64,000 nt of DNA. Source: Eledone cirrhosa. Lineage: Eukaryota. The translations under genes were made by a program, and so were the position numbers. The notes below the pieces were generated by a model, which was not told the origin of the DNA, did not search any database, and worked only from the letters and a program-made list of their open reading frames with translations. The stretch covers positions 80,042,001-80,106,000 of the forward strand of contig OZ024742.1 in the NCBI GenBank assembly GCA_964016885.1. The letters are read 5' to 3'. Below are positions 1 to 64,000 of the stretch, piece by piece (within the stretch, counting starts at the first letter, position 1; each line of letters opens with the position of its first letter).

Positions 1-13
1 ATCACTATTTATA

Positions 14-190
14 TTTACGGCATATAGTTGCATCCCTTTACGTTCAGTCTTGAAATTCCTCCGTGCTTAGCTTTGTCTTTCATTCTTACGGGGTTGATAA
101 AATAAAGTATACGTAACACACTAGAATCAATTTAAGCGAATTCACCCTTCCATAAATTCCCGGCCTTGTACAAATACTAGAATCTATTAT
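14..190 (+). mobile_element. Degenerate tRNA-derived SINE copy (main family of the window)
   Basis: ctttgtctttcattcttacggggttgataaaataaagta...ggccttgtacaaatactagaa matches the body and 3' end of the 3673-3860 copy. Confidence 0.6.
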
Positions 191-1986
191 TGTCATTATA
201 ATACATAAAAACTAAAATAATATTTGAATGCTAATTATCAAATTAATTATAGTTTTAATACGACGATTCCATTTTATTTTTATCTTTACTTAATAAACAT
301 CCGCTGGGATATATAAAATTACAACTCTTGGATGCGAAAATGAGTAAACAGAAATATTGATTAAGAAAAAGATAAAAAACGAAAAAATACTTTCAAACTA
401 CAATTTAATCTCATGATAATAACTATATGTCTTATAAAGGAAGTGAAAAATACAACCCGTGTCTAAATTGCAAGAGAAGAAAATTAAAACCCACACATGC
501 ATCTGAAACTTTGGTTTTGTGACATACTTTTAGCTAGCACTCATACACACACAAGTGCACACACACACACACACACATACACACACATACACACACATAT
601 ACACACACACACGCACATATATACACACATACACACACATACACATGCACACACATATACATACACACACACATATATAATCATAAACATATTGCTGTTT
701 ACGTATTTGCATCAGTAAAGTGACACTGAGGCATGAGTTCGACGAATTTTGCATATTTGAATACATGCGACTAGGTGGCAATGACTATGATCGATAGATA
801 GATGCTTAGATAAATGAAATAAAAAAGAACAATGGTTGATAAGACAGCCAAAGTGTATTTAAAATGTGATATTGTAAATCCACACATTTGGATGAAACAT
901 GCAATCATCAGCACAAGTTGACTACACGTGTTTACTTTACACGCGATAAGATATTAAACAAAGTGTGAAGCACATATTACACTTATATAGAAAAATATGT
1001 CTCTTGAATAATTCACAGATCTATTTGCTGGTTTCAATGTATTCTTACTATTCATATCCTGATATATTTATTCAATAAGTAAAACGAAGTTATATGTTTT
1101 TCACGATAACGTTTATAGCATTTCTTATCAAGCAATTAAATACTAAAACTGACATATTCTGTATAGATATATCAATCACTGATATGTGCTAAATATATGT
1201 CTAATGCTGAGCCATGTCAGGAGATCATTCGTGATGATCTATTATTTTCCATTGTTTAATATTCATTTCTACATGTGTCGCTAATCTCTCTTTAATTGAC
1301 CCTTGACCTATGGGATTCTAAGTATTGATATAACAGTTAAAATCTGGAAAACACTATTCTCGATTAATCCCACTTCATTCCTAGTGGAAGAGAGATATGT
1401 ATTAAGCTTATGAATGTTTGAAGACTCTTCATCCATGAGCACCCGATCTTTTTTTATAATTTTTCTTTAAGTTGTGATTTGTTGGTGTATTGCTCCAGAC
1501 AATTCTTCACTAACCAAATCTTTAACCAAAGAAATTTCCGTTGGATGCAGATCCACTCCATGTTTCCACGCAAGAAGTGCATCCATGCTCAGTTATACTG
1601 ATATATCATTATTTTCTAAGACATATGGTGCATTTTAAGTTATATCTACCTGGTAATTATAGCAGATAGTGCAACAATGTGGAGAGTCCTTCGACCTCTC
1701 ATCACGTCCAGTTTATACATGTAGCCTTTTATTAAATTCTGAAGGTTTATGCCTGTTTTTAAATCCATAGCTGAGAAACTGTATAACATTACTAATGCAA
1801 GCTTTCTAAACACGCATTTAAATTACTAACTTAGTGTTCCTTTATAAAGTAAGCTAATCAACAATCTGTAGTGATTCAGTCGATGCGCTTCACCATCCGC
1901 TGCCAAAAACGCCAAGCTAAATTTAAAATATTTCTCCCTCTGAGGTAGATGAAATAAATTTCCAGTTTAAAACAGGAGTAGAAATA

Positions 1987-3099
1987 TCTATATATATAAA
2001 ACTGATGTTGTCTGTCTGTCTAACTACTAAAACGGTCGGCACACATCTCCTCCTAAACCATACGTTCAAATGTCGGTGAAATTGCTACACTTATAGATGA
2101 AGGTCCGGCGGAGACATCGGTCAAAAACATTTTCAAATCGACCCACGCCAAGCGCAAAAATCGAATTTGTAATGTATTGATTTTTCAGTTGAAATGTATA
2201 AATAGAGATGAGAGACGAGTTATTTCCCTTTTATGGCGTCATTTTCTTATCTATTTATGTTACGTATAAACGACGCGGTGGACGGAGAAGAACAATTTAA
2301 TGCAAAGACAAGACCAAGTTTATGGTGTAAATGGAGTCGTTAGACGAATATTCTATTTAAAATAACAGAATGATTTCCAGCCTCGGAGTTTAAGAATGAT
2401 GTAAATAAAATTGTAAACGAAAATGTCAGGTTATTAAAATAGTTGTTTCTACTTTTGGCACAAGGCCAGTACATTACTGGTACTTTATTTTATCGACTCC
2501 GTAAGGATGAAAGGCAAAGTTAACCTCGACGGGATTTTAACTTTGCCTTAACATAGTAAAAGTAAATAGTGAAGTTTTAGGCCACTTCATACGTATACAT
2601 ACGCACACACAAATACATACACACACACACATACATATATACGTGCGGGCGCGCACGCGTGTGTGTGTAAACCTTATGCATTTCTACAGTATTTTCACCA
2701 AACCTAAGACATAGGTTACTTATGTACTCCAGAGGGTCATGGGCACTTTCAGTTTTCCAGATATTGATTATAGGGCCTCCCGGCAGATAACTCCCTTTAA
2801 CCACTTCCTTGGAGTCGACTGAAGCACTGCAGTGCAATGCAAAAAGACGTCATTACTTCTGGAGTTCACAACCGATTTCACAAAACTTGACACATGGACT
2901 ACGTTTATTCTACAGATGAATGTAAACTCTCAGAATTGGCACATATTGAGTAGGGGACCCCTGGGGGGCAGGAAACCCCTTTTGTAAAAAGCTGATGATT
3001 TTGTAAAAGTATAGTTTTCGAAGCAGCACTGAAGTATTGACATAAATGGTATACACAACTGCTATTTAATACCCGAGCAACGTCGGGTACCTCTGCTAC
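1987..3099 (+). mobile_element. Non-autonomous Helitron
   Basis: Starts A|TCTATATATATAAAAC...gtctgtctgtct. Ends with hairpin CCCGAGCAACGTCGGG (3072-3087) then CTAC|T (decayed CTAG). The hairpin is nearly identical to the 3' end of the Pif1 Helitron at 62077. Confidence 0.8.
2443..2545 (-). mobile_element. 5'-truncated SINE nested in the Helitron
   Basis: Reverse complement of the SINE 3' half (ttgtttctacttttggcacaaggccag...gttaacctcgacgggattt). Confidence 0.85.
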
Positions 3100-3672
3100 T
3101 TATTACTATAAAGCATTGTTGACGTGAATGGAATTACAATAGATGAAAAAATGACTTACTCAAGCTCCTTTTCCCATTCGTTTAATTAAACCTCGAGCTG
3201 ACTTTAAATCGATTAAAAGACAATCATGAACAACAATAAAGAAAATCAAATTTGTCTTTAGTAGATATTTGGTTCGGATTATATACATTTCCTTTGAAAT
3301 CAAAATGTAAAATGCAAGCAAAAATAGATCTACAGTTATTCCATTCTACCACACGTGTATCTATGTTAAATTGCGGGAAACTAACATAAAGGTTATTGCC
3401 GACTTATTGGGCACAATACGATGGTAGTTGAAATTTATCTATGTTTATCTCTATTTTAATAGAAAACATTGCAGCCAAGACCACGCCACCTTTATTTTAA
3501 ACAATGTATAGAGGACTCAAGTGCAGGAATGTAAGCGTTTTTCCCCTAATAGGTCAAGTGATCAGGTAGAAACAACTTTTCATTTATTTCGCTTCTAACT
3601 TCACCGCCCAAAGTTAGAAATATTTTATTTATATGTATGACAATGTCATTCATTATTATGTCTATCTATAAA

Positions 3673-3860
3673 GGGCGGTGGATTGGCAGTATCGGTAGAG
3701 GGTCGGACGCCATGCTTTGACGCAAAGAGTTACGGCCATTGCCATTCTGAGTTCAAATCCCGCCGAGGTTAACTTTGCCTTTCATCCTTACGGGGTTCGA
3801 TAAAATAGTGTACCAGTAATGTACTGGGTAATTGCTGGCTTGTGCCAAAAGTAGAAACAA
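3673..3860 (+). mobile_element. Full-length tRNA-derived SINE (central domain resembles the MetaSINE domain)
   Basis: A-box-like TGGCAGTATCGG, B-box GAGTTCAAATC, central gcctttcatccttacggggt(t)cgataaaat; about 14-bp TSD tatgtctatct(a/g)ta; many copies in the window. Confidence 0.9.
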
Positions 3861-4662
3861 TGATTATATGTCTATCTGTATTAATTAGCATTCAAATTGA
3901 TGCATCAAAACAAATAAATTAGCAATATACACGAATTTCTCATTTTCATACACTTTAGGACAGAGCAATTTGTAGGTAATATTGAATATATCCGACAAAC
4001 AGATGTGTTGAAAAGATATTATTATGATAAATAAAATATACCATTGGCAGTTTGAACTATAGCGGAGTTTCATACTCCACATATATCTGGCAATAATAGT
4101 TGTAGTCCACTATTCAATAATTAATTTCTACACAGAAAAGGAGAAGGATTGAATAGTAGTCATAATAGTCTATCCACCAAATCATCGGTAATATAAGAAC
4201 TGAAGTCAAGCTAGGCATTCATTTATTCCATTGTTGGTCATTATTTGTATTCATCTTAGAAGTGTAGTTTCTTCTTCTTTCTAACGGCTTCCATCCTTAC
4301 ACATGATCGTATTTCTATTGCAGTGGAACACTTTTATAGTTCTTTGTTATTGTCTTGTTGAAAAGACACTTAATTAGTATTAGACATATTCCAGTTATAC
4401 AGCTTCACATTTATTTTATCAAACGAGCGAAATGAAATGCAAAAGCTGTAACATTCTGTCCTGCATATCTGTCAGTGAATTAGCTAATTACCTGAGCATG
4501 TCACTACCCTTTCATTGTATCAAATCCCAGAAGGAAGAGAAACTAAATGAAACTAGAGAAAACTCAATCTTAGATGCGAAAGTTTCTGATCTCAGCAATG
4601 TTCTTATGGGCAAACATCTTGCTATTGTATTTATTCTCTCGTGGTGTATTAAAAACTATCGA

Positions 4663-4719
<57 letters not shown>

Positions 4720-4724
4720 TATAT

Positions 4725-4935
4725 GGGATAATATTTAACCCCGACAGCAGAGCTCAAGCCGTTTAGACGGCTATTTCTGGACTAAAACTATCTTAGTCCA
4801 GAAATAGCCATCGAAACGGCTTGAGCTCTGCCGTCGGGGTTAAACATGTTCCTATTACCCACTCTACTACCCTAAGTATTGAGTACTCTGGTGCGTTATG
4901 GTCCATCTGGTTCCTTACCACACCTCCTTCGTTAT
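4725..4935 (+). mobile_element. Short fold-back element, family A, carrying the 3' half of a hammerhead
   Basis: Inverted arms of about 55 bp (4734-4788 / 4794-4844); GAAACGGC-ttgagctct-GCCGTC at 4813-4835; flanked by (TA)n; homologous to 31453-31630 and 49176-49373. Confidence 0.8.
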
Positions 4936-4938
4936 ATG

Positions 4939-4996
<58 letters not shown>

Positions 4997-6724
4997 GATT
5001 TCTCTCAATAATAAAATATAATATCCATTTTCTGACGGGTATTGCAATGATTATCGTAGTTGTAGCAAGACACGCAGTTACATTGTGCTTGGTATACTTG
5101 CTAGAAACAACAGCCAAATATCCCCCAAGTCACATTCACCTGTTATATATATTGAGGGATCCTAAAGTAATATTAAAATCAATATATTAATTGCTAGAAT
5201 AAATATGATTAGAGTTCTGCTGCATTAGAGTTGATTTCATGCCAAACACCAGCAGCAATACTTTTTAAGTGCACTCGAAACATGCGTGATTCTCTGTATC
5301 ACATCCATACTCTACACTGGCTAAGAGACAGGACAGCAGACCTAGATTTAACCTGACCAACAAGTTAACCTGAATAATGCAGTCACTTTCTATATTTCTG
5401 ACATCTTCAACTCCAAAATTAGCAATGTTACGTGTTTTAACCAATGACCTTTTTGCGATACCATATATATATATATCGATCAGATTAAATTCAAAGTGCA
5501 GTTCCGCGATAGACAACTGGGAGATGATTCATTCAACATAAGCTTTTCATGTACGGTCAACACTAAATCTGACATCGATCCCTGATTAGGTTGGCCATAC
5601 ACATCGAATTTCAATATTTTAGGATTTGACGAGAACAACAGCACATACCGCATATGTCATAATATTAAAACCACACTTATAGAATTCAGAAAGTTTGTTT
5701 CACTAAACACCCTATAGATCCTCCTGACGCTACATAGCATACGTACACACAAACTAACCCACGCAATACACTCTAACATTGACACATACACACACACACA
5801 CATATATATATATATAAACGCACAAACACAAACACACACACACACACACATATATATATACAGATATATACATGCACGCGTGCACATACACCCAGCACCC
5901 AACAAACACACACATATATATATATATATAACGATAATGATCTACTGACATTTATGTCACTAAAAAAATTATTTGCATAAAACTTAATTTTCAGTTAATA
6001 AAATTCTGGAAGAAGAACAAATTGAAATTAGATATATACATAAAAATGCTATCAATTAACTTTTACAAAGAAAAAAGAAAATAGTACATACCATATTTCA
6101 ATAAAAGTCAAAATACATAGAAAAATATTGAAATATGTTTTAAACTATCGGATAGAGTTACCAACGAAATGTGTCTGTGTTTCATTTTTTATGTATTGAA
6201 ACAGTCAGAGATAATAGTTCTCAATTGATCAAAAAAGTTACAAACAAAAGCAGAAGCTGATCAAAACCAAAAGCTACAAAACCTGATTTAAAATAAATGT
6301 CGTCACAATTGATAAACAAGATTTTAATGTTAAATTTTGACAAGTATAATATTTGCGGTGATGGGTTGAGGAAGTGTCTATATACCTGAATGCTGAAAAA
6401 AAGAGAAAGAAAAATATCGTCTGATGTAGTCTCTACGTTACCGCTTGACTTGTTAGAAATAGCAATCACATTTACTTCAAATTTCACAGTACTGCATTGA
6501 ATACAATGGACTAAAAGGCTACTTTGAATAATGTTTTCTCAGATACGTTTCATCTAAAATTAAGATATATGTGGAAGTCTCTTTATTATATATCTGCATA
6601 TCTGTTTAATTATTTTTGTGTGATCGCATCAATTTCTCGAAAAACTCTAATCGCATGCCACACTCTGAAACAAAATAAAACATATCAGTTATTAAAATCT
6701 TAAGAAAATTTTAAAATATGGCAA

Positions 6725-7060
6725 ATCATCTATATAATTCCACTCTTCTTTCCAGCATCTGACCAATCACCAACCTCATCCATTTCCTGTTAAATATTGT
6801 CATCTCCATCCGCTCGTAATCGTCTATGAATTCAGTTTTGTCCAATCTGAACCAATTACCGTTTCCGAGGTAATTCACCTCTTCTATAGACCTCTTTATC
6901 TCCCAGTAAGTAGTATTTTCACTCTAGTAATATCTCTCATGACATACAAACTGGAACTTTTTCCAGCTCTTACATACAATAGAACAACTGTTCAGAATTC
7001 CCCAACACTACAGCAGAAAGCAAAAATAATTGCCCTTTCCAGGTTGCCGATTAAGTTACC
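6725..7060 (-). pseudogene. Highly decayed LINE RT C-terminal relic
   Basis: Minus strand reads IEEVNYLG...IHRRLRA-like, similar to the RT end/thumb of RTE-type LINEs; broken frame. Confidence 0.3.
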
Positions 7061-7102
7061 CATATCTAAAGTAAGGTTATGCATATTATTACATATACAA
7101 GA

Positions 7103-7283
7103 GGATGTTGGATTGACAGTATCGGTAGATCATCAGACACTATACTCTGTGGCATAGAATTATATCCCTTTACGCTCTGAGTTCAAATCAGTCCAAGGTT
7201 TTAATCCTTACGGTGTTGATAGAATAAATCACCAGTAATGCACTGGAGTAATTGCTGGTCTAGTGCCAAATGTAATAACAATT
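7103..7283 (+). mobile_element. SINE copy (diverged)
   Basis: ggattgacagtatcggtaga...gagttcaaatc...atccttacggtgttgataga...gtaattgctggtctagtgccaaa. Confidence 0.8.
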
Positions 7284-7799
7284 ATGACTAACATTAGTGT
7301 TCATGTTATTACATTTATAGTTGTTAGGATCCTCAAAGTTGCTAATGGTAAGCACATTCTTACTGAAGGTGTGTTGTACCTAACATTTTTGGTTATTTCA
7401 GAATGGAAAACAATATTGAGAATATCTGGGACGCATTACCATAACGGAAAATACAATCTTCTCTGTTTTACTTTTTAGACAATTATTTTTATACTTTTTA
7501 AAATTAGATGTAGCAAAAATGCCATCGAGAACAATAACAACACACTTAAATTCACGCAAAACATCCAATGAAGAAAACTCATCCTACAAGTATGAATAAT
7601 AAAGTGAACAGAATTAGATGCATAAACACCCGAAATGAAAAGCCCACACTGCTCTACTTACATATAGAATTCACTATTAGTAATAACAGAAACAACAGCA
7701 TTCATATAAACAGACAATGGCACAATTACATACAAATGAACGCATGAATCACCCAACAACATGAGCAAGGTGATGTTGATAGACTCTACATAAAGAGAT

Positions 7800-8220
7800 T
7801 TGAAACTGGAAGAGGTTTTATCAGAGTGTGTAGGGAGGACTCTGTTCAGATGGAGAAGAGCGGTTTATACAAAAGCCAGTACTCAGGGCTGTATTGTAGG
7901 AGAAGACAATAGACCACAGGAGGTCCAAGAAAGTAGTAACAAATCAGAGAAAGAAACCTTTGAAGAAAACAGAATTTAGAGATCTGCAGATATGGGAAAG
8001 GTTAAAGAAAGGGAATCTTAAGAAAGCTACAGAGGGGATACTACTGGCTGTTCAAGTTAAAGATATTTGAACGAAGTGGACGAAACCTCATATTGACATT
8101 GATGAGGTTAGCCCGCTATGTAGGATCTGTGGATAAAGTGAGGAAAATTTTGCTTAGATGGTATCCGAGTTTAAACAAGTTACCCGCACTCATTATATAG
8201 GATTGGGCACAATATCACAG
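7800..8220 (+). pseudogene. Decayed Dong/R4-type LINE fragment (pre-CCHC and CCHC region)
   Basis: Aligns by eye to 43230-43660 (gaatttagagatctgcagatatgg...cttaagaaagctacaga...tgtaggatctgtgga...gtatccgagtttaaaca). Confidence 0.7.
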
Positions 8221-11002
8221 GAAAAGTGATCCTTTGAGATTCATGCAAACTGGATAATTTAACACATTCTGAGAAATGGAATGTGCATTAGCCAGTGTCG
8301 GTGATATGAAAAACGTGTGAATGTGTCTATGTTCAATTGAATGATACAAAAAGTCTGGGAGATGATATGTTTTTTTTTTATCCCGAGGTTGGAAAAGCAT
8401 GAGCAGACATACATTCACGATCTTGTTATTATTTTCAGGAAAACCGAATCCTGAGAGGCCTGCATTTTTCAATGTATCCTATTTATTTAGATTTTACAAT
8501 ATGATTTGAAAAAGATTCGGATGGTCTTTCTAGAAAAACGATCCACCATTGAACTTTTCTAATATGCTTGAAGTCGAAGTGAATCATATAATTCAAGGCT
8601 TACCTTGAGCATTATCAGGTAAAATGAGACATCAGGCACAATAGATTTTTAAATTCTTATTAATAAGTGTGGAATTGGACGTAACACGACTTTAAATTAG
8701 TATTTAAGCCGTTAGTCATGTTCTTCCTAACTAACATTCACATAAATATGGGTGTACTGTATGAAAAGATATTCATAAAATTATTAAATGTCTTGTTTAA
8801 TATTTATATAAATCTCATATTGTATTTCTTATTCAATACAAGATGAAATATGTGTGATGCACCCATTTTGTTTCCAAATACATCTGAGAGAACTAAAGAG
8901 AAAGGCTGTATTAACTACTTATTTGACATACGGGTGATATTATATATCACTTCAAATGTTATGTAATGATTGGTATACACCTATATTTGATTATTGTAAT
9001 ATTATTAGAAGAGATAAAAGTGAAAGATCATAGATTCTAAAATCTATCACAATATTCTTGCCATAGTCGTATGTAATTAACGAGTCTTACTTCTGTATGC
9101 ATTGATGTTATAAGAGAAAAACTTAATTAAAGGCTTAAAAGGCAGAAGTTTAGATGACATGATAAATGTTTAGAGTTAATAAGAGTCAAATTGCTAGAGC
9201 AAAATATTGATTTATTTTGATACCTTACACAAATTATCTATTACTATGACTTAATTTAATCCTTTTACATGTCTTCGTGACGTGATTGAAATGTCTTCTA
9301 TCCAACTCCATACGGAAAAGCTAATATCGCACTGAGTGTTTGATGCTATAATGTATAATGGAATATGTATACGGATTCTAGTTCATTTCAATTAAATTCT
9401 GTTAAATTTAATTCAATTCAATTCACACCAGTCCTATCCAATTCTATTTAATTTATTCTCTGAAATTATATATGTATTTTCCATTTAATTATAACACTAA
9501 AAAGAGAAAAATGCTAAGACACCGAATTGGATGTATCTAAGAGTTGACGGTTGGGATATCTTGGCATATGTGGTCTGGAACTCAGTGTTCTGATTTCAAA
9601 TTCTGTCGTGTCCAATTCGAGTGGGAGACTTAATATGCTCCCTTTTTAACCACTCACCAATGAGTTTTATCGAAGTACATTCCATTGCTAGGTTTTGGCG
9701 GAGATCATCGGTTTAAGAATACATTCCATCCTTCTTCCCTCACTCTCTTCTGTCTTGGATACTCGGAAAAAGAGACGGCTCAGTGGTTATGCCACGAAAT
9801 AATTACAATTCTATTTAGATAGGATACTATACATATGTAGGAAACACTTTTCGTTTTGTATCTATCTCTCAAACTATTTTACGGTAAATCGTGTGTTGAA
9901 ACTGGTATTGGTGTAATTTGTTAGGATCATGCTCTTAATCCGAAAACACGCACCGATAAAGTTTCAGTTCAATTTTCATAGTAATTATATAAAATTAACA
10001 CATTTTTGGATTAATTAGATACTCACAATAAATAACATCCCGGCAAACACCGCCCGTTATAAGAGATAAAACAGCACGCATTCACACTGAACTCAAAATA
10101 CACATCAACATTTAACTTCCAAATCTACCACTCATAATTTGGGTGGATTCTGTCTCTCAATGGCTGTAGTCTACAGAGCCCGCACCCTACCACTTGTTCC
10201 TTCATAACTCATCCAGAGGAATTATTCTGACATTACAGTTAATGAATTTGAGGTTAAATTGCTTCAGAATGCACACACCATTGAGGTCAAGAAATAAAGA
10301 TTAAAGTTACTTATCTCTTTTCATTTGGAGGCTCAATGGTCAAGGTTTTCCCAACATTAATTAGAGCATCTTAGACAAAACAACACCTTACCGCCCCAGG
10401 AAACCCAACAGCCAGCTTTGCCTTCATGACCGATTGGACATATTGCAACAATCCGCAATATCCATCAACAACAAAATCGACTCAAGATTTCCCAGCCACT
10501 GAACAAAGTATTAGTTAACGAATTTCAAATCACCGTACCCGACTGTTCTACAAAGAACACACCTTTTGTGTATATGCGGCACAGGCCGACCCTACACTCG
10601 AACAAACATATTCACCCTGAAAAACGGCTACAGCATTCAAATCGACACAAGCACACATATGACGGACATCAACAGAAGATTAAAGCATAATATCTGTTAG
10701 AATTAACGGCAGCGTCAAAGTGCTTCAGGATATATTTGATATCTTTGAAGTTCTCACCTTCTTCATTACCAAATGATTTATAGAAACAATGGAGGCTGTT
10801 AATAGCATAAACCTATCATTTGATCTCTGACGTGTTAGGTTTACTTATTTCTAAACAGTTGAACTTGTGGAGCGTGTTTAACTTAACAAAACAACTAGTA
10901 ATGCAAAGATATATCAAGCTGTCAATACTGATCTCTCAACATCTACATTATGAGCAGATTTCTACTTTCGTTATACACACACAAACTTAGACGAACAGTC
11001 AC

Positions 11003-11289
<287 letters not shown>

Positions 11290-11633
11290 ATTACATAAAC
11301 GGAGAAAGCTAATAGCGATACTCCGACCAATTTCCAACTTACTCAACAAACATTGGGAAATACCGGAGTATATTCCCAATTAAACGTTTGGAGTGCTAAC
11401 TATATTGTATTGTGTGGATAATTGGCTGTATTATTTTATATGAGATATATTAAATATCTTCTTTCCCAAACGAATCGTTTCATTGTAAGATTTCTACATG
11501 GTGGGTGAAATTATACCAAGTTATGTAGAAACTTGTGTAAGATCAATGGATTCTTATGCAAGTGGGATCTTACAAATCTTCAGTGGGTGCCCAATAATAT
11601 TAATATTAATAACTAAATCAACATCAATATTTA

Positions 11634-11813
11634 GCGATTGGCAGTATCGGTAGAGGGTCGGACGCCATGCTTTGCAGCACAGTTACGTCCCTTTACGGAC
11701 TGAGTTCAAATCCCGCCGAGGTTAACTTTGCCTTTCATCCTTACGGGGTCGATAAAATAAAGTACCAGTAATACACTGAAATAATTTCTGGCCTTGTGCC
11801 AAAAGTAGAAACA
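11634..11813 (+). mobile_element. SINE copy with 13-bp TSD
   Basis: Family consensus; TSD aatatttagcgat at 11626-11638 and 11814-11826. Confidence 0.9.
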
Positions 11814-11920
11814 AATATTTAGCGATAATCACCATCAGTGCTAGAAGGAGCTGTTAGGTTGTAAGTCCAGCAGTTCGAAAGAAAATCTCACACCGTCCCC
11901 AAAATGGGAGGAGGAGGCAG

Positions 11921-12127
11921 TAGGAATTTATGTCGATTTGTCACTATATATATATAGTGAGCAATTTATGTCGATTTGTCACCATATATATATATATATA
12001 GTGAGGAATTTATGTCGATTTGTCACCATATATATATATATATTTATATATTGAGGAATTTATGTCGATTTGTCACCATAGGCACTGAACCAACGGACAT
12101 TTTTGATATTGCCCACTACATAACTGA
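11921..12127. repeat. Four staggered copies of a ~28-bp element end separated by (TA)n
   Basis: gaggaatttatgtcgatttgtcac(c)ata at about 11921, 11957, 12001 and 12052; only the last copy continues. Confidence 0.85.
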
Positions 12128-12735
12128 TTTAAACGTAGGGATGCCAGGTGCGCAGAGAACTCCATTCGGAGCATATTATAGTGTTTCGTCCATAGGAACG
12201 CACAGGCTGAAAGAATCAGAGATATTTAAAAATTCCAACATTTTGACAAAGTAACATCTGAGATCATAACAATTCATTTCATTTGGATCAAAATATTATG
12301 TTTTCGACCGCCGAAAGCATTTGCCCACCACAAGTATTATATATTGGTTTTGGCAAATAGGAATACAACTTACTTATCAACAGTTAGTCCTACTGACAGT
12401 CAGATTTTCTGTCTTATACAGAGGTGAGCATTGCAACTGCTTTCGACACTTGTCCGACAAGAAATTGTCTATCGGGAGGATATTAAAAGTAACCACAACT
12501 CACTCAGCCTATCAAAAGCAAATCTACCGGTCAAGTGATGATGCTGTGAATAATACACTGGGGAATTTAGATCGATTTCATGTAATAGAAAATATTCGAT
12601 ATCGTCTCCTATATAATTGCTCAATGGTGGCGATGCCATGTGTGTGTATATTTCTCTTTGGAGAAGATGTACTGATTCGTTGATAGGAATGCCGCATTCA
12701 TTTAGAATGAACAGGCGGATAATATCAAATGTAAC

Positions 12736-14490
12736 TATCTCTCTGTCAGCCGGGGGTGGGGGCGGGGATGCCGTTTTGCTGCGGAAACACCTGGACCTCG
12801 TAACACAGACGTTATATCTGGACCCGGAGGGTCGACTGGTGGTCATAGACGTTGACGGTGGTGAAGGTGGAGCCTTCAGGCTGGTGGCCGCATATGCCCC
12901 ATCCGGGACACCGCGGCCAGACTTCTTCAAACGTCTAGAGACTTTTCTGGGAACGTCCCGCTCTCTGATGTTAGTGGTAGACTGGAATGGAATCCTAGAT
13001 GCACATTGGGACTATGTGGGAGCATGTCCCGATAGAGGGGGGTGTAACAGCCTCAAACAGTTAATCGGCCAATTTTAACTGGCCGATAGATTTCGACTAG
13101 ATTTTACTGAAGGAATACGAAAGGTTCACAGGAGCGAAGCTGAACCGGGACAGATCCGTCGGTTTACAACTCGGAACGTGGAGAGGCAAACCGATGCCTT
13201 CCGATGGCGTCGTCGGACGCTGGACGGACGGACCGGTAAAGCTGCTCGGGGTCTCGTTTGGTCCGGCACTCCAGGTGGAGAACAAACTGGAACGAGGTGA
13301 CGGCCAAGGTGATTGCGCTCACCCAGAAGTGGGCCGATTGGAAACTATCCTTCAAAGGTCGAGCGGAGGTGGCGAACACTTTTATAACATCCGTCATCTA
13401 CTACCGCTTGACCGTCGTAAGTTGTCCAGCCAAAACGGTCACCAACATGGAGCGCGCGCTCTTCCAATTCCTTTGGAAGAAACGGGCTCCTTTGATGAAA
13501 AGATCCATCTGCTGCCAACACCCTGACCGAGCTGCAGTCCTAGGTCAAGCAAAGACCGAGGAAAATGGGTGACTGGCACATCAAATATGACCAGGCGCTC
13601 ACAGTCCTCTGGTAAACGGACCCGGCGATCAGTGGAGACTCCACTTCGTCATTCTATAGAGGGTTGGTCTGCAGCAGGTGCGACGATGCGCTCGGAGAAA
13701 TTCTGGGCGTAGAGGATGACAAACTGGCAGTCTGTTCGGTAGGACCTTCCGCCCGGGACCGATGGAAAACTTCCAAAAGTCCCTGGCCTGGCAGTGGTAC
13801 CGAGGATCTCTTCCAGTTCGAGACAAGCTCAACAGACACGGGCGCCCGGGCAGGACCCTTCGGAAAAGATCTGTCCGAGATGCGTGCGCGACGAGGAAAC
13901 CGTTGCGCACGCATTTGTACACTGCCAGAACGACTATCATCGCTCGTGGGACCTATTCAGTTGACCACCGAGTCCATTGTCATGATCAAATGGCCACTCT
14001 CCTTAAAAAACTAAGGAGAGGCGGTTTTCCTATGTGTTATGGCTATGGTGAAAGAGGTTATATGGTGGACGAGGTTAAAAGGGCTGAGGTCAGATACCTT
14101 TCTCTCTGGCGAACAACTGATTCGTTTTTTCAAATATCATTTTGGAAGAAGAATCAGGATGGAGACAGAGGTGCTGTACCCCAGCACATTTTATTAAAGG
14201 TAGGTGAATGTGGCAAAGTTGGGCCGAGTGGTTGGGCCTTCTCTCTATATAAGCCTGTAGGTTGAGGAAAAAGAGGAAGAGATGAAGGGAGTACTCACTG
14301 TTGGTGTTCCTAGAGATGAGGGTTGTACATTTTTTCGGGGTGTGTACAACCCCTGTGTAACGCCTCCCCCTATTGGGGATTTCAATTGTTATTTGTTATT
14401 TTATTAATAGTTTTAATTTCATATATCTGTATGTAAACTCCCCATTTGTATTTGTCCCCTTCTTTTGTGCCCTTGTGGCTAATAAATAAA
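12736..14490 (+). mobile_element. 5'-truncated, internally deleted L1/Tx1-clade LINE
   Basis: Homologous to 16757-20279. Jumps from APE to late RT at about 13100 (~1.6 kb deleted), second deletion near 13524; ends gcccttgtggctaataaataaa + (TCTA)n. Confidence 0.9.
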
Positions 14491-14759
14491 TCTATCTATC
14501 TATTATATCTATCTATCTATCGATCTATCTATCTATGTCTACGGGATGGACACACGCGTATAACTTGCTGAGTAAGTTCTGTTTAAATTTCTATAGAAAT
14601 TCTTGTCTGATAACTTTAATTTTTGTACCATTTTGTAGAGGGACTGCCAGGTCAAACTTTGATCTGGTCAGTCTCTCAAAATATTCCACGCCTTTAGGCG
14701 AAATAGTTAAACGAAAAAAAAAAAAGTTTTTTCTTGTTGAAAAGTCAATATTTTTTTAA

Positions 14760-16512
14760 ATGGCCGAAGCTTCTTCACCAAAATTCGAAGGAGGAAAGGG
14801 GAAGATGAACTTACAGCTTCCCCCTGCCACTGTCACAGTAGCAGAGGTCAAGAAGAAAGGTCAGCCAGAGGAAGAATTCTCTCCACCTGTTAACCGACAA
14901 CTTGACGTTGCCATGGCAACAACCCAAAGAACCAGCAGTAACAGCAACAACAACAACAATGCGACGGACGAAAACAACACCAATAACAATAACAATAACA
15001 ACAACAACAAGACCAATAACGGTGACAACAACAACAATGATAACAACAACACCACCAACGACAACAACAACACAAACAAACAAAATTTCTCCTTCGCCGA
15101 GACGACAAGGAAAACCCTCGACTATCTGCCAGTAGATATAACAAAAGCGAAGGAGCTACTGGCGGATGCGAAAAAATATATAGTGTACGGGGAAAATGGT
15201 TCATTCACAATCCATTCCCCCCCCGGAACTAAAAAGCCAGAGACTCCTAAACACGGTCATGTTTAGGACAATCTCGAACAAAAGTAAAAAACCAGCTCAA
15301 CCATCACAGAGCGAGATAGAGCTGGTTTTAAAAGACGTCATGAAGGACATCACCTTCATTCAGAAGGATAGACTCTACGGGAGTCTATCCATTCTCATGA
15401 AGGACAGGGACACAGCAGTGAAACTGTCCATCAAACCAATCACATCCACCGCATACACCTTCTACCCTACGTACATGGGTAGAAGAACACAAAAAATAAA
15501 AATCCACACCATCCTGCCGATTATGGACATATGGTGGGTTTTGACAGGTTTTCTGGACCTGGATGATGACATGCTGGTGTCCATGGGAAAGGCATCGGGT
15601 GACGCGTTCAGTGGAACGAGCCTCGAACTTGTAGTTCAAATGAGGCCCGAAAGGATCGCCCAGATCCCTGAACGCGTCATACTGGATGATCTAACCTTCA
15701 TCAACATTACCGTTGAGGGTAGACGGCCCTCGTGTTACCTCTGCGGAACCAGAGGTCACCTGAGGGCTGTCTGTCCCCAACTTAATAAGAAAACCCCAAT
15801 CCTGCCTACACCACCAACAACTGCACAACCAACACAATCACCACAACTACCACTACAAAAACAACCACCACAGCTCAAACCAAAACAAAACAATGTCCAA
15901 CCCATCCCCTCCACTCAAAAAACAAAAACAATTTCCAAAACACCCGTACCGCAAACACAACCCGAAAATATACCCCTCCCCTCCAACGCGGAAGATGACC
16001 CTAGTTCGTCGTCAGACGAGGAGGAGCACTTCCACACAATCAAAAGAAAAAAAAGAAAACACACCTCAGACACACAAATGAAAAAAAACCCTCCCCAAAA
16101 CATAACACTGACACCAACACAAAAGAGCTCACAACAACAGCAAACAAAAAACACCACACAAAAACAAAAACATGCATACACATACATAAATACAAGAAAC
16201 AAAAAACTGTTAAACATTGTGTACAACAACAATCTAATTAAAACACAAGGGCCTAACTTCACCCAGGCAGGGGATTTCCCCCACCTCAAAATGATTAAGG
16301 CCCCACAGGACACCTATAAAACTTTAAAAAACAATTTTAAAGAGGACGTGGGTCCCCCCTGCGTCGGGCCCATTAACCGCGTCCTCCTAAAAAATTTCCC
16401 ACCCCCTCCCCAAACACCCACACAACTCCAAGCTCCCCAACCACACAACACACTGATGCCCCCACACTTCCACAAACCACCACCCCACCCAACAACCCAT
16501 CCCCCACCCTAA
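14760..16512 (+). pseudogene. Tx1 ORF1 (gag-like, zinc knuckle), one frameshift
   Basis: ORFs 14760-15266 and 15196-16512 join at a C run near 15220; CYLCGTRGHLRAVC knuckle; poly-Asn N-terminus; Pro/Gln-rich tail. Confidence 0.85.
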
Positions 16513-16577
16513 TGGAAATTGTGCAGCCCGATACCCGGGACGCAGAGAGGTAAGTGCCTTTTCTCTTCACCACCAAC

Positions 16578-19500
16578 ATGGCTATGCTAAGAGTAGGCTG
16601 TTTAAATGCGCGTGGCCTGGGCTCAACTTGGAAGCAAGCAATGCTTCTAAATGACCTCAGGTCACAACGTATAGATGTGATGGTTATTTGCGAGGCCCGG
16701 ATCAGCAACGTGCGACAGCTGGCCCCCACCTTTGATGACTTTGAGATGCACGCATCTCTCTGTCAGCCCGGAGGTGGGGTGGAGTTGTCGTTCTGCTGCA
16801 AAGACATCTGGGTCTCGCAACACAGATGGTACATTTGGACCCGGAGGGTCGACTAGTGGTTCTGGACCTTGGCAGTGGTAAAGGCGGAGCGTTTAGGTTG
16901 GTAGCTGCCTACGGCCCTTTCGGGTCAATGCAGCCAGACTTCTTCCATCTTCTGGAGACTTTTCTAGGGACGTCCCGCTCCTTGCTATTAGTGGGGGACT
17001 GGAATGGTATCCTAGATGCACGCTGGGACTACGTAGGGGCCTGCCCCGATAGAGAGGGGTGTAATAGCCTCAAAGGGTTAATCGGTCGATTTGAGCTGGC
17101 CGATAGATATCGACTAGATTAACCAACTGCGCCAACCTGGACTTGGGCAAATCGTAGCGGATCATCTAGGTCGTACCTAGATAGGTTCTTAGTTAGAATT
17201 AAGGATAAGGACTTTTTAAGTTGTCCAAAAATGCGCATGGTTGGCTATTCAGACCACAAATTAGTGGCCTGCATGGTCAACCTTGACAGAACTCATAGAC
17301 AGGGCCCCGGTTACTGGAAGCTCAACTTGTCCTTGCCGGCAAGTAGAGCCTACAGGAATCGGATTAGTACGTTAGTTAAGGAACGGTTGACTGGAGCGAT
17401 CGTCAACAGCAGGTGGTGGGTATCTCTAAAGAGAGAGATTAGAGTAGTCTCGATAGAATTTAGTAAGGTTCTAGCTGCGGATAGGAATGGGAAGCAAAGG
17501 GAGCTAATAGATAGAGTAGAAGAGGCAATTAGAAGCGGCGACGTGGCCAGAGTGCTAGCGTCGAGAACGGCTTTGAGCCAGTTTTTCGACGCGAAGCACG
17601 AAGGCTGCGTTGTCCGAAGTAAAATACGTGCTCTAGGGAACGAGGGGACCAAAGCTGTTAGCTGGGCCCGCGTGAAAGAGGCCAACAGTGGAACTAAATC
17701 CACCATCCGGTCTTTGCGAGACCTGGATGGACGGGCGATTCTTGAGCCTAAGCAGATGTGTGAGGCCTTTCAAAGGCACTTTGCCCGACTGTTCGGGAGG
17801 GGCGGGGAGCCGGTTGGGAACGTGGACTTCGGTCCATACCTCGACGGCCTGCCGCGCCTCTCGGACAGGGAGGCGAAATCCTGCGAGGAGCCGATTTCGG
17901 CCGCTGAGATAGAGGACGTGCTGAGCCAATGCGGCAAACGCAAATCCCCGGGTCTCGATGGTCTTCCTTACGAATTATATCTAGCTATGCCGGACTTGTT
18001 CCCCGATCTCCTCGAGGCGGTCTACTGCAACTGGCAACAGAACGGGAGAATTCCCTGTAGTGTGACCAAGGGCGTAGTCACGCTAGTGAGGAAGGACGAG
18101 AACAAGGGGGACGAAATAAGTAACTTCAGGCCCATAACTCTGCTAAATACAGAGTTACAGATTTTGGCCAAGGTGCTAGCAAAGAGGTTGGCGTTTGTCG
18201 TGGGAAACCTGGTGGGAGATGCGCGGACATGCGCTATCCCGTCCAGGTCCATCCATGACAACCTCCACCTCATGCGATACATCATAGAGAGGGTTGGGAA
18301 CGAACCCGGCTTTGGTGGGGCTCTGATCAACTTGGAACAATCTAAGACGTTCGATAGGGTCGACCATGGTTACCTGGATGCGGTGCTAGCGGCGGCAGGC
18401 TTCGGACCCGTTTACAGGGGCTGGATCACTGCTATGCACAGCAGCCGCATCTGCTCTAGGGTCAAGGTGAACGGCTACCTCTCGGAGCCGTTCAAAATCG
18501 CGCGGTCCATCCGACAAGGGTGCCCTCTCTCCTCCCTTCTGTATGTGTTGACTCTCGAGCCACTACTGCGGGAGTTGGAGTTGTTGCAGGGCATCCCTTT
18601 GGAACCGGGATTGCGGAAAGCGGTGTCGGCCTACGCCGATGACGTGACAGTAATGGTGTCGAGGGCCTCCGAAATCGAGGCGGTCGGCACCTTACTGGAG
18701 GAGTACGAAAAGTTCACAGGGGCTAAGCTGAACCGGGACAAGTCGATCGGTTTGCAACTCGGCACGTGGAGGGGCAGACCGATGCCCTCCGATGGCGTCG
18801 TCGGACGCTGGACGGAGGGCCCGGTGAAGTTGCTCGGGGTCTGGTTGGGACCGGACCTCCAGGTGGAGAAAAACTGGGCGGAGGTTACGAACAGGGTGTT
18901 TGCACTGACCCAGAAGTGGGCCAGTTGCAAACTATCCCTGAAAGGTCGGGCGGAGGTGGCGAACACTTATATAGCGTCCGTCATCTACTACCGCCTGACC
19001 GTAGTGCCCTGCCCAAGGGAAACCCTCACCAAGATGGAGCGCGCGCTCTTCCAATTCCTTTGGAAGAGGCGGGCTCCTATGGTGAGGAGATCCATCTGCT
19101 GTCAACACCCTTCGAAAGGAGGGCTGGGGATGCCGTGGCTAATGATGCGTAAACACGCATTAAGGCTACGGCACCTCTACGTATTCCTCACCGGACGACC
19201 GGTGTGGGCCTCGTTTGTGAGACGAACCTTTCCCAGACTCGTCTCACTCACCGAGCTGCAATCCTGGGTCAAGCAAAGACCGAGAAAACTGGGCGCCTGG
19301 CACACTGAGTGTGCCCAGGCGCTCACCGCCCTCTGGTAGGCGGATCCGGTTATCAGTGGAGACTCCACCGCAACATTCTATCGAGGGCTGGTACGCAGCA
19401 GGTGCGACGAGGCCCTCGGAGAAGCCCTAGACATGGAGGAGGACGAACTGGCCAGCCTGTTCGGTAGGACATTCAGCCCGGGACCTATGGACAACTTCCA

Positions 19501-20014
19501 GAAGTCCCTGGCCTGGCAGTGCTACCGAGGGGCTTTACCCGTTCGAGAAAGGCTCTACAGACACGGGCGCCCGGGTAGGGACCCCGCCAAAAAGATCTGT
19601 CCCAGATGCGTGTGCGACGAGGAAACCGTTGCACACGCATTGGTACACTGCTCGGGCGTAGCCGATCTGTGGGGCTATGTCGAACAACTGCTGTCAAGGG
19701 TGGGACCGATCCGGTTGACCATCGAGTCTATTGTAATGATCAAGCCGCCTCCCCCCTTCAAAGATGAAGCAGAGGCGGTGTTTCTGTGCGTAATAGCCAT
19801 GGCGAAAGAGGTTGTATGGTGGACGCGTCTGAAAGGACTGAGGTCAGGCACCTTTCTCTCTGGCCAACAACTGGTCCGTTTCTTCCGATATCATTTCGGA
19901 AGAAGGATCAGGATGGAGAGAGAGGTGCTGCACCCCAGCCGTTTCTATGAAAGATGGGTGAAAGTGGCGAGAATGGCCCGTGTGAATGGGCCTTCACTCT
20001 ACATCAGACTATAG
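16578..20014 (+). pseudogene. Tx1 ORF2: AP endonuclease, reverse transcriptase and zinc finger (few lesions)
   Basis: GCLNARGL, VGDWN, SDH (APE); GPGYWKLN, KSPGLDG, RQGCPLS, YADD (RT); CPRC...ETVAHALVHC. Frameshift near 16780, stops at 17120 and 19337. Confidence 0.93.
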
Positions 20015-20278
20015 GTGAGGAAGATGAAAGACCAAGGGAGCACCCCTTCTCTGTGCTCCTGAGGAGAAGGGTTGCACACTTTTTTCGGGGGTGTGTGCGA
20101 CCCCCCAAGGCGCCTCCTCTCTATTGAGGATTTTGTTATAAATTTTATTTTTTGTTATATCTTATTTTATTTTTATATTTTGTTATTGCCTCCTCCTTAT
20201 TGAGGACGCCTTTTTGTGTAAACTCCCCCCTTTGTACTTGTCCCACTTTTGATGCCCTAGTGGCAAATAAAAGAAACA

Positions 20279-20279
<1 letters not shown>

Positions 20280-20349
<70 letters not shown>

Positions 20350-20376
20350 ATCTATCTCTCTATATATATATATATC
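20280..20376. repeat. (TCTA)n/(GATA)n microsatellite at the Tx1 3' end
   Basis: Direct reading; the same repeat occurs at 14491-14536. Confidence 0.95.
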
Positions 20377-20596
20377 TAACCAGTAGTCGATACTTAGAAT
20401 AGTATAAAATGACTATACCAGAAAGCGTTTGGACCTAACCGCTGTGTTCTTGCCGTTTCAACCGCTAGTTCCAGGGTGTTAGCCAACAGGCTTCGGTCAA
20501 CTGGCCGTTGCATCAGGGTCGTGGCTTGTCCATAACAGGCTTTCCACTTAAGGGTAATGTTTGTTTTATAGGATGTTAAATAGGTGTTTTAGAAAA

Positions 20597-20627
<31 letters not shown>

Positions 20628-21312
20628 TAATTGCAGACACAGAGCCAGCGATTGACGCCGCGCCGAATCGCTAGAGCTGCCTGATAAAAGAATACCCCGG
20701 TTGAATATTGACAATCTTTATATACCTGTCAACAAAAGAACCTATCTTTTAGTTATCTCCAAAAAAACACAGATCAGCTAGTCGGCCTTACGATTGCCGC
20801 TGTTGCTTTGGGTGTATGATTTAGTTAGAGTTCTTTTTGTTGTACCTGTTACTGGTTGTTTATCTAACACTTAATTAAACTTACGGGCAGATGCATTCAT
20901 TTTTTAATATTTCAATTTATATGATTACTATTACTATGGATTTTAATGCGTGCGGAAAATTTGTGGGTGCGTATATATGTATATAGCACTTTCTACCTTT
21001 GTGTGTATGTGCGTTTGTGCCGAGCTATAAATGTTCGTGTTTGAGCAGGTGTTTGTAGGAGAGAGATGGTGATGATATATCTTATTTACTTTGAAAGAGC
21101 GAGGTGGTAAAGATACTTTTTATTTATTTGTTCTGCAACATAGTATGCCTAAGGTTGTGGTCGGTGCATACGTATGCTAGAGTGTGTGTTATTTGTTAGA
21201 GCTATTATTGTGGTATTTGTTGCTGGCTGGTTTACAAACGTTAATTTAACTTAAACTACAGGCGGATGCATACATATTTATATTTTACTCTCTCTCTATC
21301 TCTCTCTCTCGC

Positions 21313-21408
<96 letters not shown>

Positions 21409-23781
21409 AATAAACACGAAAATACAAACACGCGCAAACACATACAAGTGCGCCTCTGTGTGTGTGTATTTTTGTGTGTTTCTCAGTGTATGTGTATTTG
21501 TTTGAGTGTGTGTGTGCGTGTGTATTTATATTTATATAAATACAATATATATATTGGAAACAACAATTTTTATTCCTTGGCAACTGCGACTGCAATCCGA
21601 ATTCGACATATTGAAACAAACTTAATCTTGCTGTAAATGGATTTGGGAATAAATAATTTGAATTAAAAATTTTCGAATATTTATAGATAAAAATATATAT
21701 GCATATGTAATTTTTCAATAACCATGTTTCGTATGAAAGCGCTATATTAACACATTCCACATATGAAAATATATTTCGTTTGCCTTTAATGTTAGATGTA
21801 GACGTAATTGGTTTTGCACATAATAATGGAGTAATATAAGTTTATCATTAAATGAGAAGGGTACTGACACAGAATGAAGAAGGGATTAGTTTTGACAATG
21901 ACAGAACATTTCTAAATATTGTCATAGTTATTCCCTTATTAATATTCAGAAGATAATTAATTAGTTATAGCAAAATACTAATATCATCGTTACTACCAAT
22001 GAAATGCCGGTGGATTAGCAGTGTCATTAGAGCGTCAGTCAGAAGCCAATGATAAGTAAACTATACATAGCTCTGAGAAACATATACATATGGACCAGTT
22101 CCGAACACAGGCTACAAAACTCCCACTGTCACTGTCTCCGTCTCTGCCCCTCTTCTCATCTCTCACTAGTATGAGCAAATGGGTGCCCACGCACTGGCCG
22201 CCCCGCTGCCCCGGCAGACAAAATAGAGACGGCGTTTCCCCGGAGGATTGTGAGGGAGACGTGATGGAAGAGTCTTTCTAGCTGGCAATGAATTTCTGCT
22301 GTCATTTGTAAAAACAGCAAATTTCGTCAAAGTGGAATATGAACTGAGAAGGTTAAAAGCGTTACCTAAATACATTACATTTTATACCGGGTTATATCGA
22401 TTTTGAAAATACATTACACATTTTAATCTGCTTTTCTATATGTACAGGACAGACAGTTGGCTTCATTTGTAAAGCTGGCTGGTAGTTATATGATAATATA
22501 ACTATCCGTCTCTGTGATAGATAATTATCAACCACAGAGACGAGAGTTTTAATGTTGTCCACAATTGACTACGGGAATCCACTGTAAATCGCTTCTTACT
22601 TTACAACAGAATAACAACGTTAAAAGAAGAAATAACTATTTTGGCTTCTACGTTTTGACTCCCCCTCCATTTAACATATCAATCGAAAACAATAAAACAA
22701 CGCAGTTAAGAGCATAGTCAGTGTGCAACCCAGAATATTTCTTGTAGTATTAAGTTACGTTATTTCATATTCGGTAATCAAATTTAACTATAGTTTTGAA
22801 ATGGTATCCTCTGTACTCAATAAAATCAAATACCAATCAAGTAAAACTGTCAATTTTATCGAATACATTTTCTCAAGAAATATTTTTTCTTCTGTTTGAT
22901 GAGAATCTATTATTATTTCATTGGTAGTATCTTTATAGCAATGTGTTTCTTTGTACGGAGCGAACACATTGAACCATTTACATTTGTTTCAAACTATGAT
23001 TACAACCACGTTAGATGTTTCTTAGATTTTGCAATATACTGTTTTGTAAATAAATATTCGTTCTAAGCCTGCAGATACAACATTTGTACCACTTAAACCC
23101 TAATATAGTAGAATATATTCGGGCATCACTGGCATCAAAGGCAAACATGTTTTAGATGATTAAATTATTTCAGAACATGCTGACATTATGAGTTATATAT
23201 GATATCAATAATTACGTTTGCATATTGTTTGTATCAAAATACGCAAACCGCATTTTAAACACAGTTATTTTAAACCCATTTACAAAAGAAAAATGAACAA
23301 GAGACGTTTTAAACATTTAAAATAAACTGTATGGTAGATTGGAATAGTATTCTATGACACGCAAATCTCAGTTTCATATAACTTATATATTTAACGTTGT
23401 TCGCTTTTCAATGAATGATTCTCCATACCTTCAACAACATAACAGGTGAAGAGTGGCTAAAAATACCAATTGCCCATTCTCCTTTAATCATGTTAGCTTT
23501 TGGAAAATCAATTTCGGTTGATATTTCAGACGAACCGAACACTATTACTCCAGAAACTGTATTGTTAGAATACCTCCATTAGTTAATAGTAAGTATTCCT
23601 TACGTGGGAGAAATTCCGAATATGTATTATAAGAATATATAATTGGCTCATATACAATGAATGGAAAATATCTAAGAGAATAATATATCGACGAGACTAC
23701 ATGACGTTTTGTGTTGGCCCTTATATCTTCGAAGAGGTTCACCCTGTGGTCTTTTCCCTGAAGTGAGATCGCAATATTTAC

Positions 23782-23830
<49 letters not shown>

Positions 23831-23872
23831 ATAGAGAGGAAAATCTCACGAATTGTAACCCATTAGCCTATG

Positions 23873-24724
<852 letters not shown>

Positions 24725-25199
24725 TGGTACATAGTGATCAACTGATTAGGCTAATAGTTACTCAGTGTTATGCAGACAAAAAAAATGTTTTTTCCGGTTG
24801 GACAATGTATATTTAATAAACTTGTTTTGAAAGCAAATTATAGGCCGATTCTAAACAGCGATTTTGTGTAGTACATGAATAACGTACACATATCTTATTT
24901 AATGTCCACAAAGACCACTTTCTCTACAATTCAGGTGTATCCGAATCACACCAAACGGAGGGGAATTAGGTGTGACTTACAAATGTATCGCAACACTATC
25001 ATCAAAATCTAAAGAACTAAGCGAATAGAAAAAATATAATGCATCGCCACTGTCAGAAAGTATGTTCATTGCATTAATTTTTATCAAGCTATTTCTATAT
25101 CTTAGCTCAATATAATAACATGATGAATTACAATGTAGGAATGCCCCATTTTTTGATGTCTCCAATGTTGTGGGAATATTTATCAAATACTTCTTTCCG

Positions 25200-25663
25200 A
25201 GTGTATTCCATTGTCAGTGAGATGCAGATTTATCACCTTTGAAATATAACTAGAACTAGTGTATAATTATTTAATCGCCATAACATAACGTTACCCAAAC
25301 TTCTAGACATAATTATAGATTTAAGTACGGGCCGAAACAGTTCTTGTAGATAACAGAAATAACAGAATATACGTCATCACAACAATATGTGAAGGTATAA
25401 TCAGTAATCTTAAGTACGGAATAATAAAATAAATTTATCCACTGACGTGCATCTTTTATGGAGTTTGTTATACCGATCTGAGAAATATCAAATTCATTAA
25501 TGAAAAATGATTGCCCGACACCCAGTTTTAATTGATACCAGATTAGATTTAATTGGTGCCTGGTTAGAACCGAGAAGAGAAAGCTAATCGGCTACAAACA
25601 CCATCTTTATTACACCTTCTCGTTCTATCAAGTCATTGCATCTCACTGACAATGGAATACACT
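25200..25663. mobile_element. MITE-like element with perfect 27-bp inverted repeats
   Basis: agtgtattccattgtcagtgagatgca (25200-25226) / tgcatctcactgacaatggaatacact (25637-25663). Confidence 0.65.
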
Positions 25664-27030
25664 TCATTTACTTTTAGAAAAGTAGTATAAAGCTTGTGAT
25701 CTCCACCTACCTAGTATAGTTTCCCAAACGACAACACAGAAGCAATATTGTTAAAGTTGAACATCTCCAACAATTATAGTTATATATTAGTAAAAGAACG
25801 ATTATTTTCAAATATCCGGTTTAATACGATAGAAAATTACAAAGGACAAACGAAACAAATTCATGTTTTACCAAGTGTATTTTAACATGATATTTCAAGG
25901 ATATGACCCACTTTTCAAATGCGAAGCTGAAACAGTTCAAAACAAAACTAAATGCGCGATCGAAATATTCTTCCTAAATCGACCGAGGTCGCTACTCTAA
26001 CCCACTGCCTCGATCTTTCATATTGATTTTATCCGCCTGATGAAAATGGCCTCTCTATTCGTTATTGCCTATATTCCTTTCTGTCACCCATATGGTGACA
26101 TCAATGTCTTGGGTGTGGCATCTGTCAAAATGTATTTTTTAAGGAAGAGGCTCTGATCGTCATGTGCTCCCTCATCCGTATGTACTGCATAGTTAAATCG
26201 TAATTTATATTTCTCTAAAATTATGTCAAGAATTCATAACGCCCTGGTAGAGTAAAGGAATCCCATTACCCTAGCATCATATTGTTTGGAAATATAGGAA
26301 TTCTTAATGCTGTACAGTGGATGTTATATATGATTTTTATATAATTTTACAGTACGTTTTATATGTTTTATATGAAGCATAAGACAACTTCACAAGCCAC
26401 AGGTTCATAACAATTTAATATTCGTTTAAAAGAATATTTTCGGATATCAAATAGCAAGGCGAGATCATTATCACATGACTACACAGCGTGCTAATCACTC
26501 CAAGCTTAACTAAATAAATAAATATAACCAGGCGCTAACGAGTAACGTAGAAAACTTCATGCCCGACACCAGTGACATGTCGAGATAGTCGAGCCTTGTA
26601 CCACAATAGTGCAGTCGTTTCGGCTTGTAAATCATTCGGCCACCTATCCTACCCTCAATTCTAAGAATTATCTAAACTAGTACTTAGCATATATCCTATA
26701 ACTAGAATATATTTTAGGACTCAGCATGCTCATATTTTGTTTGCGTGAAAATACATATATTTTGAAAGATCATCCCGTTCACTTGTAAACAGAATCGTAT
26801 AAATATAAAAGGACTCACAAACTAACACACTACCACCTTCCACACCACACAATCAGACACACACACATACACATACACACACACACACGCACACACTCAT
26901 ATATATATATATATAAATGTAGACACAGAGAAATAGAGAGAGAGTGGGGGACACACACGCATATATACACAGGCATATATATATATATATGTCAGTTGAA
27001 AATTGCAAACTCGACTGTCACCACATATCA

Positions 27031-27069
27031 TGAACCTGAAGATTGCGAAAGCATGAAAGTACTTGTTCA
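27031..27069 (+). ncRNA. Minimal type I hammerhead ribozyme in a ~197-bp insert (26991-27187) between (TA)n runs
   Basis: TGAAC-CTGAAGA-t-TGC gaaa GCA-t-GAAA-GTAC-TT-GTTCA: 5-bp stem I, GNRA-capped stem II, palindromic AGTACT stem III. Confidence 0.75.
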
Positions 27070-27689
27070 ATTAACACTTAGAATTTAATATTCTATCATA
27101 CTATTTCATTATAATACCATTATATATATTTTAAAGGATTGTAAATAAAACGAGTAAATCAGACAAAGTTGGAATTCCTCTTATTAATATATATATATAT
27201 ATATATATACATTCCTGACTGCTTAATATGTTCATCCTATTACACCTATATTTTGTGATATGTTTGCCATATTATGCTATTTATACTTAAAACCTTTGCT
27301 TTCTTTTCCATGTTATTCTGTATATGCTTGATACCTCTGCACTCTTACTGTCTATATGCCTATGTACCACTAATGTCCTCCTTTGAGAAAAACCTTTTTT
27401 ATAATTATTTTGCAATATTTATTATACCCATTGCTACAGACCACAACATCCTCACTCTCATTGAATATGATACTATTGATAGAAACAATAATATCAACGA
27501 ATCTTTATCATTGTTCTGTGGAATAGGAACTTAATTATGTGTTTAAACTTTGCTAATTCTCAGATGAATTCAAACGGCTGTTCGGATTGTCAGCAATAAA
27601 ATGTATTGAACATAGTTTTGATTGTTTTGAACTTTATATATATATATATATATTTTGTTTCTGAATTTGTTTAGCAAGATTCTTCAGAT

Positions 27690-29390
27690 GTATGTGACAG
27701 CACGGAGGACCTCCTCAGCAGAATCGGCGAGAGTAACCGATCTAGGGACCTAACAAACTGCATAATAGGTAGTATGGATGTTGTGTCCCTGTATCCATCT
27801 ATTGACGTGGATTTTGCTGTGGAGAAATGCGTAGAAATGATCAGTGAGAGCAATGTTGAGTTCCGTGGGATTGATACCAGTGAGCTGGGACTCCTACTTA
27901 AACTTACCTATAGTAATAATTATCTAGACACATATGACCTTAGCAACCTGTGCCCTACAAGACCAGCAAGAGGCAGACCACCTACCATTACCTCAATGGC
28001 CAAGAAAACCCACACTGATAGATGGAACGGGTGGACCAGAGCCATACGGACCCCCGAAAACCACGATGAAGTAAAGAAAATGATTGCACATGCGGTGGGG
28101 GCCAGCATAAAATTAACGCTTAAGGAACATATGTTCAAATTTAATGGAAAAACATATGCCCAAGAGGAGGGAGCAGCCATTGGTGTTAGCATTGCAGGCG
28201 ACATAGCTAACTTATTCATGGTATGTTGGGATAGTAGACTTAAACTTAAACTTAAAGAACAATTAGAAGACCCCTTAACCCTGATAATATACTCCCGCTA
28301 CGTTGATGATATAAACATCGTAGTTAAAACACCCCCACTAGAGAACAGTCAGGAATTAGAGAAAAACACAATTGAAAGCATCCAGCATATAGCTAACTCC
28401 ATGCACCAGAGTATTAGAGTTACTATAGACTACCCAAGCAAACACCCCACCAATCGATTAACTGTACTAGACACAGAGCTCTGGTTAGATACCATTAATA
28501 ACAAAAAACAAATCCTCCATTCCCATTATGCCAAACCCATGACTTCCAAATATCTGATCCACCAAAACTCATCTGTTTCGGACCATACCAAAATCAACAT
28601 ACTGATTGCGGATTTGGTACGGGTGATGAGAAACGTGTCCCGCATGTGCAACCCCGAAGAACTAGAGAGACACATACAACACTTCATCCACCGTATGTAG
28701 TTCTCTGGTTACAATCAGAGAGATAAAATCAGAGTGTATAGAGGAGCCAGAATCAAATGGGAAAACATGTTAAATAATGACACAAATGGGACCTGCCCCT
28801 TGTATAAGAGCAAATTGTGGAATAGAATAGAAGGAACTAGGAATAAGGCTAATAGAATAAACTCATGGTATGATAGCAATAAATACCAGAGTGTAATGTT
28901 CATCGATACAAACCTTAGAGGTGAATTAGCTTACAAATTTAGAAGGGCCCTAGATAAACATAAACTCAATATTAAGATAGTAGAAAGACCAGGTACCTCC
29001 ATAAAAACACTTATTAGCAAGTCATACCATTTTCAAAGACCCCCTGTATAGATAAGAAATGTGTAACCTGTAAACTAAGCCCCCATATTAACTGTAAATC
29101 TAGAAATGTAGTATATAGCATAAGATGTACTAAAGGACGATGTAGAGATAAAAATATAGTGTACATAGGTGAGACACCTCGTAGTGTAGGGGAACGGATA
29201 AATGAACACTGGCGATACCTCCAAGATAGTAAATAATCATCCGTACTCTACCAACATGCTATAATAGAACATAAGGGTAAATTAGGGAACATAGAAATAA
29301 AAATAGAATCTACACACAGAAAAGACGCAATGTTTAGACAAATCACAGAGGCAATAAACAAAAGAATTACAACCAAAATTAAATAGAAAA
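27690..29390 (+). pseudogene. Penelope RT and GIY-YIG endonuclease (disrupted)
   Basis: MDVVSLYPSID, QEEGAAIG, RYVDD, VLD; stop at 28698; downstream NVVYSIRC...YIGETPRSVGERINEH near 29100-29210. Confidence 0.9.
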
Positions 29391-29627
29391 CATGAGTGGA
29401 AGAGCAACATCCCAACTTACAATTAAGGACAAAATGAAAACACACACGCACATAGAACAAACAAACAACCAGTAACATGTAAATAAACAAATAAATAAAC
29501 GAATATAAAAACACACAGGCACCCGGATGTGGAGCATGCGCAGACTGAGCACACAACACACACACATAAACAAGATGGCGTAGGACAGAACAAAGGAGAG
29601 GCCCCAAAACAAAGAAAAGAATCCCCA

Positions 29628-29670
29628 GTCACTGAAGAGGTCACATAATGTGTGACAAAAGAACTTTGAC
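29628..29670 (+). ncRNA. Hammerhead ribozyme in the Penelope 3' region (core G mutated)
   Basis: GTCA-CTGAAGA-g-GTCACA taatg TGTGAC-AAAA-GAAC-TT-TGAC; GAAA changed to AAAA, consistent with CpG decay. Confidence 0.7.
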
Positions 29671-29816
29671 AATATATAAACAACCAGCTGGTTGTGGAAC
29701 CAACCAACCAACCGGAAATTTATAAATTCCTAAATTTATGAATTTATTATAATAAATTGAAGTGAACACGTCCTGTGCGTTTGTTTCTTATTGGCAACAT
29801 GACCCTCCCAAAGTAT

Positions 29817-29899
<83 letters not shown>

Positions 29900-29900
<1 letters not shown>

Positions 29901-30201
29901 ACTTTGAGGATGAAAAACTCAGAGCTGTATTGGAGCATCCCAAAAGTCAGCTCAAAAGTGACACAGAGGAGACTGAGGTTGGCTGGACAGGCTCACCGAC
30001 ATCCAGAGTTGACATTGCACTCAGTGCTCCTTTGGGAGCCCCTACATGGACACACTAGAAGAGGAAGACCAAGGTTAACGTATGTTGATGCCCTAAGGAC
30101 AGACACTGGTCTGTTGGAGATGCAGGACATGGCAGCGATAATGAAGGACAGAGACCGCTGGAGAGAACTCGTCCATGGATCTCGGGAATTTAACCCGCCC
30201 T

Positions 30202-30203
<2 letters not shown>
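29900..30203 (+). mobile_element. RTE-clade LINE 3' fragment between (TA)n runs
   Basis: RRLRLAGQAHRH...VLLWEP..G..RRGRPRLTYVD...DRDRWR, typical RTE C-terminus. Confidence 0.85.
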
Positions 30204-30273
<70 letters not shown>

Positions 30274-30740
30274 ATATATATATAAATACACACATATATA
30301 TATATGTGTGTATATATATGTGTGTGTCTGTGTGTGTGTCTGCATGCGTGCGTGTGTGTGTGTGAGTGTGTGTGTGTTTTCGTGTGTGCGAGTCTGCTAG
30401 TGTTGATGTACCTGCTTTAATCTATGAAAGTATTTAACCCACTGGTAAATAGCCAATGTTAGACGTTGAGTATGCTGTTACGGCTGCTGTACATACTAAT
30501 TGCTCCAAACCATTGCATATATAAGTAGGATGTAGAATGACAGCCGTACAGTCTGGTTGGGCTTCCCATTAAAAATGTATCTATGGTTAATAACAAGGTA
30601 ATTATCTGCAAAGAATCGTCAGCCCGCGTCATATACACATGTACATAGAAACACACTCAGGTAAACACACAAATACACGTAAACAAATATATATATCCAT
30701 GAACGTATGTACATCTAATACACCTATACACATACATATG

Positions 30741-30835
<95 letters not shown>

Positions 30836-30916
30836 AAAGTTTTATTTAAAATTGTTGGGTTACAACAAGTAAATATTTTATAACTGATATAAAGCACTCA
30901 ACAAGTTTTGGAGTAC

Positions 30917-31215
<299 letters not shown>

Positions 31216-31422
31216 AGTAAAAGCGAAGTAGTTTCAGATGTTCAAGTCTTTAATAATAATGCTGTGATATATATTTCAATGACGACACTGGCCACACTGT
31301 TCTGTGTGCGAGTGTCGTGACATCATCAGACAGCTTGTTACATAATAAGGTTGTTTCCGAGGCAATCCAAATTGAATCGAGTACGTTGAGTGCTTGAATT
31401 GAATTGCATCAATGTTTACCCT

Positions 31423-31452
<30 letters not shown>

Positions 31453-31457
<5 letters not shown>

Positions 31458-31630
31458 GAAGGAGTTGTGGCAAGGAACCTGATGGACCATAACGCACCAG
31501 ATTGCTCAATATTTAGGGTAGTAGAGTGGGTAATAGGAAAATGTATGATCCCGACGGCAGAGCTCAAGCCGTTTCGACGGCTATAGCCGTCGAAACGGCT
31601 TGAGTTCTGCCGTCGGGTCCATACATTTTC
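31453..31630 (-). mobile_element. Fold-back element, family A
   Basis: Reverse-oriented homologue of 4725-4935; palindrome centred at 31583/31584; (TA)n flanks. Confidence 0.8.
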
Positions 31631-31725
31631 ATATATATATATATATATAATATATAGAGTTATAAACTCAAATAGTCTTTTACAATTAATTAGCTCAAAG
31701 AAAGGAATATTTCCGAGCCATGTAA

Positions 31726-32110
31726 TACAAATGAATATATGATAGGGATAAACACTGATACGAGTAAACATGTGTTCGTATTGCAAATGACCAAGTTAGC
31801 TAGATTGTAAAATACTAATTAAAATAATACAGTTTGCCTGTCTTGATTTAAAATAATAAATCAATAAACAAACCAATATTGGCAAAAGCCGTGATACCTT
31901 GACAAATTAAAATTCCTAATTTCAAATTTGTTTCGCAACAATTAAGTGAAAGTTCCTATTTCTGTGCTCTTCTGCAGGAATCAAGAAATTGGTAAGCTTC
32001 ACATCAAAATACTTAGGGAGACTGAGAGAAATGTGTTTTTTAACGTCATTTGCAATACGAACACATGTATACTCGTATCAGCGTTTATCCCTATCATATA
32101 TTCATGTGTA
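31726..32110. repeat. Inverted repeat, ~65-bp arms, adjoining (TA)n
   Basis: 31726-31791 is the reverse complement of 32045-32110 with few mismatches. Confidence 0.75.
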
Positions 32111-32616
32111 TATATATATATATATATACACACACATATATATATATATATATGAATATGCGTCTGTATGCGAGTAGAGGTAGAGAAGGAAAGAAAGGGA
32201 TACTTTTAGTTTGTACACTGGCATTCATATATTGACATGCCTGTATATATCATGTAGCCCTCATTTATCTGTCCACAAACTATTGATACTTGTCAAAATA
32301 TTTATATAGTGTGGTAGAATGTAGAATGAAAATTCTTCTAATAAACATTTAAATGTAGAAATATTACTTTTCATCACAAAATTGTTAGCGTCGGTTGTTC
32401 GTCTGCGTTTGGTGTTGTAAAGAATGAATGTTATACATGATAGCATGTATTACAAACGTCCTATGATGACAGAGTAGACACTGGTAAGTCTTTACAAATG
32501 TGGCCATTTAGAATTTATTTTGAAAATGTTCAAAAGAACATCTTTTCGGATGATGGAAAGATCCAAGCATCTACTGGAGGTCAAGTAAGTTGAATTTGAA
32601 ACAGCGAGCGAAGTTT

Positions 32617-32825
32617 AAAATTTAGAAGAAATAGAAGCTTTCGCCGTATTTCTGACTAAAGACATTTTAGCCTGATAGTCGGGTTTTAAACCGTCTAAAA
32701 ATGGAAAAGGATGAGTGTACGTCAATACTCAACCTTTCACATCTTTTAGAGTGTTTTAATCTCCACTCTCAGGCTAAAATTTATTTAGTAAAATATAGGT
32801 GAAAGTTTCTATTTCTATTAATTTT
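32617..32825. repeat. Old imperfect fold-back (MITE-like)
   Basis: agaaatagaagctttcgcc...ttttagcctga versus tcaggctaaaa...ggtgaaagtttctatttct. Confidence 0.55.
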
Positions 32826-34631
32826 ATCTACTAGAGGTTTCGTCTATATTAGTGGTATTAAGAAAAGCAAATTTCATAGGGAATAAAAGAGAAAAAAAAA
32901 CGTTGCTCACGTGGCAGTGTATCGCGATCATAATACCTTCTCCATAGCAGCAACGAGACTAAATACATCAATCAACGACCCAACAACGAACGGATCCCTC
33001 AGTTCCTGCTATTATCACCAGTCTTACCATAACTGTTGGAAGAATCTAGAATGAACGGAATCTACCAGCGTTGTAAAAACGCCTTGCGTGCATCTATTTC
33101 TTGAAATCCTGGAAACAATGATATTTACAGAGAGCTCATTATAGCCACATCATGTTTGTTTTATTTCGATTGATAAACAAGTATGCACTAGAATTAATTC
33201 AGTAGCAACAGAAATAATGTAGCCTTTAAACATGCGAAATACGAACGACATTTTCAATTTACTAGAAATCTGAGGAGTAAACTGCAGCTGTCACAAAATG
33301 TATGAACGGTATTATGTTCATAAGCAGTACGTTATTTTAACTAACACTATATGCAAAATGATATTTTTCAGACGGATGCTCGGGGACAAATATGAAAGAA
33401 AATTATGATGTTAATAAAATCCTGTATTTCAATCAGAAAAATGTTCCTGTCTGGCAGGAATCTAAATACAATGGGTCATAATCAATTCGAAAACGCGTTT
33501 CTCGGGCGATATATTCCTATATTCAGTATTTCTCCCAAAACCGGTAATGATGATGAGTTTGACAAGGCTGAATTTCAATGGTATATAACATGCCTTCAAT
33601 ATGAATAGTAGATCGAATGAGGCATAAACAGCAACAACATATTTAAAATTAACGAGGAAACTAAAGCTTAGTACGACTGAGAATTTACAATATATTTTCG
33701 TTCTAACAACATGCAGGATGGAAATAATGAGTAATACCTTAAAATAGCATTATCATTCATGAGAAGTTGTATACTCGAGATATTCTAATCTTTACACAAA
33801 GAAAAATTCGTCATCGAATATGTACAGATGATGTATACTATCAGATACAATGACATTCTAAAATGATAAAATCGGAGAAAATTAACTAACTCAAAACTAA
33901 ATACCTTAGTTTATCTATACCATCACAATACCGTCATTATTACTCAATTTGTGTCAGAAATATTTATGTTACTAATGGAGTAAAAATAACAGGGCTTTGC
34001 TGCTTAATACGTTTGTTAGACCAAGGTCAAACCTGATTGATTAGAAATATGCTCAGTCACCATATCACGTATGATGTTTAGATTTACAACATAGAAACAT
34101 CTTCACCGCTTATATTTTTCTTTCTAATTTAAGGCAATATATTACATTTTAAATAAAGTCTATTTGTAATTCATACAAACTGGTATATAAAGACTCCTTA
34201 TGAGTTATGAAAGTAAAGTGAATTCGTTTTAATGTAAATGAATTTCAGGTACGCTTTTTCAAAACACCACTGACATTTCAAATTTGAAAAAAAATTGATG
34301 GAGATATGTAACGTACAGATTTAATAATGTGCTTTGTGCCACATATATATAACATACGGTATGCATAATTCTGATTCCGATATATGTTCACAAAAGGGAA
34401 TCAAATGTCTCAATAGAGAAACTAAGACAAATTTGACACACATTAAAGGAATAATTTATCATCACATCGTTTATGTATTTATGTAATTTTGTTTTCTGTC
34501 AGTGTGTGTATGGGAATATTCAAGCAATTACTGTATGTCTGTATAAGTTAGATGTCTGTGTGTATTTGGACTCGCGTCTATAAGTCTATACATAGATAGC
34601 TTAACAATTATGTGAATATATATGTATGTAG

Positions 34632-34663
<32 letters not shown>

Positions 34664-34674
34664 GTATATATATA

Positions 34675-37334
34675 TAAAGAAAAAAAGATGAAATCGAAAA
34701 TGCAACTGGAGTCTTATTTTAAAAAAAGTATATATATTTATTTGGTTCCTTTACCGGTTTCGCAGTTCTTCTGCTTTTCAAAAGTAGAGTTGAGCTGGAG
34801 GGTCTGTGCTTTTTCTCACATCTGGTTGGTCTTTGAATGTTACTTGTTTTATATGGAAAAAAGTGGCTCGAAACGCCAGGTTTTAGAGAAGTAATTTGAT
34901 TGGTTGGTTTATAAGTATAATAAATTTCGCGCCAATTCGCGTTAGAAAGTTCTTCAAAGAAGGCGGAAGGGGGGGGGGGGGGCACAAGTTGTTTTTTCAA
35001 ATATGAGTGTTTGAATTTCCTTTTACTTTAAAAAAAGGGCCTCACGAAGGCTTTTTTTTATAAATTTAATTTGATTGGTTATAAATAAAATTATTGCTGT
35101 CACGTGAACTAGTTCATTAAAATCGTGCCCGTATTTGGGAATTTATTTTGTAACCTCTTGAAGTCTGTTATTTGGCGTTTCAAAATGGGAGACAATTGTG
35201 CAAATTCTTCTTGCTAGGTTAAAAGAATTAAAGGAAATTCTACTCGAATTAAAGGAAATTCTACTCGAAAAACAGTACCCACCATTACTAATAAATAATG
35301 GAATAGAAAGGGCTAAAGTAATAGGCATTGATGAATTACGAAAACAGAAACAATTTCAAGGTACATCCAATAACCTATCATATATCTCAACAGAACAACC
35401 CATGAAATGCGGAAGCTTACAATACTATTCACAAGAGCATCCCACTACTGAAAAAAGACCCAAGAATGAAAAAAGCCCTTGAAACACACAAAATAATCAA
35501 AAACAAAAGACAACCGAAATCACTGAAAACATTACTCACCAATGCCAAATTACCTACCACAAACCCACACCCAACTGTCAAAAAATGTGGTCGCTCTAAT
35601 TGTGGAACCTGCACTCAACTCATTGAAGGCAACACGTATACATTTAAATCAGGACAACATTTTGCTGTAAAAAGTCACTTCACTTGCTCATCAAAAAATC
35701 TACTTTAAGCCATTAAATGTAAAGGATGCAATGAAGATTATATAGGACAAACTAAACCCACACTCAGAAACAGAATGGCAGTTCATGGCCAACAATTACG
35801 AGATCCAACCACGAGACAGATACCACTAAGCCCACATCTAGACATATGCGCAAGTAATAAGACACCCAAATTCCAAGTCTTCCCATTTTACCTTTGCGCT
35901 GACCATACAACAGAACAAATACGAATAAATAAGGAAAATATGTTTATTCAAAAATATAGACCAGCTTTAAATATGGTTTAATATACATTATGTCAACACC
36001 TTAACATGCTAACCATCCAAACAGACACATACACATACACATAACACCTATTTTAGAAAATAAAAACCCGAACTAAATAAACCTTAACATACGTTTCGGC
36101 TGACAATACAACAGAACAAATACGAATAAGTAAGGAAAATATGTTCATTAAAAAAATATTCCTACTAACGGAATCATTTTCCTACACACACACACATACA
36201 CACACACACATACACACACACACAATTTATATATATTCTCTCCATCTTAACATCCTCCCCCCCCACACACACATACCCCCACCAACACACACAACTCCCT
36301 CCGGCATTTCTACTAATATAATCATCTTCCTATACACACACACACACACAAGCACACAAATAAACATACATATCTTTACATTCTTTATTTCAATAGAAAA
36401 TCTGAATTCTGGCCCTCCAGCGAACCAACCATATTCACTGAACCAGAACAATTCCCAAATCCTATTTCTCTTGACCATTATCTTTTGCTTGTCATACAAT
36501 CCTCTAAAAGGCTACAAAATAAATTTCCAAATACGGGCGCGGAATTTAATGAATTTGTTCACGTGACAGTCATAATTTCATTTATAACCAATCAAATTAT
36601 ATTTATTAAAAAAAGCCTTCGTGAGCCACTTGTTTTAAAGTAAAAAGAAATTCAAAAAACTTACGCGAAAGCTGATATACTTAGTCACGTGCCTACATCA
36701 ACCAACCAAACTTCACTCATATATGAAAAAAACAACCAGCTATATTCACTGAAACAGAACAATTCTCCCATCCCATTTATCTTGACCATTATCTTATGTG
36801 TGTCATAAAATTCTCTAAAAGGCTACAAAATAAATTCCCAAATACGGGCACGAAATTTAATGAACTTGTTCACGTGACAGCTATAATTTCATGTATAACC
36901 AATCGAATTACATTTTAAAAAAAGACTTAGTGAGCCCCCTTTTTTAAGTAAAAAGAAATTCAAACGCCCATATATGAAAAAACAACCTTGTTTGAAGAAC
37001 TTTGTAACGCGAACTGGCGCGAAATTTATTATACTTATTGACCAATCAATCAAATTACTTCTCTAAAAACCTGGCGTTTGGGGCCATTTTTTTTTCATAT
37101 AAAACAAGTAACATTCAAAGACCAACCAGATGTGAGAAAAACTACAGACCCTCCATCTCAACTCTACTTTTGAAAAGCAGAAGAACTGCAAAACCGGTAA
37201 AGGAACCCCAAACAATATATTTATATATTTTTAAATAAGACAACAGTTACATTTTCGATTTCATATTTTTTTCTTTATACTTTCACTCGTGTAAGACACA
37301 TCGGTTATTTTTCATTTTGTAAAAAAAAAACCAC

Positions 37335-37341
<7 letters not shown>
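34675..37341 (+). mobile_element. 5'-truncated Penelope-like element with an inverted copy of its 3' repeat at the head
   Basis: 34675-35170 is the reverse complement of about 36810-37280; internal duplication 36420-36720 / 36735-36985; (TA)n flanks. Confidence 0.88.
35175..35981 (+). pseudogene. Penelope C-terminus: thumb, Cys linker and GIY-YIG endonuclease
   Basis: KCGRSNCGTC...FTCSSKNLL*AIKCKGCNEDYIGQTKPTLRNRMAVH...KENMFIQKYRPALN. Confidence 0.88.
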
Positions 37342-37374
<33 letters not shown>

Positions 37375-37377
<3 letters not shown>

Positions 37378-37540
37378 ACGGAAGATATGCTTCGAAGCCG
37401 AAAGACGTAACTGAGGAACTTACGAATCCAGAGTCAGGTTCAATCCACAAATAGATCGTACCTCGAACTGTTCGCCAGAGAAACAATTGTAATATGTTAA
37501 TAAATTGTGTTTCTATGCAACATTGATTTCTATCTATCTA
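37375..37540 (+). mobile_element. Short element, family C, with hammerhead-like core
   Basis: CTGAGGA (37411)...GAAACAATTGTA (37480), then aataaa; homologous to 51820-51990. Confidence 0.55.
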
Positions 37541-37545
37541 ACATT

Positions 37546-37642
<97 letters not shown>

Positions 37643-37747
37643 GGAGAGAGAGAGATGTTAGATAGATAGATATGCATATATATTGTTGTAGGGTTGCTTA
37701 GATGCTTTCATAGGCGGTTGAGCACTCTATACTCCTTCAGAGCAGGG

Positions 37748-37857
<110 letters not shown>

Positions 37858-37865
37858 ATAATAGT

Positions 37866-38056
37866 AATTGTTTCTACTTTTGGTACACGGCCAGCAATTA
37901 CCCAGTGCATTACTGGCACTTTACTTCATCGACCCCGTAAGGACGAAAGGCAGAGTTAACCTTTCCGGGATTTGAACTCAGATCACAAAGGGGCGTAACT
38001 CTGTGCTGCAAAGCATAGCGTCCGTCCTTCTACCGATACTGCCAATCCAACGCCCA
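37866..38056 (-). mobile_element. SINE copy
   Basis: Full reverse-complement match to 3673-3860. Confidence 0.9.
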
Positions 38057-38851
38057 TGAACACTCTATGCTCCTCAGAGCAGGGTATAATATATATATAT
38101 ATATATCAACTAGAAATAGATTGACATATATATATATATATATAATAAATACATGAAACAATCAAAGGGAATAATTTGTAAAGAATGTAAGCACACATAG
38201 CTAGGTAGGTAACTAATTAAAGTTTGACTAGAACTTCCAATATAGATACCTGTTAAAATGATTAATCTCCTTTGTATATATTTCTTTAAGTAGGAAATAT
38301 ATTTCACCTATTAAACCGTAAATCACAGCAGTTAAATTCTTGGATGTTCACCAAAGGAGAAGAAAACAACCATCTGTGTTTACACAGCAAATGCAAATCT
38401 GTGAATGATTCGAACCACGTGCTGCATTTAAAAAAAAACTACACTCGTTGAACGACGTCATCACAGTGGCGTGAATAGGACCATCGACAGCCAGAAATAG
38501 TAGCCGAGCCTATTCAACTGAATTAGCTCAACAATCAAGGGACCGTGTATATATCCAAAATTAAAATTAAGGGTCGTCATGTCTATATCCAAAATTAAAA
38601 TTAAGGGTTGTCATGTCTATATATATATTTATTAAAATAACAGATTAATAAATATTTGCTCTACGGTTCTTATATATTTGATATATATCTATCCTTATCG
38701 AGCCCTCTTTGGATTTTAGTCTTCAAATTTATTATTATTACTATATATATATGTGTATGTATGTGTGACTGTGTGTGTGACTGTGTGTGTGTGTGTGTGT
38801 ATAATAATAATAATACTAATAATAATAATAGTAATAATAATAATAATAATA

Positions 38852-39360
38852 ATTCTGAGAAATGGTATGAGCATAGGCCAGAGGCGGTGATGGAGAACAA
38901 TCAGGTGAAGGTGCTGTGGGATTTTAGGATACAGACGGACAAAAAACTGGAACACAATAGACCTGACCTGGTGGTTGTGGACAAAGAAAAAAGATCGTGC
39001 CTGATTGTGGATGTGGCCTGCCCGTTCGACACGAGAGTGCAAGAGAAGGAGAGGGAGAAAATTAACCGATACCAGGACCTAAAGTGGGAGGTGAAAAGGA
39101 TTTGGAACTGCCATGAAGTCAAAGTGATCCCGATTGTCATAGGCGCACTGGGGACTATCTCCAAAAGTTTCCAGGGATGGTTAAAGAAAATCGGCCCCTT
39201 CACGCTTTTTGGAACGCTTCAAAAGGCATGCTTGCTTGGAACAGCAAGAACCCTCCGATACGTCCTGAATATCTGAGGCTGCAGGTAGTGGCTTGACATT
39301 CAATCCAACGGACTTTCCAGTTAACCAACATCAATGACTGAGATTCAAGGAATAACGGTG
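38852..39360 (+). mobile_element. 5'-truncated Dong/R4-type LINE (restriction-like endonuclease domain) within (TAA)n
   Basis: WYEH.P..V.EN...LWDF.IQTD...HNRPDLVVVDK....IVDVACPFD...EK..RYQDL; (TAA)n on both sides. Confidence 0.92.
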
Positions 39361-39388
39361 ACGATAATAATAATAATAATAATAATAA

Positions 39389-39950
39389 TGATTTATTTAT
39401 TGGCCACAAGGGCTGACATCAAGAAAAACATCACAGACGGAACAGGACGGTACGATGTGGGTTGTGTGCGTGTAAATATTTTTATTATTTATATAAGAAA
39501 AGAAAAAAGACATAAAACATATATATATATAAACAATAAAATGAAAATTGAAACAATGAAAAATTCCCCAATAGGAGGGAAACCTCCGAGGGTTACTCGT
39601 AGCGAAAACCACACAAGCGCCCTCTCTCAATTTTTCCATCTCTCAAACTACAGACGTATATTCAGAGTGGTCTCGTTCACTCGGACCATTCTTGCTACAT
39701 TCACCCACCTTTCAACAAACTTGCTAGAAAGCAGCACTTGCCTCTCCACCCTGATTTTCCTCTTCAAGTGAAACTTGAAAAAGTTAATCAGGGATTCGCC
39801 GAAGAGGAAAGTGTTTGTCTTTAATCCTTTTAACCCTGTCCACCACACAATCTCTTTCGCCATGGCCACCAGGCAGATGCAAACCGCCTGCCCTTCCTCC
39901 TCAAAGGAAGACGGCGAGACCATCTGCACAATGGACTCAGTCGACATCAA
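39389..39950 (-). mobile_element. 3' fragment of a second Tx1 family
   Basis: ORF 39648-39950 is homologous to the 19433-20014 C-terminus (AMAKEIVWWT.LKGL); terminus gcccttgtggccaataaataaa. Confidence 0.88.
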
Positions 39951-40030
39951 CTAGACCAGCAATCCACCGGAGCAATCATCGGCCATGCATCACTACCATC
40001 AACATCAAAACATCAACATCAATACATCAT

Positions 40031-40180
40031 GTTGATGGTAGTGATGCTGATAATGATAGTTTCTGCTTTGGGAGCAAGGCCGACGATTGCCCCGGTGGAT
40101 TGCTGGTGCTTTGTCTTGTTGACCCCGTAGAAGTGAGGAGCGGGGTTGACCTCGGCGGGATTCGTGCTAGGACCATAAAT
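40031..40180 (-). mobile_element. SINE 3' half plus tail with dense A-to-G substitutions on the + strand
   Basis: Aligns to the adjacent copy 40290-40410; a partial mirror copy lies at 39956-40030. Confidence 0.8.
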
Positions 40181-40288
40181 GGCAGATGCTGATGACAATA
40201 ATATTTGTAACTGCTTTTGGTACAGGGCCGGAAATTATCCCCTTGTTTCGCTGGGGCTCTGTATTATCAACTCCGTAAGATAATAATA

Positions 40289-40478
40289 ATTGTTCCTACT
40301 TTTGGCACAAGGCCAGCAATTACCCAGTGCATTACTGGTACTTTCTTTTATCGCCCCCATAAGGATGAAAGGCAAAGTTAACCTCGGCGGGATTTGAACT
40401 CAGATCATAAAGCGAGGTAACTCTATGCTTCAAAGCATGGCATCCGACCCTCTACCGATACTGCCAATCCACTGCCTT
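40289..40478 (-). mobile_element. SINE copy in (TAA)n context
   Basis: Full reverse-complement match to the family consensus. Confidence 0.9.
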
Positions 40479-40519
40479 AAGATAATAATAATCCACCGCC
40501 GTAAGATAGTAATAATAAC

Positions 40520-43500
40520 TTATAAAGAGGATTCACATTAGGAAAACATTAAAAACAGCACACAACTAACGATAAATAAATGTCACATAAATTGCCTCGA
40601 AACTTATTATTATTTTTTTTTTTTTCGTTTACAATGTGATGGTGTCACGCTAAAAACACCGGTTGTAATGTAACCATAAATTCACTAATCCTCGACATGA
40701 GTGTTTAAATGTCGAACCTAAACAGTTCGAATAACGGTGAAACGGAGACTGGAACGTCATGTGAAAGACTCTCACCCAGCAAGTGCTGCCTGGCCCAGCA
40801 GCAGGGACCTGGCTGTCATTCAAATACTGCTGGTGTTGGAGGAAAAAGAAGGAATGGGACAAGAACCAACTGGACGAAATAATTGAATAGAACTGTCATG
40901 AAATGTTATCTGAAGAGTAACCCCATAGACAAAAAAAACTATAGGAAACGGATGCATAAATTCTAGAACCTGATTGGTCTATCTATATTAGGTGAACAAC
41001 AATTGGCCGGTCAGGCTCGTGTAATAAGAAATAATGAATGGATAAGCGAGTAGGAACTGGAGGAGCTGAGCAGAGCGATAGAGTTGGAAATGGAGAGTGG
41101 AGTATATTAGGCAAATGCGCCAGTGGCAAATGAGTGTGAAGAGGTTGAGAGACCCGAGGAAGCAACCGAAGTAGACAATGACCTGAATGCTGAAATAAAT
41201 AACAACTGGAACAAAGATACGGCCATTGAGGAAATGAATGCACACGGGCTAGGACACGATTTGGTTGATATCCTGAACTTAGTGGTAGATGAAATGAACA
41301 ATGATAATGGAAAGCCTATGAACCTAAGATTTGTAGACAGGAAAACGTTGAAAGAAACAACAGCTAAGGTAAACAAGGTCATCCCATGCCTTGAGGCGAG
41401 GAACCTTCACCAATGCAACACTATCCTCAAATCAACCCCAAAGGTGGCGAAAAAATACTTTGTATAAAAACGGGAGGAAACAACAAACAAGAAAGATCAG
41501 AGCCTTGGTGGAAGAAATGACTGAATGATCAAATCTAGGAAATGACTAAAGATATTGGAAAGCTTGACTCTTTACTGAATGGGACATTACAAAACATAGA
41601 CACTAAAGACAGATTGAAAATAAAATACAAAACTAGGGGAAAAGAGCTAAATGTTATCATAGAAGGACTGAAGCAATGCATTGTAGCAACAAGCGTAAAG
41701 ATTAGGCGGTATGAGAACAGAGTTAGTCAGTATAGACAGAACCGCATGTTTGTCAACAACCAGAAGATGTTGTTTGAACAGCCTGAAGGGAAAGAAAGAG
41801 GCAACGACGTGATCCCTGAGGCGGAACAGACTAAGACATTTTGGAGAGGAATATGGGAGCAGGATGTTGAACATAATAGTCAGGCAGTGTGGATTGAGAC
41901 AGTTCAAAAGATGATAAGTGAACAAGCACACCAACAACCTGATTTGAGTATCACAGTTGAAACTCTTAAAGGGCAGGCCAAAAGACTAACCAACTGGAAA
42001 TCACCAGGGCCATATGGTTTGCAAGGATATTGGATAAAACATATAAAAAGCCCTGCACCCAAAACTGACAGCCATGTTTAATGAATGCTTGATGTCGGGT
42101 GAAGTTCCAGAGAGGTTGACAAATGGTACCACAGTTCTGGTAATGAAAGACCGAATCAAGAGTAGTGAGGCTACCAACTATAGGTATATCACTTGTCTGT
42201 TCGTTATGTCGAAAATGTTAACATGTATTGTGTCTGAGGAAATCTATCACCTCCACGTAAACAACTTGCTAACGGACGAACAGAAAGGATGCAGACAGAA
42301 GTCCCGTGGTACAAAAGACCAGTTACTTATTGATAAGATGGTAATGAGGAATTTCAAGAGGAGTCATACTGGTCTTGCCATGGGATGGATAGATTACAAA
42401 AAAGCATTCGACATGGTACCTCATTTTTGGATAACCAAAAGCCAAGATAGAGATCTTCAAGGTGGCAGACAACATCAGACAGCTATTAAGTAAAAGTATG
42501 AAGTCCTGGGAAACAGAGCTAACATCAGGTGGAGAATCCTTGGGTGGCGTTAAGATCAAGAAAGGTATCTTCCAGGGAGATAGTTTGTCCCCTTTGTTGT
42601 TTGTCCTTAAACTGCTAACCCTGTACGTCATATTGCGAAAAGTGAGAGCAGGATACAAGCTGGGAAGAGGAGAGCTTACCATCAACCACCTCCTCTTCAT
42701 GGAAGATCTTAAACTCTTTGGGAAAACTGAGAAGGAGTTGGATGTACTTGTTGACACTGTCCGTATTTTCGGCAATGATATATGTATGGTATTTGGTGTT
42801 AATAAGTCTGGAATCCTAGTGACGAAGAGGGGTAAATTGAGCAGAAGCAACGGAATCTAGGTACCAACAAGTGAGATGATAAAGGAAATTGACACTGAAG
42901 AGGGATACACATATGTAGGTGTTCCGGAGGCAGATGACATCAAGAACAAAGAAATGAAGGAATTGATGAGATCTGAATACATAAGGAGAAGAAGGAACAT
43001 ATTAAAATCACATCTAAGTAGGAATGTCATAAGTGCAGTAAATTCCCGAGTTGTGTCTATTATTAGGTACAGTGCGGGAATTCTGAAATGGAATGTTGCC
43101 GAACAAAAAGAAATGGATAGGAAGACTAGGAAGCTATTGACTATCTACAACATGTACCACAGGAAGAGTGATGTTGATAGACTCTACTTAAAAATATCTG
43201 AAGGTGGAAGTGGTCGTATCAGCATAGAAGACTGTGTGCAGATGGAGAAAAACATTCTGCACAAATATGTGGCTGACAGTAGGGAGCTAATGCTCAAACT
43301 TGTACTGAAGGAGAAGACAATAGACCAGGAGATGTCCAAGAAACAAAAAGCAAGGAGGAAGAACAAGCTTCATGAAAAATCCATTCATAGCACCTTCTTT
43401 AAGAGAACGGAATTCAGAGATCTACAGACATGGAACTGATTAAAAAGAGGGCACCTTAAGAAATCTACAGAAGCAATGCTAATGGCTACGCAAGAGCAAT

Positions 43501-44210
43501 CCCTCAGAACGAAGTGGGTGAAACAACAAATTGATAAGGAGGAGGCTAGCTCACTGTGTAAGATCTGTGGAGAGAGAGAGAAGAGATTGTGGCTCACATT
43601 GTATCCGAGTGTAAACACCTTGCCCAGACTCACTATAAAGGGTGGAGACATAATATGATAGGCATGGTGATTCACTGGCATCTATGCAAAGTAAACAATG
43701 TATCGCATTCTCAAAGTTGGTATGAGCATAAGCCAGAGTCGGTGATAGAAAACGATCAAGTGAATGTGCTATGGGATTTTAGGATGCAGACGAACAAGAA
43801 ATTAGAACACAATAGCCCTGACCTGGTGGTTTTTGACAAGGAAAAAAGAACGTGCCTGATTGTAGATGTGTCCTGCCCATTTGACACGAGAGTGCAAGAA
43901 AAGGAGAGGGAGAAAATTAACCGATACCAGGATTTAAAGTGGGAGTTAAAAAGGATTTGGAACTGCCATGTTATCAAGGTCGACCCGATTCTAATAGGCG
44001 CACTAGTTACTATCTCAAAGAGTTTGCAAGGATGGTTAAAGAAAGATTAGTCTAGCCCCGTTTTTTGGAACACTTCAAAAGGTATGCTTGCTTGGAACAG
44101 CAATAAACCTCCTATACGTCCTGAATATCTGAGGCCGCAGGAGGCGGCTTCATATTTATTTCAACAAACTTTCCACTTAAATAACATCAATGACTGAGAC
44201 TGAAAGAACA
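40520..44210 (+). mobile_element. Approximately full-length, decayed Dong/R4-clade LINE
   Basis: Single fragmented ORF with RT, CCHC and RLE domains; 3' UTR matches 39277-39355; TAA repeats at both ends. Confidence 0.9.
40860..44132 (+). pseudogene. Dong/R4 RT-CCHC-RLE polyprotein (many stops and frameshifts)
   Basis: NWKSPGP.GLQGYWIK, EQKGCR..SRGTKDQLLID, IDYKKAFD.VPH, GIFQGDSLSP, HLLFMEDLKL, CKICG...HIVSEC, PDLVV.D. Confidence 0.9.
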
Positions 44211-44741
44211 ATAATAATCATGATAATAATATGGGCGAGGTGTCAAATGTTCATTACGTTTATTGAGGTATGCCGTGCGTTTCGCGATTGATCAATCGGG
44301 CCCGACCACGGAATCAAAAGCCCGTCAGAGTTCTCTTAGCGCAATACGGAATGATTCCCGTAGAGCGTTAAGAAATTATAAATCTACTCTCATTGATTTG
44401 TGGTGGTCAATATTACATTGTTTTGATTGGTAGTTTTGTCAGGGAAAATTGTGTGAGGATGTGGGGGAGCGGGGAGCGAATGAATAGAGAGAAGAACGGA
44501 TTGAGAAGACCTAATCGCTATAGAATAGAATACGTCACGTCAAAATGTTTATTATAAACATACAGAATATTTTCGAATATTCTATGTCTATCTTCACATA
44601 TATATCGCTATTTCAGAGCATTTAATCCAATTTCTAATTTCTGCCGGACCGGCAACCGCTCTTTCAAACCAGTTCCTGTACACAGCTAAGTATTCTATAA
44701 GTCTCTAGCTGTGTCATTCTCGATAAAAGCACTGGATATGT

Positions 44742-44780
44742 AATCCTGAAGATTTCTAATAAGAATGAAACGCGTAGGTT
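44742..44780 (+). ncRNA. Minimal hammerhead ribozyme, monomer 1
   Basis: AATC-CTGAAGA-t-TTCT aata AGAA-t-GAAA-CGCG-TA-GGTT; GUA cleavage triplet, palindromic ACGCGT stem III. Confidence 0.85.
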
Positions 44781-45051
44781 ACTTCCCTTGCTTTTGTCGA
44801 GAATCTAATTGTAATACGTGACGTATTCTATTCTATAGCGATTAGGTCTTCAAAATGTTTATTATAAACATACAGAATATTTTCGAATATTCTATGTCTA
44901 TCTTCACATATATATCGCTATTTCAGAGCATTTAATCCAATTTCTAATTTCTGCCGGACCGGCAACCGCTCTTTCAAACCAGTTCCTGTACACAGCTAAG
45001 TATTCTATAAGTCTCTAGCTGTGTCATTCTCGATAAAAGCACTGGATATGT

Positions 45052-45090
45052 AATCCTGAAGATTTCTAATAAGAATGAAACGCGTAGGTT
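45052..45090 (+). ncRNA. Minimal hammerhead ribozyme, monomer 2
   Basis: Identical to 44742-44780, 310 bp downstream. Confidence 0.85.
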
Positions 45091-45410
45091 CTTCCCTTGC
45101 TTTTGTCGAGAATCTAATTGTAATACGTGACGTATTCTATTCTATAGCGATTAGGTCTTCAAAATGTTTATTATAAACATACAGAATATTTTCGAATATT
45201 CTATGTCTATCTTCACATATATATATATATTTATGTGTGTGTGTGCTTGTATGTATGAACGAATGTAAAGGGAAAACATACATGTATATGTAATATACGC
45301 AAATATATATATATATAAGTGGAAGGGATATTTAATTTGTTCGAAATTCAACAAATATATATGTTTATAACTGATTCAGAGCACTCGACAGTATTTGTGG
45401 AGTAAATATT

Positions 45411-45609
45411 CAATGATATTAAATAAATGGAAACTATATTTATAAAACCATATTTATTCTTGGCTATGTCAACATTTATAAAACACTCTTTGTCTGATGA
45501 AACACATTTTAACTGCTGAAAGTGTACCAACGTTTTTGGTACCCTTGAAATTTATACAATAGAATAAATATGGTTTTATAAATATAGTTTCCATTTATTT
45601 AATATCATT
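45411..45609 (+). mobile_element. Fold-back element, family B, with hammerhead-like core
   Basis: About 48-bp inverted arms; ttg-t-CTGATGA (45494)...GAAATTTATA-caa (45547). Confidence 0.7.
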
Positions 45610-45667
45610 GTATATATATATATATTTATATATATGCATATATATCTACATTTATGTTGGCCCTTTA

Positions 45668-45724
<57 letters not shown>

Positions 45725-46136
45725 ACATATATATATATATGGGAACAAGTTGCTTTGTAATATGAATCTGACTCAATCAATGATGACTTTTTTAGGCATA
45801 TTGATAATTTAAACTTGTATGTATCTAATCGTTTGCAAATACTCCATAATTACAAAAAAGGTTTCCGTATAGTTTAACACCGTCGAAAGAACCAATAATT
45901 CTATTTTCATGTGGTTAAATATATCCAAATAATCTCATATATAATTCTGTACAGTTTGAAAAAGTTTAATAGAATATTTTTTTAGTCCGCTCTTAATTTA
46001 CATGCAGTGCATGGTGGTGGTAACTGAATTTATTTGGTTTTCGAATCTTTAGAAGCAATACTTATCAGTTTGCATTTATGTATTTTCTGTGAGCGATAGA
46101 TAATTCTCGTCTTGTATTTGAAGGGGTGAAGAAATA

Positions 46137-46320
46137 ATTGTTTCTTCTTTTGGTACAAGGCCAGCAATTATCCAGTACATTACTGGTACTTTATTTTATC
46201 GAACCCGTAAGGATGAAAGGTAAAGTTAACCTCGACGGGATTTGAACTCATACCGTTTAAGGGACGTAACTGTGCTAGAAAGCATGGCGTCCAACCCTCT
46301 ACCGATACTGCTAATCACCC
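46137..46320 (-). mobile_element. SINE copy
   Basis: Reverse-complement match to the family consensus. Confidence 0.9.
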
Positions 46321-49175
46321 TACTCAGTTTCTAATACAATGTTTTGTCTTCTCCTGATTTTAATCCTTATTTTGATAAAGTTTCTGGGATTTTGTTTGTA
46401 TTTGATCAATGTTATATTTATAGTTTCAACCAAAATCCAGAGTGTTAAATCTATTACCTTCTTAATCAGCGTATTTCATTCGGTATCGGTCAACATTTCT
46501 CCGTGTCTTGAATGAATGTACCTCCTGCCTAACGTATAGAGCATTGTTGCTGCACTAACCTAGTTCTTGTGGTGAAAACTGTTAATGATTATTTGTTTCA
46601 GAAACCTAAACATCTTTGTTTAGACTGCTATGGGTTAAATAGAAATAATCCACAATCCTTCAGATGTGTCATATATATACGTGACTTTTTATTCCGTTTT
46701 AAGCTTAATTGGATTACTCCGCAACATCCAAATCGTCTTCGCATATTTGTTGCTTTGAGTGAAGGTATATTCTCTCCAGCCTAGCTATTTACCCACGTTT
46801 CTGACTAAAATGTCAAGATGTTCTTCAATAGAGCTTATAATTACTAAAATAAAATTCAAAATATTATTTTATATTATAATAATATTATGTCATGCGTAAA
46901 ATGACTCAAATATCACCTTTGAAATATCTCTCTTCGTTTTTGTCTCAAAAGAATTCTGTTTCAATCTTAATGATGTAAACAGTGTGAAGTCGTTTGACTG
47001 GAGGTACGTTTATACAATCGTTGATTAGATGAAGATAGAAAACATAATTAAATTAATTTTTGAGTTTTATAAGAATACGCGGAATTGGTAGGCGGTGGGT
47101 ACATGTGGTGACTGAAATATATGAACTTGATTTATTTCGCGAGGGAAATATTTATATATATTTAGCGAGAAAAAGTGTAGAATTGTTAAACATTATGTAA
47201 GAAATTACATCTAGGAAGACATACAGCAAACAATAACTGGAAATTCATTAAAATAATAAATGAGAAAATAGAAACATATAATTATATCTTTGAAATAGTT
47301 TGTCGATGTTTTTTTAATAAAGCATGTTATATTATTCAGGTTGCGTTTCCATTCATTTAGTTGGTATTCACCCCTTGGAAAAATAAACAAGTACGACATT
47401 TTATGAATTTTTGCGGAGAGTAATGTGGAATGTTGAGTGTCTCATTCTTCCCTTCTTTTTGCCAGTGTGCCTTTTTTCTTCGGAGTGCTTTGTAGGTTTA
47501 AATGAAATGAAGTGAAACCATTGTGTTGTTACATAATTTCACAACATCATCCGTCTTCAGTATTCATTAACAGCTGCAAATCCCAGTTAACTTAAAGTAT
47601 TAAATTAACACTTAAAACATTAAATATAATATTCTATTTGTGTTCAATCTATTTGAAAAGTGAAGAATTTAATTCAAATAGAAATTGAAAGAAATATATA
47701 TATTGGAAAATTCAATGTTAAACAGAAATATAACACTAACAACGTGGCTTGGAATGAACTAACCCTATATAGGTTGTTTATATGCAATGATTTCTTTAAT
47801 GGAAACTAATGTATAGATTCTGAACATTTTAGATGGTCTTATATAAAGGAGTAAATAATTACAAGAATAAAAATAAACGTAAAACAATAAATTATTTCTG
47901 AGGTTTTTCTATTCAAATTTCCGCAGGCATTTTTATTGTTGTATTTACACGATTAGATTTGTTATATATAATAACAGCTAATAAAACAAGACAAAAGTCT
48001 TTTTGAATAACTGGCATATACACATAACTGGAAGCTTATGTTTGTGCATAATTTATTACATTTCCTGATATATTTATAATTTATTTTTATAGCTATTAAT
48101 AAACATCAGATAATATTCTATTGTATTTTTGGCGTGATAAGACAAAAGAAAGGAAAAAAAATTCGTTTGAAAATATTCCAGAATATGTGAGTACACATAA
48201 GTAAGCAAAGGACTATAAATAAAGTAGTAAGTTGGCAGCATCTGAATGCCGACTTTGGTAACAATAAGACATTTTAAAATAAGTAGTATATGGATAAACA
48301 CAATACACATAGTTATATTTTTCCTGATCATATATTAATTATTGCATGAATATCTCTCATGGGAAATGCTTGACCAAATATATATTTCGACTTCAGAAGT
48401 ACTGAATGCCATACACATATAAAAGAAAATTGATTCTATCCTTGTTCATAGTTATAGAAGTATCTGAAATAAATATAACTGAATTTAATAAATGCAGTAT
48501 AGCTCAAAAGTTTAACTACACGCGTGGTATGTACCATAATTCATGAGTCTGTTAGAGAACCGCCTAAGGCTTTGAAATCATATAATTGATATCATTTAAT
48601 TAGATATAGTGAATCCGATACGTCTGCAGGCTCTGCCTCGAGAATGTTTTTGGTGTCAGATAACTAAGTAAAATAAAAAAATTAACAAAATATTATCCCC
48701 GTGAATGTAACACACTACGGCTGCTTACACAGGTAATCGTTTCCATGTCATATGTTATAGTTAATTGGAATATAAATATTTAGAGTTATGTGTTTTAGTT
48801 TTGACATAGCACTGGTATCACAAACGCATGAGGGTGAGTTGACAGGTTCTTACGCTATGAAGGAATCATGCCGAAGCTGTGAAGTATTGCATGCATTAAT
48901 TTCAACTGTGATTGCTAACTGCATTGTTTCCTTCGATGGACTATGTCGAAAAATAAAATTCATTTGGTAAATCCATGAGAGTATCTTGTTCAGTCTAAGA
49001 AGCTTTCAGTATATAAACTTTTCAGTCGACACTCGTATATAAAATCCTATGTAGAAAGTTCTACCTTGTTAAAATGCTAACCAAATCCCGAATACCTTTC
49101 ACACTACAATCTTCAATAATACCATTGATTGACCAGCGGATAAAAATACAGATATATATATATATATATATATAT

Positions 49176-49372
49176 ATAGGAACCAGTAAGACCCCGACAG
49201 CTGAGCTCAAGCCGTTTCGACGGCTAATTCTGGACGTCCAGAATTAGCCGTCGAAACGGCTTGAGCTCAGCTGTCGGGGTCTTACTGGTTCCTATTACCC
49301 ACTCTACTACCTCAAGTATTGAGTACTTTGGTGCGTTATGGTCCACCTGGTTCCTTACCACATTTCCTTCGT

Positions 49373-49373
<1 letters not shown>
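49176..49373 (+). mobile_element. Fold-back element, family A, with a perfect 120-bp palindrome
   Basis: 49176-49295 is a spacerless palindrome centred at 49235/49236; GAAACGGCT-tgagctc-AGCTGTC; (TA)n flanks. Confidence 0.85.
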
Positions 49374-49428
<55 letters not shown>

Positions 49429-49559
49429 ATCTATCAAAGTTCTTTCGTTGCACATTTGCAACATCATCAGTGGCGCTATTATGTTTCCTCCCATTGTATT
49501 GTTTTATAAGGTTATGTCTTCGGCATTTTTTACAATATAATGGGAGGAAGCATAAAAGT

Positions 49560-49601
49560 ACCACTGATGATGTTGCAGATGTGCAACGAAAGAACTTTGA
49601 T
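49560..49601 (+). ncRNA. Hammerhead ribozyme in a fold-back insert (49426-49607; mirror at 49433-49473)
   Basis: cca-CTGATGA-t-GTTGCA gatg TGCAAC-GAAA-GAAC-TT-tga; same GAAC-TT stem III as the Penelope ribozyme at 29628. Confidence 0.75.
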
Positions 49602-49782
49602 AGACTATATATATATTTATATCTGTATTTTCAACCGCTGGTCAATTAATAATAAACATTGATTGCCAAATAAATTAACTATGGCGATATAGAACATATA
49701 GAATAAAAACCAACCAAAACGTGAGTGTGTTCTGTTATTATTTCTCGCAATATTGCAACAATATGACCCTCCCCAAGTATAA

Positions 49783-49911
<129 letters not shown>

Positions 49912-49946
49912 CATACACACCTTTTGAACTCTCACCTCAAGAAGGG

Positions 49947-49986
<40 letters not shown>

Positions 49987-50003
49987 CACACCTTTTGAAC
50001 TCT

Positions 50004-50037
50004 CACCTGAAGAAGGGCTTATGCCCGAAACGTCGTC
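50004..50037 (+). ncRNA. Minimal hammerhead in a ~140-bp insert (49986-50125) between (TA)n runs
   Basis: cac-CTGAAGA-a-GGGC ttat GCCC-GAAA-CG-TC-gt; GUC triplet; stem I only 2 bp; aataaa downstream. Confidence 0.7.
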
Positions 50038-50141
50038 CCCCACCTACCCCCCACTCTCCTGAGCGTGAATTTAATAAACATTTGTCGTACTGCCTCTCTG
50101 TTCTGTCCCTGTTCAATTTTTCATTATATATATATATATAT

Positions 50142-50282
<141 letters not shown>

Positions 50283-50477
50283 GATAGAGAGATCGTGAGA
50301 TAGAGAGAGAGAGAGAGGAGAGAGAGATAGAGAGAAAGTGAAGTTGGAAATACCACGGAAAATATTTTCATCAAAAATGAGAGGGACAATTATACACCAC
50401 CTTCACCACTAATTGATTTGACAGATGTCTTTAACCCATTAGTAACAAACATTATTTATACTTTCTCTACGGCCCTT

Positions 50478-50600
50478 GTGATTCTGAGTTCAAATCCCGC
50501 CGAGGTTAACTTTGCCTTTCATCCTTACGGCGTCGATAAGATAAAGTACTGGGTAATGTACTGGGTAATTGCTGGCCTTGTGCCAATATTAGAAATAATT
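50478..50600 (+). mobile_element. 5'-truncated SINE
   Basis: attctgagttcaaatcccgccgaggttaactttgcctttcatcc...gtgccaatattagaaat. Confidence 0.88.
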
Positions 50601-50913
50601 ATTCATTCTTTCTCTTCAGGTATTCTTGGAAAGCTAAGCATTGTCCTCTGAAATGCTACAGTGGGCCCTGCAATGTTACTGTGGGCTCCCGCTATGCTAC
50701 CATAGGCCATCTGGGACCCACTTGCCATTGGGCAACCTGGCAACTTGGCCAGTCCACCACTGTATATATATATATAATTTGTTTGTTAAAATTATCAAAT
50801 TAAATATTAATTCAACAGTCAAACACATACAAATAATAACGTTATTACCAAAATGCAAGAATATTGACAATTCGACCCTAAATATAACTCATATCTCTAG
50901 GAAAGCCATTAAC

Positions 50914-51269
50914 GACACCACATCTTTTTAACTGTTGATTTTGAAAGTAGGTTTATAATTATAAATGTTTATTACACTTTTGTAGCTGTCTCGGGGCCTA
51001 GTTGGAGGAATTCTAGACGGTGCTGACCATGGTCTGAAGCTCGATCCTGGTAGGGTCCCCGGTAAAGCTTTTTGTTTTTTTCTTTGGGATGTAAAATAAA
51101 AACTGAACAAAACTCCATGTACCTCTCGACTAGGATTGAACCCAAGGACAAGATCTTGACTGTCTCTTGCACCTACCAGTAGGCCACTACGACAGCTACA
51201 AAAAATCTACTGAAAATTGATGCTTATAAATCTACTTTCAAAATGTTCAATACAAAATGATGTGGTGTC
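50914..51269. repeat. Diverged inverted repeat whose inner arms are tRNA-like
   Basis: gacaccacatc...ttttgtagctgtc / gacagctacaaaa...gatgtggtgtc; the right arm (minus strand) has TGGCCTACTGG and GGTTCAATCC. Confidence 0.6.
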
Positions 51270-51536
51270 TCTCTTAATGTTATTGCTCCTACTTATTTGC
51301 GACTTTTAATTCATTTGTGTTTTCCATAAACTTCATACTCGTTTTGTTTCTCATCTAACCAGACTATATTATAAGCTATAATCCATGTTTCATTTCTGTT
51401 GCACCTCATTTCTCCCCCTCTCACTTTTGCTCTCTGTGATATTTGAATCTACTCTGATTTGGGCTTACCTTATTTATATATATATATGTGTATGTTTTTT
51501 GCATATCAGTTAAATTCAAACTTACAATGATTGGCA

Positions 51537-51592
<56 letters not shown>

Positions 51593-51734
51593 TGGCGAAC
51601 TCGGTCTAAATAATTGGTTGTCAGGAGATGAAGAGCTCCACTTAGATATAGAATGGTATCATTTAATTTTTATAATGAATAAATAACATTTTCAAAAAAT
51701 ACATAGGTGGAAATAAAACAGTGGAATAAAATTA

Positions 51735-52003
51735 TATACATATAATATAAAACGAAAAATCAGTGATGCATCTGAACTCAATTTATTGTGTGTTCCAATT
51801 GTTTCGCCGCAGGTCCTAGAATCAGACATACCCACACAATGGTCGTGTCTCGAGCTGTCCGCCGGCGAAACAATTGTAATACACAGTCCAGAGTCAGGCA
51901 GATCCACACAATGATCACGTCTAGAGCTGTCCGCTGGTGAAACAATTGTAACACACAATAAATTGAGTTCAGCTGCATCACTGATTTTTCGTTTTATATT
52001 ATA
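51735..52003 (+). mobile_element. Fold-back element, family C, with a 72-bp internal tandem duplication
   Basis: 51735-51810 is the reverse complement of 51935-52003; GAAACAATTGTA at 51867 and 51939. Confidence 0.75.
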
Positions 52004-52073
52004 TCATACTCTGCTCTGTAAGAGCATAGAGTGCTCAACCGGTATACCGCTTTGGGAGCATCTTAGCTACCAT

Positions 52074-52110
<37 letters not shown>

Positions 52111-52132
52111 ACACACACACACACACACACAC

Positions 52133-52190
<58 letters not shown>

Positions 52191-52357
52191 CATGTTTTCA
52201 ACTTGTAAAAAATTCGGTAGGGATCTAATTGATAATTTATTTATTTATTAATTTATTTACATATGTGTGCGTGTGTGTGTATTTATATATATATATATAT
52301 ATATATACACATTTATATATGTATATATATTTACATATATATATATATGTATGTGAC

Positions 52358-52420
<63 letters not shown>

Positions 52421-52516
52421 CACCTTCCGCACTAATTGATTTGACAGATGTTTTTAACCTATTGATACCAAACATTATTTGGTCAGTAGTTCGTGTATAT
52501 ATATATATATATATAT

Positions 52517-52868
52517 ATAAAGAAAAAGAGATGAAATCGAAAATGCAACTGGAGTCTTATTTTTAAAAAAAATATATATATTTATTTGGTTCCTTTACCA
52601 GTTTCGCAGTTCTTCTGCTTTTCAAAAGGTGAGTTGAGATGGAGGGTCTGTGGTTTTTCTCACATCTGCGAAAAACCACAGACCCTCCATCTCAACTCAC
52701 CTTTTGAAAAGCAGAAGAACTGCGAAACCGGTAAAGGAACCAAATAAATATATATATTTAAAAAAAAAATAAGACTCTAGTTGCATTTTCGATTTCATCT
52801 CTTTTTCTTTATACTTTCACTCGTGTAGGACACCTCGGTTATTTTTCATTCTGTAAAAAAAACCTCAC

Positions 52869-52874
<6 letters not shown>
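52517..52874 (+). mobile_element. Solo 3' end of the 34675-37341 Penelope family with a ~145-bp inverted head
   Basis: 52670-52874 matches 37135-37341; 52517-52660 is its mirror; (TA)n flanks. Confidence 0.88.
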
Positions 52875-52921
<47 letters not shown>

Positions 52922-53016
52922 GAAACACACAGATACATGCGGATATATATATATATATATATTTGCTTGTGTGTGTGTATATATATGTATGTAGCATGCA
53001 CGCATAAATACACTAA

Positions 53017-53595
53017 GCTTCAGATTTAGTAGATTGTACAACCACTGATTCCAGCTGTTTGCAATATCATATATTTTGGTTTCTATTATTTCCTTGCGGG
53101 ATTGGTTAACCAAATGCTTTGCTTAAATGTTTTATTTATTTTTTCTTTTAAATATTCTATCCCTTAGACTTCAAGTATTTTTTTAGATCAAAGCATCGAC
53201 CCCTAAAATACTACAGTATGCCCTGCAACGCTACTGTGGGACTCTGTAATTCTACCATGGGTCCCCTATGGTCCACTTTCCATTGGGCAACCTGGCAACC
53301 TGGCCAGTCCATCTCTGTATATATATATACAGTGATGGACTGGCCAGGTTGCAGGGCACAATGTAGTATTTTAGGGGTCGGGGGTCGATGCTTTGATTTA
53401 AAAAAATACCTGAAGTCTAAGGGATAGAATATTTAAAAAGAAAAAAATAAATAAAACAATTAAGCAAAGCATTTGGTTAACCAATCCCGCATGGAAATAA
53501 TAGAAACCAAAATATACGATAGTGCAAACAGCTGGAATCAGTGGTTGTACAATCTACTAAATCTCAAGTGGTTGTACGATCTACTAAATCTGAAG

Positions 53596-53596
<1 letters not shown>
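53017..53596. repeat. ~580-bp imperfect palindrome centred on (TA)6 between two CAG-starting termini
   Basis: ggccagtccatctctg-(TA)6-cagtgatggactggcc; outer arms match over about 190 bp; related terminus at 50650-50762. Confidence 0.75.
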
Positions 53597-53651
<55 letters not shown>

Positions 53652-54940
53652 ATATATATATATATGTGGATGTTTGTGTGTGTATGTGTGTTTGTGTGTG
53701 TGTCTATGTGTGTGTGTGTGTGTGTATGAGAGAGTGTGTGTATATGTTTGTATGTATGTATGAATGCTTGTGTAGAAAAATGTAAAGAGGGACACGAACA
53801 TTTTGTGGGGGATGGGTATGAATGAGAATTTAAAATATAGTAAAAAGAGTAAATAGAATGTCCAGGACTAAACTATCAATAAGTGTATTCAATAGGTATC
53901 GTATTTGTATTTTCAAGTAGACAATGAAAGAAAGAGAATTTGTGGGTTTCCATCTATAGAGTAATAGAAAATATGTGTATCGTATGGAAAGGGGAATCGT
54001 GTGATACCTTAAATAATGTATATGTCTGTCGTATGGAATAAGGAAACGCGTGACACCGTAAATAAAGAATATGTATGTCGTATAGAATAAGGAAACATGT
54101 GATACCGTGCAATCAGTAACGAATGGTTTGTTTGGAATTGGCATTCTCTGTTACAAAATGGCGAATAGAAAATCAAATCACACCATTCCAGTTGGTTTTC
54201 TCCCAAGATAAATCTTTTAAACTTTAAGGAAGTAAAGCTGACATGAATTTTCGGAGACAGTTATTGGATATTTCGAATTTGGTGTGACTGTTGCTAGTAT
54301 ATATATGTTTAAATTATTTTTTAATTTTTAATTTTGTTTTAAACATCTATTACGTTATTTGTTGATGTGTATATTGATTATTTATCTTACTTTATTGTTA
54401 TTTTGATGGTATTTTCTTTTCATTATTTTACTATTTTATTCGTTACTTTTTTATTTGGCAGTTTCTCAGAAAAGCGATGTTGCAGTTCCCTTAAGCCTTC
54501 TGTTATGACACGAACATTGCTTGATTGTATTTGGTTCGGGGAATCATTTTTTTTTTTTTGTAAATATTCATTTATTATTGCAGTATTCCATCTGCAGTTG
54601 CGTGAAGATAAAAACAAACTAACATAAGGGATTGAATGAATACATTTCTAAAAAAACACAAGCATAAACAAATGAATGTAAACGAAGCCAAGCCGTATGA
54701 GAGATTTCATCACTTGTAAGAATTGTTGAACATTTTCTCTATTTTAGATGTTGCATTATATCAAAAATTATTTTCAATATTGTGTGCCCAGTAAAAGAGG
54801 TCATCATCAGCGTCTTCATCATCGACTGTTTCTTTAATTTTTTTCAAAGTCTCCCTTTCATTCTACGCATTCACACACACGCACAGTCACATTTTCACAT
54901 ACTTACACACACATATACATAAAATATATGAACATATATG

Positions 54941-55023
<83 letters not shown>

Positions 55024-56053
55024 CTCTCCTTCTATACTTCAATGTTTTTGTGTCTTTTATTCATATTCCCCTTGCGCTTTGATTTTGATTTTCTATCTAT
55101 CTCTTTCTCACACACACTCTATCTTGATCCATTCTTCTATATATCAATTTAACCTCTCTTAGGTCCTAATTCGATTTTTGATTGTCACTTGTTCGCCTTT
55201 CATTTTGTTTTTCTCTTAGCTCTCATTTCAAAATCATTCTCTCCTTTCCTCTCTACTTCTCCTTCTCCCCCTATCATTTTCTTGATTTTTCTACACGATG
55301 TTTCCTCTTTCTCAACCAACGTTTCAATAATTCATTTATTCGAATTCTCATATTTTTTCTTATTTCTGTCTTATGTATTTCTTCTTGAACATTTGAATCC
55401 TTTTTTTTATGGAGAAATGTAGTTCCTTTTTTTCTGTCTTTATTCCTAGTAAACCTGCTCCAAATTCGATTGCACGATTTTATTTTATTTTATTTTTTAA
55501 TTCAAGCATTTTTACTCTTCCTCCTTCCTGCTCTTTAACGTATTGTCATCTTAATTTAATTTTCATTTTTCTATATTTCACACAGTTCATTTTGTCTTTA
55601 TTCCTGTCAAGTATAATGTCAAGTTTTTTGCTCCTCTTATTTCTTCACATCTTCTTTCTTCTCCTATATTTCTGTCTTTCTTTCACTACCTATATGTTTA
55701 GGTCCTTTCTTTTCCTGTAGATCATCCTAAGTTCTTCGTAACTAAATTTCGTTGTATGTTTCATTGTTCTGTTTTCGATATTCCCTTGCATCTTCCTTGC
55801 TATATAACTTCTTTTCTTCCAAGCTCCCCTTCCGCATTTCTTAAATTCCTATGTATTATATACTTCACCTGACTAATGTTTAATCATTTATCAAAGTTTG
55901 CAACTACTACCAAGTTACCAATTCCGTCAATTTGTATAACCTATGATACATATGTTAATCTATAGCTTAATGTATGACTACATTAATCGACTAATGAAAC
56001 GTTATGTTCTTCAATAAATGTACCTATGCATTCATAACCATCATAAACTGTTC

Positions 56054-56095
<42 letters not shown>

Positions 56096-57915
56096 GTATA
56101 AATCTACCCATGAACCTCTCAATAAATCTACGTATCTCTTTATTTATATATCTACTGATTTGTCTGCATGTCTATAAGGCAATCTATATGTATGCATGCA
56201 TGTATATGTATATATATAAATTTATCTATCACTGTATCTGCATTCTTTCTCAAATACATATCTCTACGTCTATACATCTCTGTATCGCTATAACATTCTT
56301 CATACCTCCATATATATAAATGTGTAAGGCATAGACTGCTAATACGTATTTACATATATGTATGCATTTCTTTACATATGCGTGTATTTTTAAGAGTTAA
56401 GACGGTCGCTTTTTAAATGTCAACTTGTGTTTTTCTTTTCCTTGATTGTGTTCCATTCGAAATATTCGTAAATATATGTGTAAGTTAATTTGAATATATA
56501 TGTTGATGTAAGTGTAGATATATCTTCACTCATGTAATTATTTCTGTGTGTTCCGTTCATGAAACGGCAATGAACAACATTTAAAAATCCTCATTGTACA
56601 ATTTATCGTGTATATATGGAATATGTGAGGTACTTTGTTTTAATCTTTCGGAGATGTACCATGTTCTCATGTGTCAAGGCAATCACTCCAAAGATGGTAT
56701 TAGCATTACAGCCGTATATGGTCCTATTATTTGTGGATATCTCTAAATTCGTTCCTTTCTGATATCGGCTTAAATATATTCTGTGACTCTAAATTACAAC
56801 GTAACACCTACATAAGCAATCATTTTCCATATGCCTGTATCATTCACTATATTGAATATAGTAGAAAATGACATTTGATAATCATATTCCTCGTAGTCAA
56901 CAATCCATTCTCCATTTAATACCCAATATCATCTCTTATTCTCATTAATCTGATTTTCTATGCCTTCCATGAATGTTATGACCATTTATTCCACCAGATC
57001 CTAACATAATTCCGTGGCAATTCCCCACAAGTGATAAGGAAGTATGATCTGCCAGATTGAAAAGATTTTTACACAAATTGTCACCCTGAAAATGAAGGTC
57101 TATAACATAATTATGTTTGCGATTATAACAGCTGCATCAAAAAATATTGTTGCGGTGTTTACAATAATGTAATCAGTAATTTCTCTACGTTAATTGTAGC
57201 AGACATAACTTGACAAGACATAGTGAAGCTAATATTCATGAGAGCACAACGGACTAAGAAAAAAGCAACACAAAACTCCATATAACTTAACCATATTTTA
57301 TGTAGATTTTAATAAGCAAACATTTCGTCATTGAACCTCGTCGACACAACCATTGACTCCATTCTTTATGCTTGCTCATCAATATGTGTAAAGGGTATTC
57401 ACTAAGTATAAGCATGCTATTGGACTTTAGAATTTAACCAGATAGGTCTCATGTTTTTGAGATACAGGTTATATCTCTGAAAGTTCAATCAGTGTTATAT
57501 ATCGAGTTATTTATTTACATTGTTAATGGTTGATAAGATCTTTGTTGAAGATTATATATATTTCTTATGTGAGATCTAATAGCCTACATTTACATTTTGG
57601 AGATAGAATTGGTGTTGTGAATGATCGAAATAATTTTGTTAGCTAATCTAAGTTGATTGTAAGATTTTTCCCTTCAAATAATATGTTAGGCGTATGCCTA
57701 TATTACTAGTCAATCATCTATAATACGCGTTTGCTAGATGCAATGATCCACTAGTTTTAAATAACCCACGCGGTTTAGGATTCCGTCCCTCAGTATGGAA
57801 CATAGGCAAAATTGTTTCTCAGAGCATCGTGCGGAATAACTTGTCAGTAATATGTAGAGCGTCAATTGTTTATAAGCACCGCCTGTATACACATACGCAC
57901 ACATACACACGTTGG

Positions 57916-57962
<47 letters not shown>

Positions 57963-58165
57963 ATTTATTAAAATAACAGATTAAAGTGTAAGCAAAGAAT
58001 CGCTGCTTTCACCCTTAACGGCATCTTCTGAAACTAACAAAGTCAATCTGTGAACGCAGAAGCCGTTGCAACCGGAGGAAGACTTGAAGACGATACTTTG
58101 TTTCGTGGAAAGGTTCCCTGGCAAAGAACAGGAAAAAACGGATATAATGACGTATTATATTCGTT

Positions 58166-58436
<271 letters not shown>

Positions 58437-58474
58437 TATGTTATATGCATATAATATATATATATATATTATAT

Positions 58475-58620
58475 GCATGGCTTAGTGGTTAGACCATTGG
58501 GTTTGCAATCGAAAGGTTGTGAGTTCAATTCTCGGACCGGGTGATGTGTTGTTTCCTTGAGCAAGACACTTTATTTCACGTTGCTCCAGTTTACTCAGCT
58601 GTAAAAATGAGTACCGGCCT
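58475..58620 (+). mobile_element. tRNA-derived CORE-type SINE (second SINE family)
   Basis: TGGCTTAGTGG A box, GAGTTCAATTC B box, ccttgagcaagacacttt...ctcagctgtaaaaatgagta CORE-like domain. Confidence 0.8.
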
Positions 58621-58951
58621 GCCCTCCACGCCAGTGGGATGGCGTTATCTTATGGCTAAAACAGCACGACGTTCAAGGTGATCAAGGTGATATATTATAT
58701 ATGTGTGCGTTCATTGTTTGAATATAGCGTTTCGACAAATTATGACAGATAGAATATATACAATAGGTAAAGAATATATTATAGACCCGAAGTAACCGAC
58801 TGATATCCATTGAAACGCTGCAGTATAATGTTTGAAAACAATAAAAAAAAACACATTAATACATTCGATCACACACACACACACATTCACTCACGAACAC
58901 GCACACTCACGTACACACACACTCACACACACCTATACATCTATATATATA

Positions 58952-59022
<71 letters not shown>

Positions 59023-59083
59023 CGTAAAATAAGAACATTTAAAAAAAAAATTTTTTTAAAAATTAACTTACTTAAATTTTTCA

Positions 59084-59163
59084 CTCCAACTAATTAGTTT
59101 CTGCAATGGGATAAAGACAGTTACGTAATGAACCGTTGAGAATTTCATTGCGTCATCAGGGAG
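59084..59163 (-). ncRNA. Hammerhead ribozyme, inverted monomer
   Basis: Reverse complement of 59718-59797. Confidence 0.72.
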
Positions 59164-59717
59164 GTCATTCTCAGCCGAGTCTCCAGGCGATGCGCGGACA
59201 CTGGCGACTCATATAAAAATAATAATAATTCGGTAAATGGAACAGCTATCGAGGACTGGATTCCAGCTACTGAAAATTCTCACTGCCACTGATCATATGG
59301 CCGATTCAAAAGAATCAATCACGTGACACAGAGGCTAGTCAGTAGGAATGGGGAGGTAAGATGACAAGCGCCTACTAACACCCCCCCAAAAATATTTTTA
59401 GAAGTGGTTTTGGCAGGTTTGCTCGACAAATCAGTGATTTGGAGATAAATATAGATAATTTAATATATCTACTAACATAAGCGCACAGATGTACGCCAAT
59501 GCCAGCAAATACACAGGTTATGTCATAGTACCTAGGTGGTTCGATGCAGGAGAATGCAGAACAATAATATAAAAGACGTAAAATAAGAAAATTTCAGTAG
59601 CTGGAATCCAGTAGCTGGAATCCAGTCCTCGATAGCTGTTCCATTTACCGAATTATTATTATTTTTATATGAGTCGCCAGTGTCCGCGCATCGCCTGGAG
59701 ACTCGGTTGAGAATGAC

Positions 59718-59797
59718 CTCCCTGATGACGCAATGAAATTCTCAACGGTTCATTACGTAACTGTCTTTATCCCATTGCAGAAACTAATTAGTTGGAG
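59718..59797 (+). ncRNA. Hammerhead ribozyme with a large loop 2
   Basis: CTCC-CTGATGA-c-GCAATG...CATTGC-a-GAAA-CTAATTAG-TT-GGAG; palindromic ACTAATTAGT stem III; GUU triplet. Confidence 0.75.
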
Positions 59798-60272
59798 TGA
59801 AAATTTAAGTAAGTTAACTTTTTAAAAAAATTTTTTAAAAAAATTTTCTTATTTTACGTCTTTTATATTATTGTTCTGCATTCTCCTGCATCGAACCACC
59901 TAGGTAATATGACATAACCTGTGTATTTGCTGGCATTGGCGTACATCTGTGCGCTTATGTTAGTAGATATATTAAATTATCTATATTTATCTCCAAATCA
60001 CTGATTTGTCGAGCAAACCTGCCAAAACTACTTTAAAAAATTTTTTTTTGGGGGGTGTTAGTAGGCGCTTGTCATCTTACCACCCCATTCCTACTGACTA
60101 GCCTCTGTGTCACGTGATTGATTCTTTAGAATCGGCCATATGATCAGTGGCAGTGAGAATTTTCAGTAGCTGGAATCCAGTCCTCGATAGCTGTTCCATT
60201 TACCGAATTATTATTATTTTTATATGAGTCGCCAGTGTTCGCGCATCGCCTGGAGACTCGGCTGAGAATGAC

Positions 60273-60352
60273 CTCCCTGATGACGCAATGAAATTCTCAA
60301 CGGTTCATTACGTAACAGTCTTTATCCCATTGCAGAAACTAATTAGTTGGAG
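60273..60352 (+). ncRNA. Hammerhead ribozyme, next monomer
   Basis: Same motif 555 bp downstream. Confidence 0.75.
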
Positions 60353-60521
60353 TGAAAATTTAAGTAAGTAAGTTAATTTTTTTTTTTTAATTTTTTTAAA
60401 AAATTTCTTATTTTACGTCTTTTATATTATTGTTCTGCATTCTCCTGCATCGAACCACCTAGGTACTATGACATAACCTGTGTATTTGCCGGCATTGGCG
60501 TACATCTGTGCGCTTATGTTA

Positions 60522-60580
<59 letters not shown>

Positions 60581-61095
60581 TGTATATATATGTGTGTGTG
60601 TGTATGTGTGTGCGTGTGTATATATATATAGTATGGCCCGGTATACACGTTATATGTATATATATATATATGTATGTGTGTGTATTTTTAAACGTCGCAC
60701 GCATAAACATTAGTTGGCATGAGAGAAAATACATAGGTTTTTTTGTTAGATGCGTTGTAATATGATCTGAAACAGACTTACTGTTAGTAAAATAGAACAT
60801 TAATAAAAGAAAACAGCTTGTAATGTCAAATCGTAGTAAATATCATCAATCCAAGATATTATGTTTCAATAGAAAATACAGAAGAAAACGTGTATTCTCA
60901 GGTTTCTAATTACTTTCAACTTAATAGGTTTGTTTATTATACATAGTATACATTTCGCTTAGTCGTTCTCTGATTTCTCATAATTTTTCCACCACCAACT
61001 CTCTCCCTAACGATCCCACACATTAACAGTAACTTCATTCCTATATGCTTGTATACACACGTACACATAATATATAGATATTTATGTGTTTGCTT

Positions 61096-61128
<33 letters not shown>

Positions 61129-61228
61129 GTATATATAAATGTACATAACACACACATATGTATATAAATATACATATATTTATTTATAAATGCATACATA
61201 TATATATATTTTCCATTTATTAATATTG

Positions 61229-61522
<294 letters not shown>

Positions 61523-61626
61523 TAAAAGGAAAAAATGGTGACAAATTTTTCACTGGGAAAAATTTGTCAGCATATACTTTCCTTTTACTAATATATCACA
61601 ACTCGTGTGTTACACCTCTATTTTTC

Positions 61627-61675
<49 letters not shown>

Positions 61676-61978
61676 ACATACAGGAAATATATATATACAT
61701 ACATAAAATTAACTATAAAAGAATCTCTAATGAATATAACCAATTGTTAATACTGTAAATAAAACCCTTTTTGTACTGTTGACCATATTATTCGTCACTC
61801 TTTCTCTATTATTAGTCCAAGATTAACCTGTATAGGGATTCCCAAGAAATCGCAACCTAACTAAGGAAACCTCTTGTTGAGTGAAACAACGCCGTACATT
61901 AAAACTATCCACAATACCGTGTATTCACAATCTCTAACTGGATTACCTATAACAATAATTTGTTATCCCGTATGTATA

Positions 61979-62072
<94 letters not shown>

Positions 62073-62076
62073 CATA

Positions 62077-64000
62077 CTAGCAGTTTAGCCCGGCGTTGCT
62101 CGGGTTTGTTCATTTTCTATGAATAGTGTTACATACAGGTGAACTTGGCTTGAAAGCGAATAGTAGGTTTATCAATTAAGTGCATAAAGCAGTTGAACCG
62201 GTTATTAAAAGTTAGCATTTTGGACAATCAATGAAGGGTTAATAATCTCTTCCAATACGAATTTAGCAGACCAATGTTGCAAGATTATCAAGTGGGGCGT
62301 CAGTGACTTGACGACCATGCGAGTACCGTTGCACTGCTTTGGTGGACGCAAGTCCCTTATTAGCATAATGGGACAGCCAACCCTGAGCTTAAGGATGTGA
62401 GGTGGGAGCCCTGGGGGCTCAAGGGAATGTAACAACTCAACCAGATAATTAAAAATATCGTTGGGGTCTGACGTCCGGTCGATAGATTTGAAGATGTGCT
62501 CTTTACCGGGAATCTTTTCAATCAGCTGCTGGTTAATAAAATTAACCATGGCATTTTTCGGAGCAAGGATGGCTCTTTCGCTGAGCCTATCGATGTTTTT
62601 AAAGTTAGATGAGACATTACGAAAAACTGCTTCCCAAATGTCATAAGGGCTGCTCACAATTTTGCACAGGGAGTCAATTGCGATGCCGCCCTTGTCATCT
62701 ACAGGGACCTTGCCCTTACCACCAAGTGCTAAAACGTTCTGAGCAAATGCTGCAGACATGTTGTCACCATGCAAATGAGCACGCATATTTGTGCTCAGGT
62801 ACAAAATCTTCCCCTGTGGCCACAACGTGGACGCTTTAGGCAGGCACGCACTTCATCAGCTCTTGTCCCTTTAGGGATGACATGCAGCGTTTGCCGAAAA
62901 TCCCCTGATAGCAGAAGGGTTACTCCACTCATAGGAGCTGTAGAATCCCTAATGTCTTTCAGGGTCCTGTCCAATGCCCCAAGGGCACCCTTGTGTGCCA
63001 TTGTGCACTCATCCCAAACAATGAGGCAACATTTTCTGAGGACCAGAGCTTCGTATGAGCTCTTGTTGATAATGCATGTTGGTGTCTCAGTTTTTACTAA
63101 ATCCAAGTGGAGTTTAAAGGTTGAATGTGCTGTCCTGTTTCCCGGCAGCAAAGTAGCAGCGATTCCGGAAAATGCAACGGCCAAAGCAATTTCTTTCTCC
63201 TGACGAATCTTAGCGAGAAACAATTTCGTTACAAAAGTTTTTCCGGTACCCCCAGGAGTATCGAGAAAGTAAATACCCCCAGTCTGATTTTGAACCGCGT
63301 CAATGATAGTTAAATAGGCCAACCTTTGGTCCGATAGAAGTTTGGGCTCATTTTCCTCTAAGTATTGGGAAAGAGATTCGATGTCATATGCTGTTTCCCG
63401 CAACAAATCGGGCCAACGTGTTAGCTTCCTCTCTGACGGTTGACGGCAAGCCATACGCCGCCAACTCACTCCCACCCATGTCGAGGAGGGCGTCCCCGAT
63501 ATCAAAAGGTTCCATGTTGTAGATAATGTCGCTGTAAACAACTTCCACTGAAGGATGATGCAGGTGAGCCAGGCGCAGGACGTTCTCAGACATCAAGTCT
63601 CTGTACTTGACCCATAAAAACTTTTGGGATCACCCAATTCACACTTTTGAACCAAAATGGCAAAGAGTTCCCGTATACTTTTAGGTGATTTCAACAGTTT
63701 TGAGGTCCTGAAAACTTTATGGACCTACAACTTCATGCAGAAGAAGACGGAGATGAAAGCATTCATGCTGACTTGGGGGCACATTGTAAACCGTTCCAAG
63801 ACAGCTGTCAAATTTTACACCAGGATGTCTTTCAACAGCCTGACCTGACTTCCTTCGCACCCAAGTGTTTTTCGACCATATAAAGTTGGATGGAACATGG
63901 GGAGTACACAATTGTTTGCGCAAATGTCTCGAACTGGCAAAGTTTGAAGAAACCCGTCAGAGTGGTCTCTTTAGGATCGGCTGCCAACTTGGCGGCAGTT
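62077..64000 (-). mobile_element. Helitron, 3' portion (continues beyond the window)
   Basis: Minus-strand end CCCGAGCAACGCCGGG-ctaaactg-CTAG|T; Rep/helicase coding remnants. Confidence 0.92.
62285..64000 (-). pseudogene. Helitron RepHel, Pif1-family helicase part (frameshifted, C-terminus deleted)
   Basis: LDTPGGTGKT, VWDECTM, SGDFRQ, ILAPKN, LPPHILKLRVGCPIMLIR, CNGTR; upstream ECFHLRLLLHEVVGP. Confidence 0.92.

Follow-up and report, generated by a model that had tools for sequence, protein, structure and literature searches.

A-to-I RNA editing is usually treated as non-heritable. Avian proviruses with A>G hypermutation are known, and in plant organelles C-to-U edited RNAs are retroprocessed into DNA via cDNA. 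The case described here would share with organelle retroprocessing the write-back of edited RNA to DNA, but differs in enzyme, compartment and target, and in that the organelles have no self-propagating carrier. ADAR hypermutation of viruses, as described in the available part of PMC8586724, is likewise a heritable, biased A>G change fixed by a polymerase that reads inosine as G; the present case, in contrast, concerns non-LTR retro-elements in an animal germline, with a captured SINE passenger as the target. DNA editing by APOBEC enzymes is preserved in genomic copies of retrotransposons (PMC2873906), and the resemblance lies in clusters of one substitution type that a deaminase makes during the retro-cycle and that are kept in genomic DNA. 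APOBEC clusters are, however, G>A changes from C deamination in cDNA, whereas those reported here are A>G on the RNA strand, duplex-dependent, and both inherited and extended; the accessible text of the same source places A>G clusters in RNA traces.

Transcripts of inverted Alu or other SINE copies are edited by ADAR in both arms on one strand (PMC4982230, PMC3113232), and human ADAR1 and 2 prefer 5' neighbours in the order U>A>C>G and a 3' G (PMC3113232). Such editing is known as a transient RNA change, whereas here the changes are found in DNA. A 2016 review, in the sections available, listed the role of ADAR editing in how Alu subfamilies evolve as still to be determined (PMC4982230). L1 RNA showed no editing across over 2.5 kb in the excerpted account of PMC5224506, repeat editing in squid is presented as an RNA event (PMC9068888), and in flies transposon RNA is edited in the germline (PMC12599553); the accessible portions of PMC5974252, PMC9148063 and PMC9115989 add no genomic case. 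Among the main texts covered, mostly from outside subscription journals, we found no report of ADAR edits that were fixed or extended in lineages of non-LTR elements.

In the present study we describe a 64,000-nt stretch of a 3.0-Gb genome (C3:80042001-80106000; hereafter the window) and the dispersed relatives of one A>G-rich SINE stretch within it. Comparison of these sequences makes it very likely that ADAR edits duplexed SINE passengers in retrotransposon RNA, and that these edits become fixed through reverse transcription in successive rounds.

The reference for all counts was a 192-nt SINE majority consensus from 47 ordinary copies (window and first 30 loci), which lies antisense on the + strand; its tRNA-type head, as read from the sequence, is on the minus strand. 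Segment C (40048-40182, +), an antisense SINE passenger, aligned to consensus positions 2-135, counted from the SINE tail. Here 22 of the 40 A residues were changed to G and 3 of the 39 T residues to C (Fisher p 6.6e-6), next to 5 G>A and 1 C>T; the hand count of the initial annotation, about 19 A>G changes in ~115 nt, is thus upheld, and T>C on the same strand does not match A>G. A weaker trend in the following fragment was also borne out: segment B (40195-40279, +), a second antisense passenger covering positions 1-85, had A>G at 6/24 and T>C at 3/29. The adjoining SINE (40280-40471, minus strand), 95% identical to the consensus, is an ordinary unedited tRNA-type copy with an intact B-box-like word at its head and A>G at 0/55; it was probably inserted after the window LINE copy had integrated. 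Ordinary SINE copies had a rate of 28/2496 (1.1%). Matches outside the block formed by these segments (n=221) had A>G at 133/9817 and T>C at 203/9351, and block matches (n=72) had A>G at 856/2134 vs T>C at 124/2301. Family-shared changes in segment C other than A>G were 4 G>A, 3 C>A and 3 T>C, vs 21 A>G. The tract at 40029-40060 is G-rich throughout the family and can be read as a TAA tract with G at the A positions. An unedited 28-nt SINE core has 125,334 exact matches in the genome and the B-box-like word is lost in the variant, so the change ran from SINE to variant.

In favour of an artefact of assembly or sequencing, for example polishing with edited RNA reads, it may be said that independent raw DNA support amounts to 4 reads (run X13, another sample and study) at 99+% over 39984-40237, which form 2 read pairs and possibly derive from one molecule. 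Run X4 gave only short pieces at 90-95%, and run X14 gave 0 raw reads matching the stretch. However, X1 and X2 contigs agree with 39917-40131 and 40116-40193 at every base, so that reads and two contig sets match exactly and include the unique junction, and 37 loci share the changes in nested sets, each with private decay. The A>G-rich bases are genomic and the observation is real; the probability of an artefact is close to negligible.

The passengers lie in the leader of a LINE copy that occupies 40029-44210 and is broken. Its 5'-truncation point, where homology to other copies begins, is at 40029, and the adjoining G-rich tract (40029-40047, +), shared by the family, may be read as an edited (TAA)n. 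The linker at 40515-40605 (+) occurs only in leaders of the type that carries the block. A single ORF (40709-44132, +) with RT, a zinc-knuckle-like motif and a restriction-like endonuclease is interrupted in the window copy by stops and frameshifts, and is followed by the 3' UTR and an AAT repeat (44133-44210, +). The family majority sequence has one open frame of 1140 aa with an RVT_1 match, its nearest solved structures are R2 proteins, and relatives show a zf-RVT match and a weak nuclease match. AAT/TAA runs occur at most LINE 5' ends examined, and AAT runs after most 3' ends. Upstream, homology extends for several hundred bases; the copies differ in where their 5' ends fall, and a defined 5' end follows a TAA run. 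Judged from these features, the carrier is a TAA-targeting, single-ORF LINE of R2/R4 type, which we assign to the R4/Dong clade as a working assumption; among the homologues listed, at least 120, none bears an element name. It resembles R4/Dong elements, as far as PMC3774820 describes them in the available text, in its single ORF of ~1140 aa, RT with a C-terminal restriction-like endonuclease, and TAA-repeat flanks; the likeness is one of anatomy rather than of a tree, and the carrier differs in its long leader of 1-2 kb, which accretes antisense SINEs. A Dong element with a full ORF has been noted in an octopus (PMC9115989). No Rfam family scored above gathering in 39900-40700 or in 4 loci, and an HDV-like ribozyme at the 5' end had no Rfam match in L138, L146 and L203, although Rfam models may miss such ribozymes.

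The edited stretch has at least 45 matches in the genome (40 of 547 candidates scored). Segment C is present in 37 of 50 distinct loci, with 12-23 A>G changes each; 11 loci lack it and 2 gave no match. The initial annotation had raised the possibility of a single-copy variant, and the count of block copies contradicts it. These 37 copies are spread over many contigs and both strands, and 31 of the 40 fetched block loci continue into the LINE ORF; the edited block is thus inside a retro-element, on its RNA strand, and common to dispersed 5'-truncated copies. The SINEs sit backwards in AAT sites of the leader, and the transmitted passengers are A>G-rich on the RNA strand of the element only. All 22 A>G changes in segment C of the window are shared with 5-34 other copies, so the window copy inherited its edits: 17 of them occur in at least 24 of 32-35 other copies, and the other 5 in 5-11 copies, a younger subset. 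A single-copy event is ruled out by the multi-copy variant and the shared changes.

A shared variant could also be an older G-rich SINE subfamily, or the product of GC-biased drift or conversion or of transcription-linked strand asymmetry. The variant is indeed a family feature in form, and the LINE lineage gains some C besides G. In the passengers, A>G nonetheless exceeds T>C 7- to 30-fold, and the change is always on the carrier strand in copies that lie on both strands of many contigs. Several independent captures alter different sets of A, segment B moves from near-consensus to G-rich across copies, and the hairpin copies described below contradict such an origin as well. Context bias and strand specificity therefore still hold against an ordinary subfamily, and we regard these explanations as extremely improbable.

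The inherited edits were also added to, as seen in a tree of LINE bodies from 48 copies (3 of 51 were dropped, with <800 aligned bases). The tree is a ladder, and its direction is fixed by tip lengths, which shrink with depth (rho -0.49); the timing rests on these tip statistics, and since the tips are not independent, the p values below are optimistic. In the SINE body of segment B, most of the oldest copies have 1-3 edited A residues out of 12-16, and the youngest have 5-8. The sets are largely nested, and the number of edits rises with lineage age (rho 0.77, n=28). With the tail included, rho was 0.69 for A>G and -0.21 for T>C. Even the oldest copies have segment C at ~45% editing, and the further rise is weak (rho 0.41); with four suspected recombinants left out, it is not significant (rho 0.33). 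T>C in segment C also rises (rho 0.44). Between group majorities, from old to young, the block gained A>G at 10/88 vs T>C at 2/114, and the non-SINE leader had A>G at 2/121. Age-sorted columns of the block gave 4 A>G vs 2 T>C (p 0.42) with the suspected recombinants included, and 8 vs 2 (p 0.048) with them excluded. Post-insertion singletons in the block were symmetric (A>G 11.4 and T>C 10.2 per 1000). Daughter copies thus inherit edits, and later lineages add more.

The remainder of the element behaves differently from its passengers. An ORF-wide A>G excess between group majorities (25/1216 vs 4/718) was gone in a column test over 48 copies, where lineage-borne A>G (42/1240) and T>C (25/735) are equal per base; there is therefore no overall A>G bias of the element outside the passengers. 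Lineage-borne A>G in the ORF avoid a 5' G (3/42 vs 364/1240, p 4.5e-4) and favour a 5' T (14/42); singleton A>G in the ORF show no such avoidance (115/368). Four copies (L143, L149, L151 and L175) have a leader type that conflicts with their body phylogeny, which suggests recombination or template switching between copies. A younger branch of the carrier LINE, represented by L161-L175, has lost the whole edited block; compared with young block-carrying copies, its body has 10 T>C, 5 A>G and 5 G>A. An unedited sense SINE occupies the same ORF site (body position ~2435) in L124, L149, L155 and L157, where a hotspot and shared descent are both compatible with the data.

Independent cases came from exact searches with edited motifs. 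A triple-edited motif, in which three A of the SINE core are fixed as G and from which the variant of the window family was excluded, gave 24 matches vs ~0.34 expected by chance: 19 in a sister LINE lineage, 2 in a third element, 2 in single copies and 1 ambiguous (L209, A>G 6/54, T>C 4/51). The sister-lineage copies (L187-L191, L193-L195, L197-L203 and L205-L208) captured an antisense SINE elsewhere in the leader, independently and with edits that form a separate set, and their passengers had A>G at 201/566 vs T>C at 7/560. In five of the 19, an additional stretch of passenger sequence shows editing of a distinct kind, with other SINEs alongside unedited; in some sister-lineage copies a second passenger is edited in its 3' half only. 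The two single copies from this motif had A>G at 21/53 and 15/31, and a second edited motif added two more loci with 15/45 and 17/46. L192, L196, L247 and L248 are single hyper-edited antisense SINEs, with 15-21 A>G and 0-3 T>C; L192 adjoins TAG/TGC-rich repeats that may also be edited. No adjacent partner was seen beside the edited single SINEs at L215, L192 and L248. A mirror motif for editing of the sense strand had 1 match vs ~1.5 by chance, and this lone match is a hairpin arm of the third element; hyper-editing of free SINE RNAs on their own sense strand was rejected on this search, although exact motifs miss most cases and two other hairpin arms were missed.

The third element, which we take to be RTE-like, is a short retro-element. 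Its copies share one 3' end, followed by a microsatellite tail, but differ at the 5' end. We fetched 30 of its loci with a query that held an edited arm, so that edited copies rank first; 20 of them carry a SINE at one AAT site. In 4 of these 20 the SINE is an inverted pair, whose antisense arm is partial and whose sense arm is complete: L186/L211 (C1:4542885), L213 (C2:230592809), L214 (C3:295242461) and L210/L216 (C17:942751). Both arms are changed on the host strand, with A>G at 11/31, 11/31, 8/29 and 13/21 in the antisense arms and at 13/51, 15/49, 14/51 and 19/49 in the sense arms, and with 0-1 changes of the opposite type; the edits are partly shared and partly private. In the first copy tested, sense-arm edits fell at 18/30 sites inside the stem vs 1/21 outside (p 7e-5), and in the second at 12/32 vs 1/19 (p 0.018). 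Confinement of the edits to the duplex stem is thus observed, in the third element only, and the host body shows no A>G excess. The other 16 SINE-bearing copies comprise 15 with 0-1 A>G and one edited single SINE (14/53), and at L222 inverted SINEs that lie close together are unedited. The four inverted-pair copies are the cleanest ADAR fossils that we found.

The bases next to the edited sites follow the ADAR order. The initial annotation had described a 5'-neighbour bias in the window copy, where edited sites were 9/12 after T, 6/8 after C, 6/14 after A and 1/5 after G; depletion after G in this copy by itself has p 0.15, and the bias becomes significant when arms are pooled. Across 8 arms, editing was found at 52/77 sites after T (68%), 50/85 after A (59%), 16/52 after C (31%) and 7/34 after G (21%; G vs the rest, p 1.8e-4). 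The search motifs themselves dictated a G at 15 of the 52 sites counted as edited after T; with those 15 left out, T stands at 37/62 (60%). A 3' G was associated with editing at 28/44 sites (64%) vs 97/204 (48%), p 0.07. The order T>A>C>G in the arms fits that of human ADAR (PMC3113232). The genome has ADAR-like genes, and on C6 and on C25 a dsrm domain is combined with a deaminase domain. The initial annotation pointed to the extensive RNA editing of coleoid cephalopods, and the SINE would be in keeping with an octopus-like coleoid host.

These data bear on the idea that the RT itself misreads A as G on paired or structured RNA, with no deaminase involved. Such misreading would explain why the changes are tied to the RNA strand and to the lineage that retrotransposes, and the ORF lineage bears both kinds of transition (42 A>G, 25 T>C). 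However, the pattern is that of ADAR: 30-60% of the A residues are changed per stretch while other errors are near zero, the changes end where the stem ends, and the 5' neighbours rank T>A>C>G. The same signature occurs in two different carriers that were probably copied by different RTs. We consider misreading improbable, with a small chance of being correct.

In the mechanism that we favour, ADAR editing of passengers, an antisense passenger captured in the leader of a retro-element would form dsRNA, and ADAR would deaminate the duplexed passenger RNA in germ cells. The RT of the element would then read I as G and write G into germline DNA, and over successive rounds of retrotransposition the daughters would inherit these edits and gain more. 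In the third element, the duplex is probably intramolecular, between the inverted SINE arms. Folding of 4 LINE leaders revealed no long stretch with which the block could pair inside the same RNA. In the LINE, the duplex would probably form in trans with sense SINE RNA, which is abundant, or else with a flanking copy transcribed along with the leader. Pairing in trans with sense SINE RNA would also account for antisense passengers being edited and free SINE copies not (24 vs 1 motif matches). None of the runs listed for the stretch is an RNA run, which speaks neither for nor against editing. The sequence of dsRNA formation, ADAR editing and fixation by RT put forward by the initial annotation is therefore well supported, but its proposal that a single hyper-edited SINE RNA was integrated at this site is not: the process is inherited and repeated, with three or more carriers, and is not one event at the window.

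The window copy also has a fold-back of its own. An inverted, stuttered copy of 40029-40047 and 40074-40107 lies at 39955-40028 (minus strand) and already carries the edits, with arms that are 100% and 91% complementary. The whole of 39955-40107 looks like a templated fold-back with stutter where two LINEs join, with a DNA hairpin z of -10.3. This structure was rejected as an ADAR substrate: the bases that it duplicates had been edited beforehand, and it is missing from other copies. An adenosine deaminase that acts on DNA during or after integration, either on a fold-back single strand or on the DNA side of an RNA:DNA hybrid, would likewise give strand-specific A>G in paired regions, and the DNA fold-back at the 5' junction of the window copy offers a candidate site. 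However, with first-strand cDNA as the target, the element strand would show T>C, which is opposite to the observed change; the changes of the window copy occur in copies without the fold-back, and resident inverted or single SINEs are unedited. Deamination of DNA is thus very improbable.

As we read them, the loci are direct genomic evidence that hyper-edited RNA was reverse transcribed into the germline, survived there and was re-edited in later rounds; editing did not stop these elements from moving. For one animal, this would answer the question left open for Alu, at least in the available text of PMC4982230, namely whether ADAR editing shapes the evolution of retro-elements. Beyond this, we think it likely that ADAR is a recurrent, targeted germline mutagen, such that SINE passengers carried backward or as inverted pairs are hyper-edited, still move, and ratchet their edits through lineages (in three or more carriers, besides several single copies), leaving a datable fossil record; the edits may also aid escape from SINE-directed silencing. 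The ladder of copies records when germline ADAR acted and with which neighbour preference, and A>G clusters confined to one strand, in passengers that are carried along or in inverted pairs, provide a simple genome-only test for any species.

The surroundings of the window copy are themselves composite. The fold-back is joined to the 3' end of another LINE (39390-39954, minus strand), which has no Pfam match and is presumably L1/Tx1-like, and the 3' end of a sister RLE-type LINE, 85% identical to the carrier and with an ATA repeat at its end, lies at 38853-39360 (+). Across 38853-44210, and at many other loci, elements of three types (two RLE LINEs, the L1/Tx1-like LINE and the SINE) pile into TAA/ATT microsatellites in fixed orientations, forming nested arrays. 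The upstream leader, which the truncated window copy lacks, is A/C-rich (for example at L146:1790-2470, numbered along the element), with CAA, CAG and CCA tracts that resemble T>C-converted microsatellites. It shows partial complementarity to the G-rich tract that precedes segment C, and its A/C-rich tracts may be old fold-back copies of edited sequence.
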